DNA of 64,000 nt from Candidatus Omnitrophota bacterium (GTDB lineage Bacteria > Omnitrophota > Gorgyraeia > VGKH01), in assembly GCA_022703055.1 (NCBI GenBank), contig JAKLEP010000001.1, positions 26,850 to 90,849 on the forward strand. The letters run 5' to 3'. Position 1 is the stretch's first letter. Every line of letters begins with the position of its first letter. The notes below the pieces were generated by a model. That model did not search any database, had not been told where the DNA came from, and saw nothing but the letters and a program-made list of their open reading frames with translations. Shown in pieces: positions 1 to 64,000 of this stretch. Made by a program: the position numbers and the translations under genes.

Positions 1-485
1 ATTTCGACTAGCTTACCTTTAATATTCGGAGCAACCATAATCTTGTGTTCCAATAAAGGCGTCTCTTGCACTACGCCCAGGATATCGCCGGAGACTACGT
101 CTTGGCCTTCTCTAGCTATCGGTTTAAAATGCCATCTTTTATTGTAATCAAGCGCAGAGATATCCACGCCACGGGGGATAAAATCGCCGCTTGCCTGCCT
201 TATTACATTAAGAGGTCTTTGTATCCCGTCGTAAATGGAACTGATTAAACCAGGGCCCAGCTCTACGGTTAATGGTTCGTTGGTCAGATAAATCGGCTCA
301 CCCGGACCGATTCCCGCCGTCTCTTCATATACCTGGATATAGGCAAGGTCATTTTTTAATTCAATGATCTCTCCGATTAACTTTTTTTCCGAGACGCGCA
401 CGATATCATACATTTTGCTGCCGGCGCAGCCGCTGGCGATAACCAAAGGGCCTGATACTTTAATAATTTTTGCTTCTTTTTTCAT
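1..485 (-). CDS. atpA: A/V-type ATP synthase catalytic subunit A, N-terminal part (gene continues beyond window start)
   Basis: Minus-strand frame open to the window edge, with ATG at 485-483 directly after the subunit F stop. My translation MKKEAKIIKVSGPLVIASGCAGSKMYDIVRVSEKKLIGEIIEL..IQVYEETAGIGPGEP..ELGPGLISSIYDGIQRPL fits the subunit A N-terminus. Absent from the ORF track because it is truncated. Confidence 0.85.
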   Translation of the reverse strand, partial: MKKEAKIIKVSGPLVIASGCAGSKMYDIVRVSEKKLIGEIIELKNDLAYIQVYEETAGIGPGEPIYLTNEPLTVELGPGLISSIYDGIQRPLNVIRQASGDFIPRGVDISALDYNKRWHFKPIAREGQDVVSGDILGVVQETPLLEHKIMVAPNIKGKLVE

Positions 486-803
486 TTAGAGCGCTCCTGT
501 TGCTTTAAGGCGTATATCCTTTAATATATTATCTAATAAAATACTGTTGGCATCTTTAGAAAACGGGACAAACACCGGCAAAGTTAGCTGGCGAAAACTA
601 TTTATTTTTTCGATATTAGCATTATAAATACTGTCTTGAATAAGGCAGATGGTGATGTTTGATTCGATTAACTTCTCAATAACTGACTTGAAGTCTTCGG
701 GTTTCTTCAGCGGATAAATATTAAAACCAAGGGCTTCAAAACCCAAAACTAAGTCTTCATCCCCGACGACGGCAATTTTATTATTAAGCAGCTCTTCAGG
801 CAT
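486..803 (-). CDS. atpF: A/V-type ATP synthase subunit F
   Basis: 105 aa. KIAVVGDEDLVLGFEALGF is typical of subunit F, and its position immediately upstream of subunit A fits the H-I-K-E-C-F-A-B-D order. Confidence 0.75.
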   Translation of the reverse strand: MPEELLNNKIAVVGDEDLVLGFEALGFNIYPLKKPEDFKSVIEKLIESNITICLIQDSIYNANIEKINSFRQLTLPVFVPFSKDANSILLDNILKDIRLKATGAL

Positions 804-1599
804 ATACCTCGCTTAACCTTTCCTTTACCAAATCCTTGGATAAATCATTTAATTTTGCCAAAATAATCATCCGTACAAGATTAATTTCATTAGTTTTAGC
901 AAAATAATATGCTATCAAAGGCTCGGGGCCGTAACTGATGTATTTTGCCGGTTTTAATATTTCCATTAGGAAATCATTTATTGCTTTTTCTAACATCAAA
1001 AATGATTTCTTCTCCACAAGATTTCTGATTGCATCCTTCAAAAATATACTATAGTCGATTAAACCGCTATCTTTATGCACATATTCTAAACGCGCGATAA
1101 AAAATGATAAGTCTTGCTGATATAGCTTTAATAATGTCTCCTTGGATACAAAACCTCCTTCTAACACAAGATTCTGAAGCTTATCTATTTTTTCTTTTAA
1201 TAAATACAACCTCAAGAAGGTCTTAATATTATGCATATCAACGGCATGTCTTATATAATCCTCTAAAAATCCGCCGAATTTCAACTGCACTATTTTTTGC
1301 ATTTCAGAGATGCTGTCTTTTCGCACCAATTCTATAAGCTCGTCATCCAAAATAAGGTTTTCCATGAAGGTTTTTAACTTAGCCAATTCCTCACGTAATA
1401 TATTTTCCAAGTCTTGGCTATCATGGATACGCAATAGCCCGTCGCTGTATGAACCGGCTTCAACAAGAATACGCAGCGCCTCGCCAAGATCCGATTCTAT
1501 TGCTTCCTCTAAAGCCTCTTGCTTGATTAAAAACCTCTCCAGAGCCCGAATTCTGCCCACGGCAAAGATATAACCTGAAATTGGCGTTTTATTTTTCAT
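796..1599 (-). CDS. atpC: A/V-type ATP synthase subunit C (d-like)
   Basis: 267-aa helical protein between E and F. It overlaps F by 8 nt, and the call rests mainly on operon position. Confidence 0.6.
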   Translation of the reverse strand: MKNKTPISGYIFAVGRIRALERFLIKQEALEEAIESDLGEALRILVEAGSYSDGLLRIHDSQDLENILREELAKLKTFMENLILDDELIELVRKDSISEMQKIVQLKFGGFLEDYIRHAVDMHNIKTFLRLYLLKEKIDKLQNLVLEGGFVSKETLLKLYQQDLSFFIARLEYVHKDSGLIDYSIFLKDAIRNLVEKKSFLMLEKAINDFLMEILKPAKYISYGPEPLIAYYFAKTNEINLVRMIILAKLNDLSKDLVKERLSEVYA

Positions 1600-2005
1600 C
1601 GAATAGAATTTGAGCTAATTCCGCTTCGTATTCCGGGCGTATCTTAGCCAAATAGAAATTAATGTCCTCTGGAACCTCTTTAGTCTCATCAGAAAAAATC
1701 TGTTTTTTCTTAAAAATATCGTGCTTAATTCCCGATTTAAATCTCTCGAATGCCGAATCAATTAATTCCTGCTTACAAGAAAGCAATTGTTTTCTTACAT
1801 CCAGGCGCGCATTGACGATCAATTTCTGTTTCTCTGCCTCAAAAATCGACTTTTCTCTATCAAGTATTGCCTGATAGGCCCTAGCGGCATCTGCCTTAGC
1901 CTGTTTTAGGATTTCTTCTTTCTCTTGATTTGCCTGTTTAAGAAGAATATCTCTCTGGCCTTTGGCATCATTCATTATGTGGCTCAATATTGCTTCAAGT
2001 GACAT
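1589..2005 (-). CDS. atpE: A/V-type ATP synthase subunit E (short form)
   Basis: 138 aa with a charged coiled-coil N-terminus (KEEILKQAKADAARAYQAILDREK) typical of the peripheral-stalk subunit E. Its position between K and C also fits. Confidence 0.55.
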   Translation of the reverse strand: MSLEAILSHIMNDAKGQRDILLKQANQEKEEILKQAKADAARAYQAILDREKSIFEAEKQKLIVNARLDVRKQLLSCKQELIDSAFERFKSGIKHDIFKKKQIFSDETKEVPEDINFYLAKIRPEYEAELAQILFDEK

Positions 2006-2020
2006 ATCTAGCTTCCTTAA

Positions 2021-2494
2021 TTATATTTTAACCGCCAATAATAATAAGAATCCAGCTGCCAAACCTAAGATAGCATAGATCTCAACAAAAATAGGCAAAA
2101 CTAAAGCCCTTCCTGCCTGTTCTGGCCTTTTGGCGACTAAATATATGGAAGATACTGCGACTTTACCCTGCCATACTGCAGAAATGGCCTCTACTATGCT
2201 TACCAATGTACATATGGCAAATATCTGCAGGCCTTGTGCCAAAGTAGGAATCTTAATTGCATCGGCAAGAAGATTCAGTTTATTGAGCACCAAAAACCCG
2301 ACGAGAAAACCGTAGAACCCTTGAGTCCCGGGGATGCCGATTAACGGTATCATGCGGCCGAATTTTTCCGGGTCTTCCGACAACACCCCGCCAGCGGCCT
2401 GCCCAGCAAAGGCAACTCCGATAGCCGATCCCGTACCTGAAATGGCCATGACTATTGCCGCGCCAGCGAGCGCAAAAATCAAACCTGGTTCCAT
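2021..2494 (-). CDS. atpK: A/V-type ATP synthase subunit K (proteolipid, duplicated hairpin)
   Basis: 157 aa, Gly/Ala-rich, with four predicted TM helices (AISGTGSAIGVAFAGQAAGG). There is a conserved acidic residue in the last helix (VEIYAILGL). Confidence 0.8.
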   Translation of the reverse strand: MEPGLIFALAGAAIVMAISGTGSAIGVAFAGQAAGGVLSEDPEKFGRMIPLIGIPGTQGFYGFLVGFLVLNKLNLLADAIKIPTLAQGLQIFAICTLVSIVEAISAVWQGKVAVSSIYLVAKRPEQAGRALVLPIFVEIYAILGLAAGFLLLLAVKI

Positions 2495-2506
2495 AAAACC
2501 CTCCTT

Positions 2507-4519
2507 TTATTCAAAATTAATATATCTGGTTTCTACCCTAAACGGCCTAAACGGCCTGCCTGTAGTCTTGAAGAATTTGGAGAAAAATTCCACGAACTGC
2601 AATCTAACAGGATGAACAAATGCTCCCAGCAAATTCATCATGAAAGACAAAATATGCCCTCCAACAAAAATCAGGCATAAAATTAAAATGGAAAATGAGA
2701 CTTTAAGCACACCTATATTATTTATAAACGGTATGCTTGAAGGTAAAATGCTACTAAACTGCACGGCAATCAGGTTTATAGTATTTGCCATAACTCCTGT
2801 CACCATGCCCAGCGCCCAAAGCCTGCTATAAGAGAGAATGTCGCTAAGGTACCCGGATAATGCGCTATAAAGATTATACGCCCCATAAAACAGCTTTGAG
2901 CCTATGCCTTTTTCCGAACGGCCTTGAGTCAAAACAAGAACTATGCTTGCTGCCAAAGCAGAATAATTAAACAAACCAGAGAGATTTTTGTTGCCGAGAT
3001 TCAAGAATGTTAACCCAATACCGGTAAGACCGAATAATAATACTAGTGTAGGAACCTGATCTAAAAGAATATCTAAATAGCGTTTATTTTTGACATTGCC
3101 GATAGCAGCTACGATATTGCCGAACCAAACCTGAACGATGCCGAAGCTCAAAGCGATTCCCAAAAGTCTAGTAGCCTCCTTCAGGGGATCAAGTATAATC
3201 AAAGAATCTTTGAATTTCTTTAAAGGCGCGAATGCTGAATTATTTTGCGCTAATAAATCAAATAAATTGCCAAACCAGCTTCCGGTCAGAGCGCCGATAA
3301 TTATGGTGGAAATCCCGCAGTATAAAAATAGACGAAAAGCCTTTTTACCTTGCGGCCCCATCTTAACTTTCTTTAAGACCAGAAAACAAAGCAGTGCTAA
3401 AAGGAATCCATAACCAGCGTCAGAGACGCAAAATCCGAAATACAAGAAGAAAAACGGCGCCAGAAATGGCGTAGGATCTACTTCATTATATTTAGGCATG
3501 CCATATATAGACGTGATGAACTCGAATGGCCTCACAAGTGAATTATTTTCTAGAATTACCGGTATATCATCTGTTTCTTTTGGCTCGGAAACAAAAAAAG
3601 CCAAACTCTCAAATTCTTTAGCTACGATATTTTCCAATGGCTTGACATCTTTTGCCTTAATCCAACCGGTTAAACAAAAAGTATATTTTTGTTTGCTTAA
3701 AATCTTATCTGCCTCTTCTATATTCTTAATGTTCATAAAATAATCATGAACTATCATCAGCCTAAGCTTATCCTGAGCAAGACAGGTTATATCTTTTTTG
3801 ATTTCATCGATACGGTTGTTGATTGACGCAATCTCTCTTTTGATTTCGGAAAGCCTTTCTTCAACAGTACCGATATGCCTGCCCAAAACCACGAAACTAA
3901 AATTGTATTCCTTTAGGATATTCTCAAGCTCCCCTTGCTGTTTCTTATGGCAAATAATCAGGATATGGCTAATAACTTTATCCTGGCTGATAATTTCATA
4001 GAACAGTCTTATATTCTCTTTAACTCGCCTTTTTAACAGTTTCTCCAGGTCGGTATTCTTAATCGCCCCTAACAAAATAGCGCAGCTATTGGTATTATGG
4101 ATTAGCTCGATCGGTATCCTTAAATTACGCCAAGGCGATAAAAGTAAATTTTCCTGCGATAACTTGTCTTTATGCTGAGTAAAATGATGGAGATGCTTGC
4201 GTAAATCGGTCAGCGTCGCGATAAGAGACTGGTAATCGAAACCATTAATAATCTCTGTTATTCTGCCCTTAAAAACCCAAGGCTTCATAGAAAACATGCT
4301 CTCTAAGAAGTTGGCTGTTTGCTTAAAACCCGATAGAAAAGAAATAGATTCTTCTATTTCGACAAGATTAAAGCTGGTTTTATTTATAGAAGGCACTTGA
4401 TTTTCTTGTTGGGCTTGAGTTATTTCTACCATGCCCAGCTGTTGAATGCGGGAGATAAAGTCATCTTTGTCTTTTTCTAAGCCTATAACTTCTATTTTTT
4501 TAATCTTGGCTATGGCCAT
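2507..4519 (-). CDS. atpI: A/V-type ATP synthase subunit I (a-like stator)
   Basis: 670 aa with a soluble coiled-coil N-terminal half and a polytopic C-terminal half containing the conserved Arg region (SYSRLWALG). Confidence 0.8.
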   Translation of the reverse strand: MAIAKIKKIEVIGLEKDKDDFISRIQQLGMVEITQAQQENQVPSINKTSFNLVEIEESISFLSGFKQTANFLESMFSMKPWVFKGRITEIINGFDYQSLIATLTDLRKHLHHFTQHKDKLSQENLLLSPWRNLRIPIELIHNTNSCAILLGAIKNTDLEKLLKRRVKENIRLFYEIISQDKVISHILIICHKKQQGELENILKEYNFSFVVLGRHIGTVEERLSEIKREIASINNRIDEIKKDITCLAQDKLRLMIVHDYFMNIKNIEEADKILSKQKYTFCLTGWIKAKDVKPLENIVAKEFESLAFFVSEPKETDDIPVILENNSLVRPFEFITSIYGMPKYNEVDPTPFLAPFFFLYFGFCVSDAGYGFLLALLCFLVLKKVKMGPQGKKAFRLFLYCGISTIIIGALTGSWFGNLFDLLAQNNSAFAPLKKFKDSLIILDPLKEATRLLGIALSFGIVQVWFGNIVAAIGNVKNKRYLDILLDQVPTLVLLFGLTGIGLTFLNLGNKNLSGLFNYSALAASIVLVLTQGRSEKGIGSKLFYGAYNLYSALSGYLSDILSYSRLWALGMVTGVMANTINLIAVQFSSILPSSIPFINNIGVLKVSFSILILCLIFVGGHILSFMMNLLGAFVHPVRLQFVEFFSKFFKTTGRPFRPFRVETRYINFE

Positions 4520-4520
4520 A

Positions 4521-4832
4521 TTATTCTATCTGTTTTTTAAGAAATCCCACGGCCTTATCCAACCTGGATGAGGCTTTTTCTTTTAAGACTGCAATATCTT
4601 TTTCGTTATTTTGTTTTAAAGCCGCAATTTCTTGGTTGGCTTGCTGCTGGGTCTGTTCTTTTATGCGCAAGCTTTCTGATTTTGCCCGGTCTTTCGCCTC
4701 TTTTATAATCGCATCAGCCTGTTTTTTTGCGGTGCTCAAGATTTCCTGCGCCTCTTTTTTAGCCAACTCAATGACATATTGCGCCTGCTGTTCGGTCTGC
4801 TTTACATTATCTAACGCGGTTTTCGAATCCAT
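4521..4832 (-). CDS. Putative A/V-type ATP synthase subunit H/G-like stalk protein
   Basis: 103-aa all-helical, Lys/Glu/Gln-rich protein. It is the first gene of the ATPase cluster and sits 1 nt upstream of subunit I. Confidence 0.45.
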   Translation of the reverse strand: MDSKTALDNVKQTEQQAQYVIELAKKEAQEILSTAKKQADAIIKEAKDRAKSESLRIKEQTQQQANQEIAALKQNNEKDIAVLKEKASSRLDKAVGFLKKQIE

Positions 4833-5480
4833 TTATATCAATCCTTCAATTAACTTTAATGGGTCTTTGGCCTCTAAAATCGGACGGCCCATGACGATAA
4901 AATCTGCGCCCGCCTCAATTGCTTCTTTAGGAGTCGCTACCCTTTTCTGGTCATTGGCTTGCGCATCTTTAGGTCGTATCCCGGGATTCACTACCAAAAA
5001 ATCCTTACCTAATTCTTTTTTGATCATTTTTGTCTCAGCCACAGAACAAACTACGCCGTCTAATCCTGCTTCTTTGGCAAGCCTTGCCAAATCCAAAACT
5101 CTATTCGCCGTATTATCTTCACTCTGGCTGGTCAAAATGGTTACGCCGACGATCTTTGGCCGGTTGGGAACACTGGCTGCAGCCTGAAGCATCTCTTTTC
5201 CTCCGGATAGATGCACGGTGAGCATAAATACCCGAAGTTTGCTAGCTGCCTCTACGGCTTTTTTAACTGTATTAGGTATGTCGTAAGATTTTAAATCTAG
5301 GAATACCTTGGCTCCCTTTTTAGTGATCATTTGCACTGCTTGCGGTCCGCAAGCAGTAAACAATTGACTGCCAACCTTAAACATGTTTACCGCAGGACAA
5401 AGTTTATCTACAAACTTTTCTGCTTCGCCGAGGGTATCCACATCCAAAGCCACAATCAGTTTATCTTTGATATCTAACAT
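4833..5480 (-). CDS. pyrF: Orotidine 5'-phosphate decarboxylase
   Basis: 215 aa. Motifs LIVALDV, FLDLKSYDIPNT and IVMGRPI are characteristic of type 1 PyrF. Confidence 0.9.
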   Translation of the reverse strand: MLDIKDKLIVALDVDTLGEAEKFVDKLCPAVNMFKVGSQLFTACGPQAVQMITKKGAKVFLDLKSYDIPNTVKKAVEAASKLRVFMLTVHLSGGKEMLQAAASVPNRPKIVGVTILTSQSEDNTANRVLDLARLAKEAGLDGVVCSVAETKMIKKELGKDFLVVNPGIRPKDAQANDQKRVATPKEAIEAGADFIVMGRPILEAKDPLKLIEGLI

Positions 5481-6385
5481 TTTATCGAACCGATTAAATC
5501 TTCTATATCCTTTATCTTTTGCGCCTGCAAATATCGCTTTATTCCGTCAACTATTTCTATTGAAGCGCTGGGATTTACAAAGCTGCCTGTGCCAACCGCT
5601 ACTGCAGTTGCTCCTGCAACAATAAATTCCATGGCATCCTCGGTATTCATAATCCCGCCCATACCGATAACCGGCACATAAACTGTGCGAGAAACTTCCC
5701 AGACCATGCGCAGCGCAATTGGCTTAATAGCTGGCCCGCTTAATCCTCCGGTGACATTCGCCAACTTGGGTCGCCTGGAATCCTTGTCCACTGCCATAGC
5801 CAAGAAGGTATTGACTAAGCTTATTGCATCGGTATCGGCAGCGGTTGCCGCTCGAGCAATTAAGCCGATATCGGTAACGTTGGGTGTGAGTTTAGTGATA
5901 AGCGTTAGTTTGGTGGCAGCGCGCACGGCTCTGACTACGCGATAGGTTGCTTTGTCTAATTGCGAAACCATGCGACTTGTCCCCAAATTAGGGCAGGACA
6001 AATTAAGCTCAATTGCCGAGACTCCATTTGTCTTGTTTAAAATCTTAGCTAATTCTACAAATTCTGAATCGTTATCTGCGGAAATGCTGACAATTATAGG
6101 AACGCCGATTTTTTTTAAAAAAGGCAATTTATCTTTGATAAAGACCTTTATCCCGGGATTTTCTAAGCCAATGGCATTAAGCATGCCGGCTGCTGTCTCG
6201 ACGGTGCGCGGCGGAGGATTTCCTTTTCTAGGCTTTAAAGTTATGGTTTTAGTAACGATCGCGCCTAATTTTTTAAGGTCCATTAAAGAGGAGAACTCCT
6301 CGGCATAGCCGAAAGTCCCGGATGCTACCATCACCGGATTTTTTAATTTTAATTTACCAATTTTTACAGATAAATCAGGTTTCAT
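5474..6385 (-). CDS. pyrD: Dihydroorotate dehydrogenase, class 1B catalytic subunit
   Basis: 303 aa. Motifs NPVMVASGTFG, GLENPG, IELNLSCPN and GGLSGPAIKPIALR match. A pyrK partner lies elsewhere in the window. Confidence 0.9.
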   Translation of the reverse strand: MKPDLSVKIGKLKLKNPVMVASGTFGYAEEFSSLMDLKKLGAIVTKTITLKPRKGNPPPRTVETAAGMLNAIGLENPGIKVFIKDKLPFLKKIGVPIIVSISADNDSEFVELAKILNKTNGVSAIELNLSCPNLGTSRMVSQLDKATYRVVRAVRAATKLTLITKLTPNVTDIGLIARAATAADTDAISLVNTFLAMAVDKDSRRPKLANVTGGLSGPAIKPIALRMVWEVSRTVYVPVIGMGGIMNTEDAMEFIVAGATAVAVGTGSFVNPSASIEIVDGIKRYLQAQKIKDIEDLIGSIKC

Positions 6386-6405
6386 ATTTAATAATTACAG
6401 ACCCT

Positions 6406-6927
6406 CTATTTAAAAAATATTAATCCCAAGATAGCCGAAATTGTTAAAGCTAGAATAGGATGAATTTTTAAAACCCAAACTCCAGCTACTACTAAAATAA
6501 GGACTATTACAGATTTATAGTCTGTAATGGCGATTTTGGCTACGCTCAAGACCGCAACGACAATCAATCCTAACACCGCCGGCCTTAATCCGCTAAAGGC
6601 AGCTTTAACCATATTATTATCCTGGAATGAAAAAAACACCGAAGCAATTGCCCAAATTATCAGAAAAGAAGGCAAGACCACGCCCAGCGTTGAGAAGACT
6701 GCTCCCCAAAATGTGGCCACTTTATAACCTACAAACGTTGCTGAATTTACCGCTATCGGCCCAGGCGTCATCTCGGCAATAGCAACGAGATCAACAAACT
6801 GCTCAGTAGTTAACCAATGGTATTTATTAACGATCTCTTTCTCGATTAGAGGAATCATTGCATATCCGCCGCCAAAAGTAAAGAGCCCTATTTTAAAAAA
6901 CTCAAAGAAAAGTCTTGCCAGAATCAT
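6406..6927 (-). CDS. Chromate transporter (CHR) family protein, half-size
   Basis: 173-aa membrane protein. FGGGYAMIPLIEKEIV and TPGPIAVN are typical CHR family motifs. Confidence 0.7.
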   Translation of the reverse strand: MILARLFFEFFKIGLFTFGGGYAMIPLIEKEIVNKYHWLTTEQFVDLVAIAEMTPGPIAVNSATFVGYKVATFWGAVFSTLGVVLPSFLIIWAIASVFFSFQDNNMVKAAFSGLRPAVLGLIVVAVLSVAKIAITDYKSVIVLILVVAGVWVLKIHPILALTISAILGLIFFK

Positions 6928-6970
6928 GATTTTAAACCTCCCATCAAAAAATTGATTCTATGCATAGCTC

Positions 6971-8146
6971 TTATATTTTTTCAAACCTTCTTTTCCATAT
7001 CAACCAGAAGACCGGCAGAGAAATAATTTCAATAATTACACAAAAACTTATCAAATATTGTATAGAAACATTATAAATAAATCCCATAATACTTGAGCCG
7101 ACAAACCAGCTAAGGCCGTAAGCGGTATTGAAAATGCCATAAGCCATACCACGAGTTTCGATAGAGACCATATCGGCTATTGCGGCGCGCATTATCGTCT
7201 CCTGCATCCCCATTACCGCCCCCCAAAGCGCAACTGCAATCCAGATAAAACCGTAATTAGATGAAAAGGCAAAAAATGGGATAAAAATCCCGATTATAGG
7301 TATACCGAAGAGACTAGTCAACCCTACTCGATCATAAGCTCTTCCGACGATCAGCGCCACTATGCCATCTATGCCCATGGCGAAAGCAAAAAGCAACGGG
7401 ATCTGGGCGTCGGAAACAATAGCCTGATTTTTAAGATGATAAGAAATTATCTGAAAGGACGCGTATCCACCCAAACTGAAAACAATAAACAAGGTATACA
7501 ACCAAAATACCGCAGGGAGCTTACCCTTTGGTGTCTTCTTAGACATATCATGCCCGGATAATAACGCCGCCTGCACAGGATAGCGCCATTTCGCGAAGAA
7601 TATCACCATTAAAGTTAATATGGCGGGTACAAAGAGGACTGCCAGGCTGCTGCGGTATCCTCGATTCAGATAAAGGAACAAAGATATCAGAAGCGGCCCG
7701 CCGATGGCGCCTATCTGATCTAATGCTTCGTGTATACCGAAACCTTTGCCTCTCCCTACTTTTTCGGTAACCGCAGATAGAAGGACGTCTCGCGCCGGTG
7801 TGCGTATCGCCTTGCCTAATCTTTCCAAAACAAATAAGAGGCTGGCTATCTGCCAATTCCCGGAGAGGGCAAGCAAAGGAACGGCAAATACGCTTAAGGC
7901 GTATCCTCCGATAGTAAGAGCCCAATAACTCTTAAATCGGTCGCTTAAATATCCGGAAAAAAGGCGCAGGCCATAGCCGATAAATTCTCCCAGGCCAGCA
8001 ACTACGCCCACTATACCGGCTCCCGCCCCTAAATAAAGCAGAAACGGCCCGCCGATACTTCTTCCGCCTTCATATACAATGTCGGCAAAGAGGCTGACTA
8101 TGCCTAAGATTACGATGAATTTTATGGCCTTAGCTTTATCATTCAT
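6971..8146 (-). CDS. MFS transporter
   Basis: 391 aa with about 12 predicted TM segments and an MFS-like loop (GYLSDRFKSYW). Confidence 0.7.
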   Translation of the reverse strand: MNDKAKAIKFIVILGIVSLFADIVYEGGRSIGGPFLLYLGAGAGIVGVVAGLGEFIGYGLRLFSGYLSDRFKSYWALTIGGYALSVFAVPLLALSGNWQIASLLFVLERLGKAIRTPARDVLLSAVTEKVGRGKGFGIHEALDQIGAIGGPLLISLFLYLNRGYRSSLAVLFVPAILTLMVIFFAKWRYPVQAALLSGHDMSKKTPKGKLPAVFWLYTLFIVFSLGGYASFQIISYHLKNQAIVSDAQIPLLFAFAMGIDGIVALIVGRAYDRVGLTSLFGIPIIGIFIPFFAFSSNYGFIWIAVALWGAVMGMQETIMRAAIADMVSIETRGMAYGIFNTAYGLSWFVGSSIMGFIYNVSIQYLISFCVIIEIISLPVFWLIWKRRFEKI

Positions 8147-8150
8147 AATT

Positions 8151-9293
8151 TTAAAAACTGGGCTCTATGCAAAGAATCTTGTACTTCTTGAATCCTTTTA
8201 AGCCTCCGATAAAGAAACTTAAGTTCGTAAGATATTTCATCTTGCACCAGAACCAAAATTTAGATTTCGGTTCCATGGAAAGGTTCCACTTCACATACTG
8301 GTAAGCAAAATATAATGTTAACAAGGCGCTAATTATTGTAAAAATCACTGCAGCCTTGCCGACGAGGCTCAAAACCAAGCCGATAATCGTCAATAAACTA
8401 AATATATGCAAGAGATGAAAATTGCCGATATAAATAAAACCGGCGAGCGGAAACGGAAAATGTATCGCAGGATTACCTTTTATAAACTGGAGTATAATCT
8501 CCATTCTTTTCTTTTTAAGATATTTCTTAAGGAGTGGCATATGCGCCGCCCCGTAGGCAACCCAAACTTTTCGCAGCGCCTTTACATCTGCCCGGTGCAT
8601 GTGGTCGACTTTTGCGGTTGGTAGAAAATAATATTTCCAACCCTGTTTCTGATGCTGAAAACTTAAATCCATGTCTTCGCCGGTGGGATTATCCCAGAAA
8701 CGCGCTCCGATTTTTTTCATTGCTGCGACTTTGTAGGCGACGTTGCAGGTACCAAAGAAATACGCCCTGTGTCCTGCTACCTGCGTCGGCAAAGGATCCT
8801 CGGGAAGAGTAGCAAAATATCCTTCTTTAATAAAGGCGTAACGCGGGGCAACCATGTTAAAGCGAAAATGCTGGCACCATAGCTCTACTAAATTGTTGGG
8901 ATCAACGCGCAAGGTATAAACTTCCCCGCCCACGGCGGCGATTTTATCGTCTTTTTCAAAGATCTTGAGCATTTGCTTAATCCAATCGGTGCAGGGTGCA
9001 CAATCGGCGTCGGTAAAAAAGATATAATCTCCTCTTACCTGTTCTAATGCTTTATTGCGCGCATAGCCTGGAGACGGAGAGTTGGGTACTTGCACTAATT
9101 TTATAAAGGGGTATTTCTTCTGCCATTGCCCGATGATTTCCAGGGTTTTATCGGTTGAGCCTCCGTCGGCGATTACCCATTCCCAGGAATCGCGGGGATA
9201 ATCCACATCCAAGAGATATTCGAAAGTTTTCTCTATGGTGCGCTCAAAATTCTTAACCGGAATCAGTATGGAGACAAATGGTTGGTTGGCCAT
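8151..9293 (-). CDS. Family 2 glycosyltransferase with C-terminal membrane anchor
   Basis: 380 aa. VSILIPVKN, ADGGSTDKT and FTDADCAP (a DxD-like motif) indicate a GT-A fold, and the C-terminal part is hydrophobic. Confidence 0.75.
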   Translation of the reverse strand: MANQPFVSILIPVKNFERTIEKTFEYLLDVDYPRDSWEWVIADGGSTDKTLEIIGQWQKKYPFIKLVQVPNSPSPGYARNKALEQVRGDYIFFTDADCAPCTDWIKQMLKIFEKDDKIAAVGGEVYTLRVDPNNLVELWCQHFRFNMVAPRYAFIKEGYFATLPEDPLPTQVAGHRAYFFGTCNVAYKVAAMKKIGARFWDNPTGEDMDLSFQHQKQGWKYYFLPTAKVDHMHRADVKALRKVWVAYGAAHMPLLKKYLKKKRMEIILQFIKGNPAIHFPFPLAGFIYIGNFHLLHIFSLLTIIGLVLSLVGKAAVIFTIISALLTLYFAYQYVKWNLSMEPKSKFWFWCKMKYLTNLSFFIGGLKGFKKYKILCIEPSF

Positions 9294-9307
9294 AATTCTC
9301 TCCTTTT

Positions 9308-10069
9308 TTAAAAGATTACCTCTCTTGCATCAAATACCGGTCCTTCTTTACAGACCCTTTTATATCCGCGTGTTGTGTTGACTACACAACCAAAACACGC
9401 CCCAATTCCGCAAGCCATATGCTCTTCCAAAGAGAGCCGTGCTTCGATCTTATGTTTTTTAGCAATATATGCGACCTCTTTAAGCATAGGCTTTGGTCCG
9501 CAAGCAAAGATTACTCCTATTTTATCTTTGGGCCGGACGGATTGCTTTAATAAATCTGTAACCGAGCCTTTAAATCCGATACCGCCGTCATCTGTAGCTA
9601 TTTTTACTTGCGCTCCAGCATCCTTTAATTCATCGACGCATAATATATGCTTTTTATTTTTCGCTCCGATTAAAGCTAAAATCTCTTTACCTGTAAGCTT
9701 TTCCGCTAAGAACACCAACGGAGCAATCCCGATTCCTCCGCCCACAAGAAGAATCTTAGCTTTTTTCGTCTTTAAATCAAACCCATTGCCTAAAGGCCCT
9801 AAAACATTTAATTTCTCGCCAGGCTTTTTTTTAGAAAAAAGCTCCGTTGCCTTCCCTACGACCCTGTAGAGAATTTCCAGCTTTGAATCATTTACGTTGT
9901 ATATGCTAAACGGCCTTCTTAGAAGCGGCTCAAATTTATCGCCTGCTAAGATATTTACGAATTGACCAGGCTTTGCAGCACAAGCAATGGCGGGCGCATC
10001 TAATACCATTTTATAATAATTTGGCGCAACTTCAATGTTTTTAATCAGTTTTGCTTTTATTTGGATCAT
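9308..10069 (-). CDS. pyrK: Dihydroorotate dehydrogenase electron-transfer subunit
   Basis: 253 aa with an FNR-like fold (RRPFSI, GGGIGIAP) and a C-terminal 2Fe-2S Cys cluster (CGIGACFGCV..C). Confidence 0.85.
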   Translation of the reverse strand: MIQIKAKLIKNIEVAPNYYKMVLDAPAIACAAKPGQFVNILAGDKFEPLLRRPFSIYNVNDSKLEILYRVVGKATELFSKKKPGEKLNVLGPLGNGFDLKTKKAKILLVGGGIGIAPLVFLAEKLTGKEILALIGAKNKKHILCVDELKDAGAQVKIATDDGGIGFKGSVTDLLKQSVRPKDKIGVIFACGPKPMLKEVAYIAKKHKIEARLSLEEHMACGIGACFGCVVNTTRGYKRVCKEGPVFDAREVIF

Positions 10070-10746
10070 TTAACCCTCTCTAGCCGCAGGTAGCCAACGA
10101 ACAAGAAGAAACCGGCCAAGGCAAAGAGAAAAGCTGCCAGTTCAGGAACAAATTTATCAAATCCCTCAAGACGCACATCTGTCCACCATTCAACTATAAT
10201 GATACCAATAATCGTCATCGAGAAACTGCCTATTTCTTTTCTCAACCAAGATATTTTTAACGGCAAAACATCTCTTATCTCTTTTCTTATTATTGTATTC
10301 ATGCCCGGAAGGAATCTAGGTGTAGATTCCATGTAAGCTTTATATTCATCCTTAAATTGTAAAATCAGTTTCTTTTCTTCTTGAAAAATCAGCATGATAT
10401 AGCGGCCGATAAAAAATACAAAAAACAATACAAGCGCCCAAAAATTAAACAATATCAGCACCACTCCGAACCCAATTAAGGCTATGCCAAAATACATGGG
10501 ATTGCGTTGTATGCTATACGGCCCTGTTTTTATTAAACTTGCCCCTTGCTTTGAGCGTTCTGCTTTATAGCCTCTTGCCGAAAGCCTCCAGAGAAATCCC
10601 AAAAGAATCGAAATAAATCCCATTATCTCGATAAAATCATCGCTCCAGTTAGTAATGTGCGCACGAAAGAATATTTGTGGCATCAATAACAGAACTACGA
10701 GAGCGATGAAGATTAATACCCCATTTGTTTTTAGTCTTTGCTTCAT
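10066..10746 (-). CDS. Isoprenylcysteine carboxyl / phospholipid methyltransferase family membrane protein
   Basis: 226-aa polytopic protein. GPYSIQRNPMYFG followed by EEKKL is typical of the ICMT/PEMT family. It overlaps pyrK by 4 nt. Confidence 0.6.
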   Translation of the reverse strand: MKQRLKTNGVLIFIALVVLLLMPQIFFRAHITNWSDDFIEIMGFISILLGFLWRLSARGYKAERSKQGASLIKTGPYSIQRNPMYFGIALIGFGVVLILFNFWALVLFFVFFIGRYIMLIFQEEKKLILQFKDEYKAYMESTPRFLPGMNTIIRKEIRDVLPLKISWLRKEIGSFSMTIIGIIIVEWWTDVRLEGFDKFVPELAAFLFALAGFFLFVGYLRLERVK

Positions 10747-10752
10747 ATCAAT

Positions 10753-11553
10753 TCAAATTTGGCATTTGGGGCACAAAAATGTCCCCCTGCCTGCCAAAGC
10801 TACCCTTTTTATCGGAGCCTTGCATCTTACACAAGGCTTGCCTTCTCTGCCATAAACCTGGTGATGAGAAACATAATTTCCTTTTTTTCCTGACAAGCGC
10901 ACATAATCGTCTACGGAAGAACCGCCGTATTTAATTGCTTCGCTTAACACCTCTCGGATTTCTGTAAAAAGTGCTTCTTTCTCTTTATCGGATAAGCTTT
11001 GCGCTTGCCTTTCAGGATGTATTTTAGCACGAAACAGGCTTTCCGCGGCATAAAGATTGCCGATACCGGAAATAAACTTTTGGTCCATCAACAGCGGCTT
11101 GATTTTCGTCTTTTTGCCAGCCAGCATCTCTTTAAACTGTTCTAGTTTTAAATCAAATGGCTCTGGCCCCAGCTCTTGAATAAATTTTAGTGACTGCGGG
11201 TCATCAACCAGCCTCAATTCTCCGAACATTCTCTGGTCATTAAAGTCTAAATTTTTGCCGTCGGATAGGCGAAAAGTCACCCGGCTTTTCTTGCCATCCC
11301 CGGGATAAACCAATTGACCGGTCATCTTTAAATGTATGGCTAAGAATTTGCCGTTGGATAATTCTAAAATCAGAAGCTTTGCCTTGCGCAATACTTTTTT
11401 AATCGCCGCGCCTGCTAATTCTTTTTTAAACTTTCCCACAGATGGCTGGCGGATCACCAAAGGATGATGCACGCAGACATCGGTAATTTTCTTACCAACC
11501 ACAGATTTTTCTAGCTCCCTTTTTATGGTCTCAACCTCTGGTAATTCCGGCAT
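10753..11553 (-). CDS. mutM: Formamidopyrimidine-DNA glycosylase
   Basis: 266 aa with the MPELPEVE N-terminus, an H2TH region and a C-terminal zinc finger (CVRCKAPIKR..GRGTFLCPKCQ). Confidence 0.9.
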   Translation of the reverse strand: MPELPEVETIKRELEKSVVGKKITDVCVHHPLVIRQPSVGKFKKELAGAAIKKVLRKAKLLILELSNGKFLAIHLKMTGQLVYPGDGKKSRVTFRLSDGKNLDFNDQRMFGELRLVDDPQSLKFIQELGPEPFDLKLEQFKEMLAGKKTKIKPLLMDQKFISGIGNLYAAESLFRAKIHPERQAQSLSDKEKEALFTEIREVLSEAIKYGGSSVDDYVRLSGKKGNYVSHHQVYGREGKPCVRCKAPIKRVALAGRGTFLCPKCQI

Positions 11554-11554
11554 C

Positions 11555-11950
11555 TTATCCTTTGATAATACTTACCCAAATTTCTCTTGAACGCGGGCCG
11601 TCGAACTCGGCAAAATAAATCCCCTGCCAAGTGCCGAGGGCAAGGGCGCCTCCCTGAATAAAAACATTAACGGAGGCGCCCATCAAACTTGCCTTAATAT
11701 GAGCGGCGGCGTTTCCTTCTGAATGCGCATAGCCGTCGTCAAAAGGAACGATTTTGTTTAGCTCCTTTAAAATATCTTTCCTTACCGAAGGATCGGCATT
11801 TTCATTAATAGTTATACCGGCAGTCGTATGCGGGACAAAAACGATACAAACCCCATCAACTACCTCTGCTTTTCCGACAATCTGCTCGATTTTATCGGTA
11901 ATGTCAACGAACTCGGTCCTAGACGATGTCCTTATATTTATTTTCTGCAC
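11555..11950 (-). CDS. YjbQ family protein (secondary thiamine-phosphate synthase-like)
   Basis: 131 aa. VPHTTAGITINENADPSV and AHIKASLMG are YjbQ/UPF0047 signatures. Confidence 0.75.
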   Translation of the reverse strand: MQKINIRTSSRTEFVDITDKIEQIVGKAEVVDGVCIVFVPHTTAGITINENADPSVRKDILKELNKIVPFDDGYAHSEGNAAAHIKASLMGASVNVFIQGGALALGTWQGIYFAEFDGPRSREIWVSIIKG

Positions 11951-14900
11951 TATCTTTTTCTCTTTTTTGACTTAGCCTTGGATCTCTTGCCTTCGAATAT
12001 CTTATAATAATCCTGCAGGCAGGTTGGCTCAATCTTTTTCTTGGTTATAGCCTCAATGCCCTCAACGGTAGCCTGGGCAGCAGCCATAGAAGTGACATAA
12101 GGTATCTTTCTCTGGATAGCTAGCATCCTGATGTAGCTGTCATCGTATTTACTCTTCTGCCCCACTGGCGTATTAATTATAAGATTGATTTTATCGCTTT
12201 TTATTGCATCGACAATATTGGGGCTTCCTTCATGCACCTTTTTTATTTGGGTAAAAGGAATTTTATGTTTTTTAAGCAATTGCCCTGTTCCCTCTGTGGC
12301 AAAAATATTAAAATCTAGCCTGGCAATACGCTTGGCAATCACAGGAAGCTTGGACTTGTCATTGTCTGAGACGGTAATCAAGACATTACCTTTTATGGGC
12401 AGTTTTGATCCTGCCGCTTCTTGAGCCTTGTAAAAAGCTAAACCGAAAGAATTGGCAATTCCCATGACTTCGCCGGTAGCCTTCATCTCCGGCCCAAGAA
12501 CCGGATCTACCTCTGGGAACATATTGAAAGGAAAGACCGCTTCCTTTACTCCCACCCAAGGGAATTTTTTCTTCTTCAGTTCAGGGAATTCTTTCAATTT
12601 TCTCCCCAGCATTACCAGGGTAGCTATGCGCGCCAGCGGAATTCCGGTGACTTTTGAAACAAGCGGCACAGTCCGCGAGGCCCGAGGATTTGCTTCCAAA
12701 ATATAAACCTTGTCTTTGCAGATGGCGTACTGAATATTAGTTAGGCCCACGACTTTTAATTCCTTGGCGATTTTATCAGTATATTTCTCAATCGTCTTAA
12801 GATGTTTTTCCTTTATTGTCCGAGGAGGGATGGCGCAAGCAGAATCTCCGGAGTGCACTCCTGCTAGTTCTATATGCTCCATGACTGCTGCGACAAACGT
12901 CTCTTTTCCGTCGCAAAGCGCATCGACTTCAGTCTCAACTGCATCTTCTAAGAATCTATCCATAAGCATTGGACGATCCGGGCTAACCTGAATGGCTTCT
13001 AGGGCATATTTCTTCAAAGACTGTTCATCATAGACCACCTTCATACCCCGTCCGCCTAAAACATAAGAAGGCCTGACCATAAGCGGATAACCGACTTTTC
13101 TGGCTACCTTCAAAGCTTCTTCTAAAGAAAAAACTGTTGCGCCTTCCGGCTGAGGAATGTTTAGTTCGATCATTTTCTTGCGGAAACATTCCCGGTCTTC
13201 GGCAAAATTGATGCTCTCTGTGGATGTACCCAAAATCTTAACTCCATTATCTTTCAGTTCTTGGGCGATATTTAAGGGTGTTTGCCCACCAAATTGCACG
13301 ATAACTCCCTCAGGCTTTTCTTTGGCATAAATTGTAAGCACGTCTTCAATAGTCAGTGGCTCAAAATAAAGCTTGTTTGAAGTATCATAATCTGTCGAGA
13401 CCGTCTCAGGGTTGCAGTTAATCATAATTGATTCGATGCCTTCATCCCGGAGCGCAAAAGCCGCATGTACACAGGTATAGTCAAACTCAATGCCCTGACC
13501 GATTCTATTCGGGCCACCTCCCAAAATCAGAACCTTTTTATTTTTGGTTGTGCCAACCTTGTCTTCTCCTACATAAGTGGAGTAATAATAAGCGGCGTTT
13601 TCCACTCCGCTTACCGGCACGGCATCAAAACGGCCGTATTTTCCGATTGCAATCCTTCTCTGCCGCACATCCTTTTCCTTGATATTAAAAAGTTTAGCCA
13701 AATATTTATCCGAGAAGCCCCATTCTTTAGCTTTAGCAAGTTTGCCCTCGGGTAACTCTTTCCATTTGTATTTTAAAATCTCCTCCTCGTAATCGACGAG
13801 ATCCTTCATCTCCTGGATAAAATATTTATGCAGATAAGTCATCTTATTAAGCTCATCGACGCTTATGCCTTTTCTTAGCGCTTCGTACATCAGGAATATT
13901 CTTTCGCTAGAAGGATATTGCAGCTTCTTCTTCAGCTCGTCAAGGGGGAGTTCTTTAAAGTTCTTTGCGCCTCCTAATCCATATCTACCGATTTCAAGAG
14001 AGCGGATGGATTTCTGGAATGCCTCTTTGAAAGTCTTGCCGATACTCATGACTTCGCCGACCGCCTTCATTTGGGTCCCCAATATGTCTTTAGCTTGCGG
14101 AAATTTCTCAAATGCCCAACGGGCAAATTTGATAACCACATAATCACCCCAGGGCTCATATTGCTCAAGCGTGCCTTTTCTCCAGTAAGGAATCTCATCC
14201 ATAGTCTTTCCGACGGCCAATTTGGTAGAAATCCTGGCGATAGGAAACCCCGTGGCTTTGGAGGCCAGCGCCGAAGAACGAGAGGTGCGCGGGTTGATTT
14301 CGATAACTACAAGCCGGTCATCCTTTAAATTGTGGGCAAACTGGATATTAGTTCCTCCAGTAACTCCGATTGCCTCGACAATCTTATAGGAAAGATCCTG
14401 CATCCTTTTCTGCAAGGCTTCCGGCACCGTAAGCATGGGCGCGGCGCAGAAACTATCCCCTGTGTGCACGCCCATGGCATCAATGTTTTCTATAAAGCAG
14501 ACGGTGATTAATTGATTTTTGGCGTCGCGCACAACTTCAAGTTCTAGTTCCTCCCAGCCAAAGACCGACTCTTCGACCAAAACCTGATGTATAATACTAG
14601 CCGACAAACCTCTGGTAACAATAGTCCTTAATTCTTCAACATTTTTAGCCATGCCGCCGCCAGTGCCTCCAAGAGTATAGGCCGGACGCAAAATAACCGG
14701 ATATCCTAATTCCTTAGCGATTTTTTCTGCCTCTTCCACCGAATAACAAGGCGCAGATTTTGGCATTGGAATGCCGAGCTTGTTCATTGTATCTTTAAAA
14801 GCGATACGGTCTTCTCCTCGCTCAATGGCATCTGCCTTAACTCCGATGATCTCAACGCCATATTTCTTTAAAACTCCTGCTTTGTATAGGCTCGATGCCA

Positions 14901-15192
14901 GATTAAGCCCTGTCTGACCGCCTAGGTTCGGGAGCAGTGCATCAGGTCTTTCTTTGGCGATAACTTTCTCCAGGCTATCAACTGTTAATGGCTCGATGTA
15001 GGTTTTATCAGCCATACCAGGATCAGTCATGATGGTTGCCGGGTTTGAATTAACCAAAACTATCTTATAGCCTTCTTCCCTTATGGCCTTGCAGGCCTGG
15101 GTTCCCGAATAATCGAATTCGCAGGCCTGGCCGATGATAATTGGTCCAGAGCCGATGATTAAAATCTTGTGTATGTCATTTCTGCGTGGCAT
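11950..15192 (-). CDS. carB: Carbamoyl-phosphate synthase large subunit
   Basis: 1080 aa with two ATP-grasp halves and an MGS-like C-terminus. The N-terminus is KILIIGSGPIIIGQACEFDYSG. No carA is adjacent. Confidence 0.95.
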   Translation of the reverse strand: MPRRNDIHKILIIGSGPIIIGQACEFDYSGTQACKAIREEGYKIVLVNSNPATIMTDPGMADKTYIEPLTVDSLEKVIAKERPDALLPNLGGQTGLNLASSLYKAGVLKKYGVEIIGVKADAIERGEDRIAFKDTMNKLGIPMPKSAPCYSVEEAEKIAKELGYPVILRPAYTLGGTGGGMAKNVEELRTIVTRGLSASIIHQVLVEESVFGWEELELEVVRDAKNQLITVCFIENIDAMGVHTGDSFCAAPMLTVPEALQKRMQDLSYKIVEAIGVTGGTNIQFAHNLKDDRLVVIEINPRTSRSSALASKATGFPIARISTKLAVGKTMDEIPYWRKGTLEQYEPWGDYVVIKFARWAFEKFPQAKDILGTQMKAVGEVMSIGKTFKEAFQKSIRSLEIGRYGLGGAKNFKELPLDELKKKLQYPSSERIFLMYEALRKGISVDELNKMTYLHKYFIQEMKDLVDYEEEILKYKWKELPEGKLAKAKEWGFSDKYLAKLFNIKEKDVRQRRIAIGKYGRFDAVPVSGVENAAYYYSTYVGEDKVGTTKNKKVLILGGGPNRIGQGIEFDYTCVHAAFALRDEGIESIMINCNPETVSTDYDTSNKLYFEPLTIEDVLTIYAKEKPEGVIVQFGGQTPLNIAQELKDNGVKILGTSTESINFAEDRECFRKKMIELNIPQPEGATVFSLEEALKVARKVGYPLMVRPSYVLGGRGMKVVYDEQSLKKYALEAIQVSPDRPMLMDRFLEDAVETEVDALCDGKETFVAAVMEHIELAGVHSGDSACAIPPRTIKEKHLKTIEKYTDKIAKELKVVGLTNIQYAICKDKVYILEANPRASRTVPLVSKVTGIPLARIATLVMLGRKLKEFPELKKKKFPWVGVKEAVFPFNMFPEVDPVLGPEMKATGEVMGIANSFGLAFYKAQEAAGSKLPIKGNVLITVSDNDKSKLPVIAKRIARLDFNIFATEGTGQLLKKHKIPFTQIKKVHEGSPNIVDAIKSDKINLIINTPVGQKSKYDDSYIRMLAIQRKIPYVTSMAAAQATVEGIEAITKKKIEPTCLQDYYKIFEGKRSKAKSKKRKR

Positions 15193-15255
15193 TAAACTCC
15201 TCCTATTTTGTTAGTTTGAACGCTGCCTTGCCTTAATTCGAGAACCTCGTTGTTC

Positions 15256-15717
15256 TCAAACAATCCTCAATTCTTTCTTTAACTGTCTTATTGCTTCCTC
15301 AACGGTTTTTACTCTATATGTGCCCTCTATATCCCAATTACTTAAATTAATAACGATCTTATTGAATATCATGGCAAAGGAGATTTCGGAAAGCGTCCCG
15401 TATTCACCCGGAAGAGCAATAATCAAATCTGCTATTCTGACTACCAGGGTGTTACGCGCCAACCCTAAGCCGGTAGGTATGGCGATATCAATATAGGGAT
15501 TGGCATCTTTTTTGCTCTCCCCCGGCAATATACCAATGGTGGCGCCGCCGTTTTCCTTAGCCCCCTTAGCTGCAGCCTCCATAACCCCTCCCAAGCCACC
15601 GCAGGCAAGAATCAGCCCTAACTTGGCTATGTTTTTGCCGATTTCTTGAGCTATTTTAGCTGTCTCATCTGAGCACCTATTACCACCTATAACCGAAATT
15701 ATCCTTATTTTTGACAT
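15256..15717 (-). CDS. TIGR00725/LOG-like (SLOG superfamily) protein
   Basis: 153 aa. ISVIGG, LACGGLGGVMEAAAKGA and PGEYGTLSE are typical of the Rossmann-like LOG/TIGR00725 group. Confidence 0.6.
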   Translation of the reverse strand: MSKIRIISVIGGNRCSDETAKIAQEIGKNIAKLGLILACGGLGGVMEAAAKGAKENGGATIGILPGESKKDANPYIDIAIPTGLGLARNTLVVRIADLIIALPGEYGTLSEISFAMIFNKIVINLSNWDIEGTYRVKTVEEAIRQLKKELRIV

Positions 15718-15777
15718 TTATACTCCACTTTTAGCCTATTTTTACCTATTTTGTGGGCTGAATGCTCCATTTAGACA

Positions 15778-15852
15778 TGGTGCGCCCGGCAGGAATTGAA
15801 CCTGCACACACAGCTCCGGAGGCTGTTGCCCTATCCGTTAGGCTACGGGCGC
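15778..15852 (-). tRNA. tRNA-Arg (anticodon CCG)
   Basis: The reverse complement reads GCGCCCGTAGCCTAACGGATAGGGCAACAGCCTCCGGAGCTGTGTGTGCAGGTTCAATTCCTGCCGGGCGCACCA. It has a 7-bp acceptor stem, a CUCCGGA anticodon loop, a GGTTCAATTCC T-arm and an encoded CCA. Confidence 0.85.
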
Positions 15853-16325
15853 AAAGCTTCCTCAATCTTCTCTATGACAAAATCCCTGTCTTTTACATTA
15901 TGCTGCTGGATAGAAAAGCGCTTAAAGTCCTTAGCACCTTTTTGGGCAAGAATCGCCTGCATTTCATTTAGGCATTTATCGTTGCCTGTGCCGCTACCAA
16001 AGGTGGTAAAAAGCGCTATGCTTTTATTCTCAAGACCAAAACTCCGCTCAATATAGGCGCGTAAAGCCGGCGCCATGCCAAATGCCCAGACTGGCGTACC
16101 AAGGCAAACCAGAGAGTATGCGTTTAAGTCAAAAACCGTATCTTTGATCTGGGCCTTCTTCTTAAAGAATGCTCTCTTGCATTGGCCCAAGAAAGAGCCG
16201 GATTCATCCTGAGCTTCAAGACGGATGGTATCTACTTCTCCTTGCTTGCCTAATTCTTCGGCTAGAGTCTTGGCAACCTCAGCTGTATTGCCTGAATAGG
16301 AATAAAAAATAATGATACTTCTCAC
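15843..16325 (-). CDS. Flavodoxin family protein
   Basis: IIIFYSYSGNTAEVAK is an FMN-binding loop. I prefer the GTG start at 16325 (GGAG lies 5 nt upstream) over the track ATG at 16382, which adds a hydrophobic extension inside an AT-rich repeat. The 3' end overlaps the tRNA by 10 nt. Confidence 0.65.
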   Translation of the reverse strand: MRSIIIFYSYSGNTAEVAKTLAEELGKQGEVDTIRLEAQDESGSFLGQCKRAFFKKKAQIKDTVFDLNAYSLVCLGTPVWAFGMAPALRAYIERSFGLENKSIALFTTFGSGTGNDKCLNEMQAILAQKGAKDFKRFSIQQHNVKDRDFVIEKIEEALRP

Positions 16326-16462
16326 GCTATCTCCGGTTAATGCAAAATTCAAAAGTAAAAATGCAAAAAGAGCACAATTCAAAATTCAAAAATTTTTGCC
16401 TTTTGACGTACGTTATTTTTGCCTTTTGAATTTTTAATTTTGAATTTGTATCCATATTAATT
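16326..16462. repeat. AT-rich intergenic repeat cluster
   Basis: Read on the minus strand, CAAAAGGCAAAAAT occurs twice, flanking an ACGTACGT palindrome. AAATTCAAAA and TTTTGAATTT copies form inverted arms, and TTTTGCATT occurs twice. Confidence 0.5.
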
Positions 16463-17698
16463 TTAAAAAAGACGTAACTGCTCTTCCTGTTTAAAGTCTT
16501 CGCCTTCATCAAAGATTTGAATCTTGCCGTATTCGCCATCATATCCCGGATAGATTTTCACATTTCCTTTACGTACTCGAATAATACCCTCGGCTATGCG
16601 CGGCGATATAGATTTTTTAAGCTGCTCATCATCAACATCTAACAAAATATTAAACTCCGTCCCAAAACGGCTTAAAATAGCGTGATATTCTTTTTCCACG
16701 GCCTGTGAACTTTTGCCAACGCCTTTTGCATCGGCGATAATTTCATCTAATGGAATCAAATTCTTAAATGGTATAGCATCTTTGGGGACAAAGCCCTCTT
16801 CGCGATCCGATAGCTGCTCTACGCGGTTCATAACACCTATGGTAAGCGGCCTCTTACATTTCGGGCAGATATTATTATTTTGTTTGGATTCCTTCGGAGA
16901 CAATCTGATATCACAATTTCTGTGGCCATCAAAATGATATTTTCCTTCTTCCGGGAAAAATTCAATTGTGTAGAGGAATTTCTTCTTGTCTTTTGTCTTT
17001 AAGGCGCCGGTTATATCGTAATAATCAATTTTGCAATCAAAGACATTGGCCTCGCGGCCGATTTTCGACGGAGAATGAGAATCCGAATTACTGATAAGGC
17101 TGAATTTATCCAAAGCGCTCCAGCGCCAATTCATCGCTGGGTCACTAGACAGGCCGGTCTCAAGACAGTGAATATTTTTAGTTTGCTCTTCAAAACAATA
17201 TTCTATTTTATTAAAGCCTGAGGCCGATCCGAAGACGCTAAACCACGGTGTCCAGACATGGGCAGGGACGATAAAACAATCAGCTGATATATCCATAACT
17301 ATGCGCGTAAGCTCTTTAACATCTAACCCCAAAATTGGCCTTCCATCTGAGGCCAAATTTCCGATAGCCGAAAGCGTCTGGTTTATCTTATCCACCACTT
17401 TAAATGATGGCGCAAAAATCATTATATGCACGCGATAGGTTTTGCCTTTTTTGGAATAGATGCTGCTTATTTCCGAGGTAAGCATGAAATTGATTCCATT
17501 GTACATAAAAAGCCCATTATTCTGCGGCTCAAGAGCAGATTTTAATTCCTCCAGCCAGAGATGGTGGGTAAAATCTCCTGTGCCCATAAGCTGGATGCCT
17601 TTAAGCTTTGCCCACTTGGCGATATTTTTGACATCCATGTCTTTACTTGTTGCGCGCGAGTATTTGGAATGGATATGGAAATCGGCGATGAATTGCAT
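16463..17698 (-). CDS. Endonuclease Q-like PHP-domain nuclease
   Basis: 411 aa. The N-terminus ADFHIHSKYSRATSKDM is the PHP/EndoQ signature as I recall it from archaeal EndoQ. There is an internal Zn-ribbon (CPKCKRPLTIGVMNRVEQL). Confidence 0.65.
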   Translation of the reverse strand: MQFIADFHIHSKYSRATSKDMDVKNIAKWAKLKGIQLMGTGDFTHHLWLEELKSALEPQNNGLFMYNGINFMLTSEISSIYSKKGKTYRVHIMIFAPSFKVVDKINQTLSAIGNLASDGRPILGLDVKELTRIVMDISADCFIVPAHVWTPWFSVFGSASGFNKIEYCFEEQTKNIHCLETGLSSDPAMNWRWSALDKFSLISNSDSHSPSKIGREANVFDCKIDYYDITGALKTKDKKKFLYTIEFFPEEGKYHFDGHRNCDIRLSPKESKQNNNICPKCKRPLTIGVMNRVEQLSDREEGFVPKDAIPFKNLIPLDEIIADAKGVGKSSQAVEKEYHAILSRFGTEFNILLDVDDEQLKKSISPRIAEGIIRVRKGNVKIYPGYDGEYGKIQIFDEGEDFKQEEQLRLF

Positions 17699-17782
17699 AT
17701 TTAGCGTCTATAGTGTCTATTGCGTCATTGAGTCTATTGAGTCTAAATTTAGACGCGAAAGACCCGATAGACACAATGAACT
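17699..17782. repeat. GTCTA/TAGAC inverted repeat array with a central 14-nt palindrome
   Basis: The 84-nt spacer, read on the minus strand, has GTCTAT, GTCTTT and GTCTAA, then the palindrome GTCTAAATTTAGAC, then four copies of TAGAC. Two of these form a tandem TAGACTCAA repeat. Confidence 0.55.
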
Positions 17783-18235
17783 CTATAGACTTACCTCCTT
17801 CAATATTTTCTCAACATTTCCCCAATGCGTGCCGGACCAATATATCCTGTGGCAATTAGGGCATTGAAGAAATTTATCTTGGGTCTTAAACACGTATTCG
17901 GGAACCTTGTCTTTTATGTTTTCTTTTTCAACTGCTTCTAATCCGACGTTACAAATCGTACAGCGCGAAAACATCGAATTCTTTTCAGCTTTTAAATCTA
18001 TTTCTTGGGATATATCGCGTAACTGTTCGTCCAAGAAGTCATGTTTGACCTGCACGAGCCTGATTCCTTTAGGTTGAGACATGCGCGTATTGCGTGTCAG
18101 GATGATGCGCTGGTCTCTGAGCGCAATAATTTTTAATTTAGGGTAGTTTTCTTCCTTAAAATATTCGGTATCAAACCCGAGTATGCGCATCCACTTAGCC
18201 AGCCTTCCCAATTCTTTGGTGGCGATAAACTTCAT
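17783..18235 (-). CDS. Mut7-C RNase domain (PIN-like, DUF82) protein with C-terminal zinc ribbon
   Basis: 150 aa. LGRLAKWMRILGFD at the N-terminus and CTICN..CPNCHRIYWSGTHW at the C-terminus are typical of this family. Confidence 0.65.
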   Translation of the reverse strand: MKFIATKELGRLAKWMRILGFDTEYFKEENYPKLKIIALRDQRIILTRNTRMSQPKGIRLVQVKHDFLDEQLRDISQEIDLKAEKNSMFSRCTICNVGLEAVEKENIKDKVPEYVFKTQDKFLQCPNCHRIYWSGTHWGNVEKILKEVSL

Positions 18236-18251
18236 AACCCAAAATATACAG

Positions 18252-19529
18252 CTATTTTCCTGTATAGACTATCTTGCCGCTAAGGATGGTATAGTCTACC
18301 TTGGAGGTAAATTTTTTGCCAATAAAAGGCGAATTCTTGGATTTGGACACAATTTCCTCTCGCTTGATTATAAATTCTGTATCTGGAGAGATTATGGTGA
18401 TGTCCGCGTCTTTACCTGCGCCCAAGGTGCCTTTGTCTATTTTTAAAATCCTTGCCGGATTAAGCGACATTTTTTCCACCAACTGCGGCCAAGTTAAAAT
18501 TTTAGTTTTAACTAATTCTGTTGCGCTTACTGCCAGAGAAGATTCCAGGCCTATTTTACCGAACTCCGCACGGTCAAACTCAATTTCCTTTTCATTCTCG
18601 GTATGCGGAGCATGGTCTGAGGCGATGCAGTCAATGGTTCCGTCTTTTAGCCCTTGCTTAATTGCTGCTACATCTGACTTTGTGCGCAAGGGAGGATTAA
18701 TTTTCAAATTTGTGTCATAGCCCATAAGCGCTTCTTCATCCAAGGCAAAATAATGAGGCGCTGTTTCGCAGCTTACAGAGATCCCTTTTTTCTTTGCCCT
18801 GGAAATAATATCTACCGATTCCTTACAGCTCACATGTGCGATATGAATTGCGGCTCCTGCCTTTTCTGCTAAATTAATATCGCGTTCTACTCTTTTATAT
18901 TCGGCCTCGCGAGGAGAACCTCTTAAGCCCAGAATGGTAGAAATAATTCCCAGATTAACAACCCCTTTGTTGGCTAGTGATTTATCCTCACAATGGCAGA
19001 TAACCAAAATTTTTTCTCTGGCGGAATTTTCTAGCTGCTTTAAGAAAAGCTCTGCGTCTTCAACTGAAGAACCATCGTCGGTAATTGTTATTGCGCCTTC
19101 CTTTTTTAAGCGCAAGGCATCGGTTAATTCTTTACCCAAACGGCCAACAGTTATAGCTCCAGAAATAAAGACATTCGCCTGAGCCGTATCTTTAATAATC
19201 TCTTTTAATTTCTTGATATTTTCGGCGCAGTCCATCGCCGGCTCTGTATTGGGCATAGCTAAGACTGAGGTGATACCGCCTTTCAAGGCTGCCTTTGTGC
19301 CGGTTTCGACTGTCTCTTTGTCTTCTCTGCCCGGCTCTCTTAAATGCACGTGCATATCTACGATTCCCGGGATAACAACTTTATTGGTAGCATCGATTGT
19401 AGTATCAGCGCTCTCTTTAATATCTTTGGCAACCTTAGATATTTTTCCGCCATCTACCAAAACATCCTTAACGTCATTTATACTATTTGCGGGGTCGATT
19501 ACAAGTCCGTTTTTAATTAAGATCTTCAC
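18252..19529 (-). CDS. pyrC: Dihydroorotase
   Basis: 425 aa with a GTG start. DMHVHLREPG, SDHAPH and overall amidohydrolase features match. Confidence 0.9.
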   Translation of the reverse strand: MKILIKNGLVIDPANSINDVKDVLVDGGKISKVAKDIKESADTTIDATNKVVIPGIVDMHVHLREPGREDKETVETGTKAALKGGITSVLAMPNTEPAMDCAENIKKLKEIIKDTAQANVFISGAITVGRLGKELTDALRLKKEGAITITDDGSSVEDAELFLKQLENSAREKILVICHCEDKSLANKGVVNLGIISTILGLRGSPREAEYKRVERDINLAEKAGAAIHIAHVSCKESVDIISRAKKKGISVSCETAPHYFALDEEALMGYDTNLKINPPLRTKSDVAAIKQGLKDGTIDCIASDHAPHTENEKEIEFDRAEFGKIGLESSLAVSATELVKTKILTWPQLVEKMSLNPARILKIDKGTLGAGKDADITIISPDTEFIIKREEIVSKSKNSPFIGKKFTSKVDYTILSGKIVYTGK

Positions 19530-19599
19530 CCAGCTCTTCCTCTCTTACCTTATTTATACCCAACTCTTCCTAAATAATATCTTAAAGGAAGGGCTGGGT
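19528..19599 (-). promoter_or_regulatory. pyrB-pyrC intercistronic element with two alternative hairpins
   Basis: In the mRNA, ACCCAGCCCUUCC (19599-19587) is complementary to both GGAAGAGUUGGGU (19570-19558) and GGAAGAGCUGGGU (19540-19528). The second overlaps the pyrC GTG start. Confidence 0.35.
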
Positions 19600-21239
<1,640 letters not shown>

Positions 21240-21267
21240 AAAAAAAATCCCGCTTATTTTTAGCGGG
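21240..21267 (-). terminator. Rho-independent terminator of the VanZ-like gene
   Basis: The minus strand reads CCCGCU-AAAAAUA-AGCGGG followed by A and then eight U. Confidence 0.6.
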
Positions 21268-21400
21268 TTCTTGAGTTTATTTATAATTTTATTATTCATT
21301 TTTTCTCCCTTGCCAGTCTCTCAGGGACCAGCTTAAAGGTTTTATTGTTGATAAAATATACCATTTACAAGCTTGGTTGTCAAGGTTAAATTTTAACCAG

Positions 21401-21907
21401 CTAGCACCCCTCCTTGACCCATAATAAACAGGTTCCCCAAACCCCTCCTGTAAGATTAAATACGATATCCCGCAGGTCATAAACCCGGTAGGGCAGAAAA
21501 TACTGCAGGCCTTCATCCAAAAAGGCGAATACAAATATAGTAATAATTACTAGGATGACGGACTTAACGGATGCCTTTCTTTTAAACAAATCTCCAGCTG
21601 CCCAATATCCCAAAAGCCCGTATTCAAGAATATGTATGCGCTCTGCCACTATCCTTAGCGACCAGCTCCAATATAGCCCCGCAGACAAAACAATGATAAA
21701 TAATAATTTTCTATAAATGTCCGCCTTGGATATTGAAATCTTCCAGAATAGCAATGTAAAGATAAGAATAAAAGATACCCCAAGCATAAAGACCGTATTC
21801 TGTTTCCCGATGGAAGCATAAAAAAAATCTAAAACCTGCCTCATGAAACTAGCGGAAATAACAATAAAAAAACCTAGAATAATTGTCTTATTAGAAAGCC
21901 TCATCAC
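21401..21907 (-). CDS. VanZ-like family membrane protein
   Basis: 168 aa with 4-5 TM segments. The C-terminal motif LDEGLQYFLPYRVYDLRDIVFNLTGG is characteristic of VanZ-like proteins. Confidence 0.6.
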   Translation of the reverse strand: MMRLSNKTIILGFFIVISASFMRQVLDFFYASIGKQNTVFMLGVSFILIFTLLFWKISISKADIYRKLLFIIVLSAGLYWSWSLRIVAERIHILEYGLLGYWAAGDLFKRKASVKSVILVIITIFVFAFLDEGLQYFLPYRVYDLRDIVFNLTGGVWGTCLLWVKEGC

Positions 21908-21945
21908 TAAGACATTATATCAATAACCTGAATCCTAGGCAAATC

Positions 21946-21974
21946 TTGTTAAAGAAAGGAACCTTGATTATGAT
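21946..21974 (+). promoter_or_regulatory. Candidate sigma70-type promoter of the diguanylate cyclase gene
   Basis: TTGTTA, a 17-nt spacer, then TATGAT. It ends 13 nt before the TTG start proposed by the ORF track. Confidence 0.3.
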
Positions 21975-21986
21975 AAATATATTTTA

Positions 21987-23735
21987 TTGATAAATCTGCC
22001 GTCAAATGATAAAATAAAGCAAAACATGAATTTATTTAGACGGCTAACATATAATTACCCGGAACTAGCAAAGACGCTTACCATAGTGCTTATCTCAAGT
22101 GCTATATATTTCTTTTTACTTTCCGATATAAAATTCCTCGCTATCCCCAAACTAAAAGCCCAAGATGCTATGACTAGGATAGCCCATTTTATCAGCCCAA
22201 AGCCGAAAAACGTAGACAATATCATCGTGATTACGGTGGATGATGACTCCTTCAAATATCTTAATAAAAAATGGCCTTGGCGAAGGATAATGTTCGCTTA
22301 TCTGGTAGATAAAATCTCGGTTTCCCATCCCAAGGTTATAACTTTCGATCTGTCTTTTATCGGAGAAAGCGACATTCCAGCAGATGATGATATTATGAGC
22401 GAGGCATTTGCCGCGGCAGGCAATGTATTGTCCGCATCATATTTTACCAACGATTTCAAATATATGAAGCCCTATAATAAAATCGCTGAGAATTCACGCG
22501 GGTACGGCTTCATCAATAAACCCAGAGACGTGGATTTCTACGTCCGGCGCTCCAGGGCAGTGCTTTTTTCAAGAGAGGATAGGAAGTTTGACTATTCCAT
22601 GATGCTCAAAACCTTCGCCTTATATAAAAACATTCCCCTGGAATCTATAAAATTTAGCGGCAAACAAGTTTCTCTAGGCAATTATTCAATCCCAGTCGAT
22701 AGAAACGGCACTTATCCTTTAAATTTTACCTTAAAATTCAGCGAATTTAACATCGTACCTTTCTGGCAGATGATGAAAACCGAATTCCCGCCAGAAATGT
22801 TTAAAGATAAAATAGTCCTCGTTGGGCCTACAAATGAAATACTCCACGATGTGCATAATACGCCCTTAGGCCTTATGGCTGGCGTTGGAATAAATGCTAA
22901 TGAATTATTAATGCTTATGAATAATAGCTTCATTAGCTATATGCCTAAGTGGATAGAATTTCTAATCCTCTGCGTATTTGTCATTGCTATTTCCATTTTG
23001 ACTTATAGGGCCAGGAAGCCCAGGATTATATTTAAAGTCGCAGGCGCGGTAATTATTTTCTGGGAATTAGGGCTGTTATTATACCTGCGCAATATCCGCA
23101 TGGATTACTTCGCTCCAGCCGCCCTCATCATAGCCAGTTACGTAGGAATAAGCATCTATAAATACTTTGATTTAATTGTGCAGAATATTTCCCTAAAAAC
23201 CCAGGCCATAACCGATGAGTTGACTGGGCTATATACCTATAGATATTTTACGCTTCGCCTGCATAATGAGATAGAGCGCGCCAAAAGATACAATGTCAAT
23301 GTCTCTCTTGCCATGATGGATATCGACCATTTTAAAAAGATTAATGATACCTATGGCCATGAAGCAGGAAATATTATCTTAAAAGAGGTCGCGGAAATAT
23401 TAAAAACCAACACCCGCAAAGCAGATATTGTCTTCCGGTACGGCGGTGAAGAGCTATGTATTCTTCTTACCCACACTCCCAAGGAAGGCGCTGTGGTTTA
23501 CAGCGAGAAAATAAGGCAGCTGATTGCCACTAATTCATTTGCCGGTTCAAGAAACATCAAGGTAACGGTAAGTTTCGGAGTCGCTTCCTACCCTCTTGAT
23601 AATGTATTCTCCGGCAAAGAAATAATAAATGCGGCCGATGTCGCCCTGTACCACTCCAAGGAAACTGGCCGCAATAAAGTGACCTCTTTTAGCCCCTACT
23701 TAATGGAATCCGCCAAAGCCAAAAATCTTATCTAG
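21987..23735 (+). CDS. CHASE2 sensor domain diguanylate cyclase (GGDEF)
   Basis: 582 aa. The CHASE2-like region has IVITVDDDSF..KWPWRR..ITFDLSF and is followed by TM segments. The GGDEF domain has DIDHFKKINDTYGH and an active-site GGEEL, with an RKAD (RxxD I-site) 5 residues upstream. The start codon is uncertain: TTG at 21987 or ATG at 22026. Confidence 0.8.
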   Translation: MINLPSNDKIKQNMNLFRRLTYNYPELAKTLTIVLISSAIYFFLLSDIKFLAIPKLKAQDAMTRIAHFISPKPKNVDNIIVITVDDDSFKYLNKKWPWRRIMFAYLVDKISVSHPKVITFDLSFIGESDIPADDDIMSEAFAAAGNVLSASYFTNDFKYMKPYNKIAENSRGYGFINKPRDVDFYVRRSRAVLFSREDRKFDYSMMLKTFALYKNIPLESIKFSGKQVSLGNYSIPVDRNGTYPLNFTLKFSEFNIVPFWQMMKTEFPPEMFKDKIVLVGPTNEILHDVHNTPLGLMAGVGINANELLMLMNNSFISYMPKWIEFLILCVFVIAISILTYRARKPRIIFKVAGAVIIFWELGLLLYLRNIRMDYFAPAALIIASYVGISIYKYFDLIVQNISLKTQAITDELTGLYTYRYFTLRLHNEIERAKRYNVNVSLAMMDIDHFKKINDTYGHEAGNIILKEVAEILKTNTRKADIVFRYGGEELCILLTHTPKEGAVVYSEKIRQLIATNSFAGSRNIKVTVSFGVASYPLDNVFSGKEIINAADVALYHSKETGRNKVTSFSPYLMESAKAKNLI

Positions 23736-23771
23736 AATTAAAACTCGCGCTCTGTAGTAAAAAATAAAAAA

Positions 23772-23809
23772 CCCCGCATAAATTTATTGCTGCTTAATTT
23801 TATGCGGGG
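23772..23809. terminator. Bidirectional rho-independent terminator between convergent genes
   Basis: Perfect 11-bp stem, CCCCGCATAAA and TTTATGCGGGG, with a 16-nt loop. An A-run lies upstream and a T-rich tract downstream. It sits between the GGDEF stop and the pilin-Hint operon stop. Confidence 0.75.
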
Positions 23810-23815
23810 TTTGGT

Positions 23816-24814
23816 TTATATATCCCCACCCATATCATCATTAGGAATATACTGTCTTTTATTATGCACCACTACCCCCCCGGCAATATAGGTATGATAG
23901 GGATTGACTTCCAGGTTATAGACTTTTACAGGCTCACGTACCAGCCTGATGCTGGTAATCTCTTCAGCCTGGCCCTGGGAGTTCAACAATTTGCTGCCTA
24001 TCGGCAGCTTACCTATCTCTACCCATTTGCCTTCGGAGTAAACAGGATGGTTGGGAGTAACCTTTAAGCTATCATTTACCACCAGGTACTCTTGGCCATC
24101 ATGCTGGAAGAACAGCTTTACGCTATCCTCCTTTAATGTCTTGGTCTTCTCATCAAAGGCCAGAATCTTATCTCCCACCTTAACATTCTCTATCGGCCTG
24201 GTTGAGCCATCAGCCATAAGTATGGGGGTGCCGGAGACAAAACAGGTGCCAGTAGGGCATGTTATGCTTCCGCAGCTTACACCATTACCCCGATATTGGC
24301 CACCCCAAGAGGTACAGCTGGCTTGGGTCCTTTCCTGGCAGTAGCCGGATTTGCAGCATGCTCCCGTAGGATCTGTAGGGACAATGTGTAATAGGCGGTT
24401 TTTGTTAGGGTCGCTGTTAGAGACAAGATATGTGGTATACCATCCCTCACGGTCTTTAGTGCCCCACTTGATTGTTCCGTCTGATTTATATATTGAGCCT
24501 ACAATATCCGATGTGGTATTGGATATCGGCACCTTAAACTTAATGTAATTGTTGATACAGGTGTACCCTGTCGGCGGGGTAGAGCAGCTTATTATTTGAA
24601 CATCGCCGTAATCCGCACCCAGGCGCGACTGGCTTAATTCCCTGGCGATTTTATCAATAGTGTAACGCGTTTTTTCCTGTAAATCGATATAGGCTGCATT
24701 TTTAATCCAGGTGTTTCTTCCCACCATTAAGACACTGAAAATAATACCCATAAATGCGGAGGCGATAAGTGCCACGACCAGAGTTTCTACGATAGTTAAA
24801 CCTTTGGGTTTCAT
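23816..24814 (-). CDS. Prepilin-type (type IV pilin-like) protein with a Cys-rich linker and a C-terminal Hint/BIL autoprocessing domain
   Basis: I place the start at ATG 24814 (AAGGAGG upstream, overlapping the stop of the preceding gene) rather than the track start at 24868. The N-terminus MKPKG|LTIVETLVVALIASAF is a class III signal with Gly-1 and Glu+5. Residues 191-318, CFVSGTPILMADGS..KVTPNHP..VYNLEVNPYHTYIAGG..VVVHN, contain intein blocks A, B, F and G. Confidence 0.8.
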   Translation of the reverse strand: MKPKGLTIVETLVVALIASAFMGIIFSVLMVGRNTWIKNAAYIDLQEKTRYTIDKIARELSQSRLGADYGDVQIISCSTPPTGYTCINNYIKFKVPISNTTSDIVGSIYKSDGTIKWGTKDREGWYTTYLVSNSDPNKNRLLHIVPTDPTGACCKSGYCQERTQASCTSWGGQYRGNGVSCGSITCPTGTCFVSGTPILMADGSTRPIENVKVGDKILAFDEKTKTLKEDSVKLFFQHDGQEYLVVNDSLKVTPNHPVYSEGKWVEIGKLPIGSKLLNSQGQAEEITSIRLVREPVKVYNLEVNPYHTYIAGGVVVHNKRQYIPNDDMGGDI

Positions 24815-24824
24815 GTTAGCCTCC

Positions 24825-26948
24825 TTAGTATAAAGCCTGGCAATGTTTCTTTTGATTCCAGTATTCATTCTTAAGTTTGATGGTTAATTTATTCGTTGCT
24901 GTTCTGACTCCCGGCGGAGTCGGAGAATTAGTATCTGAATAATGCTCATCATAACTAAAATAATTATTTTCTCCTTTGGGAGGGACGCTGCCCATGTCTT
25001 CCGGCCATCCCAAAACTGTTCTACTTCTTATCCCTTTTTGATTAATATCATACGTTCCGTTTGCTGGAAAGTTATCTTGCGGTAATTGCACCAATGAGCC
25101 AACAACTTTTCTTTTATGCTCAATAATTTTGTCATAAGATGGGGGCGTTTTTAAATCGCCGGGATCTTTATAATACCACCATCTTTCCAGAGTATGAGGA
25201 GCAATATCATGGCTTATAATAGAGACAACATATGTGTAGTCTTTATCGACGGGATTAGCCATTTTTTGGTAATTTTGCGCGTACCAGTTACTTCTGCCGT
25301 CAATAAAATCTTCCGTATACGGGTATCTAATGTTATGGAATGTTTGCGGTAATCTGTCAGGGTAATTGAATTGGTCGGAGAGAAGATAGGTAAAACCGGC
25401 TGAAATTGCGGCAGAAGGCTGCCAATCGGCAGTGTTGTAATTGCCTTTAATATAAATATTTTGTTTCGATACAGTAGTCAGGCCTCCCTTGGGCAATTTT
25501 TTGGCGTTATCCAGAATTACTCCTGTGTTGGAAAAAATCATACCGTTTTGAGGAGCAAGATCATTTTTTATCATTTTATCAACATGGATAACTAGGGCTG
25601 TGTTTAGATTCGTGCTATTGGTATTTCTAAATTGCACCATTTCAAAAACTACATCATTATTTATGATAATCCTTCCGTCTTCATCAGTCAACAGATATTC
25701 ATTGCCAATTTTGACATTTGCCATCCCTCCCATGGATTCGATATATATTCCTTTCTTCTGGGATTCTGATTTGAAATACCCTTCTTCGACAGTGAGGGGG
25801 TCTATTGTTTTTCCTCCGGAGTTGGCTTCTTGTACAATATTATCTAAGCCTTGGGATTGCATTAAGTCTTTCCAGGCTAAAGGCTGGGACTTCGAATTGG
25901 TATAATTCCTTTGGCTGTATTGATTTGGTAGCCAATTAACTGGGCCAAAATCTTGGGTTATTCTCCAGAAATTATCGAATATATAACTAGCAGATAGGCG
26001 GTTGGGTAGGATATTGCCGTTTATTTTGCTGATAAGTTGGTTATTTTGGTAGATGCTGGGATTAGTATTGGGATCAATATATGGCTGCCCGGAATTTGGG
26101 TCCCAATTTATATAGCGTCCCGGGTTGTTAGGGTCTTCCATTAGCAGGCCTCTGTTTTCTCCGCTAGCATGGCCATCGTTTATGTTTCTGTAATATCGGT
26201 TACCGAAATCGTCTTCGTAAGGTTTGACCCATGGGTTTCTGAGCCAATAGTACCTGCCGTCGAAAATATAGTAGAATTCTCCGACATCTTCCGCTGTAGG
26301 TATATTTGATTCAATAAAATATTTAATTGTTTGCGGAGTGCTTAATTCGGCGGTATTTAAAAGATTGGCTTTATCTCCGAAGATGATATCCTTGTTGCTA
26401 TGGATGCCTCCGCCGAGAGTAGAGTCAAAAGAGTCTAGGGTTATATAAGATAGCATTAATTCATTAGGCGTAAACAGGAAGTATTCAAATAGATTTCTAA
26501 ATAGGACCTTGCTGCCGTAGACATTGGAATCTCCGCTTTTGGAATAGATTATATGTTGTCCGGAATCAGGGCTGATGTAGCACATCACAGAGAATTTTCC
26601 GTCTTTGGAAGAATAATATCCGTCCTTATCTATCTCGCAGGTATCTTTTAGTAGGACGTTCGGCATTTGGCCCTGTGAAGCTAAAGAAACAAGATTGTAA
26701 TCATTGCCTTTTTTAACCGGCGTGTGTGTTTTCCATGTTTCTCCCTGCAGGCTTAATTCTAAAGTCGCAAACTCAATACCTCTAAGCGCTTGGTATTTTC
26801 CTTGGAGATTATAAAGGTTTCTTTCGGTAATAAAATGATTATCAATGGTATGCCTTACAAATGCGGCAAGATAAATTGACATCACCGTCAGGACGAAAAA
26901 CGCGAATGGAGCTAAAAACCCTTTTTTGTTGTTGATAATCTTAAACAT
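24825..26948 (-). CDS. Large pilus-associated protein with PilX/GspK-like hydrophobic N-terminus
   Basis: 707 aa. The N-terminus NKKGFLAPFAFFVLTVMSIYLAAF resembles the PilX_N type but has no Glu+5. The rest is Asn/Tyr/Pro-rich with no motifs I recognise. It sits between the two pilin-Hint genes, separated by gaps of 21 and 10 nt. Confidence 0.45.
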   Translation of the reverse strand: MFKIINNKKGFLAPFAFFVLTVMSIYLAAFVRHTIDNHFITERNLYNLQGKYQALRGIEFATLELSLQGETWKTHTPVKKGNDYNLVSLASQGQMPNVLLKDTCEIDKDGYYSSKDGKFSVMCYISPDSGQHIIYSKSGDSNVYGSKVLFRNLFEYFLFTPNELMLSYITLDSFDSTLGGGIHSNKDIIFGDKANLLNTAELSTPQTIKYFIESNIPTAEDVGEFYYIFDGRYYWLRNPWVKPYEDDFGNRYYRNINDGHASGENRGLLMEDPNNPGRYINWDPNSGQPYIDPNTNPSIYQNNQLISKINGNILPNRLSASYIFDNFWRITQDFGPVNWLPNQYSQRNYTNSKSQPLAWKDLMQSQGLDNIVQEANSGGKTIDPLTVEEGYFKSESQKKGIYIESMGGMANVKIGNEYLLTDEDGRIIINNDVVFEMVQFRNTNSTNLNTALVIHVDKMIKNDLAPQNGMIFSNTGVILDNAKKLPKGGLTTVSKQNIYIKGNYNTADWQPSAAISAGFTYLLSDQFNYPDRLPQTFHNIRYPYTEDFIDGRSNWYAQNYQKMANPVDKDYTYVVSIISHDIAPHTLERWWYYKDPGDLKTPPSYDKIIEHKRKVVGSLVQLPQDNFPANGTYDINQKGIRSRTVLGWPEDMGSVPPKGENNYFSYDEHYSDTNSPTPPGVRTATNKLTIKLKNEYWNQKKHCQALY

Positions 26949-26969
26949 GGCTGACTCCGTTAAAATATG

Positions 26970-28091
26970 TTAGTTCAAAGGCGCAATTTGGCTTTGGGCG
27001 TCGTAATAAATCGTTTCTCCCGAGAGGCCCTTTTTGTTCTCTAGTTTAATTTTAATGGTTACAAGTTTTTTGTTGGCATCCGTTGAAAAAGTTGCTTCTA
27101 CTGCTTTGTCGGCGATCACTCTTCTGTCTAATATAGTTTTTACGGTAGCTGCGTAAGCTTCTTTTATCGCTAAAATACCATCGAATAATTTACCCCAAGG
27201 GCCTGGTGCTCTGTTTTGGTTTTGTGTTTTGTTATGGACTAATATGCCGTCGACAAAATATGTATGGCAAGGCTTGGCAGTTAAATTATAAACCGTGGCT
27301 TCTTGATTTATTTTCTCTATGGTTTGTATTTCTTCGGTTTGGTTTTTGTAATTTAAGAGCTTATCCCCGATTTTTAAAGATCTGATTTTTACCCATTTTC
27401 CTTCGTGGTAGAAGGGATGCTCTGGCGTGACTTTAATCCGGCCGTTAATAATAAGATATGACTTGGCCTTGTGCACAAAAACTTTTGCCACTTTGTCTTC
27501 TTGGGTTTTTTTTGTTTTTTCATTAAATGCCAGAATTTTATCTCCGGGCTTAATTTCTTCGATGACTTTTGTAGAACCATCAGCCATAAGTATAGGGCTA
27601 CCCGCCAAAAAACAACCGCCACCACCTCCGCCACCACCTCCGCCACCGCCAGATTCTTGCCATTCCCAAACATCAACTACCAGTTTTTTACTATTATTGA
27701 CATATATGTCAAAGTAGCCGTTTTTTACCATAACTGTATCTCCGTTAGCAGCAAGATAATAAGCCCCGGTTTTTAACTGACCTAAATTTGTAAAGACTGT
27801 ACCGGCTACGGAGTCATTTGTGACAACTGGAACCTGGAATGTAATTTTATTTCCAAGACATTCGCCTTGTTGGCAGGATGCGATTTCAATTGTTCCGGCG
27901 ACAGCTTTCTCAATAAGATTCTGTGAGGACTCGATGGCATTTTGTGCTTGTTGTTTTAAAGTCGAATACATATTGGTTTTCACAAAACCGGTGTTCATCA
28001 GAATAAAGATGCTGAAGATAATAGCCGCTAAGCCCATACTTATTCCGGCGACGACCATGATTTCTATGAGCGTGAAACCTCTGTTTTTCAT
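26970..28091 (-). CDS. Prepilin-type (type IV pilin-like) protein with an internal poly-Gly linker and inserted Hint/BIL domain
   Basis: 373 aa. The N-terminus is MKNRG|FTLIEIMVVAGISMGLAAIIF. Twelve Gly (residues 148-159) precede residues 160-287, CFLAGSPILMADGS..KVTPEHP..VYNLTAKPCHTYFVDG..ILVHN. An 86-aa beta-rich tail follows. Confidence 0.8.
   Translation of the reverse strand: MKNRGFTLIEIMVVAGISMGLAAIIFSIFILMNTGFVKTNMYSTLKQQAQNAIESSQNLIEKAVAGTIEIASCQQGECLGNKITFQVPVVTNDSVAGTVFTNLGQLKTGAYYLAANGDTVMVKNGYFDIYVNNSKKLVVDVWEWQESGGGGGGGGGGGGCFLAGSPILMADGSTKVIEEIKPGDKILAFNEKTKKTQEDKVAKVFVHKAKSYLIINGRIKVTPEHPFYHEGKWVKIRSLKIGDKLLNYKNQTEEIQTIEKINQEATVYNLTAKPCHTYFVDGILVHNKTQNQNRAPGPWGKLFDGILAIKEAYAATVKTILDRRVIADKAVEATFSTDANKKLVTIKIKLENKKGLSGETIYYDAQSQIAPLN
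27615..27650 (-). repeat. (GGN)12 coding microsatellite (poly-glycine)
   Basis: The minus strand reads ggc ggt ggc gga ggt ggt ggc gga ggt ggt ggc ggt, immediately 5' of the Hint Cys codon at 27614-27612. Confidence 0.9.
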
Positions 28092-28103
28092 TTTTGCCTC
28101 CTC

Positions 28104-28138
28104 AAAAATTTAACCCATCCTTTGAAAGGGATGGGTTT
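28104..28138 (-). terminator. Leader hairpin plus U-tract, the candidate riboswitch expression platform
   Basis: The RNA reads AACCCAUCC(C)UUUCAAAGGAUGGGUU followed by AAAUUUUU. It lies between the aptamer and the GAGGAGG SD of the first pilin gene. Confidence 0.5.
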
Positions 28139-28149
28139 CAGAAAAAATA

Positions 28150-28230
28150 CGTTGGCAGCCAGGCAACCCATATAAATATGGGTCCTTAGCTTTGCGCCCC
28201 ATCCTTTCAGATGGTTTACCTTTTTCAACG
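28150..28230 (-). promoter_or_regulatory. Candidate c-di-GMP-I (GEMM-I) riboswitch aptamer
   Basis: The 81-nt RNA is CGUUGAAAAAGGUAAACCAUCUGAAAGGAUGGGGCGCAAAGCUAAGGACCCAUAUUUAUAUGGGUUGCCUGGCUGCCAACG. It has a closing stem CGUUG/CAACG and a GAAA-capped hairpin. The core AAACCAU..GAAAG..UGGG.CGCAAAGC matches the V. cholerae Vc2 aptamer as I remember it. A second hairpin follows. Confidence 0.6.
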
Positions 28231-28251
28231 CAAGCCTAATTGTCCAATAAA

Positions 28252-28279
28252 AGTATAACATAAAAAAAGGGCTTTTCAA
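28252..28279 (-). promoter_or_regulatory. Promoter of the pilin-Hint operon (extended -10)
   Basis: The minus strand reads TTGAAA (28279-28274), a 16-nt spacer ending in TGT, then TATACT (28257-28252). This gives an extended -10 of the form TGnTATACT, about 20 nt upstream of the aptamer. Confidence 0.5.
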
Positions 28280-28376
28280 TAATAGTGGAAGCCTGTAAGA
28301 AAGCGTTTTCTTGCAATATTATTATGAATAAAAATTGATCAATGGCTTGTTTTTGGCTAATGATAAAAGCTTGTTC

Positions 28377-28405
28377 TTGACTTAATGCCACTTTTATATT
28401 ACTAT
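28377..28405 (+). promoter_or_regulatory. Candidate promoter of the plus-strand gene block starting at 28445
   Basis: TTGACT, a 17-nt spacer, then TACTAT. It is followed by an AAGAGG SD before the ATG at 28445. Confidence 0.4.
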
Positions 28406-28444
28406 ACCATTGCTTTCCAGCCGTAAAAAGAATAAGAGGTTAAG

Positions 28445-29413
28445 ATGGTAAAATTCCGTAAAAGAATAACATCCGCAAAACCGGCGATAATGATAGCCGC
28501 CTGGCCAGGCATGGGTAGTGTTGCCTTTAAAGCCGCCAATTATTTAAAAGATGCTATGAAGGCACAGGAAATAGCCCAGCTTGAATCTAAAGAGCTGTTT
28601 TTTCCCAACGACGCCTGGATAGACAGCGGCTTGTTAAAGATGCCCGAGGCCCCGGAGGGCAAATTTTATTTCTATAAGAATAAATCCGATAAGGAAGACT
28701 TGATTATTTTTATTGGACAGGCCCAGCCAAGCCCAGAGAAAAACCAGCAATATGTCGGCGAGATATTGGAGATAGCAAAGAAGTTTAAGATTAAACAGAT
28801 TTATACCTTTGCAGCCATGCCTGCACCAATAGATCATCTTAAAGAGCCGGAAGTTTTAGCGGTCGCTACAGATAAGAAGTTGCTTGATGGTTTGAAGAAA
28901 GTTCCCGTCAAGATTATGAGTTCTGGTCAGATTAGCGGATTGAACGGATTGTTTTTGGCTATGGCCAGGGAATCGGGATTTTCCGGAACCTGCCTTTTGG
29001 CAGAAATACCGCTTTATGCTGTTCAGATTGAGAACCCCAGAGCATCTTTGGCGGTTTTGGAGGCGTTCAGTAAATTGAGCGCAATTAAATTTGATCTAGA
29101 ACAGTTAAGATCCCAGGCAAAGTCGATGCAGGAAGAGATAGAAAGATTGATCGATTATCTGAAAACTCCCGAGGAGGAATTGAATCGGCCGATAACCGAA
29201 GAAGAAATCGAAAAAATCAAAAATATGCTGGCAGCGCAGGATAAATTGCCGGTTTCTGCTAAAAATAAAATCGAAGAACTTTTTTCTTTGTCAAAAAATG
29301 ACATCGCTAAGGCCTCTGAATTGAAACAAGAATTAGACAAATGGGGGATATATAAAGAATATGAGGATAGGTTCCTTGATTTGTTTAAGAAAAAACAGAA
29401 AAAAGAAAACTAA
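28445..29413 (+). CDS. PAC2 (proteasome assembly chaperone-like) family protein with coiled-coil C-terminus
   Basis: 322 aa. The N-terminus PAIMIAAWPGMGSVAFKAANYL is typical of bacterial and archaeal PAC2 family proteins as I recall. The C-terminal about 100 aa are charged and helical. Confidence 0.45.
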   Translation: MVKFRKRITSAKPAIMIAAWPGMGSVAFKAANYLKDAMKAQEIAQLESKELFFPNDAWIDSGLLKMPEAPEGKFYFYKNKSDKEDLIIFIGQAQPSPEKNQQYVGEILEIAKKFKIKQIYTFAAMPAPIDHLKEPEVLAVATDKKLLDGLKKVPVKIMSSGQISGLNGLFLAMARESGFSGTCLLAEIPLYAVQIENPRASLAVLEAFSKLSAIKFDLEQLRSQAKSMQEEIERLIDYLKTPEEELNRPITEEEIEKIKNMLAAQDKLPVSAKNKIEELFSLSKNDIAKASELKQELDKWGIYKEYEDRFLDLFKKKQKKEN

Positions 29414-29417
29414 TTAG

Positions 29418-30110
29418 ATGATAAAACAAGCTAGCGCCAAACAGATTCAAAAATTAGACAATATTGCCATTAACAAATACAAAGTTGATTCATTATTTCT
29501 TATGGAGAATGCCGGGAAGGCAGTTGCCGAGGAGGTTTTAAGCATTCTTAAGAAGAGAAAATTCAAGAAAATCGCTGTTATTTGTGGTAAAGGCAATAAT
29601 GGAGGGGATGGTCTTGTCGCCGCAAGATACTTAGTTAGCCGGGGCTTTGAGGTAAAAAATTTTTTGATCGGGAAAGTGAAGGAAATCACAAGCGACTCTC
29701 GCGCAAACTTGGATATTCTTTTGAATTTGAATCAGAACATATTTGAGATCCTCGATATAAGAACTTTTAACGGTTATAAGAAAATCATTAAAGATTGTGA
29801 GATGGTGATTGATGCCATTTTTGGCGTAGGGTTAAAAGGAGAAGTTAAGGAGCCTGCCAAGACAATTATAAATTTTTTGAATCGTTCAAGGAAAGTGGTA
29901 GTTTCTGTAGATGTGCCTTCTGGATTAGATGCTACTAGCGGTTTAGTGCTTGGGGCGTGTGTAAAGGCTAGCAGCACAGTGAGTTTTACCCTGGCTAAAA
30001 AAGGATTTTTTATTAACGACGGCCCGAAATTTATCGGCAAATTGAAGGTAGTAGATATCGGCATACCTAAGAATCTTATGAGAGCTGTTAAATATGCAAC
30101 GCATTGTTGA
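29418..30110 (+). CDS. NAD(P)H-hydrate epimerase (YjeF N-terminal domain)
   Basis: 230 aa. VICGKGNNGGDGLVAARYL and VDVPSGLDATSG are YjeF_N signatures. Confidence 0.8.
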   Translation: MIKQASAKQIQKLDNIAINKYKVDSLFLMENAGKAVAEEVLSILKKRKFKKIAVICGKGNNGGDGLVAARYLVSRGFEVKNFLIGKVKEITSDSRANLDILLNLNQNIFEILDIRTFNGYKKIIKDCEMVIDAIFGVGLKGEVKEPAKTIINFLNRSRKVVVSVDVPSGLDATSGLVLGACVKASSTVSFTLAKKGFFINDGPKFIGKLKVVDIGIPKNLMRAVKYATHC

Positions 30111-30756
30111 GATCGACAAAATAATCAAGATTCTCAAGAAAGAAGTTAAAGATTTGCAGAATCCTTCAGTTTCGGAGGTGGCGCTCGATTTTAAAAATCC
30201 TTTTCACGTCTTAATCTCTTGTATATTAAGCCTGCGTACCAAAGATCAGGTGACGCGGCTGGCGGCAAAAAGATTGTTTAAACTTGCGGATAATCCTATA
30301 GATATGCTTAAGCTTTCATTGCCAGAGATAGAGAAAGCAATTTATCCGGTAGGGTTTTACCGCGTAAAATCAAACAATATTAAAAATATCTGTAAGGATT
30401 TGATTGGCAAGTTTAAAGGGAGAGTCCCCGATAATATGGATGAGCTTTTGAGCCTTAAAGGGGTAGGCAGAAAAACCGCAAACTTAGTTTTGACTGAAGG
30501 ATTCGGCAAGCCTGGAATATGCGTTGACACGCATGTCCATAGAATATCAAATCGCTTGGGTTATGTTTCCACCAAAAATCCTTTTGAGACAGAGATGGCA
30601 TTAAGAAATAAGCTTCCCTTGAAATATTGGATAGAATACAATAATCTATTGGTGCGCTGGGGGCAGAACATTTGTAAGCCCGTAGGTCCGCTTTGCGGAA
30701 TTTGCAAAATCGAAAGGTTCTGCTTTAAGGTTGGCGTAGAAAAAAGGAAAAATTAA
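30094..30756 (+). CDS. nth: Endonuclease III
   Basis: 220 aa with an HhH-GPD motif (LKGVGRKTANLVL, VDTHVHR) and a C-terminal 4Fe-4S Cys cluster (CKPVGPLCGICKIERFC). Confidence 0.85.
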   Translation: MQRIVEIDKIIKILKKEVKDLQNPSVSEVALDFKNPFHVLISCILSLRTKDQVTRLAAKRLFKLADNPIDMLKLSLPEIEKAIYPVGFYRVKSNNIKNICKDLIGKFKGRVPDNMDELLSLKGVGRKTANLVLTEGFGKPGICVDTHVHRISNRLGYVSTKNPFETEMALRNKLPLKYWIEYNNLLVRWGQNICKPVGPLCGICKIERFCFKVGVEKRKN

Positions 30757-31766
30757 TGGCTGAAGATAAAATTCTACTCGGTCACGGCAGCGGCGGAAGA
30801 CTCATGCACGATTTAATAGAAAAGCTATTGTTAAAATATTTCAAGAATCCTTATTTGGAAAAGTTAACCGACGCGGCAGTTGTCGGATTAAAAAATAAAA
30901 AACTCGCTTTTAGTACCGATTCCTTTGTAGTCAAGCCTCTATTTTTCCCAGGAGGCGATATAGGCAAGCTTGTCGTTGCCGGGACGGTAAATGATTTAGT
31001 GATGATGGCGGCCAAGCCATTATTTTTAAGCTGTGCTATGATTATTGAGGAAGGATTCAGTGTTTCTGTTTTAGAAAAGATTGTAAGGTCAATGAGCGAA
31101 GCCGCAATGGATACAAGAGTTCAAATTATTACAGGCGATTTGAAAGTTGTAGAAAAAGGCTCTTGCGACGGGGTTTTTATTAATACTACCGGCATAGGAG
31201 AGATAGCCAATAGTGCGGAGTTATCAACTGACAATATTAGAGCAGGAGATCAAATTATTATTAATGGTCCGATTGGACAGCACGGTCTGGCGGTTTTGTC
31301 GGCGAGAAAAGAACTGGGCTTTAATTTTAAAATAAGAAGCGATTGCGCAGCGCTTTCAAAATTAATTTTACCGTTATTAGACGGAAATTCGGGAATAAAA
31401 TTCATGCGCGATCCCACGAGGGGCGGTTTGGCCACAACGCTTAATGAAATTACCGATAGAATAAAATTAGGAATAATGCTGGATGAGGAAAGAATCCCTG
31501 TTTCCCAATCTGTTAAGGCTGGCTGTGAAATCTTAGGGTTTGATCCTTTATACATTGCAAACGAAGGAAAAGCTGTGTTAGTGGTTGATAAATCAAAAGC
31601 CAAGAAGATTTTGGCCAGGTTAAAGAAACATCCTTTAGGGAAGTATTCTCAGATTATCGGCGAATTTAGAAAAGATCTCAAGAAAAAAGTTTGTTTAAAA
31701 ACTTCCGTCGGGGGAGTACGCATTGTTGATATGCTGACAAGCGAAATCCTACCGCGCATCTGTTAA
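30756..31766 (+). CDS. hypE: Hydrogenase maturation protein HypE-like (PurM superfamily)
   Basis: 336 aa. It has GHGSGG at the N-terminus and the diagnostic C-terminal PRIC motif. Confidence 0.75.
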   Translation: MAEDKILLGHGSGGRLMHDLIEKLLLKYFKNPYLEKLTDAAVVGLKNKKLAFSTDSFVVKPLFFPGGDIGKLVVAGTVNDLVMMAAKPLFLSCAMIIEEGFSVSVLEKIVRSMSEAAMDTRVQIITGDLKVVEKGSCDGVFINTTGIGEIANSAELSTDNIRAGDQIIINGPIGQHGLAVLSARKELGFNFKIRSDCAALSKLILPLLDGNSGIKFMRDPTRGGLATTLNEITDRIKLGIMLDEERIPVSQSVKAGCEILGFDPLYIANEGKAVLVVDKSKAKKILARLKKHPLGKYSQIIGEFRKDLKKKVCLKTSVGGVRIVDMLTSEILPRIC

Positions 31767-31769
31767 AAA

Positions 31770-32510
31770 ATGAAAACAAATAAATACCAGCCCAGATTTT
31801 ATCGCAACTGGCTGGACAAGAAAGAACTATTCACTAAACACATCGTAGTTGGAGAATCGGATATCTTGATTTCTTCCGATGTTGATTTAGATGAAGATTT
31901 CTTAAGAGCCAGGATTTCAGATTATCGCAAGAATATAGCAAAATATATTTTATGTGACAGAAATTTCTCCACATCTTTGACGCCGATTCGTGTTTCAAAA
32001 GGCGCCCCTTTAATCGTTAAGGATATGGCAGAGGCTGCAAAAAAATCCGGAGTCGGGCCGATGGCAGCAGTTGCCGGAGCTATAGCAGATTATTTAGCCA
32101 AAGACTTAAAGAATATGACTAAAGAATTGATTATAGAAAACGGCGGAGATATTTTCTTGAAAACCAAAACCAAAAGGCGCATAGGTATTTATGCTGGAGA
32201 TTCAAAATTGTCGGGAAAAATTGTTATTGAAATTGACGGCAAGAAAACTCCGCTAGGAGTTTGCACATCTTCTGGCACCGTCGGGCACTCTTTAAATTTC
32301 GGCATAACTGATGCAACGGTTATTGTGGCAAAAACATCCACATTAGCTGATGCTGTAGCTACTGCAACCTCAAATATTGTAAAAAAATCAGAAGATATCA
32401 AGAAAGCAATTAATTTCGCAAAATCAATACAAGGCGTGACTGCTATCTTGATAATCGTGAAAGATTTATTAAGCGCATGGGGAGATATAAAAATAGAAAA
32501 GGCTAAATGA
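31770..32510 (+). CDS. UPF0280-like (ApbE-related) protein
   Basis: 246 aa. The FYRNW..ESDILISSD pattern and Gly-rich core resemble the UPF0280 family from memory. This assignment is weak. Confidence 0.35.
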   Translation: MKTNKYQPRFYRNWLDKKELFTKHIVVGESDILISSDVDLDEDFLRARISDYRKNIAKYILCDRNFSTSLTPIRVSKGAPLIVKDMAEAAKKSGVGPMAAVAGAIADYLAKDLKNMTKELIIENGGDIFLKTKTKRRIGIYAGDSKLSGKIVIEIDGKKTPLGVCTSSGTVGHSLNFGITDATVIVAKTSTLADAVATATSNIVKKSEDIKKAINFAKSIQGVTAILIIVKDLLSAWGDIKIEKAK

Positions 32511-32517
32511 TGTTGTT

Positions 32518-33156
32518 ATGAAAAGAATACCCGAGGCATCCATCCACAGATTAAATTTATATCTAAGAACTCTTAAAGAATTGGCAAAGAATAGCGAGGA
32601 CGTAACCGTTTCTTCAAAGCAACTCGCTGAGGAATTAGGGATAAATTCTCATCAGGTAAGAAAAGACCTGTCATATTTCGGGAAATTCGGGCAGCGCGGT
32701 ATTGGTTATAGAACCAAAGAATTAGCCGATGATATAAATAAAATTCTCGGGCTAAACAAAAAATGGAAGATCTGTTTATGCGGACTGGGTAATTTAGGAT
32801 CAGCGTTGATATCTTACCGGGGGTTTAGGAAAGAAGGGCTTAATGTGGTTGCTGTATTCGAAAAAGATAAAGACAAAATAGGCAAAACAATCAATGGTAT
32901 CGATGTTTTCTCCGTCGAGAGAATGAATAGAGTTATTAGAGAGAAAAATATAGAAATTGGCATTATTGCTGTTCCGGCTGATGCCGCCAAGTCAGTAGCA
33001 AGTCAGTTGATTGATGCCGGGATAAAGGCAATCCTTAATTTTGCACCGATTAAATTGTCTTATCCGCAAGAAAAAGTAAGAATCCGCAATGTAGATTTAT
33101 CAATTGAGCTGGTAAATCTCGCCCAATTCCTCGCAAACATTTCAAAAAAATCTTGA
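32518..33156 (+). CDS. rex: Redox-sensing transcriptional repressor Rex
   Basis: 212 aa. It has a winged-helix N-terminus (RLNLYLRTLKEL, VSSKQLAEELGI..VRKDLSYFG) and a Rossmann loop (LCGLGNLGSAL). Confidence 0.85.
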   Translation: MKRIPEASIHRLNLYLRTLKELAKNSEDVTVSSKQLAEELGINSHQVRKDLSYFGKFGQRGIGYRTKELADDINKILGLNKKWKICLCGLGNLGSALISYRGFRKEGLNVVAVFEKDKDKIGKTINGIDVFSVERMNRVIREKNIEIGIIAVPADAAKSVASQLIDAGIKAILNFAPIKLSYPQEKVRIRNVDLSIELVNLAQFLANISKKS

Positions 33157-33302
33157 CAAAGAAAACCTAATGTGTTAAAAAAAAATTAGAGAAAAATTTT
33201 TTATAACATATTGAAAGGGAATAAGTAATTTAAATTGAAGAAAACTAGAATTTTAAAGGGCTTTTTAAACAAGGGCCCTTTTTTCTTTAAAAGGGCAGTT
33301 TT

Positions 33303-34298
33303 ATGAAGAAGACTATAGGTTTAACCTATGACATAAAAGAAGATCACAGGCTTCAAGAAGGCCAGCCCAAAGATACTTACGCCGAATTTGATCCCAAACA
33401 CGTCATTGATAACGTGGTTACTTCTCTGGAACAGTGCGGCTATAAAGTCATAAGGATCGGCAATGTCCATAGTTTACTGAAACAGGTTGGTAATTTGCCC
33501 GTCGATATAGTATTTAATTTGGCTGAAGGCATAGGCAGCAGAAACCGCGAGTCCCAGGTGCCGATGATTTTAGAAATGAATGGTATACCTTATATTGGAT
33601 CTGATGCCTTAACTTTGGGATTAACCTTGGACAAAATAATAGCCAAAAAAATATTTATCTCAGAGGGTGTTCCTACGCCTAGGTTCATAGAGCTTAAAAG
33701 TGCCGAAGAGATAGAAAGGAATATGGACCATCTGCAATTTCCTTTGATTGTCAAATTGCGTTATGAAGGTTCATCCAAAGGGTTGGATGAGGGCGCGCGC
33801 GTCGCCAATATAGATGAATTGAGAAACAGAGTTGGGAAAATTGTAAATACTTACAATGAATCTGTGCTAGTTGAAGAATTTATCCGCGGGACAGAATTTA
33901 CCGTCGGCATAATCGGCAATGAAAATCCGGAGGCGCTTCCGATCGTCCAGGTGCAGATTGACAATAAGCTTGATTTGCAGGATATGTTCTATACCTTCGC
34001 CCGCATATCTTCTGATAAGCTAAAATATATATGCCCGCCGAAGATAACGGATGAGCTTTATAAAAAGATAGAGGATTGCGCTATTAAAGCATACAAATCA
34101 GTCGAATGCAGAGATTTTGGCAGGGTGGATTTTAGAGTCGACGACAAAGGCAACCCATATGTTTTGGAAATTAATCCCCTACCCTCATTATCAAACGAAG
34201 ATACTTTTATGATTACGGCAAGAGTCTTGGGGATGACTTTCCCCGAGATGTTAGATAAAATTATAACGACAGGATTAAAACGATACGGCATAGCTTAA
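33303..34298 (+). CDS. ATP-grasp ligase of the D-Ala-D-Ala ligase family
   Basis: 331 aa with the Ddl-like architecture (GEDGxxQ-like region SQVPMILEMNGIPYIGS, PLIVKLRYEGSSKG, EINPLPSL). Confidence 0.6.
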   Translation: MKKTIGLTYDIKEDHRLQEGQPKDTYAEFDPKHVIDNVVTSLEQCGYKVIRIGNVHSLLKQVGNLPVDIVFNLAEGIGSRNRESQVPMILEMNGIPYIGSDALTLGLTLDKIIAKKIFISEGVPTPRFIELKSAEEIERNMDHLQFPLIVKLRYEGSSKGLDEGARVANIDELRNRVGKIVNTYNESVLVEEFIRGTEFTVGIIGNENPEALPIVQVQIDNKLDLQDMFYTFARISSDKLKYICPPKITDELYKKIEDCAIKAYKSVECRDFGRVDFRVDDKGNPYVLEINPLPSLSNEDTFMITARVLGMTFPEMLDKIITTGLKRYGIA

Positions 34299-34311
34299 CA
34301 AGGAGATAGTT

Positions 34312-35487
34312 TTGAGCGAGCAAATAGTAACTACTGTACAAGAAGTTCAATTAGTTGTCCCGCAAAGAAAGAGTTTCCTGGAATACCAACAGATTCCTCT
34401 TTGGAAAGATGTTCCGCTTGAGCAATGGGAGGATTGGCATTGGCAGGTCAAGAATCGTATAAGAGATAGAGAACAGCTCGCGCAGATAATCAAGCTTACA
34501 CCCGAGGAAGATGAAGGTATCAAGAAATCCAACGGTCGCCTTGCAATGGCTATTACGCCATACTGGGCATCCTTGATGGATCCCAATGATCCTAATTGTC
34601 CGATCAGGCGGCAGGCAGTTCCTTTAAAAGAAGAGTTCATGGATTCGCCGCATGAGTTGACCGATCCTTGCGCGGAGGATAGGGATTCTCCGGTTCCCGG
34701 AGGATTAGTCCATCGCTATCCCGACAGGGTACTTTTATTGATTACCGATCAATGCGGCATGTATTGCCGTCATTGCACCCGTCGGCGCATGGTCGGAGAA
34801 AAAAGACAGGCCGCATTATCTTCGCAAAAACTAGACCAGGCAATAGAGTATATCAAGTCAAACCGCAAGGTGAGGGATGTTTTGATTTCCGGCGGAGATC
34901 CTTTTATGCTTGAAGACGAGGCATTGGAAGACGTGATTATTAAGATTCGTGCCATAGGCCACGTAGAATTCTTGCGTATCGGCACGCGCCTTCCTATCAG
35001 CCTACCGCAGAGGATAACTCCGGAACTAGTAGCCATGCTTAAAAAATATGCTCCGATATGGCTAAGCCTGCATGTAAATCATCCTAAAGAGATAACAAAA
35101 CGTTCCAAAATTGCTTTGGACATGCTCGCCGATGCAGGCATGCCTTTAGGGAGCCAGACGGTTTTGCTTAAAGGCATCAATGACAGGCCGTACGCGATGA
35201 AGAAATTAATGCAGGAACTGCTTAAAGTCAGGGTAAGGCCATATTATATTTATCAGTGCGATCCGGCAAAGGGCACTAGCCATTTCCGGACACCGATAGC
35301 GGTGGGGATAAATATTATTGAGAAGTTACGAGGCCATACTTCAGGGTACGCCGTTCCTACTTATGTAATTGATGCTCCGGGCGGAGGCGGCAAGATTCCT
35401 GTCGGGCCTAATTACGTGCTTTCTCAGGCCAAGGGAAGGTATACATTAAGAAATTACCGCGGCAAAATTTATACCTATCTAGAGTAG
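34312..35487 (+). CDS. kamA: KamA family radical SAM aminomutase (lysine 2,3-aminomutase-like)
   Basis: 391 aa with a TTG start after AAGGAGA. It has the CGMYCRHCTRR radical SAM cluster motif, SGGDP and overall KamA-like features. Confidence 0.85.
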   Translation: MSEQIVTTVQEVQLVVPQRKSFLEYQQIPLWKDVPLEQWEDWHWQVKNRIRDREQLAQIIKLTPEEDEGIKKSNGRLAMAITPYWASLMDPNDPNCPIRRQAVPLKEEFMDSPHELTDPCAEDRDSPVPGGLVHRYPDRVLLLITDQCGMYCRHCTRRRMVGEKRQAALSSQKLDQAIEYIKSNRKVRDVLISGGDPFMLEDEALEDVIIKIRAIGHVEFLRIGTRLPISLPQRITPELVAMLKKYAPIWLSLHVNHPKEITKRSKIALDMLADAGMPLGSQTVLLKGINDRPYAMKKLMQELLKVRVRPYYIYQCDPAKGTSHFRTPIAVGINIIEKLRGHTSGYAVPTYVIDAPGGGGKIPVGPNYVLSQAKGRYTLRNYRGKIYTYLE

Positions 35488-35581
35488 CTATCCCAAAAGT
35501 GTTTTATTCTTTCCTTAATATATATCTACTTAAGACAGACTATAACCAATTAACCTCATTCTTTAGTAAGGAGTCAAGCTT

Positions 35582-35896
35582 ATGAAGAAATGCAAAAGCT
35601 GTAACGTTCCTTTGGAAGGCGTCTTAGGCAAGGTGGCGAATAAATTATTTAGAGTCGAGCCTTCGAAAAATGATTCGAACATCTGCAACAAATGCGCAGA
35701 AAACAAGCCAAGGCAATATAAATGCCAGATATGCGAGCGCATGATCGACGAAAAGGTCGCCCTCTCCCACGCCAAGGCAGAAGAATATATAATCAGCCTG
35801 ATAAAAAAAGAGCATCCCGAGTGGCAGAAAAATAAAGAGACCTGCCAGGAATGCCTGGATTATTACAGAAAATTAGTTAAGGAAACAGAAATATAA
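35582..35896 (+). CDS. Hypothetical zinc-ribbon protein
   Basis: 104 aa with four CxxC pairs (CKSC, CNKC, CQIC, CQEC) and an AAGGAG SD upstream. Confidence 0.4.
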   Translation: MKKCKSCNVPLEGVLGKVANKLFRVEPSKNDSNICNKCAENKPRQYKCQICERMIDEKVALSHAKAEEYIISLIKKEHPEWQKNKETCQECLDYYRKLVKETEI

Positions 35897-35913
35897 GGGG
35901 AGGGGGATAGATA

Positions 35914-36111
35914 GTGAAAGGCAGGGTTAAGTGGTATAGCGACAAGAAAAATTACGGTTTTATCACCGGAGAAGATGGGAAAGATGTCTTTGTACATCAG
36001 TCGGTATTAACCAGCGCCAATGTATCATCATTACAAGAAGGACAGGAAATAGAATTTGAAGCAAAAGACTCACCCAAAGGTCCGCAGGTTACCAGCATAA
36101 AATTATTGTGA
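35914..36111 (+). CDS. Cold-shock protein (CspA family)
   Basis: 65 aa with a GTG start after GGAGGGGG. It carries RNP1-like and RNP2-like motifs (KWYSDKKNYGFI, VFVHQS). Confidence 0.85.
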   Translation: MKGRVKWYSDKKNYGFITGEDGKDVFVHQSVLTSANVSSLQEGQEIEFEAKDSPKGPQVTSIKLL

Positions 36112-36206
36112 TAGTTCTGCTGTAATTATCGTTTTCTGCTATAATAAGCTTATATTTTTCGTGTTTTTCCCTCATATTTATATAAGAAAATTCATTTTAG
36201 AATTTC

Positions 36207-36235
36207 TTGACGTACAATTATTTTTTTCATATAAT
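36207..36235 (+). promoter_or_regulatory. Candidate sigma70 promoter upstream of the EF-G-like gene
   Basis: TTGACG, a 17-nt spacer, then TATAAT. It lies 33 nt before the ATG at 36268. Confidence 0.5.
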
Positions 36236-36267
36236 ACCCTTACCTTTCTTAAGACCGGAGAAATAAA

Positions 36268-38223
36268 ATGGATGCAAAATTAAAACGTAATTTTATCCTG
36301 ATGGGCCATGCTCAGGCAGGCAAGACTTCCTTTTCTGAAAGCATCTTAAATTTCTGCAAAGCCTCCTCTCGTAAAGGCAGCGTCGCAGAAGGCAATACCG
36401 TAAGCGACTATAGCGAAGACGAGATAGAGAGAAAAATCTCCATAAGCTCAAGCCTTCTGACCTTTAAATACAATAATTATCAGATTCAGATTATTGATTC
36501 TCCCGGATACGCGGATTTTGTGGGAGAAGTTATTTCTAGCGCCCGGGCTGTCGATAGCGCTGCGATAGTTATAGACGCGGTATCTGGGATAGAAGTAGGA
36601 ACCGAGAAGGCCTGGGAAATCGCGGATTCACTTAGGCTGCCGAGAATTTTCTTTATCAACAAGATAGAGAAGGAAAACGCAAGCCCCGACAGCATTATAG
36701 CAGAAATCAAAGATCGGTTTTCGAAAAAAGCGGTTTTAGTTGAATCGCTTGATTCATCTGATCTTATTGAGGCTGTAGCCGAAACCGACGATAAATTGTT
36801 GGAAAAATACTTAGAGAGCGGTTCGCTCTCAAAAGAAGAATTGCTGCCGGCATTAAAAAATGCCATAATTAACTGCAAGGTTTATCCTATCATCAAAGGC
36901 TCTGCCGCAAATGATAAGGGCATTCAGGAGTTGATGCAGGTAGTTTTGGATTATTGCCCCAGTCCTTTAGAGCGGCCAACCCTAAAAGCTAAAGATTCCA
37001 AGACAGGAGAGGAAAAACAGGTAAAGATATCAGAATCTAGCGATTTTTGTGCTTTTGTATTTAAAACCATAGCCGATCCTTATGTCGGACAGCTTACAAT
37101 GATAAGGATATTTTCCGGAATGTTGGCATCCAATACCGCTTTTTACAATGTGAGCAAGTCTCTAAAAGAAAGAATCGGCCAGATTTATCTGGTGCACGGG
37201 AAAGAACAGCGGGCAGTTGAATCCGCAAACTGCGGCGATATTATCGCCTTGGCTAAACTTAAGGATACAACTACGTCTGATTCTTTGGCTACCGAACAAA
37301 ACCCAATTCTATTTGATGAGATAAAATTTCCCGAGCCGGCGATTTCATCATCGGTAAAGCCGCGTTCCCGTCAGGATGAGGAAAGAATTTCGGCCAGTCT
37401 TGCAAAACTTACCGTCGAGGATCCCACATTTAAGGTTTCGCGGGATATCCAGACAAAGGAGCAGATAATTTCCGGAATCGGAGATGTACATCTGGATGTG
37501 ATGATCGGAAGATTAAAAAAACGTTTTAATGTAGAAGTTGATTTGGGAACCCCTAAGGTTGCCTATAAAGAGACAATTACCAAGGCTGCCAGAGTCCAGG
37601 GAAAATATAAAAAGCAATCCGGCGGCAGGGGCCAATATGGAGACGTTTGGATTGAAATAGAGCCTTTGCCCCGCGGTGAAGAATTTGAATTTGTGGATAA
37701 GATTTTCGGAGGTGCGATCCCCCGCAATTATATTCCGTCCGTAGAAAAAGGCGTGAGAAAAGCAATGGCCGAAGGAGCTATTTCGGGTAATCCTTTGGTC
37801 GGTGTCAGGGTCACTTTGGTTGACGGTTCTTATCATACCGTAGATTCATCTGATATCGCTTTTCAAATCGCGGGAAGAATGGCTTTAAGAAAGGCCGTCC
37901 AGGAAGCAGGGCCGGTCCTACTGGAGCCGATTATGGAAGTAGAGGTATTTGTTCCGGATGAATTTATGGGACATATTACCGGCGACCTGAATTCCCGCCG
38001 TGGCAGAATCATGGGCATGGATTCAAAAGGCAAGCTTCAGGTTGTCAAGGCCACAGTTCCTTTGTCAGAGATGTTTAGCTACGCCTCGGATTTGCGTTCC
38101 CTTACCGGGGGAAGAGGCAGCTATGCGATGAAATTTTTTGCTTATGAACAGGTTCCCCAAAAAATCGCTTCCACCATTATAGCCCAGGCACAAGCAGCTA
38201 AAAAAGAAGAACAAGAAGAATAA
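36268..38223 (+). CDS. Elongation factor G paralog (divergent G1 motif)
   Basis: 651 aa with the EF-G domain order and motifs DSPGYADF, NKIEKE and SGGRGQYG. The P-loop is GHAQAGKTS rather than the canonical AHIDAGKTT, and the protein is shorter than typical EF-G. Confidence 0.75.
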   Translation: MDAKLKRNFILMGHAQAGKTSFSESILNFCKASSRKGSVAEGNTVSDYSEDEIERKISISSSLLTFKYNNYQIQIIDSPGYADFVGEVISSARAVDSAAIVIDAVSGIEVGTEKAWEIADSLRLPRIFFINKIEKENASPDSIIAEIKDRFSKKAVLVESLDSSDLIEAVAETDDKLLEKYLESGSLSKEELLPALKNAIINCKVYPIIKGSAANDKGIQELMQVVLDYCPSPLERPTLKAKDSKTGEEKQVKISESSDFCAFVFKTIADPYVGQLTMIRIFSGMLASNTAFYNVSKSLKERIGQIYLVHGKEQRAVESANCGDIIALAKLKDTTTSDSLATEQNPILFDEIKFPEPAISSSVKPRSRQDEERISASLAKLTVEDPTFKVSRDIQTKEQIISGIGDVHLDVMIGRLKKRFNVEVDLGTPKVAYKETITKAARVQGKYKKQSGGRGQYGDVWIEIEPLPRGEEFEFVDKIFGGAIPRNYIPSVEKGVRKAMAEGAISGNPLVGVRVTLVDGSYHTVDSSDIAFQIAGRMALRKAVQEAGPVLLEPIMEVEVFVPDEFMGHITGDLNSRRGRIMGMDSKGKLQVVKATVPLSEMFSYASDLRSLTGGRGSYAMKFFAYEQVPQKIASTIIAQAQAAKKEEQEE

Positions 38224-38233
38224 TTAGACACAA

Positions 38234-38935
38234 GTGAAAGTAGCAGTTTACGGCATCCCAGACTTTCCTTTTGGAAAGAAAAATCTTCCCGATGAGCGAT
38301 TAGACCAGCTTAAGGATCTCTTCCGCGCTCCAAAAATAGTTTATATCTCAATAGAATTCCTCGACGAATCCCGTCTGCCGGAAGCCGACGGCATAATCTG
38401 TATGCAAAACAAAAAGACCGATTTGGTTTTGTTGGATTTGGAGATTGTTGAGCGCAGGCTGAATCAAATCGAAGATGAGAAAGAAAAGGTTTTGTTTTTA
38501 CGCTGCCAGGCAGAATTAGAAAAAGAGATTTTTTTGAATGCTATTAACCTGAGCCCCGAAGAGAAAGCAGTATTGGCAAATTCAGGTTTTAATACCATGA
38601 AACCAGTTTTGGTCGTTTCGAATGATAACGCCAGCAATCATAAAGCGATTTTTAAAGATATATATGCATTGATGGGTTATATTTCTTTTTATTCAGCCTG
38701 CAATAAAGAAGTGCATGCCTGGTCGATAAAAAACGGGACAAAGGCAGTGGAGGCCGCAGGAGTTATCCATTCCGATCTTCAGAGAGGTTTTATAAAAGCA
38801 GAAGTTGTTTCTTCTGAAGCGGTTCTTAGCTCCGGAGGGATAAACCAGGCAAAATCAAAAGGTGCAGAGCATCTTGAAGATAAAGAATATATCGTAAAAG
38901 ATGGAGATATAATTAGTGTCAGGTTTAACGTTTAG
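38234..38935 (+). CDS. YchF C-terminal (DUF933/TGS-like) domain protein lacking a recognisable P-loop
   Basis: 233 aa with a GTG start. The C-terminus HSDLQRGFIKAEVV..EYIVKDGDIISVRFNV matches the YchF C-terminal domain. I see no GxxxxGKS/T motif in the N-terminal half. Confidence 0.4.
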   Translation: MKVAVYGIPDFPFGKKNLPDERLDQLKDLFRAPKIVYISIEFLDESRLPEADGIICMQNKKTDLVLLDLEIVERRLNQIEDEKEKVLFLRCQAELEKEIFLNAINLSPEEKAVLANSGFNTMKPVLVVSNDNASNHKAIFKDIYALMGYISFYSACNKEVHAWSIKNGTKAVEAAGVIHSDLQRGFIKAEVVSSEAVLSSGGINQAKSKGAEHLEDKEYIVKDGDIISVRFNV

Positions 38936-38949
38936 AAAGGAGTAGTTTA

Positions 38950-40512
38950 ATGATTAAGGTTCAACGTGCATTGATTAGCGTATCGGATAAAGCGGGGATC
39001 TTGGAATTGGCAAAAGTCCTAAATGATATAAAAGTTGAGATTCTTTCAACTGGCGGGACAGCAAAGCTTTTCAGAGAAAACGGAATAGCCGTAAAAGAAG
39101 TCTCTGAGCATACCGGTTTTCCTGAAATGCTCGACGGAAGAGTAAAGACTTTGCATCCTATGATTCACGGAGGGTTGCTCGCAGTAAGAGATAATCCCGA
39201 ACATATGGAACAGATAAAGAAGCACGGCATTAAGCTTATCGATATGGTCGTAGTCAACCTTTATCCGTTTGAGAAGACCGTGGCCAAGAAAAATATCGAA
39301 CTGGCTGAAGCCATTGAAAATATCGATATTGGCGGGCCTTCGATGCTACGCTCTGCGGCGAAGAATTACAGAAGTGTCGCGGTTATCTGCAATCCTAACC
39401 GCTATAAAGAAGTAATAACCGAACTTAAAAATAATAACGGCATGCTTTCTGATACGCTATTGAGAGATTTAGCGGTTGAAGTTTTCGAGCGCACTTCTGC
39501 CTACGACGGCGCGATTTATAATTTCTTGAATAGCCGGCTTAAAACCGCTACTGCAATATCAGAAGTCTTGCCCAAGGATTTAAATTTAAGTTTTACCAAG
39601 GTTCAGGATTTACGTTACGGAGAAAATCCTCACCAAAAGGCGGCCTTTTATGCAGATATGAAATCCGGCGGAGGTCTCCCCAAAGCCAAACAGCTGCACG
39701 GCAAAGAGCTTTCTTTTAATAATATTCTTGATTTAAATGCCGCTTTGGAGATTGCAGGCGATTTTGATGAGCCGGCAGCGGTTGTTATTAAACATAATAA
39801 TCCTTGCGGTGTTGCCACAGCAAAGACTTTGGAAAAAGCATTCAAGGATGCTCATGCTTGCGATAAGCTCTCAGCTTTTGGCGGGATAATCGGCTTGAAT
39901 AAGAAAGTAGACAATGCCACCGCCGAGGCAATCGCAAAAAGCGGTTTTATGGAATGTATAATCGCTCCCGAATATGAAGAAGGGGCGCTAAAAATATTAA
40001 AAGAAAAAAGCAAAAATATACGTATCCTAGAGTTGCCACAAGACGGTGCTGTTGAACAGTCAGATTTTAAGAAGGTTAAAGGCGGATTGCTTGTCCAGGA
40101 TAAAGATACCAAGAAATTAGATATTAAAGATTTAAAATATGTCACCAAAAAGAAACCAAGCAAAGCAGAATTGGATTCTCTCCTTTTTGCCTGGAAGGTG
40201 GCAAAGCATGTAAAGTCCAACGCTATTGTCCTGGCAAAGGGCACCAAGACTGTTGGAATTGGACCGGGCCAGACTAGCCGTGTCGAGAGCGTAATTATCG
40301 CCACCAGAAAAGCCGGCAAACTTGCAAATGGCTCAGTCCTTGCCTCAGATGCATTCTTTCCCAAAGAGGATGCAGTACAGCAAATTGCCAAGTCCAAGAT
40401 AAAGGCTATAATTCAGCCAGGCGGTTCTATCGCTGATGAGCAAATTATAAAAGAATCCGATAAGGCCAAAATTTCTATGGTTTTTACCGGGATGAGGCAT
40501 TTCAAACACTAA
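38950..40512 (+). CDS. purH: Bifunctional AICAR transformylase / IMP cyclohydrolase
   Basis: 520 aa. ALISVSDK, GRVKTLHP, VVNLYPF and the C-terminal FTGMRHFKH are classic PurH motifs. Confidence 0.95.
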   Translation: MIKVQRALISVSDKAGILELAKVLNDIKVEILSTGGTAKLFRENGIAVKEVSEHTGFPEMLDGRVKTLHPMIHGGLLAVRDNPEHMEQIKKHGIKLIDMVVVNLYPFEKTVAKKNIELAEAIENIDIGGPSMLRSAAKNYRSVAVICNPNRYKEVITELKNNNGMLSDTLLRDLAVEVFERTSAYDGAIYNFLNSRLKTATAISEVLPKDLNLSFTKVQDLRYGENPHQKAAFYADMKSGGGLPKAKQLHGKELSFNNILDLNAALEIAGDFDEPAAVVIKHNNPCGVATAKTLEKAFKDAHACDKLSAFGGIIGLNKKVDNATAEAIAKSGFMECIIAPEYEEGALKILKEKSKNIRILELPQDGAVEQSDFKKVKGGLLVQDKDTKKLDIKDLKYVTKKKPSKAELDSLLFAWKVAKHVKSNAIVLAKGTKTVGIGPGQTSRVESVIIATRKAGKLANGSVLASDAFFPKEDAVQQIAKSKIKAIIQPGGSIADEQIIKESDKAKISMVFTGMRHFKH

Positions 40513-40530
40513 ATTCGTCTTAAAAATATT

Positions 40531-40923
40531 ATGGAAGAAATCAATACTCCTTTTGAGAAGTTATTAAAGATGTATTTTGTGGAAAAGGGGCAAGGTTTCT
40601 GCAAGATAGGCATTTCCTACCGGGATGAACTGACTAATCCCCATGGTTTTTATCACGGTGGAGCAATTTCAGGCTTGATTGATACCGCCACTGTCCATGG
40701 CCTAAGAACAATCTTCCCAAAAGGCCCGTATTATACCGTTGATTTAAGTATCCGTTATAAAAATCCCAGCAATGCCCAGGAAATCTTTGCCGAGGCAAGA
40801 CCCAAACACCTAAAGGGCAAGTTCTTTAAGACAGAAGTAGAAGTTAAAGACCACGCCGATAATCTCATCGCCGAGGCAGAGGTAAAGTCGTTTCTTCCGA
40901 ACTATGACGGAAGGTCGCTTTAA
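40531..40923 (+). CDS. PaaI/hotdog-fold thioesterase
   Basis: 130 aa. NPHGFYHGGAISGLIDTA is typical of PaaI-type thioesterases. Confidence 0.7.
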   Translation: MEEINTPFEKLLKMYFVEKGQGFCKIGISYRDELTNPHGFYHGGAISGLIDTATVHGLRTIFPKGPYYTVDLSIRYKNPSNAQEIFAEARPKHLKGKFFKTEVEVKDHADNLIAEAEVKSFLPNYDGRSL

Positions 40924-40964
40924 AACAAAATAAGTAGACAGAAAAAAGAATTTTAAAATTATTC

Positions 40965-40992
40965 TTGACAAATGATACCATTGTGGTATCAT
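40965..40992 (+). promoter_or_regulatory. Candidate promoter with embedded perfect palindrome, a likely Rrf2 operator
   Basis: TTGACA (40965-40970), a 16-nt spacer, then TATCAT (40987-40992). The palindrome TGATACCA-TTG-TGGTATCA (40973-40991) fills the spacer and the -10 element. Confidence 0.45.
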
Positions 40993-41017
40993 TAGACTAG
41001 AAATAAGGAGGTTAAAT

Positions 41018-41098
41018 ATGTGGACAAAAAGATATATGTTGCGCGCAATCGCGCACTGCAAAGAGGGTTGCAGTAGTTTGTCCTGGGCACGACGTTAA
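41018..41098 (+). CDS. Candidate 26-aa leader peptide / small ORF
   Basis: AAGGAGG lies 7 nt upstream of the ATG. My translation is MWTKRYMLRAIAHCKEGCSSLSWARR. It is below the ORF track cutoff and is followed by the hairpin TGGGCA..TGCCCA. Confidence 0.3.
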   Translation: MWTKRYMLRAIAHCKEGCSSLSWARR

Positions 41099-41145
41099 AC
41101 TGCCCAAACCTGTTTTTATTTATGCTTATTAATTAAGGAGACTAA

Positions 41146-41556
41146 ATGAAATTGATTACCAGAGATACGGATTATGCAATAAGGGCGTTACGTTATATCG
41201 CGGCCCATAAAGACAGTATAGTTTCTGTGGCAGAATTGGTAGATAGGCTAAAAATCCCTAGGCCGTTTTTAAGGAAGCTTTTGCAGATATTGAATAAGGA
41301 AGGCTTGCTGGAATCTATCAAGGGTCAGGGCGGAGGGTTTAGATTGTGTTGTTCTGCGCGGAAGATATATTTAGTCGATTTAATGAAGATATTCCAGGGA
41401 GATTTAACGCTTAACGAATGCAGATTTAAGAAATTATTATGTCCTAATACTAAAACATGCTTATTAAGGAAAAGGCTGAATCGGATTGAAAAATATGTCA
41501 TCAAAGAATTAAAATCCATTACTTTGGCATCATTAATAGGAGAAGCCGATGAGTAA
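41146..41556 (+). CDS. Rrf2 family transcriptional regulator (three-Cys cluster-binding type)
   Basis: 136 aa. MKLITRDTDYAIRAL is an Rrf2 wHTH N-terminus. The Cys triad in the ECRFKKLLCPNTKTC region resembles IscR/NsrR-like Fe-S ligands. Confidence 0.85.
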   Translation: MKLITRDTDYAIRALRYIAAHKDSIVSVAELVDRLKIPRPFLRKLLQILNKEGLLESIKGQGGGFRLCCSARKIYLVDLMKIFQGDLTLNECRFKKLLCPNTKTCLLRKRLNRIEKYVIKELKSITLASLIGEADE

Positions 41557-42388
41557 AAGAACAATAATCAAAATCGATGAAAAGAAATGCACGGGTTGCG
41601 GCTTATGTATCCCCAACTGCCCTGAGGGTGCACTGCAGATTATCGACGGTAAGGCGCGCCTGATTAGTGATTTATTTTGCGACGGTCTTGGCGCATGTAT
41701 TGGCCATTGTCCAGAAGGGGCGATTACAAAGGAAGAAAGAGAGGCCGAGCCCTATAATGAGAAAAAAGTTATGGATAATATTATAAAACAAGGCAAAAAC
41801 ACCATAATTGCCCATTTAAAACACCTTAAAGAGCATAATGAGACAGAGTATTTTCAGCAGGCAGTTGAGGTATTGAAAAAGAAAAATATTGAAATACCGC
41901 ATGAGGCGATCTCTGGGGGACACGGGCCGCTGCCTTGCGGCTGTCCGGGGACAATGGTTCAAGATTTTAATGCCCCAGACAAGAAAGACAAACCAAAACC
42001 CGCAAAAACCGGATTAATACAGTCGCAGCTTAGGCAGTGGCCGGTGCAGATCAATCTTGTCCCGCCTTTTGCGCCGTATCTTAATAACGCAGACTTGCTT
42101 ATTGCCGCCGATTGCGTCCCATTTGCTTATGCGGATTTCCATAACGAATTATTAAAAGGAAAAACTTTGCTTGTGGGATGTCCCAAACTTGACGATATTG
42201 CCGCGTACGAAGATAAATTCGATCAGATTTTTAAGAACAATAATATAAAATCCGTGACTTATGCCCGGATGGAGGTGCCCTGTTGTTTCGGGATGGTTCC
42301 GGCGATAAAAAAGGCGATTGCCGCTTCAGGCAAGGCAATTCCCTTGGAAGAATTAGTTATAAGCATAAAGGGTGAGAAGGTAAAATGA
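41549..42388 (+). CDS. 4Fe-4S dicluster domain protein
   Basis: 279 aa. It has two ferredoxin-like motifs (CTGCGLCIPNCP and CDGLGACIGHCP) and a Cys-containing C-terminal domain of unknown function. Confidence 0.6.
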   Translation: MSKRTIIKIDEKKCTGCGLCIPNCPEGALQIIDGKARLISDLFCDGLGACIGHCPEGAITKEEREAEPYNEKKVMDNIIKQGKNTIIAHLKHLKEHNETEYFQQAVEVLKKKNIEIPHEAISGGHGPLPCGCPGTMVQDFNAPDKKDKPKPAKTGLIQSQLRQWPVQINLVPPFAPYLNNADLLIAADCVPFAYADFHNELLKGKTLLVGCPKLDDIAAYEDKFDQIFKNNNIKSVTYARMEVPCCFGMVPAIKKAIAASGKAIPLEELVISIKGEKVK

Positions 42389-42627
42389 TTTTTGAATGCC
42401 CAGGAGCAAAAGATCTAAAAAGACCAAAGCCGGAGGAAATAATTTGTCCTTCTTGCGGAGAAGCTGTAGAGATTTGGACAGATGAAACCGAAGCTAAATG
42501 CCCAAAATGCAAAAAAGTCATCACCCGCAAGCAGGATTTGAGTTGCCTTGAATGGTGCAAATACGCCAAAGAGTGCGTAGGCGAAGAGATTTACAGTAAA
42601 TACTTTAAAAATAAAAAGCAGAATTGA
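42385..42627 (+). CDS. Hypothetical Cys-rich zinc-ribbon protein
   Basis: 80 aa. It has CPSC..CPKC plus the additional motif CLEWC..C. An ATGA overlap with the upstream gene suggests translational coupling. Confidence 0.4.
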   Translation: MIFECPGAKDLKRPKPEEIICPSCGEAVEIWTDETEAKCPKCKKVITRKQDLSCLEWCKYAKECVGEEIYSKYFKNKKQN

Positions 42628-42707
42628 CGTATAGTCGATATTTTGTCGGCAGTTGATAATTGTTGAATAAAATACTTTTTAGGGTAAAATAAGGAGTTGC
42701 CATTCCT

Positions 42708-43061
42708 ATGGGTGAAGAGTTAGCCAATAAAAAATGTGTTCCTTGCGAAGGCGGCACATTGCCTATGTCAGAAGATGAAGCCCATCGTTATATGAGCCAG
42801 GTCATGGGTTGGCAGATAATCGAAGACAAAAAAATCAAAAAAGAATTCCAATTCAACGACTTTAAAGGTTCTTTGGATTTCGTGAATAAAGTCGGCGCTT
42901 TGGCAGAAGAAGAAAAACATCACCCGAATATCACAATAATTTACAATAAGGTAAACATAACTTTGTCAACGCATGCCATCGGCGGGTTGTCCGAGAACGA
43001 TTTTATTATGGCAGCTAAAATCGACCAGTTAAATAAACATAATGAAGACAATAAAAGCTAA
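42708..43061 (+). CDS. Pterin-4a-carbinolamine dehydratase (PCD/DCoH)
   Basis: 117 aa. The EEEKHHPNITIIYNKVNITLSTH motif (HHP..H) is characteristic. Confidence 0.8.
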   Translation: MGEELANKKCVPCEGGTLPMSEDEAHRYMSQVMGWQIIEDKKIKKEFQFNDFKGSLDFVNKVGALAEEEKHHPNITIIYNKVNITLSTHAIGGLSENDFIMAAKIDQLNKHNEDNKS

Positions 43062-43752
43062 GTTAATTGATAAAATACAAAGAACGCCCAGCGTAGCAAG
43101 TTTCAGATTGATTCCTGAAGAGCAGCTTAATTTTATCCCCGGACAATTTCTCCAGGTTGTTTTCGATAAGGATAATTCCAATAATAAAGATCTGAATAAA
43201 TATCTTTCTTTTTCCGCTTCACCATCAAAAGACTACATAGAATTTACTAAGAGAATAAGTGAGAGTAATTTTTCGCAAAAATTGAAGAATTTAAACTTAA
43301 ATGATGAAGTCACGATAAAAGCACCTTTGGGCAGTTGCGTGTTTAGGGACGAATATAAAAAGATTGCATTCTTAATCGGGGGGATAGGTATTACACCTGT
43401 TATTTCTATAATCGAATTTATCGCAGGGAATAAAATACAAACTGACGTGACGTTATTCTATTCAAACAGAACCGAGGAAGAAATTGCCTTTAAAAAAGAA
43501 CTGGATGATTGGAGGAGAAATAATTGCAATATAAAGGTTATTTATACCGTAACCGATTGTCCTGCCAAAGATTCAAGTTGCGTTTTTGGAAGAATAGATA
43601 AGAATTTGTTGGTTCAAAATACCTCAGATTTAAAGGAACGAATAATTTTTATTTTCGGGCCGCCAAAAATGGTTGAAGCAATGAAGAGTTTATGTTTAGA
43701 GGTAGGCTGTAAAGAGGAAAATCTAAAAACCGAAAGTTTTGTAGGTTATTAA
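43042..43752 (+). CDS. FNR-like FAD/NAD(P)-binding oxidoreductase
   Basis: 236 aa. YLSFSASPS resembles an RxYS-like FAD motif, and GGIGITP is an NAD(P) loop. It overlaps the PCD gene by 20 nt. Confidence 0.65.
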   Translation: MKTIKAKLIDKIQRTPSVASFRLIPEEQLNFIPGQFLQVVFDKDNSNNKDLNKYLSFSASPSKDYIEFTKRISESNFSQKLKNLNLNDEVTIKAPLGSCVFRDEYKKIAFLIGGIGITPVISIIEFIAGNKIQTDVTLFYSNRTEEEIAFKKELDDWRRNNCNIKVIYTVTDCPAKDSSCVFGRIDKNLLVQNTSDLKERIIFIFGPPKMVEAMKSLCLEVGCKEENLKTESFVGY

Positions 43753-43761
43753 GGAGATAAT

Positions 43762-44952
43762 ATGTCAAGAATTCAAATTTATAAAGATATATATTGGGTC
43801 GGGGCAATTGATTGGAATGTGAGAAACTTCCACGGCCATACCTACACAACAAAAAGAGGCACAACTTATAATGCATATTTGATCATGGATGATAAGATCG
43901 CTTTGGTCGATACGGTCTATGGGCCGTTTAGCGATGAAATGATAGAACGCATTAAAGAAATAGTCGATCCTAGCAAAATAGATTACATTGTCGCTAATCA
44001 CGTCGAGACCGATCATTCCGGCGCCTTGCCTGCGATCAAGGCTATAGCCAAAAACGCCAAGATTATTTGTTCGGCTAAATGTAAGGATGGCCTATCGCGG
44101 CATTATTATGGAGATTGGGATTATCAAATTGTTAAAACCGGCGATACCTTAAAATTAGGTAAGAAAACATTAAGTTTTCTTGAGGCGCCGATGATCCACT
44201 GGCCGGATAGCATGTTCACTTATGTCGTTGAAGACCAGATCCTGATGCCCAATGACGCATTTGGCCAGCATTATGCTACATCTAAAAGATTCGACGACGA
44301 AGTTAATCAATTTGAACTTATGGATGAAGCGGCAAAATATTACGCGAATATTTTGATTCCCTTGGGCTCATTGATCTTAAAGAAGATTCAGGAAGTCCAG
44401 AAGATGAATATCCCCATTAAGATGATTGCCCCTAGTCATGGCATTATCTGGCGAAAAGACCCGGCAAAAATCGTCAATGCCTATGTTGATTGGGCAAGCA
44501 ATAAAACTAAGCCCAAAGTCGTGGTTGCCTTTGAAACTATGTGGGGCGCGACAGAAAAGATGGCAAAGAAGATTACCGAAGGCATAACCGATGCCGGGAT
44601 AGAGGTAAAGCTCTTTGATCTTAACCAAACCGATCGGACTGAAATAATCAAAGAAATGCTTGATGCTAAAGGTTATATCCTCGGCTGTTCGACTCACGAT
44701 AATGATATGCTTCCTAACATGGGAGGCTTTTTGACATTTTTAAAAGGTCTTAAGCCAAAAAATAGAATAGCTTCTGCTTTTGGTTCTTATGGTTGGGCAG
44801 GCGGGGCAGTCAAAGGCATAGAAGAAGCTCTAAAAGAAACCGGAGTTGAGCAGATTCAGCCTTCAATTTCTGCCCGGTATGTTCCAGATGAGAATGAATT
44901 AAAGAATTGTTACGAATTTGGAAAAGAATTTGCCAGAAAGATAGAGAGGTGA
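43762..44952 (+). CDS. fprA: Flavodiiron protein (FprA family A-type flavoprotein)
   Basis: 396 aa. A metallo-beta-lactamase-like domain with HVETDHSG diiron ligands is followed by a C-terminal flavodoxin-like domain. Confidence 0.85.
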
Positions 44953-44956
44953 GTTT

Positions 44957-45115
44957 ATGGCAAAATATCGCTGTACAGTTTGTGGTTATATTTACGATCC
45001 AGAGAAAGGCGACCCCACTCAGGATGTGAAACCCGGCACGCCTTTTGAAAGCCTTCCTGATAGCTGGGTTTGTCCAGAATGCGGGGTCGGGAAAGATATG
45101 TTTGAAAAGGTTTAA
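44957..45115 (+). CDS. Rubredoxin
   Basis: This 52-aa ORF is not in the track because it is under 60 aa. My translation is [52 protein letters not shown]. It has both CxxCG knuckles, and GAGG lies upstream. Confidence 0.9.
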
Positions 45116-45199
45116 AAGGAGGTGGCCAGGCAAAATCATTCAACCAATATAGATAATTTTAGAAAGACAAAAAACAACTTTTAAAAGGAGGAATTTGAA

Positions 45200-45676
45200 A
45201 TGGGTAAAGAAGGAGCGAAAATTTCAGCATTAGACGTAAAAGATTTAATCAAGGATTTAAACAAGGCCTACGCCGATGAGTGGCTGGCGCATTTTTCCTA
45301 TCTTCATATGTCAAGAACCGTTACCGGGGCCGGATATGAGGATATGAAAGAATTTCTAGAGGATACAGCTAAAGATGAAGCCGAGCATGCTGGCGAATTA
45401 GTAGATAGAATATTGGAATTGGGCGGGGAGCCGTTAGTCAATATGATGGAACTTGAGAAAAACGCCAACGCCCCGTATCCTAAGCCACCGAAAGACACCA
45501 CGGATTATAAAAAGATTATTAAGACAGTCTTGGATGCCGAGGCTGGCGCAATTGATGTCTATAATAAAATCGCAGCTAAAACCCAAGGCAAGGATCACGT
45601 GACATACCAGCTTGTTTGCCATATTCTTGGCGAAGAAGTAGGTCACGAAGAGAAATTCGAAGATTTATTAGAATAG
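45200..45676 (+). CDS. Ferritin-like diiron protein (Dps-like / bacterioferritin-related)
   Basis: 158 aa with a four-helix-bundle pattern and ExxH motifs (DEAEHAGELV, EEVGHEEKF). Confidence 0.6.
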   Translation: MGKEGAKISALDVKDLIKDLNKAYADEWLAHFSYLHMSRTVTGAGYEDMKEFLEDTAKDEAEHAGELVDRILELGGEPLVNMMELEKNANAPYPKPPKDTTDYKKIIKTVLDAEAGAIDVYNKIAAKTQGKDHVTYQLVCHILGEEVGHEEKFEDLLE

Positions 45677-45706
45677 AATCTAAAAACAGAAACTTTAAAT
45701 TATTTT

Positions 45707-46168
45707 ATGCAAGAATTTTCTGAAGAGATAATACATTTTTTTCAGATTCAGGGTTTTGTCATTGTTTCTACTCTCGATGAAGACGGCAGCATACATAATT
45801 CCTGCAAAGGCATAGTCAAGATAGAATCTAAAGGCCAAGTTTATCTTTTTGACCTTTATAAAGCCAGAACATTTCAGAATCTGCAGAGTAATCCGACTAT
45901 CAGCCTTACTGCTGTTGAGGAACACAAATTTCAAGGCTATTGCTTAAAGGGCAAGGGAAAAATAGTAGAAACTGAAGATCTTAAACCTGAAATTGTGGCT
46001 TTATGGGATGACAAGATAACTGCAAGAGCCACAAAAAGAATGATAAAAAACATACATGAGGAAAAAGGTCACCCCGCGCATCCTGAGATTTTGTTGCCTA
46101 AGCCGGAATATCTGATTGTGGTTGAGGTAGAAGAGATTATTAATCTTACCCCTGGGAAAATGAGATAG
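45707..46168 (+). CDS. Pyridoxamine 5'-phosphate oxidase family (FMN-binding split barrel) protein
   Basis: 153 aa. The pattern VIVSTLDEDGSIHNS..RTFQNLQSNPTISLTAV is typical of PNPOx-like proteins. Confidence 0.6.
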   Translation: MQEFSEEIIHFFQIQGFVIVSTLDEDGSIHNSCKGIVKIESKGQVYLFDLYKARTFQNLQSNPTISLTAVEEHKFQGYCLKGKGKIVETEDLKPEIVALWDDKITARATKRMIKNIHEEKGHPAHPEILLPKPEYLIVVEVEEIINLTPGKMR

Positions 46169-46189
46169 GATTTTAACAAGGAGGTCGCT

Positions 46190-46624
46190 ATGAAAGGTTA
46201 TGTGTGTAAGGTCTGTGGGTTTGTTTCTATTGATGGTAGCATCCCTGATAAATGTCCTGCCTGCGGTTCGCCGAGCAAAGCTTTTGAAGAGAAGATGGAT
46301 GCAATTAAGACGGCCAAAGATGAAGAGAAGTTAAGCGAGAAACACACGCCGGTGATTACGGTAGTAAGAAAATGCGGCCTTATTCCTGAGGGCTGCGCTG
46401 ACGTACATGTAAGAATCGGCTCGGTTATACATCCCATGCTACCAGAACATTATATTACGGCGATAGATTTCTATATTGATAATAAATTTCTGGCGCGCAC
46501 GATACTTACTCCAGAAAAACTCAATCCGGCGGCGGCATTACATCTTAAAGTTGCTACGGGCAAACTTTCTGTCGTCGAACATTGCAATATTCACGGCAAC
46601 TGGATAGCAGAACAGAATCTATAA
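46190..46624 (+). CDS. Superoxide reductase (desulfoferrodoxin family) with N-terminal rubredoxin-like Cys4 knuckle
   Basis: 144 aa. The N-terminus is CKVCG..CPACG. The SOR domain motifs EKHTPVI, HPMLPEHYI and CNIHGNW supply the His/Cys iron ligands. Confidence 0.75.
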   Translation: MKGYVCKVCGFVSIDGSIPDKCPACGSPSKAFEEKMDAIKTAKDEEKLSEKHTPVITVVRKCGLIPEGCADVHVRIGSVIHPMLPEHYITAIDFYIDNKFLARTILTPEKLNPAAALHLKVATGKLSVVEHCNIHGNWIAEQNL

Positions 46625-46638
46625 AATAAGGAGGATCA

Positions 46639-47121
46639 ATGGCGAACATTTTCTCGGGTACCGAGATCGTCATGATGGGTATCCAGATTGAGAAAAATGG
46701 CAGGGATTTTTATAATGCCTTGATTTTGCAGTCTCAAAATCCGAAAGCCAAAGAGCTGTATAAATTCTTAGCTGGTGAAGAAGAAAAGCATATCCTTGCT
46801 TTTCAGTCCATGTTAGATAAGCTTGAGGAGACCCAGCCTGTTGATTCTTATCCGGGAGAATACATTTCTTATATGAAGACTTTGGCAGCAGAGTATGTCT
46901 TTACCCAAGAAGATAAAGGCCAGGCATTAGCTAAAACCGCTAAGAGCGACAAGGAAGCAATCGAGATGGGCATAAGGTTTGAGAAGGACTCGATACTTTT
47001 CTACGAGGCGATGAAAAAATCGATACCTCAAACCCACCAAGTAATAGTTGATCAGCTGATATTGCAGGAAGTATCCCATCTTAAAAAACTGTCGGATTTA
47101 AAAAATAGCTTAGGCTCCTGA
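46639..47121 (+). CDS. Rubrerythrin-like ferritin family protein (no rubredoxin domain)
   Basis: 160 aa with diiron-type ExxH motifs (EEEKHILAF, QEVSHLKKL). Confidence 0.55.
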   Translation: MANIFSGTEIVMMGIQIEKNGRDFYNALILQSQNPKAKELYKFLAGEEEKHILAFQSMLDKLEETQPVDSYPGEYISYMKTLAAEYVFTQEDKGQALAKTAKSDKEAIEMGIRFEKDSILFYEAMKKSIPQTHQVIVDQLILQEVSHLKKLSDLKNSLGS

Positions 47122-47143
47122 ACAAGTTATAGTTACAAAACTT

Positions 47144-47180
47144 AGGTCTCCTTCGGTTATGGGGGGACCTCATCATTTTC
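47144..47180 (+). terminator. Possible terminator after the O2-defence genes
   Basis: AGGUCUCC-UUCGGUUAU-GGGGGACCU forms an 8-bp stem including one G-U pair. The following T tract (CATCATTTTC) is weak. Confidence 0.3.
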
Positions 47181-47183
47181 TAA

Positions 47184-48155
47184 ATGGAGTTTCGTATTCC
47201 GCAAATGCCTATGGAACTTAATCAATTTCCTCTAAGAATAGAGATTACTAATAAATGCAACCTCAAATGTGATTACTGTTTAAGCCTTACTAGTTCTTTT
47301 TACCGCAATAGGCCCGAGACTGATTTTACAGCCTTGAAGAAATTCATCAAATCCTTAAAAATACGGGCCTTATTTTTGCTGGGCGGGGAAGTATGTTTTT
47401 ATCATAAGATCAAAGAATTGGCCAAATACTGCCTGGATAATAAAGTCGGCATAGGGATCGTTACTAACGGCACAATTTTGGAATCCTATAAAAAACTTTC
47501 TAGGATAAACAAGGATATCAGCTATCTTGTATCTTATAATGAAGAAGGACATCCTAGAAGGCTTGAATTATGTGACAAATTCATTAAAGAGATGAATGTC
47601 AATTCAGTCAATATATTAGTTAATAAAAATAATATTGATACTGTTATAAAGCGGGTTGACAGATTCAGCAGATTAAATAAGATAAAGCTAATTAAGATTT
47701 TCTCCGACGAGAGAACGAATAAGGGGAGCTATGACAAGCTTTTTGAATCTTTAGCCAAAAAATATAAAAAGGTTTATGTCCATGATTATTCGCTGATGAA
47801 GGGATATTTGGAGAAGGTTAAAGACATCAAGGGGCTTGGGGTGCGTTGCGACAATCCTTTATCTCTCAAGGGCAATAGTATCAGTTTCTGTAAAAATATA
47901 GAAGATTTCGGTATGGATATTACTAAAATAGATTTTAGCAAGAAAGATAATCACGATAAGCTAAGAGATAAATTCTTGCGCTTTCAAAAAACAATCAACA
48001 GCGGCAAGATAAGATATTGCAAAAGATGCAGATTTAAGAGTTATGTAACAAGAGACGAAATGGTGGCTCAATGGGTCATCAATAATTTAAGAAAGCATAA
48101 GAAATATCAAATTTTAAAGAAGATGTTCGATAAAAAAGCAAGATGGGCTTGCTAA
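47184..48155 (+). CDS. Radical SAM protein of unknown function
   Basis: 323 aa with a CNLKCDYC (CxxxCxxC) motif near the N-terminus and a further C-terminal CKRC pair. Confidence 0.65.
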   Translation: MEFRIPQMPMELNQFPLRIEITNKCNLKCDYCLSLTSSFYRNRPETDFTALKKFIKSLKIRALFLLGGEVCFYHKIKELAKYCLDNKVGIGIVTNGTILESYKKLSRINKDISYLVSYNEEGHPRRLELCDKFIKEMNVNSVNILVNKNNIDTVIKRVDRFSRLNKIKLIKIFSDERTNKGSYDKLFESLAKKYKKVYVHDYSLMKGYLEKVKDIKGLGVRCDNPLSLKGNSISFCKNIEDFGMDITKIDFSKKDNHDKLRDKFLRFQKTINSGKIRYCKRCRFKSYVTRDEMVAQWVINNLRKHKKYQILKKMFDKKARWAC

Positions 48156-48170
48156 GTTGAGGTTATTGAG

Positions 48171-48638
48171 ATGAAAAGAACTCAGTTGATAACAATATGG
48201 CTGCTTCCTGTTGTGGTAATTGGCGGGATTTTTTATCCTTTGTTGGGATATTTGGTCTTGGCCATGATGGCATTTTTCTTGACCTTATCATTTTTTAAAA
48301 GCCGATACTGGTGCTGGAATTTATGTCCCCGGGGAGCATTTTTAGATATAGTGATATCAAAGACCAGTTTTAAAAAACCCATACCGAAGATTTTCATAAA
48401 ACAATGGTTTCGCTGGGCAGTTTTTGCCTTACTGATGTGTTTTGTTGTTTTTCGGATTATGCGTACGGGAGGCAATTTAATCGCCATTGGAGCCGTTTTT
48501 GTCGGCATGTGCATATTGACTACTATAATTTCAATTATTTTGGGACTAACCACTAGGCACAGGAGCTGGTGCGCAATTTGCCCGATGGGGACTTTGCAGG
48601 GGGCTATTGGTAAAATAGGAGTTTCAAAACAGGAATAA
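48171..48638 (+). CDS. Membrane protein with Cys motifs (possible 4Fe-4S binding, NapH/MauN-like)
   Basis: 155 aa with 4 TM segments and the Cys motifs CWNLCPRG and CAICPMG. Confidence 0.4.
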   Translation: MKRTQLITIWLLPVVVIGGIFYPLLGYLVLAMMAFFLTLSFFKSRYWCWNLCPRGAFLDIVISKTSFKKPIPKIFIKQWFRWAVFALLMCFVVFRIMRTGGNLIAIGAVFVGMCILTTIISIILGLTTRHRSWCAICPMGTLQGAIGKIGVSKQE

Positions 48639-48643
48639 ATGGC

Positions 48644-48672
48644 TTGTAAATATCTTTTGCATATGGTATAAA
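48644..48672 (+). promoter_or_regulatory. Candidate promoter of the MerR-family gene
   Basis: TTGTAA, a 17-nt spacer, then TATAAA. It ends 18 nt before the ATG at 48690. Confidence 0.3.
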
Positions 48673-48689
48673 AACAGCGGTGAAATAAA

Positions 48690-49001
48690 ATGGAACAGGA
48701 TTACAGAGAACCAGTTTATACAATAGGAATCGTTGCCAAGAAGCTGGATGTTTGTCCGGCTACCCTTCGTATCTGGGAGAGAAAGAAGTTGATTAAGCCG
48801 AGACGTCTTGGCAAGAACCGGTTCTATTCTCAGTGCGATTTAGATAGGCTTGAACAGATTAAGGAGATGCTTCAAGAGAAGCGTATTAATATTGAAGGGG
48901 CAAAGAAAATACTTGAGACTACGCGTTGCTGGGAGATAAAAAAATGCAAGCCACAGCAAAGGGATTCTTGCCCGGTATTTATCAAATACGGGAATGCCTA
49001 A
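48690..49001 (+). CDS. MerR family transcriptional regulator with C-terminal Cys motif
   Basis: 103 aa. The HTH region is YTIGIVAKKLDVCPATLRIWERKKLIKP, and the C-terminus is CWEIKKCKPQQRDSCP. Confidence 0.8.
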   Translation: MEQDYREPVYTIGIVAKKLDVCPATLRIWERKKLIKPRRLGKNRFYSQCDLDRLEQIKEMLQEKRINIEGAKKILETTRCWEIKKCKPQQRDSCPVFIKYGNA

Positions 49002-49055
49002 AATTTTTTTATCCGTTATATATAAATATCGTTAGTATATAATATAAAAATAGTA

Positions 49056-49084
49056 TTGACACATAGAACTTTTTATGTTAGACT
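49056..49084 (+). promoter_or_regulatory. Candidate promoter of thi4
   Basis: TTGACA, a 17-nt spacer, then TAGACT. Confidence 0.4.
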
Positions 49085-49128
49085 TCCTTTATCTTTTCAA
49101 CGGTTTCATTTAATAGTGGAGGTTGCAG

Positions 49129-49950
49129 ATGTTTCAGAAGACTACAGAAGCAAAGATAAGTAAAGCTATTATAAAAGAATTCAGTGATTGGCTGCAGGAT
49201 TATATTATTTCAGATGTAATTGTGGTAGGCGGCGGCCCAAGCGGTCTTGTTGCAGCGCGTGAATTAGCAAAAAACAAATTCAAAGTATTGGTTGTTGAAA
49301 GCAATAATTATATAGGCGGAGGTTTTTGGATCGGCGGGTATTTAATGAATACGTTGACTTTCAGAGCACCAGCGCAAGAAATTCTAGATGAAATAGGTAT
49401 TCCTTATAAAGAGATAGATGACGGTATATTTGTCAGCGATGGCCCGCATGCCTGTTCAAAACTTATTGCTAGCGCCTGCGATGCAGGTGTAAAGATTTTG
49501 AATATGACGAAATTTGACGATGTAGTATATAGGAATAATAGAGTAGAGGGTGCAGTTATTAATTGGACGCCTGTATCTGCTCTTCCTAGGCAGATTACTT
49601 GTGTTGATCCAATTTCATTAGAATCCCAAGTCGTCATCGACGCCACCGGCCACGATGCATTTGTTTGCAAGAGTTTAGAGAGAAGAGGTATTCTTAAGCT
49701 TAAGGATTTTGGTGCTATGGATGTTAATTCGTCTGAGGATTTAGTGGTTGAAAAAACCGGTGAAATTTATCCGGGCCTAGTTTTGGCAGGAATGGCAGTT
49801 TCAACTGCTTATGGAATCCCGCGCATGGGCCCGACTTTCGCGGGGATGCTTTTTTCTGGCAAAAAGGCAGCAGCAGAAGCCAAAAAAATGATTTTAAATA
49901 ATAAAATGAATTCCGAATCTATGATGATGCAGGAGCAGATGACGGCCTGA
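49129..49950 (+). CDS. thi4: Thiazole synthase Thi4 family (ADP-thiazole synthase)
   Basis: DVIVVGGGPSGL is the dinucleotide-binding motif, and INWTPV..TCVDP..DATGHDA is the Thi4 core. I prefer the ATG at 49129 (GGAGG 6 nt upstream) to the track TTG at 49123. Confidence 0.8.
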   Translation: MFQKTTEAKISKAIIKEFSDWLQDYIISDVIVVGGGPSGLVAARELAKNKFKVLVVESNNYIGGGFWIGGYLMNTLTFRAPAQEILDEIGIPYKEIDDGIFVSDGPHACSKLIASACDAGVKILNMTKFDDVVYRNNRVEGAVINWTPVSALPRQITCVDPISLESQVVIDATGHDAFVCKSLERRGILKLKDFGAMDVNSSEDLVVEKTGEIYPGLVLAGMAVSTAYGIPRMGPTFAGMLFSGKKAAAEAKKMILNNKMNSESMMMQEQMTA

Positions 49951-49968
49951 CGGGAATGAAAGGTCTTT

Positions 49969-50025
49969 AAAGCCTCTCGTCCCCAGAATCGAGGCTAAAG
50001 GGACGAGAGGCTTTTTTATTTTTTA
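49969..50025 (+). terminator. Rho-independent terminator after thi4
   Basis: Perfect 14-bp stem, AAGCCTCTCGTCCC and GGGACGAGAGGCTT, followed by TTTTTATTTTTT. Confidence 0.85.
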
Positions 50026-50054
50026 ACAGATATTTTAAGGATAGGAGGCAGAAT

Positions 50055-50978
50055 ATGGCGAAAATAGCCCAGGATATAACCAAATTAATCGGAAACACCC
50101 CCTTAGTTAAACTTAATAGGTTAACCAAAGGACTAGGCGCTGAGATTGTAGCCAAGCTCGAGTCTTTTAATCCGCTTTCCAGCGTCAAAGACAGAATAGG
50201 CGTAAATATGGTTGAGGCCGCAGAAAGATCAGGACTTATTAAGGAGGATACGATTCTTATTGAGCCTACCAGCGGCAATACCGGTATAGCATTGGCATTT
50301 GTCTGCGCAGCCAAAGGTTATAAATTAGTTCTGACTATGCCTGAGACCATGAGTCTTGAGCGTCGAGCTTTGCTTAAGGCATTCGGCTCCGAGCTTGTGC
50401 TTACGCCGGGAGCTGAAGGCATGAAGGGAGCAATTAAAAAAGCCGAAGAGATAGCTTCCAGCGGCCCCAGGTATCTATTATTGCAGCAATTTAGAAATCC
50501 GGCAAATCCGGAAATCCACCGAAAGACTACCGCAGAGGAAATCTGGCGTGACACCGAAGGGAAAATTGATATTTTGGTGGCTGGCGTTGGCACAGGCGGG
50601 ACGATTACTGGAGTATCCGAGGTAATCAAAAAAAGAAAACCGGAATTTAAAGCTATTGCGGTTGAGCCGAAGGACTCGCCGGTTCTTTCCGGAGGAAGCC
50701 CCGGTCCGCACAAAATTCAAGGAATCGGCGCTGGTTTTGTCCCGGATGTATTACGCAGGGATTTGGTCGATGAGGTAATCCAGGTAAGCAATGAAGATGC
50801 TTTTGAGACAGCGAGAAGACTATCCAGGCAGGAAGGTTTATTAGCAGGTATTTCGTCTGGAGCTGCAACTTGGGCGGCAATCCAAGTTGGTAAAAGAAAA
50901 GAAAATCAAGGTAAACTTATCGTCGTAGTTTTACCCGATACGGGAGAGAGATATCTTTCTACGGAATTATTTAAATAA
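50055..50978 (+). CDS. cysK: Cysteine synthase A (O-acetylserine sulfhydrylase)
   Basis: 307 aa. It has the PLP-lysine motif SVKDRIG, the loop [10 protein letters not shown] and GTGGTITG. Confidence 0.9.
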
Positions 50979-51091
50979 TCATATGCATTAATTAGGACGG
51001 TGATGAAAATGTTATGGATTATGTTTAGGCCCCTTAAAAGGGCTGATTCCTGCAGGCAATCTATCTTTTAAAATAATAACAGGAGGTTTTT

Positions 51092-52306
51092 ATGTCCAAG
51101 ACAATTGCAGAGATTAATGAAAAAATTAAAACTGGAGATGTGGTTGTAGTTACTGCCGAGGAAATCATCGATATCGTCGAAGAGAAAGGAATCGAGCAGG
51201 CAGCCAGAGAAGTAGACGTGGTTACGACGGGAACTTTTGGCCCGATGTGTTCATCAGGTGCATATTTTAATATCGGTCATTCTAAGCCCAGGATTAAACT
51301 GGGCGGCGGAGAGGTTTATATCAATGACATACCGGCTTACGGAGGTTTCGCCGCTGTAGATTTGTATGTCGGAGCTACAGCTTTGCCGAAGGATGATCCG
51401 CGCAATAAAATATTTCCCGGAGAATTTAAATACGGCGGAGGCCATCTGATACAAGATTTAGTCGCCGGAAAAGATCTAAGATTGGAAGCTGTTGCCTATG
51501 GCACAGATTGTTACCCCAGAAAGAAACTGGAGACACTGATAAACATCAAGGATCTGAATGAGGCAGTTTTGTTTAACCCTAGGAATGTCTATCAAAACTA
51601 CAATGTCGCCGTAAATCTTTCGGATAAACCCATTTATACTTACATGGGAACGCTTAAGCCAAAACTGGGCAATGCCAATTACTGTAGCGCCGGACAATTG
51701 TCACCGCTTTTGAATGACCCGTATTATAAGACAATCGGTCTCGGGACTAAGATTTTCTTGGGCGGAGGCGTAGGTTATGTCGTCTGGCACGGAACACAGC
51801 ATAACCCGACGGTAAAAAGAAAAGATAACGGCATCCCCCAGGCGCCAGCAGGAACACTTGCAGTTTTAGGCGATTTAAAACAGATGAAACCGGAATGGCT
51901 CGCAGGTACTTCTTTTCAAGGGTATGGCGCGACGCTAACCGTGGGCATTGGTGTTCCTATTCCGATTCTCAATGAAGAGATTTGCCGTTATACCGCAGTA
52001 AAAGACGAAGATATAGTAACCCAAATAGTGGATTATAGTAACGCTTATCCGAATTGTATACCGGGAAGTCTGGGCGAGGCAAACTACTCTCAACTTAAAA
52101 AAGGTAAAATAACGATTCAGGGTAAAGAGGTGCCGACAGGAAATCTATCAAGCTATTCTAAAGCAGTGGAGATTGCGGAAAGCCTGAAAGATTGGATTGG
52201 GAGAGGTGATTTCTTCTTAAGCCAGCCCGTAGGGTATCTGCCGAGCCCGGAATCCGGTTATTCATTTAAGCCGTTGAAGGAAAGGCCGCTTGGCGATAGA
52301 CTATAA
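51092..52306 (+). CDS. COG1900/DUF39 homocysteine biosynthesis protein
   Basis: 404 aa. The N-terminus KTIAEINEKIKTGDVVVVTAEE..VDVVTTGTFGPMCSSG matches the family I recall as the sulfide-dependent homocysteine-forming enzyme of methanogens and anaerobes. Confidence 0.55.
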   Translation: MSKTIAEINEKIKTGDVVVVTAEEIIDIVEEKGIEQAAREVDVVTTGTFGPMCSSGAYFNIGHSKPRIKLGGGEVYINDIPAYGGFAAVDLYVGATALPKDDPRNKIFPGEFKYGGGHLIQDLVAGKDLRLEAVAYGTDCYPRKKLETLINIKDLNEAVLFNPRNVYQNYNVAVNLSDKPIYTYMGTLKPKLGNANYCSAGQLSPLLNDPYYKTIGLGTKIFLGGGVGYVVWHGTQHNPTVKRKDNGIPQAPAGTLAVLGDLKQMKPEWLAGTSFQGYGATLTVGIGVPIPILNEEICRYTAVKDEDIVTQIVDYSNAYPNCIPGSLGEANYSQLKKGKITIQGKEVPTGNLSSYSKAVEIAESLKDWIGRGDFFLSQPVGYLPSPESGYSFKPLKERPLGDRL

Positions 52307-52379
52307 AAATATTGCTTGCATATTAGGTTTTGTTGGAGTAAATATATTGCTGTGAATAAGTTAAGACTATAGGAGCAAT

Positions 52380-53576
52380 ATGGCAAAAAGACAAGTTTAT
52401 ATGGATCATAATGCGACGACGCCGCTTCATCCTGAGGTTAAAAAGGTAATGACAAAAGCTTTGGAGGATTTTGGCAATCCTTCCAGCCTGCATTCTTTCG
52501 GCAGGCACGCCAGAAAATTGGTTGAAGATGCGCGAGCAACGGTTGCTTCTTTTATCGGAGCCAGCCCAGATGAAATCATTTTCATGGGCAGCGGCTCAGA
52601 AGCCAATAATACCGTATTGTCTATGTTTAGTTGTCCTTCCGGACAATGCCTGTACCGGCAAAAAGCCAAGACAGAGATTATCACTTCTAATATAGAACAT
52701 CCCTGTATCCTGGAGACTTCAAGATGCCTTCAAGACAGAGGCACCTGTGTTTCTTGCCTGGGCGTAGATAAATATGGCAAGGTCGATTTAGAAAAATTAA
52801 AGAATATAATTACAGAGAAGACCGGCTTGGTCTCGGTAATGATGGCAAATAATGAAATCGGGACCATTCAAGATATCAAAACCATAGCCGATATTGTGCA
52901 CAAACGCGGCGCATTGTTTCATACTGATGCTGTTCAGGCGGTAGGTAAAATTCCCGTCGATGTAAATGAGTTAGGAGTTGATTTTCTGACGATTTCTGCT
53001 CATAAAATCTATGGACCCAAGGGAATTGGGGCGTTGTATGTAAAAAAAGGGATTCCTTTCTGTTCTTTGATCAGAGGGGGTCATCAGGAGCAGGGCCGCC
53101 GCGCCGGAACGGAAAATACTCTTGGTATTGTCGGGCTTGGCAAGGCAATCGAGATGCGAAAAAAGGAAATGAATCAGGAAAAAACTCGCCTGCTCAAATT
53201 AAAAGCCGTTTTAAGAAAAGGTATTGAAGAAAATATTTCAGAAATATCTTTTAATGGCCATCCTGCAGATTGTCTGGCCGGGACATTAAATGTTTCCTTT
53301 GACGGCGCAGAGGGAGAGGCAATTCTGTTGTATCTTGATTTAGAAGGTATTGCTGTTTCCACCGGGTCTGCCTGTGCATCGGGTTCGCTTGATCCCTCTC
53401 ATGTGCTTTTGGCAATAGGACTTACTGCTGAGAGCGCCCATGGGTCTATACGCATAAGTATGGGCAGAGACAACACCCTGGAAGATGTAAATTATGTTAT
53501 TGATAAACTTAGCAGTGTAATCAAAAGAATCAGAGGTATGTCCACAGCATACACAAAAAAGGTTAGAAAACAATGA
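52380..53576 (+). CDS. nifS: Cysteine desulfurase (NifS/IscS class I)
   Basis: 398 aa with the PLP-Lys motif SAHKIYGPKG and the active-site loop STGSACASG. Confidence 0.9.
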   Translation: MAKRQVYMDHNATTPLHPEVKKVMTKALEDFGNPSSLHSFGRHARKLVEDARATVASFIGASPDEIIFMGSGSEANNTVLSMFSCPSGQCLYRQKAKTEIITSNIEHPCILETSRCLQDRGTCVSCLGVDKYGKVDLEKLKNIITEKTGLVSVMMANNEIGTIQDIKTIADIVHKRGALFHTDAVQAVGKIPVDVNELGVDFLTISAHKIYGPKGIGALYVKKGIPFCSLIRGGHQEQGRRAGTENTLGIVGLGKAIEMRKKEMNQEKTRLLKLKAVLRKGIEENISEISFNGHPADCLAGTLNVSFDGAEGEAILLYLDLEGIAVSTGSACASGSLDPSHVLLAIGLTAESAHGSIRISMGRDNTLEDVNYVIDKLSSVIKRIRGMSTAYTKKVRKQ

Positions 53577-54181
53577 CGGCATTCGATTGGGTATATTCCG
53601 AGAAATTGAAAGAGCATTTTATGCATCCCAAAAATGTTCTTCAGGATGAAGATATAAGCGCATATGACGGAAAAGGCGTAGTAGGCAATATGAAATGCGG
53701 CGACGAGATGATGATGGTTATCAAGGTTGATAAGAAAAATAATACCATCGCTGATTGCAAATGGAAGACCTATGGTTGCGCCAGCGCTATCGCCAGCACC
53801 TCAATTCTCTCGGAAATGGTAAAAGGCATGACGTTAGATAAGGCATATCACGTTTCTCCGAAAGACGTGGCAAAAGAGCTCGGGGGTCTGCCGGAACATA
53901 AGATTCATTGTTCTGTTTTAGGAGATAAGGCGCTTCGCGCCGCTATCAATGATTATTATTTACGTAATAACATGCCCCAGAAGATAGAAACGGAGAAAGC
54001 TAGGATTATCTGCCAGTGCATGAATGTCACCGATAAAGAAATAGAGCATGCCGTACTTGAAGGAGTAAGAACCTACTTGGAGCTGCAGGAGCATACCAAA
54101 TTGGGCACAGTTTGCGGTCAGTGTAAAGACGAAGCCACCCGCCTGATGAATGAATATATCCAGAAGCATTTTGGCAAGTAA
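53573..54181 (+). CDS. nifU: NifU-like Fe-S scaffold (IscU domain plus BFD-like 2Fe-2S domain)
   Basis: 202 aa. The IscU-type Cys residues are in NMKCGD, YGCASAIAS and HCS. The C-terminal CQCMNVTD..CGQC is a BFD-like motif. It overlaps nifS by 4 nt. Confidence 0.8.
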   Translation: MTAFDWVYSEKLKEHFMHPKNVLQDEDISAYDGKGVVGNMKCGDEMMMVIKVDKKNNTIADCKWKTYGCASAIASTSILSEMVKGMTLDKAYHVSPKDVAKELGGLPEHKIHCSVLGDKALRAAINDYYLRNNMPQKIETEKARIICQCMNVTDKEIEHAVLEGVRTYLELQEHTKLGTVCGQCKDEATRLMNEYIQKHFGK

Positions 54182-54192
54182 AAAAATTAGAG

Positions 54193-55200
54193 TTGATGAA
54201 AATAATAATTTTGATTATTTCTTTTTTGATTGTTTTTTCTTTTTATAAAAATGCCGCAGCCGAGTATTTTTATAAGGAGATAAATCTTATCGGCGGGTAT
54301 TCCGATATGGATAAATGGATAGGTAAAAGTGAAACGCTATCCAATTCCGTCGGTTTTGAAGATTTCAGGAAATTCTCCAACGAATATGGTGATTTCTTAA
54401 CCAGCGATTTACAAATGCGCCTTGCTTATGATAGTACGGAAAATTCCCAGGAAGCCTGGGCTCTAGAAGTGCATAATGCCTGGCTGGCATATAAATTAGG
54501 GCTGGGGCGAGACCTTAAAATCGGCCATTTTGATCCGGAATTCGGACTTGAACCGATACTTGATACTCATGGTACTATACTGCAGACATTGGCGATGAAA
54601 GATATCGGTTTTAATAAAGATTGGGGAGTGGCTTTGGAAGGATCGTTATCCGAATTAGATTACAAGGCAGCTTTGCAGATTGGGTCTGGTATGAGTGTCC
54701 GCCACAGAGACGGCAGTTATCTTTTCACCACTAGAATAGGAACTCCTACCACCAACAATCTTCAGTATGGTTTGTCTCTTATGCGGGGAGAAGTTCTGCA
54801 ATCCGAAGGTATGTCGACTTTCCCCTTGGATGATCTTTTGTCCGATAAAGTGGTTACAAAAAATAGAATAGGATTAGACGGCCAGTACCTTTTTACTTCC
54901 TATCTTTTTAAAGGCGAAGTTGCATACGGCAGAAATGATGACGATGATGTGCTTGGATATTTAGGCGAGGTGGATTATACTTTGCCGCGGAATCAGAAAA
55001 TACAGATGGAGCTTCAATTCCAATCTTGGATTAATGATTTGACAGAAGACAAGTCTGACGATTCTACCCTTATCGCAGGTCTGTCTTATAAGCTTAATCA
55101 AAACACCACTCTTCGGGTGGCATTTTCGCATGATTTTAATCTTATGGAGGGACGCGAAGATGATAAAATTCTGGTCCAGTTTTATTATTTTGGAATTTAA
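54193..55200 (+). CDS. Hypothetical exported protein, possibly an outer-membrane beta-barrel
   Basis: 335 aa with a signal peptide (FYKNAAA|EY). Alternating Tyr/Gly-rich amphipathic segments are typical of porin-like barrels. Confidence 0.35.
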   Translation: MMKIIILIISFLIVFSFYKNAAAEYFYKEINLIGGYSDMDKWIGKSETLSNSVGFEDFRKFSNEYGDFLTSDLQMRLAYDSTENSQEAWALEVHNAWLAYKLGLGRDLKIGHFDPEFGLEPILDTHGTILQTLAMKDIGFNKDWGVALEGSLSELDYKAALQIGSGMSVRHRDGSYLFTTRIGTPTTNNLQYGLSLMRGEVLQSEGMSTFPLDDLLSDKVVTKNRIGLDGQYLFTSYLFKGEVAYGRNDDDDVLGYLGEVDYTLPRNQKIQMELQFQSWINDLTEDKSDDSTLIAGLSYKLNQNTTLRVAFSHDFNLMEGREDDKILVQFYYFGI

Positions 55201-55801
55201 AAAAGTTTGTTTGGTTATATTTATAGCATTGGCATTATTAGCGGCTTACGCGAGCATATCTTTTGCTGCTGTCGGGTGTTCGCTTAATGATCCTGACCGC
55301 GATGTCAAAAGACTTTTTCCCGAGGCAACAGGATATAAAACCGACTTTATTACCGTAAAAGAAGCTGGCGGCGAGGAATTATTTAAAAAAATAGAACAAG
55401 AGCTCGGTGGTAAATTAGACACTTTGTATGAGACTATCGATGTGCCTTATGCTTTTTACGATGTCCTCAAAGGCAAAGAAGTAATCGCCCATATTCATGG
55501 CGTAAATCAAAAAGGCATTTATGGAGGTATGCAGATTATTTTAGCCACAGACTTAAAAGGCAAGATATTGCATTTTTACTATCAGAAAATGTCTTCCCCG
55601 GAAGCCTCTAAATTTATGGATAATAACTTCACCAGGCAGTTTGCGAGTCTTAGCCTCGATGATTTTATTCAGGGTAAGATTTCGATCAAGGACCCCACTA
55701 AAGAAAGCCACGAGGATTTCCTGGCTACTTTAAGAGGCGTTAAGAAAAATCTTATCCTTCTTAAGGAGCTCAAAATTAATAGAAAACCCGGCACTAAATA
55801 A
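55160..55801 (+). CDS. Hypothetical exported protein or lipoprotein (FMN_bind-like C-terminal pattern)
   Basis: I place the start at ATG 55160 (GGAGGG 8 nt upstream) rather than the track start at 55130. It has a signal-like segment ending ISFAAVGC. GIYGGMQIILATDLKGKI resembles FMN-binding-domain proteins, but only weakly. Confidence 0.3.
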   Translation: MIKFWSSFIILEFKKVCLVIFIALALLAAYASISFAAVGCSLNDPDRDVKRLFPEATGYKTDFITVKEAGGEELFKKIEQELGGKLDTLYETIDVPYAFYDVLKGKEVIAHIHGVNQKGIYGGMQIILATDLKGKILHFYYQKMSSPEASKFMDNNFTRQFASLSLDDFIQGKISIKDPTKESHEDFLATLRGVKKNLILLKELKINRKPGTK

Positions 55802-55812
55802 GGAGGCTTAAA

Positions 55813-56187
55813 ATGAGAATAACCACTATTTTTGTCTCGTTGTTAGTAATCACATCTGCCGCATTCTTGGCTTTTGGCTGCTCGAAGAAAGCTCAAAGTT
55901 TTGGCCAGCCGATTACAGAATCTATCGTTACGCCTATCGGCAATATTTTATCTAACCCAAACAAATTTATAGGCAAAACCGTTAAGGTTGCCGGCAAAAT
56001 CGTAGATGAATGCCCGGCCGGAGGATGGTTCTTTTTAAAAGACCAAAGCGGGAATATATATGTTAATCTTCATCCTTCCTATATCGCTATCCCTCAGGCT
56101 CGGGGTCATGAGGCGGTAGCTCAGGGCGTGGTCAAAAATGAATATAACCAGTTATCGGTTATAGGCGAAGGGGTAGAATTAAAATGA
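55813..56187 (+). CDS. Small lipoprotein (OB-fold-like)
   Basis: 124 aa with a lipobox (LAFGC) after a hydrophobic signal, and an AGGAGG SD. Confidence 0.45.
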   Translation: MRITTIFVSLLVITSAAFLAFGCSKKAQSFGQPITESIVTPIGNILSNPNKFIGKTVKVAGKIVDECPAGGWFFLKDQSGNIYVNLHPSYIAIPQARGHEAVAQGVVKNEYNQLSVIGEGVELK

Positions 56188-57368
56188 AAAGTTTTAATAT
56201 AGCTTTTAAGAATTTAACCAGAAAGAGAATTCGTAATATACTCACCATAGGCGGCGTAGCAATCGCAGTAGCGGTGTTGGTGAGTTTATTCGGTTTTGAT
56301 GCCGGATATCAAAAGGGTCTTAATAATGATATCGATAAGCTCGGTTACCATCTTTTAGTTACCGCCAAAGGTTGCCCCTATGAAGCGGCGACGCTGATGC
56401 TTCAAGGCGGAGGGGGACTGCGTTATATGGAGGAAGATGTATACAGGCGTATCATTAAAGATCCGCGTATTGATAGCATCACTCCGCAGCTAGTTTCGAG
56501 CGTTTACAACCAAGAGGGAGCGGGTGGACGTGGTTCAATTGCTTTGTATATGGGTATTGAAAAATCGTATATTGGTTTAAAGCCATGGTCAAAATTCAAA
56601 TCCGGCGGTTGGTTTTCAGGTAATGATGTTGATGAAGCAATCATGGGTTATGAGGCAGCTGAGCTTGAACAGCGTTCCATCGGAGATAAAATTTTTATTC
56701 CCGGCATCGGTAAGGTGCTTACTGTAGTGGGAATATTTGAAAGGACAGGAACCCAAGATGACGGTATAATATTTATTCCGCTTGCCTCCGCCCAAAAGAT
56801 TTTTAATCTTCCGGGAAAACTGACCGGCATCGGAATAAAACTTAAAGATATCCATGATATTGCTAAATTTGAGGAGGATTTGTATAACGAACCAGGAATA
56901 CAGGTGATAAGTTTGGCGCAGGTACGCGGAACAATTTTAAATTTAGTTTCATCTGCGCGGGCGATGGCAAGCTCTGTTGCGCTTATTGCCATATTTATAG
57001 CCGTGATTGGGGTAACAAATACGATTCTGATGTCAGTTTTTGAACGCACGCGGGAAATTGGGATGATGAAAGCGTTGGGCGCCTCAGCTGCCGATATATT
57101 TAAGATTATCTGGATAGAGACTACGCTTATATGCGTAATCGGGGGTTTTTTGGGTATGGCCTTGGCGTTTTTTGGCAGCCACATTGTCGAGCAGATTATC
57201 AGGCATGCATTACCCTATGCTCCGGCGGGAAAATTAGTATTTATCAGGTCGCAGCTACTTTTCGCCTCATTTTTAGCCACGGTGATTATGGGGCTTGTTG
57301 CCGGGACATATCCGGCATTAAGAGCTTCCTTGATGAAACCCATAGAAGCAATACGTTCGGGAGAATAG
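56184..57368 (+). CDS. ABC transporter permease, FtsX/MacB type
   Basis: 394 aa. One N-terminal TM segment is followed by a large extracytoplasmic domain and a C-terminal FtsX-like 3-TM bundle (ERTREIGMMKALGA). Confidence 0.8.
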   Translation: MKSFNIAFKNLTRKRIRNILTIGGVAIAVAVLVSLFGFDAGYQKGLNNDIDKLGYHLLVTAKGCPYEAATLMLQGGGGLRYMEEDVYRRIIKDPRIDSITPQLVSSVYNQEGAGGRGSIALYMGIEKSYIGLKPWSKFKSGGWFSGNDVDEAIMGYEAAELEQRSIGDKIFIPGIGKVLTVVGIFERTGTQDDGIIFIPLASAQKIFNLPGKLTGIGIKLKDIHDIAKFEEDLYNEPGIQVISLAQVRGTILNLVSSARAMASSVALIAIFIAVIGVTNTILMSVFERTREIGMMKALGASAADIFKIIWIETTLICVIGGFLGMALAFFGSHIVEQIIRHALPYAPAGKLVFIRSQLLFASFLATVIMGLVAGTYPALRASLMKPIEAIRSGE

Positions 57369-57370
57369 AT

Positions 57371-58054
57371 ATGAAAGAATGCCTTATAAAGACAGAAAAA
57401 TTGACTAAAATCTATAAGTTGCCTGCGGAACAGATAAGGGCGGTTAGAGATATTGACCTAGAAATTTTTGCGGGTGACTTCATTTCCATAATGGGACCAT
57501 CCGGTTCGGGGAAAACTACGCTATTAGATAGCTTAGGGTGCCTGACGACAATTACAAGCGGCAGGTTGATTGTGTCGGGCAAGGATGTTTCGCACGCCAA
57601 CGAAAGCGAGCTTGTATCCGTGCGCAGAAAATTTATTAGTTTTGTTTTTCAGGATTTTCTTCTTATCCCTAGCCTGACGGTTTTGGAAAATGTGATGTTG
57701 CCCTTGTATTTTGCAAGGCTGCCTCAAGATCGAAACAGGGCAGTAGAAATTCTTGAAAAAGTTGGATTAGGCCATCGTATTAATCATTTGCCTAAGCAGA
57801 TTTCCGGGGGAGAAAAGCAAAGAGTAGCTATCGCTCGAGCCTTGGCTATTTCTCCGAAACTGTTATTGGCTGATGAACCCACAGGAAATTTGGATACTAA
57901 ATATGCGCAGGAGATATTCCATATTTTTAAGAAGCTAAACCAGGAAGGCCTGACAATAGTTGTGACTACTCATAATCCCAATCTCGGTTCTCAGGCTAGC
58001 CGTATAATTTATCTTCAGGATGGTAAAATCATTTCTGAGAACAAGCCAAATTGA
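57371..58054 (+). CDS. ABC transporter ATP-binding protein (MacB/LolD-like)
   Basis: I place the start at ATG 57371, 2 nt after the permease stop, not the track start at 57131. It has Walker A (GPSGSGKTT), the signature motif (ISGGEKQR) and Walker B (LLLADEPT). Confidence 0.9.
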   Translation: MKECLIKTEKLTKIYKLPAEQIRAVRDIDLEIFAGDFISIMGPSGSGKTTLLDSLGCLTTITSGRLIVSGKDVSHANESELVSVRRKFISFVFQDFLLIPSLTVLENVMLPLYFARLPQDRNRAVEILEKVGLGHRINHLPKQISGGEKQRVAIARALAISPKLLLADEPTGNLDTKYAQEIFHIFKKLNQEGLTIVVTTHNPNLGSQASRIIYLQDGKIISENKPN

Positions 58055-58085
58055 TTGGTCCAATATAAAGTAAATAATTGCATTA

Positions 58086-59447
58086 ATGAATTATATAGAA
58101 GCCCAAGATTACCTTAATTCCTTCATCAATTACGAAACCAAGCTCGAATTTCCTTATAAGGAAAGCTTTAAATTGGAGCGGATGCAGGATCTTCTTGAGT
58201 CGCTTGACAATCCGCAAGACGCGGTAAAATCCATCCATATTGCAGGAACCAAAGGCAAAGGCTCTACCAGCGCTTACTGTGCCAATATTCTAAAAGAAGC
58301 TGGATTTAGAACAGGGCTTTATACCTCTCCGCATTTAAATACCTTCCGCGAAAGGATCAGAATCCTTGATGGCAAAATTCAGGACCAAGATCCATATTTT
58401 TCGGGTATGATTTCCGAAAAAGATGTTTGTATTTACGTCGAAAGATTAAAACAGGGAATTGAGAGGTTTAATAAGAAATCAAGTTGGGATAAATTGAGTT
58501 TTTTCGAGGTTTATACGGCACTCGCCTTTTTATATTTCAAAGATAAAAAAGTTGATTTTGTAGTCTTAGAAACTGGCTTGGGCGGTAGGCTTGATGCTAC
58601 TAACGCCGCCGATTCGCTTGTCTCGGTAATCACGCCTATAAGTTTTGAGCACACCCAGAAACTCGGCAATACTTTAAAAGAAATTGCCACGGAGAAAGCA
58701 GGGATAATCAAGAAGAAAAATCAGGTTGTAGTAAGCGCTATTCAGCCAGATGAAGCTTTAAGCGCCATCAAAAAACGTTGCCAGGAATTTGATGCTAAGT
58801 TGTACGTCATGGGTAAAGATATATTCTTTGAAGAGTTATTTTCAGATATAAATGGACAGGTTTTTAACTATTTCGATAGTTTTTGCGAATACGCAAATTT
58901 AAGAACTAGTTTATTGGGTTCTCATCAGTTAATTAATGCTGCTACAGCTATCGGTATAATCGATGCGTTAAGATTGTTTAATTTTATTGTGCCGCCCGAA
59001 GCAATCAAAAAAGGGCTAGAAGCGACTTCATGGCCAGGAAGGTTCGAAATTATGGCAAAGGATCCTTTTGTGATCCTCGACGGAGCACAGAATGCCGCAT
59101 CGGCAGAAGTGCTTAAGAAAACCATTAAAAAGATTTTCGGAGACCAAAAAGTGATTTTGATTCTTGGTGTTTCTCAGGATAAAGACCTGCAAGGCATCTG
59201 TCGAGAGTTAGAGCTGATCGCCAAAACTGTTATTTTGACTAAGGCCGATAATCCGCGCGCAAGCGAACCGAAAAACCTTATACAGTTTTTCCCGAAAAAT
59301 AAAGAAATAAGGTTAACTTCAAGCGTAAAAGAAGCTATTGAATTATCTAAAGCAATTTCTGAAAAAACTGATATAATATTGGCCTCCGGTTCGCTATTCG
59401 TGGTAGGAGAAGCAAGGGATTTATGGTTAAAAAAGACAAAACAATAA
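58086..59447 (+). CDS. folC: Folylpolyglutamate synthase / dihydrofolate synthase
   Basis: 453 aa with the Mur ligase family P-loop (HIAGTKGKGST) and FolC-like features (VLETGLGGRLDATN). Confidence 0.85.
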   Translation: MNYIEAQDYLNSFINYETKLEFPYKESFKLERMQDLLESLDNPQDAVKSIHIAGTKGKGSTSAYCANILKEAGFRTGLYTSPHLNTFRERIRILDGKIQDQDPYFSGMISEKDVCIYVERLKQGIERFNKKSSWDKLSFFEVYTALAFLYFKDKKVDFVVLETGLGGRLDATNAADSLVSVITPISFEHTQKLGNTLKEIATEKAGIIKKKNQVVVSAIQPDEALSAIKKRCQEFDAKLYVMGKDIFFEELFSDINGQVFNYFDSFCEYANLRTSLLGSHQLINAATAIGIIDALRLFNFIVPPEAIKKGLEATSWPGRFEIMAKDPFVILDGAQNAASAEVLKKTIKKIFGDQKVILILGVSQDKDLQGICRELELIAKTVILTKADNPRASEPKNLIQFFPKNKEIRLTSSVKEAIELSKAISEKTDIILASGSLFVVGEARDLWLKKTKQ

Positions 59448-60844
59448 ATACTTCTAAATTCGGCTTAAACGATACTATCGCCGCGGTTTCAACGCCTTTA
59501 GGCCAGGCAGGCATCGGTATTGTGCGTTTAAGCGGGAAAGATTCTTTATCCATTGCGGACAAGATTTTCATCTCAAGAGAAAAAAACAAACCATCAAAAT
59601 TCAAGACTTACACTACGCATTACGGATGGATTTGCGAGAACGGTAAGGGCAAAATTATCGACGAAGTTATCATGACTGTAATGCGCTCACCCAAAAGCTA
59701 CACCAAAGAAGACATCGTGGAGATAAATTGCCACAGCGGTTTTCTGCCGTTAAAGAAGATATTGAATATAGCTGTTAAGATGGGAGCGCGTCTTGCCGAA
59801 CCGGGCGAATTCACCCGTAGAGCGTTTATTAACGGCCGTATTGATTTAGCCCAAGCAGAGGCAGTCTTAGACATCATCAATGCTAAGACAGATTCGGCTC
59901 TGGAAATCGGCGTCAGCCAGCTAAAGGGTGAGCTTTCCAAGAAAATAGAGGAAATAAGAAATGGATTAGTTGAAGTTCTGGCTTATCTAGAGGCTTCGAT
60001 AGATTTTCCTGAGGAAGATATCGATAAGCTTTCCTTAAAACAACAGACTAAGCACTTGGTGCTTGCGAAAAGAAATATTGAGAGTTTGTTAGAATCATCC
60101 GAACATGGCAAGATCATGCGCGAAGGAATCGATGTGGTGATTTGCGGCAAGCCCAATGTGGGTAAATCTTCTTTATTAAATACTTTGATCAAAGAAGAGA
60201 AAGCAATCGTTACCCATATTCCCGGTACCACTCGTGACATCGTCGAGGAAGTAATAAATTTAAAAGGAATACCTTTAAGATTTGTCGATACCGCTGGGAT
60301 TATCGAGCCCAAGGATTTGGTTGAAAAGGAAGCAATCAAACGCAGCCGCAAGCAACTTGAAAATTGCGATTTGGCGCTTTTTGTTTTGGATAATCACCAA
60401 AAGATATCCAATCAGGATAAAAATCTTATTAATAATCTCAAAGGCAAAAATATAATCTTCGTGGTTAATAAAATTGACTTATCCTCCAAGATAAATATAA
60501 AAACATTGAAATCATTGGCTAAAAACTCTACAATAGTGAAGATTTCCGCCTTGCATAAATTGGGGATAAGAGATTTAGAGGATGCCATTATTAAAAATAT
60601 CTGGCAGGGCAGATTTAAAACCAATAAAGGAGTTTTTATAAGCAATATCCGGCATATCCAGGCTTTAAGAAATGCCTTGTTTGAAACTGATAACACGCTA
60701 GAATTAATTTCTAAGAAGATCTCCGTGGAATTGATTTGTTTTGAATTAACTTCGGCTGTTAAAGAGCTCGATTCCATTACCGGAAGAACCATCGAAAAGG
60801 ATTTATTAGATAAAATTTTTTCGGAATTCTGCATAGGAAAATAA
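59423..60844 (+). CDS. mnmE: tRNA modification GTPase MnmE
   Basis: 473 aa. It has TIAAVSTP at the N-terminus, G-domain motifs (GKPNVGKSS, DTAG, NKID) and the C-terminal CIGK. Confidence 0.9.
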   Translation: MVKKDKTINTSKFGLNDTIAAVSTPLGQAGIGIVRLSGKDSLSIADKIFISREKNKPSKFKTYTTHYGWICENGKGKIIDEVIMTVMRSPKSYTKEDIVEINCHSGFLPLKKILNIAVKMGARLAEPGEFTRRAFINGRIDLAQAEAVLDIINAKTDSALEIGVSQLKGELSKKIEEIRNGLVEVLAYLEASIDFPEEDIDKLSLKQQTKHLVLAKRNIESLLESSEHGKIMREGIDVVICGKPNVGKSSLLNTLIKEEKAIVTHIPGTTRDIVEEVINLKGIPLRFVDTAGIIEPKDLVEKEAIKRSRKQLENCDLALFVLDNHQKISNQDKNLINNLKGKNIIFVVNKIDLSSKINIKTLKSLAKNSTIVKISALHKLGIRDLEDAIIKNIWQGRFKTNKGVFISNIRHIQALRNALFETDNTLELISKKISVELICFELTSAVKELDSITGRTIEKDLLDKIFSEFCIGK

Positions 60845-60857
60845 CAAGGAGTAATTA

Positions 60858-61415
60858 ATGGATAAGAAAAAAATCGAAAATGCAGTGAAGATGATTCTGG
60901 AGGCTATCGGAGAAAATCCGAAAAGGCATGACTTGGAAGAGACGCCGCGAAGGGTCGCCGAGATGTATGAAGAAATTTTCGCGGGCGTACATCAGGACCC
61001 GAAAAAAGAGCTGGAGGTTGTGCTTGAGCAGAAACATCACGAGATAATTCTGCTTAGAGGAATTCCTCTATATTCTGTCTGCGAGCATCATTTACTTCCT
61101 TTTATCGGAAGGGCGCATGTGGCCTATATTCCCAAAGGTGGAAGGGTCACGGGATTAAGTAAAATAGCCAGGGTCGTCGATGTTTTAGCTAAAAGGCCGC
61201 AGGTGCAGGAGCGGCTTACCACGCAAATTGCCGATATAATTATGTCCAAGCTAAAACCTTTGGGTGTTATGGTAGTTTTGGAAGCAGAACATCTTTGTAT
61301 GTCTATGCGCGGAGTAAAAAAACCTGGAACCATGACCGTAACTTCTGCGGTCAGAGGAATATTTAAAGAGAACCAGAAGACACGTTCGGAGACTTTAGCG
61401 TTAATTAAATCTTAA
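60858..61415 (+). CDS. folE: GTP cyclohydrolase I
   Basis: 185 aa. [20 protein letters not shown] and QERLT are FolE signatures. Confidence 0.9.
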
Positions 61416-61416
61416 T

Positions 61417-61779
61417 ATGATTCATAAAGCTAGATCGTTGATAAACAGTTTCACATTTGCAGTGCGTGGCTTGATTACTATAATTAAGACTGAACGTAAT
61501 GCCCGGATAATTTTTATTTTAGGTGCTATCGCGATTATCCTTGGGGTTTATCTAAAGATTTCAACCTTGGAATTTTTGATTATCATTTTAACCATAGGCA
61601 TAGTATTTATGGCGGAAATATTCAATACCATGGTTGAGGAAACTCATAACATGTTCTCGGAAGAATTCGATCCAAAAATTAAAATGATCAAAGATATGGC
61701 AGCCGGAGCGGTGTTGGTCTCGGCCATTATATCTTTGGTTGTAGGGTATTTAATTTTTGTAAAACGATTGCTACAATAA
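61417..61779 (+). CDS. dgkA: Diacylglycerol kinase (DgkA family)
   Basis: 120 aa with three TM segments. The motifs ERNARI, EIFNTMVEE and KDMAAGAVL match. Confidence 0.8.
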   Translation: MIHKARSLINSFTFAVRGLITIIKTERNARIIFILGAIAIILGVYLKISTLEFLIIILTIGIVFMAEIFNTMVEETHNMFSEEFDPKIKMIKDMAAGAVLVSAIISLVVGYLIFVKRLLQ

Positions 61780-61793
61780 GAGAAGGAGAGGAA

Positions 61794-61946
61794 ATGATAG
61801 AGAGAAGCGAGTTCAAAGGCAAACCACTGATTGTTTTGAAAAGAAGCGAAGACGACCAGTATCCTTTTTCATTCGGTCTAAGCAAAGCCAAATTAATTCT
61901 TGAGAATATAGAAGAGATAAAGAAATTTGTAGAAGAAAATTCTTAA
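61794..61946 (+). CDS. Hypothetical 50-aa protein
   Basis: Not in the track because it is under 60 aa. A GAAGGAGAGG SD precedes the ATG at 61794. My translation is MIERSEFKGKPLIVLKRSEDDQYPFSFGLSKAKLILENIEEIKKFVEENS, and a terminator follows. Confidence 0.4.
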   Translation: MIERSEFKGKPLIVLKRSEDDQYPFSFGLSKAKLILENIEEIKKFVEENS

Positions 61947-61977
61947 AAATAAGAAGAGGCAGATCTTGATAAAATTT

Positions 61978-62008
61978 AAAGGGCTGGTTTATCCGGCCCT
62001 TTTGTTTT
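61978..62008 (+). terminator. Rho-independent terminator
   Basis: GGGCUGG-UUUAU-CCGGCCC forms a 7-bp stem with one G-U pair, followed by UUUUGUUUU. Confidence 0.6.
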
Positions 62009-62059
62009 GACTGATTTTAAGCCTTGCCAAGAAAGTTAATCGGGGTTAATATAAAATAG

Positions 62060-62851
62060 TTGATAAGAAAGACGAGGATCTTAGCCGATAAAATGCCTAG
62101 CCCATTATTGCAAAAGTTTAATAAAGGATTAAAAGCAGCTATGCCTTTTCTTGCTGTCATAGTTGTTTTGGTGTCCGCGGGGTATGTATCGTGGTTAAAT
62201 CATAATGATTTCGAAAAAGCAATAATTCGCCAAACCCAGACTCAACTTTTGATAACGGCTTTATCCGAAGCCAAGATTATCGAAAAGAACATTTATGATA
62301 TCGGCAGCTCTCCGACAGGCATAAATCAGCTAGTAAAGAATATAGATGATCTGGAAAAAGTATACACTATTGTAGTAACCGATAATGGAAAGATAATAAG
62401 CTGTCCTTACGCAAGTTTCCTCGGGATAAACATCTTAGAGTTTACAAACAATAAGATTCCGGAAAGCGATTGGGAGAAATTAAATTCAGTGATTCATGAA
62501 TTTAAAAACGGAAAAAGTGGCACGGCCATATTAGACTTTCTTTCTGAAGATCCAAGCCATAAGATCGTAAAGACAATAATAGCCTTTTCTCCTATGCGAG
62601 TTGGCAAAAATAGAAACGCTATCATTATAGTCATGGAATATAGCCTTATAGCTAATTTAATTCATAGAAATTTAAGAGATAATCTTCTTTTCATGGTTCT
62701 TACTAATTTTGTTATCGCAATTTTTGGTTTGGCTCTTTTTAGAATTCACAGAGAAAAAGATAAGCTTGCGATATCGGAAGCCGCTTTAAATATTATTAAC
62801 AGGCAATTGCATTCGGAAATCGATGACCGTAAGAAATCCGGGAAAAAATAA
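62060..62851 (+). CDS. Membrane protein with an extracytoplasmic Cache-like sensor region and no output domain
   Basis: 263 aa. The order is TM, about 170-aa loop, TM, then a short coiled coil. This resembles the N-terminal sensor module of histidine kinases or MCPs but ends after 45 cytoplasmic residues. The start is uncertain (TTG at 62060). Confidence 0.35.
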   Translation: MIRKTRILADKMPSPLLQKFNKGLKAAMPFLAVIVVLVSAGYVSWLNHNDFEKAIIRQTQTQLLITALSEAKIIEKNIYDIGSSPTGINQLVKNIDDLEKVYTIVVTDNGKIISCPYASFLGINILEFTNNKIPESDWEKLNSVIHEFKNGKSGTAILDFLSEDPSHKIVKTIIAFSPMRVGKNRNAIIIVMEYSLIANLIHRNLRDNLLFMVLTNFVIAIFGLALFRIHREKDKLAISEAALNIINRQLHSEIDDRKKSGKK

Positions 62852-62989
62852 TTGACTTTTGTTATCCTTCCTGAAGTAGCTAGTTTTTATCAGGTTCCCC
62901 AAATTAAAAAGCTAAAATAAAAAATGTTTTCATTAGTATTAACGGCAGTATAATATCAAGGAAATTCGCGCAAGTTATAATTAATAAAA

Positions 62990-64000
62990 ATGCCTAACGG
63001 AAAACAAAAACTACAAATTTTGGATTTTGACCATATCAATTGCCCGCAAGACGAACTTTTGGCGAAACTTAAGACTTCCCAGCGGGGTTTAAGCGAGGAA
63101 GAGGCAAAAAAACGTCTTGATGAATACGGTAATAATGAGCCTGCCCGAAAGAAGAAGCGGACTATCCTAGCCCAAATTCTTTCTAAGTTTATAAATCCTT
63201 TGGTTATTGTGTTATTGATTATAGCGGGGTTTTCCTTATTCTTTGGAGAGAAACTTAGCGCCTTCTTGGTAATCCTGATGGCAATCATGAGTGTATTTTT
63301 GTCTTTTATCCAAGAATACCGTGCCGGTAAGGAAGCGGAGAAGCTTAGCGAAATGGTCAGGGCAACAGCCACGGTCTATCGTAATGGAAGAGCCAAAGAA
63401 ATAAAAATACGAGAGATAGTCCCGGGAGATATTGTTGATTTATTTGCTGGGGATATGATTCCCGCCGATTTACGTATAATTTCGGCAAAAGATTTATTTG
63501 TTAATCAAGCGTCTTTAACTGGCGAGGCCTTTCCAATTGAAAAAGTCCCGGAGCCGCCTGCATCAAAAACTACATCCATAACAGAATTAAAGAATATTGC
63601 CTTTATGGGTTCAAGCGTAGTAAGCGGTACGGCGCTTGGTGTTGCGGTTAAAACTGGAATATCTACTCAGTTTGGCGAAGTGGCTAGAAGGCTTGCCACG
63701 ATGAGAATTGAAACTAGTTTTGATAAGGGCGTGCAGCAGTTCACCTGGCTTATGATCCGCGCCATGTTTTTTATGGTTTTGTTTATTTTCGCAATCAATG
63801 CTTTTCGTCGGGGATCTTTTATTGAAGCCTTGCTTTTTTCTCTCGGCGTGGCGGTGGGTCTTACTCCCGAGATGCTGCCGATGCTGGTAGCCATAAATCT
63901 TTCCAAAGGCGCCATTGCCATGTCCAAGAAGGATGCGATCGTCAAGCGGTTAAATTCCATTCAGAACTTCGGCGCCATGGATGTGTTATGTACAGATAAA
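62990..64000 (+). CDS. mgtA: Magnesium-translocating P-type ATPase, N-terminal 337 aa (continues beyond window end)
   Basis: My translation from ATG 62990 gives MPNGKQKLQ..GLSEEEAKKRLDEYG..LTGEAFPIEK..TPEMLPMLV..IQNFGAMDVLCTDK. The frame is open at the window edge, so it is missing from the ORF track. Confidence 0.85.
   Translation, partial: MPNGKQKLQILDFDHINCPQDELLAKLKTSQRGLSEEEAKKRLDEYGNNEPARKKKRTILAQILSKFINPLVIVLLIIAGFSLFFGEKLSAFLVILMAIMSVFLSFIQEYRAGKEAEKLSEMVRATATVYRNGRAKEIKIREIVPGDIVDLFAGDMIPADLRIISAKDLFVNQASLTGEAFPIEKVPEPPASKTTSITELKNIAFMGSSVVSGTALGVAVKTGISTQFGEVARRLATMRIETSFDKGVQQFTWLMIRAMFFMVLFIFAINAFRRGSFIEALLFSLGVAVGLTPEMLPMLVAINLSKGAIAMSKKDAIVKRLNSIQNFGAMDVLCTDK

Follow-up and report, generated by a model that had tools for sequence, protein, structure and literature searches.

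GEMM-I (c-di-GMP class I) riboswitches (RF01051), such as Vibrio cholerae Vc2 and Bacillus Bc1, are built on a three-helix junction with a GNRA tetraloop on P2, contain the conserved core AAAGGnAAACC...GGGnCGCAAAGC, and are located in the 5' leaders of cell-surface or motility operons. In Vc2, the two guanines of the ligand are recognized by G20, which contacts one of them, and by C92, which forms a Watson-Crick pair with the other (PMC4744006, PMC5888326), while the interhelical C44-G83 pair is universally conserved in GEMM RNAs (PMC4744006). Cd1 of Clostridioides difficile is a transcriptional OFF switch located upstream of flagellar genes, in which the aptamer can form together with a separate terminator, an antiterminator built on a strand of the aptamer competes with the two, and the ligand favors the terminator (PMC9262584). 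The strand that the Cd1 antiterminator takes up is the aptamer-stabilizing 'A' strand (with T and H), which in the P1ATH scheme is the partner of the 5' aptamer strand (PMC9262584). The GEMM-Ib elements of Geobacter (such as pilM and Gs1761) have the same fold and recognize c-AMP-GMP exclusively (PMC5888326). Some of them govern pilus-related genes through terminators, and such elements were first annotated as GEMM-I (PMC9262584).

The leader described here shares with Vc2 and Bc1 the junction, the P2 tetraloop, the conserved core, equivalents of G20, A47, C92, and the interhelical C-G pair, and its placement in front of a cell-surface operon. It differs from these in its host, Candidatus Omnitrophota, and in the genes it would regulate, which are pilin-Hint fusions. 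As in Cd1, a separate downstream terminator would be set against an antiterminator that takes up part of the aptamer, but the predicted antiterminator partner is an internal helix, consisting of the tetraloop and 3' strand of P2. The leader lies on the minus strand of the window (the whole 64,000-nucleotide stretch of DNA analyzed), where a promoter (28279–28252) is followed by the aptamer (28230–28150), a hairpin with a U-run (28137–28104), a Shine-Dalgarno (SD) sequence, and the ATG of a prepilin-Hint gene. We conclude that this leader probably carries a c-di-GMP class I riboswitch at the head of a three-gene pilin-Hint operon, and that it would most likely shut off this operon by premature transcription termination at high c-di-GMP. 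Omnitrophota is an uncultured phylum in which regulation with experimental grounding is almost absent, and such a switch would tie c-di-GMP signaling to a pilin-Hint fusion operon that is conserved there. The 81-nt aptamer and its terminator form a compact system amenable to in vitro tests, with little that is new for riboswitch biology itself.

The 81 nucleotides of the aptamer, as quoted in an earlier sequence-only reading of this DNA, agree exactly with the window. When folded alone, they yield a centroid structure identical to the P1/P2/P3 junction which that reading had drawn (CGUUG/CAACG, CCAUCU-GAAA-GGAUGG, and P3), with a minimum free energy (MFE) of −26.7 kcal/mol (z −2.8). The 161-nt leader folds with −52.5 kcal/mol (z −3.6), and none of 200 shuffled sequences was equally stable. 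P1 is short, consisting of 5 bp between CGUUG (28226–28230) and CAACG (28150–28154), as supported by the Rfam alignment, the fold, and the alignment of homologues. P2 (28194–28219) contains G-C and U.G pairs, an internal loop of AAA/GGC, and a 6-bp stem (CCAUCU/GGAUGG) capped by the GNRA tetraloop GAAA (28208–28205). Among homologues the loop is GAAA, GAGA, or GUAA, and in 10 leaders all P2 cells (100%) are paired. P3 (28157–28191) is the hairpin AGCU-A-AGG-ACCCAUA-UUUA-UAUGGGU-UG-CCU-GGCU. The 'type I' subtype of GEMM-I combines the GNRA loop on P2 with a receptor in P3. The window has the GNRA loop but not the receptor: the canonical 11-nt tetraloop receptor (YUAAR/UAUG) was not found in its P3, in which ACCCAUA-UUUA-UAUGGGU forms a continuous helix. 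By a crude test, the receptor half-motif is also missing in about one third of 126 canonical GEMM-I aptamers, which were picked with a pattern from the window's own core and are hence not independent as a test set. The invariant CCC/GGG pairs of P3 could instead provide a simple minor-groove receptor for the tetraloop. We consider this departure from type, along with the use of P2 as the switching strand, to be minor and the aptamer, judged by its sequence, to be an authentic but unremarkable representative of the well-known c-di-GMP class I riboswitches.

The aptamer is flanked by a predicted promoter and a predicted terminator. The promoter scan gave a score of 10 of 12, with an upstream TG, to the arrangement TTGAAA-16-TATACT, in which the −35 box TTGAAA (28279–28274) is separated by a 16-nt spacer from the extended −10 box TGtTATACT (28260–28252). 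The −10 box ends 21 nt from the aptamer, in agreement with the earlier placement of an extended −10 promoter about 20 nt upstream, and this sigma-70-type promoter would start the transcript ~15–20 nt upstream of the aptamer. Of the 11 homologous leaders, 10 keep TTGAAAA and TG(T/C)TATACT; L138 has the extended −10 box alone (TGCTATACT). Directly after P1, the linker UAUUUUUUCUGA (28138–28149) contains a U-run. Beyond it lies the hairpin AACCCAUCC-CUUUCAAA-GGAUGGGUU (28112–28137), which the terminator scan reported as AACCCATCC..GGATGGGTT followed by AAATTTTT at 28137..28112 and which is further supported by MFE folds and compensatory changes. The hairpin does not overlap the aptamer. Its tail AAAUUUUU (28104–28111) is a U-tract with a caveat, as AAA separates the tract from the terminator stem in the window copy; among homologues the tail reads AAUUUUUU, CAAUUUUU(UU), or UUUUUAUUU. 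The SD sequence GAGGAGG (28103–28097) and the ATG (28091–28089) follow, occupying 28089–28103, so the hairpin and SD arrangement described from the letters was recovered as such. The hairpin is present in the full-length MFE structures of nine of 11 leaders, including that of the window, and is missing in L129 and L138. Sites with a terminator-like hairpin and U-run numbered 35, compared with 20.2 ± 3.7 in shuffled sequences, and the leader site ranked first among these sites in 20 kb. The source organism thus employs hairpin and U-run terminators. A match of the Rfam family 'Gut-1' over the terminator (23.4 bits against a gathering cut-off of 50) was taken as chance.

The same promoter, aptamer, and hairpin occur in ten distinct syntenic Omnitrophota operons (32–91% protein identity), whose leaders were recovered through the protein and not through the RNA. 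In the alignment of 10 leaders, 96.7% of the cells pair, as compared with 27–46% when the partners are slid. Six pairs are altered on both sides (four in P3 and two in the terminator), although all leaders belong to one lineage and the counted changes may be few independent events. Within the three-helix junction, covariation is found in P3. P1 and P2 are nearly invariant in the family, and their support therefore comes from the Rfam model and not from covariation here. The check for covarying helices that had been proposed is borne out for P3 and the terminator. A family-specific DNA pattern found three loci in metagenome contigs, all among those already recovered, and a protein-based scan of the genome contig collection found no relative of the pilin-Hint protein. 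L135 and L138 have a two-hairpin insert that is missing from the window.

The 5' arm and loop of the terminator, CCCAUCC(C)UUUC (28124–28135), have a second potential partner in the tetraloop and 3' strand of P2, GAAAGGAUGGG (28198–28208). The sequence-only reading had noted complementarity between 28125–28136 and 28198–28207 and proposed a mutually exclusive pairing. This complementarity is real and conserved: in all 11 leaders, the upstream segment that pairs best with the terminator arm is the P2 loop and 3' strand, with duplex energies of −14 to −21 kcal/mol as against −6 to −11 kcal/mol for the second-best partner (−15.5 and −9.4 kcal/mol, respectively, in the window). In an alignment of this pairing that was fitted by hand with bulges taken out, 91.7% of the cells pair and three pairs are altered on both sides. 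The tetraloop and the terminator loop covary, such that GAAA is found with UUUC, GAGA with UUCU, and GUAA with UUAC. In truncated transcripts, the antiterminator pairing is the MFE structure in eight of 10 cases and is equal to or 2–4 kcal/mol better than the fold that retains P2; the window copy pairs with a bulged C and is iso-energetic with the P2 fold (ΔΔG 0).

Since the pairing occurs in 11 of 11 leaders and three of its pairs covary, the antiterminator and OFF logic are supported, and the OFF switch first suggested from the letters appears to be the best-supported logic for an architecture in which a predicted downstream terminator stands against a mutually exclusive antiterminator built on a strand of the aptamer. 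With c-di-GMP bound, P2 and its tetraloop would be locked in the folded aptamer, leaving CCCAUCC(C)UUUC free to pair with GGAUGGGUU. The resulting hairpin (28137–28112) and U-run would stop transcription before the pilin gene. Without the ligand, CCCAUCC(C)UUUC would invade P2 on emerging from the polymerase and form with the tetraloop and 3' strand an antiterminator of 10–11 bp, allowing read-through. In the six leaders scored, the full-length fold containing the terminator beats the fold forced to contain the antiterminator by 3–8 kcal/mol, and the full-length MFE structure with the terminator mostly keeps P2 as well. Because the complete 3' arm makes the terminator fold win, the OFF model relies on co-transcriptional kinetics.

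Other candidate pairings were set aside. One of them joins AUGGGUU, in the 3' strand of P3, to AACCCAU in the terminator arm; it ranks second in the window, at −9.4 kcal/mol, and is not conserved. The pairing of UAGGC in the 5' leader with the P3 3' strand occurs in the MFE structures of the window and L145, and the leader sequence is not conserved. The A-run of J1/2 and the U-run of the linker form A-U pairs only, and the G-C pair next to them lacks conservation.

We assign a lower, though still appreciable, likelihood to the reading that the leader represents a distinct GEMM-I design, in which the platform senses the tertiary docking of the P2 tetraloop and not the closure of P1. The antiterminator may then have its toehold and target in the nucleotides of the GNRA loop and in the 3' strand of P2, a simple CC:GG helix may take the place of the tetraloop receptor, and the U-run after P1 may contribute either a pause that depends on the ligand or a first site of termination. 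If so, the affinity or kinetic window could differ from those of Vc2- or Cd1-type switches. This design may be usual in Omnitrophota, as in L005, a second GEMM-I element from this phylum, the P3 3' strand apparently takes the corresponding antiterminator role.

The U-run behind P1 also permits an explanation that we regard as unlikely, namely that P1 and the conserved U-run (28149–28141) constitute the decisive signal, either as a ligand-stabilized terminator or as a pause, with the downstream hairpin serving as a constitutive attenuator or stabilizer. A run of 4–8 U lies close behind the P1 3' strand, in the linker to the terminator, in 10 of 11 leaders, and the hairpin 28137–28112 appears in the nine full-length MFE structures irrespective of how the aptamer region folds. 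However, a 5-bp P1 that closes a three-way junction makes a poor terminator stem, and this reading gives no reason for the compensatory changes by which the 5' arm and loop of the terminator follow the tetraloop and 3' strand of P2. The linker U-run is possibly a pause or a weak P1-dependent terminator, and this mechanism and the antiterminator mechanism are mutually compatible.

Pilus and adhesion genes are often promoted by c-di-GMP, and in Clostridioides difficile a class II c-di-GMP riboswitch turns the pilA1 gene ON. An ON switch, or one that acts on translation rather than transcription, has to be weighed for this reason, and the MFE structure of the window leader includes a weak hairpin, AUUUUUG/CAAAAAU, that flanks the SD sequence. 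We nevertheless hold either possibility to be improbable. The terminator lies outside the aptamer, such that ligand binding could not directly prevent it, and the sole conserved alternative pairing takes up an aptamer strand, which leads to OFF logic. In L132, L135, L136, and L138, the start codon is located ~80–115 nt past the terminator hairpin, and the hairpin flanking the SD sequence is not conserved in these homologues with long spacers; it was rejected as a sequestering element.

As to the ligand, returning to the c-di-GMP class I assignment that we favor, the best Rfam family for the aptamer was RF03167 (c-di-GMP-I-GGC), with 63.5 bits against a gathering cut-off of 59; the E-value, taken over the whole window, is 1e-12, and the model was matched over its full length (1–80). 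A second family of clan CL00126, which comprises RF01051, RF03167, and others, also scored above its own gathering cut-off at the same site, and by these cut-offs the aptamer is a member of the clan. Among the sister syntenic leaders, L129, L132, L135, and L136 were called RF01051 at 54.7–61.6 bits (cut-off 35), and others RF03167 at 60.8–63.6 bits. The window aptamer would almost certainly reach the RF01051 threshold of 35 bits. The class I identity claimed by the sequence-only reading is thus upheld at the level of the clan, but the best model is RF03167 and not RF01051.

The nucleotides predicted to contact the ligand are the canonical G/A/C. G28220, which the model alignment leaves unpaired immediately 5' of the pair that starts P2, is the equivalent of Vc2 G20 and is invariant in 10 leaders. 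C28155, the final nucleotide of the junction ahead of the 3' strand of P1, is equivalent to C92, and A28193, at model position 37, to A47; both are invariant in the family. By model position, the C44-G83 pair appears to correspond to C28196, from the internal loop of P2, and G28164, from the bulge of P3; both are likewise invariant in 10 leaders.

These nucleotides bear on the possibility that the element belongs to the orphan variant class c-di-GMP-I-GGC and responds to a ligand other than c-di-GMP. RF03167 is indeed the top family and above its cut-off, and the window shares with the variant a short P3 and the AAAGG junction. The 'GGC' of the name, due to Weinberg et al. 2017 (PNAS), reportedly refers to positions 20/47/92, and the NAR 2017 paper contains no description of the variant. 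The variant-defining nucleotide is the G that directly follows the P2-closing pair in the consensus (ACGCGAAgCc, model position 37, Vc2 position 47). At this position there is an A in the window, in all homologues, and in 126 of 126 ordinary GEMM-I aptamers in the same sample. A-bearing ordinary aptamers of other phyla (L062, twice, and L113) are likewise called RF03167, at 70–75 bits. Since these receive the call and it alternates between RF01051 and RF03167 among the sister leaders, the call does not track the defining nucleotide, and with the canonical A at that position in the window the label is non-diagnostic. We consider membership in the variant class very improbable. In practice, an RF03167 call at 60–75 bits gives no indication of the variant binding site, and the defining nucleotide should be inspected.

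Equally slight is the chance that the element is a GEMM-Ib riboswitch sensing cGAMP, even though fold and clan are identical. Kellenberger 2015 and Nelson 2015 reportedly link GEMM-Ib specificity to an A at position 20. The equivalent in the window is not A but G28220, a nucleotide that does not vary in the family. The architecture of the window is of the OFF type, and pilM is an ON switch.

Chance resemblance, or membership in a coding ORF (63 aa, 28088–28279) that a mechanical ORF list places over the region, is refuted by the E-value of 1e-12, the family calls of the sister leaders, and conservation in syntenic loci with covariation down to 32–45% protein identity, and the ORF was dismissed as its TTG start is part of the −35 hexamer and thus lies upstream of the transcript, with P3 lengths among homologues varying by non-multiples of three.

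The operon downstream has the prepilin-Hint genes expected from the letters, as identified by Pfam. Gene 1 (26970–28091, minus strand, 373 aa) encodes a prepilin with a G|FTLIE N-methylation motif, a poly-Gly linker, a PT-HINT domain (PF07591, 5e-22), and an 85-aa tail; its match to PF07963 (4e-4, 20.2 bits) is slightly below the 21.2-bit cut-off. Gene 2 (24825–26948, minus strand) encodes a 707-aa protein with a hydrophobic N-terminus, which had no match in the Pfam scan and is syntenic in all homologous loci. Gene 3 (23816–24868, minus strand, 350 aa) combines a pilin-like N-terminus with a PT-HINT domain (PF07591, 1.6e-22). The operon ends at a hairpin, CCCCGCAUAAA..UUUAUGCGGGG (23772–23809), which has U-runs on both strands and is common to the operon and a convergent gene. 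This adjoining gene (21987–23735, plus strand), whose place beside the operon counts in favor of the riboswitch reading, encodes a CHASE2-GGDEF protein (PF05226, 1e-42; PF00990, 9e-46) with the motif GGEEL, a putative diguanylate cyclase.

The leader of the pilin-Hint operon lies on the minus strand. A promoter-like site (TTGAAA, a 16-nt spacer, and TATACT with an upstream TG; 28279–28252; 10 of 12 matches in a promoter scan) is followed by a 21-nt leader, the 81-nt element (28230–28150), a 12-nt U-rich linker, and a hairpin (AACCCAUCC-CUUUCAAA-GGAUGGGUU, 28137–28112) trailed by AAAUUUUU. GAGGAGG and the ATG (28091) opening a 373-amino acid ORF occur 3' of the hairpin. The element sequence quoted in the sequence-only reading matches the window exactly, and the three-helix junction claimed there is the centroid fold of the element alone (MFE -26.7 kcal/mol, z -2.8). 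For the 161-nt leader, the folding energy is -52.5 kcal/mol (z -3.6), with none of 200 shuffles equally stable. The downstream hairpin, likewise claimed as a terminator, ranks first together with its U-run among terminator-like sites in the surrounding 20 kb, in which such sites are enriched (35 as compared with 20.2 ± 3.7 in shuffles).

The whole window was scanned against Rfam 15 at gathering thresholds, with the best family per clan reported, and gave two matches. One is a tRNA gene unrelated to the riboswitch (15781–15852, minus strand; 67.2 bits), and the other is RF03167 ‘c-di-GMP-I-GGC’ at 28150–28229 on the minus strand (63.5 bits; cut-off 59; E 1e-12), the model being matched over its full length. 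A second family of the same clan scored above its own cut-off at this place in a search limited to 28050–28350. Membership in the proposed c-di-GMP-I class is borne out by these two families, with RF03167 taking the place of the anticipated RF01051 as the best-scoring model. Identity with the GGC variant was rejected, as the conserved G that immediately follows the P2-closing pair in the RF03167 consensus (...GGGACGC-G-AAgCc) is replaced by A28193 in the window. c-di-GMP is contacted by G20, A47, and C92 of the Vibrio cholerae Vc2 aptamer (PMC4744006; PMC5888326). By position in the structure, the equivalents are G28220 (the unpaired G preceding P2), A28193, and C28155 (the final junction nucleotide, next to the P1 3' strand), such that the predicted contact set is the canonical G/A/C and not G/G/C.

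One genome per species was also scanned with the core pattern AAAGGNAAACCNNNNGAAANNNNGGGNCGCNAAGC, leaving the base at position 47 free. This yielded at least 126 matches in at least 120 stretches from many phyla, and the base at position 47 is A in all 126 of the matches listed. Ordinary aptamers with this A in two loci from other phyla (L062, twice, and L113) were called RF03167 at 70–75 bits; other aptamers run through Rfam were called RF01051 at 77–82 bits (cut-off 35 bits). RF03167 outscores RF01051 on several canonical-A aptamers (calls in L062, L113, L126, L139, and L140). Which of the two families is called is therefore no guide to the variant-defining nucleotide. The RF03167 label carries no meaning for the window element, for which ‘ordinary c-di-GMP-I aptamer’ is the best description, and automatic ‘GGC variant’ annotations at 60–75 bits are unreliable unless the variant-defining base is inspected.

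Relatives were found through the protein rather than the RNA, and their contigs were then retrieved. Ten more distinct loci were recovered, at protein identities of 91, 72–75, 56, 50, 45, and 32%. Synteny holds in all ten: PAC2, the leader, pilin-Hint, a ~700-amino acid protein, and a second pilin-like gene, which bears a Hint domain where contig and annotation permit. TTGAAAA and TG(T/C)TATACT are present in all loci but the most distant, L138, which has the extended -10 box only. Every locus contains an aptamer-like region plus a hairpin and trailing U-run, and Rfam calls the aptamer in each one except L138, where J1/2 and P2 carry large insertions. When 10 distinct leaders were aligned with MAFFT, the positions equivalent to G20, A47, C92, C44, and G83 proved invariant, and the P2 loop is GNRA throughout (GAAA, GAGA, or GUAA). 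Across P1, P2, P3, and the terminator of these leaders, 96.7% of cells are paired, as compared with 27–46% with slid partners. Both-sided changes occur in four pairs of P3 and two of the terminator, six in all, and the observed covariation score was reached by none of 500 shuffles. P1 and P2 are almost invariant in this narrow homologue set, and because they barely vary, it is the Rfam model that supports them.

The homologous leaders differ in several embellishments. A ~50-nt two-hairpin module (GUCCCGACGnUAAGUCGGGA and UCCGACnGAAnCGUCGGA), absent from the window, forms an insertion at a helix tip, that of P3 in L135 and that of P2 in L138; in both loci it sits upstream of the gene at 3001. 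L136 has an apparent duplicated 5' half-aptamer (ACGUUGAAAAGGGUAAGCCCCGUUG-GAAA-UAAUGGGGC) and an extra hairpin at ~2750–2810, ahead of the complete Rfam-called aptamer. L132, L135, and L136 have a ~80-nt spacer between terminator and start codon, which the window lacks. This spacer holds a second extended -10-like box (TGTGATAAGCT, TATGATAAACT, or TGTGATAAACT), a possible internal promoter independent of the riboswitch.

The terminator and aptamer do not overlap, so ligand binding could not block the terminator directly. The only conserved alternative pairing joins the terminator 5' arm and loop start, CCCAUCC(C)UUUC (28135–28124), to the tetraloop and 3' strand of P2, GAAAGGAUGGG (28208–28198). 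The sequence-only reading had spotted this mutually exclusive pairing, and with RNAduplex the P2 loop and 3' strand come out as the top-scoring upstream partner in all 11 leaders, L138 among them (-14 to -21 kcal/mol versus -6 to -11 kcal/mol for the second best). For transcripts ending before the 3' arm, the antiterminator pairing is the MFE in 8 of 10, and it beats the P2-retaining fold by 1.9–4.3 kcal/mol in five of the six leaders scored; in the window a bulged C makes the two equal in energy. With the 3' arm included, the terminator is in the MFE of 9 of 11 leaders, and its fold is better than the antiterminator-forced fold by 3–8 kcal/mol (six leaders scored). Kinetics would therefore settle the outcome, as experiments have shown for the Clostridioides difficile Cd1 OFF switch (PMC9262584).

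The antiterminator strands were aligned by hand, with bulges removed as placed by RNAduplex. In this hand-fitted alignment 91.7% of cells pair, versus 40–61% when slid, and three pairs have both-sided changes. Two of these link the tetraloop to unpaired nucleotides of the terminator loop (GAAA/UUUC, GAGA/UUCU, and GUAA/UUAC); the third goes from G-C to A-U, the same change converting a terminator C-G to a weaker U·G. As judged from the aligned sequences, antiterminator covariation is not explained by the terminator helix alone. The P2 sequence hardly changes among operons down to 45% protein identity, with P3 free to vary, whereas P2 is highly variable across the 126 canonical aptamers among the matches listed. 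This contrast would fit a double constraint on P2. We infer ligand binding, termination, and an OFF direction of regulation: with c-di-GMP bound, P2 would be locked, the terminator would form, and the pilin-Hint operon would not be transcribed. The OFF switch proposed earlier is supported in that the sole conserved alternative pairing consumes an aptamer strand, that of P2.

The OFF-type terminator platform resembles that of Cd1, but the switching strand in Cd1 is the aptamer-stabilizing ‘A’ strand, in contrast to the internal helix P2 here. An 11-nt-type tetraloop receptor defines ‘type I’ GEMM-I RNAs (PMC11218506); unlike these, the window P3 is a plain hairpin without such a receptor. By a crude motif test, about one-third of the 126 canonical GAAA-loop aptamers among the matches listed also lack the receptor, and the plain P3 thus falls within known variation. 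A simple helical receptor could be provided by the invariant CCC/GGG pairs located where docking is expected. The sequence-only observation is confirmed and its interpretation supported, with two corrections, the meaningless RF03167 label and the absent canonical receptor. The element is already known in kind, being Rfam-detected with canonical predicted binding-site nucleotides and a Cd1-like OFF-type platform; mildly new are the host phylum, the pilin-Hint genes as the regulated genes, and the predicted P2-based antiterminator.

A second Omnitrophota leader (L005, 4200–4420; Candidatus Omnitrophota MAG JBARQV010000027) combines an extended -10 promoter and a terminator with a canonical GEMM-I aptamer (RF01051, 79.8 bits) that includes a tetraloop receptor, and precedes a gene for a large secreted-looking protein. 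The 5' arm of the terminator in this leader (ACCCAUAG) is a match to the aptamer P3 3' strand (CUAUGGU), which the leader appears to use in the way predicted for P2 in the window.

A U-run (28141–28149, minus strand) directly follows the P1 3' strand in the window, and 4–8 U are kept here in 10 of 11 leaders. P1 and this U-run may act, before the main hairpin is reached, as a ligand-stabilized pause or as a weak terminator dependent on P1.

Three minus-strand genes follow the leader. Gene 1 (26970–28091) has a prepilin N-terminus (G|FTLIE), a poly-Gly linker, PT-HINT (PF07591, 5e-22), and an 85-amino acid tail; PF07963 scores 20.2 bits, just under the Pfam cut-off of 21.2. Its exact protein also occurs in NCBI MAG GCA_028686955.1 and several metagenome assemblies, and its named relatives are from Candidatus Omnitrophota/Omnitrophica. 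Gene 2 (24825–26948) encodes 707 amino acids, for which no Pfam match was found. Gene 3 (23816–24868) has a pilin-like N-terminus and PT-HINT. In genes 1 and 3 alike, a PT-HINT autoprocessing domain (C...HN) is thus joined to an N-terminus resembling a type IV prepilin, and the tail after the PT-HINT domain is only 13 amino acids in gene 3 versus 85 in gene 1. In arrangement, these fusions are reminiscent of self-cleavage of the Hedgehog or pretoxin type. Omnitrophota keep the operon down to 32% identity, with synteny in L126, L129, L132, L135, L136, and L138. A divergent PAC2-family gene lies upstream, and a convergent CHASE2-GGDEF gene (21987–23735, plus strand; PF00990, 9e-46), in which the motif is GGEEL in place of GGEEF, ends at a distance of 80 nt from the operon stop codon. 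Common to both ends is a strong hairpin at 23772–23809 (CCCCGCAUAAA..UUUAUGCGGGG) with U-runs on both strands; it was missed by a simple terminator scan because of its long loop and looks like a bidirectional terminator.
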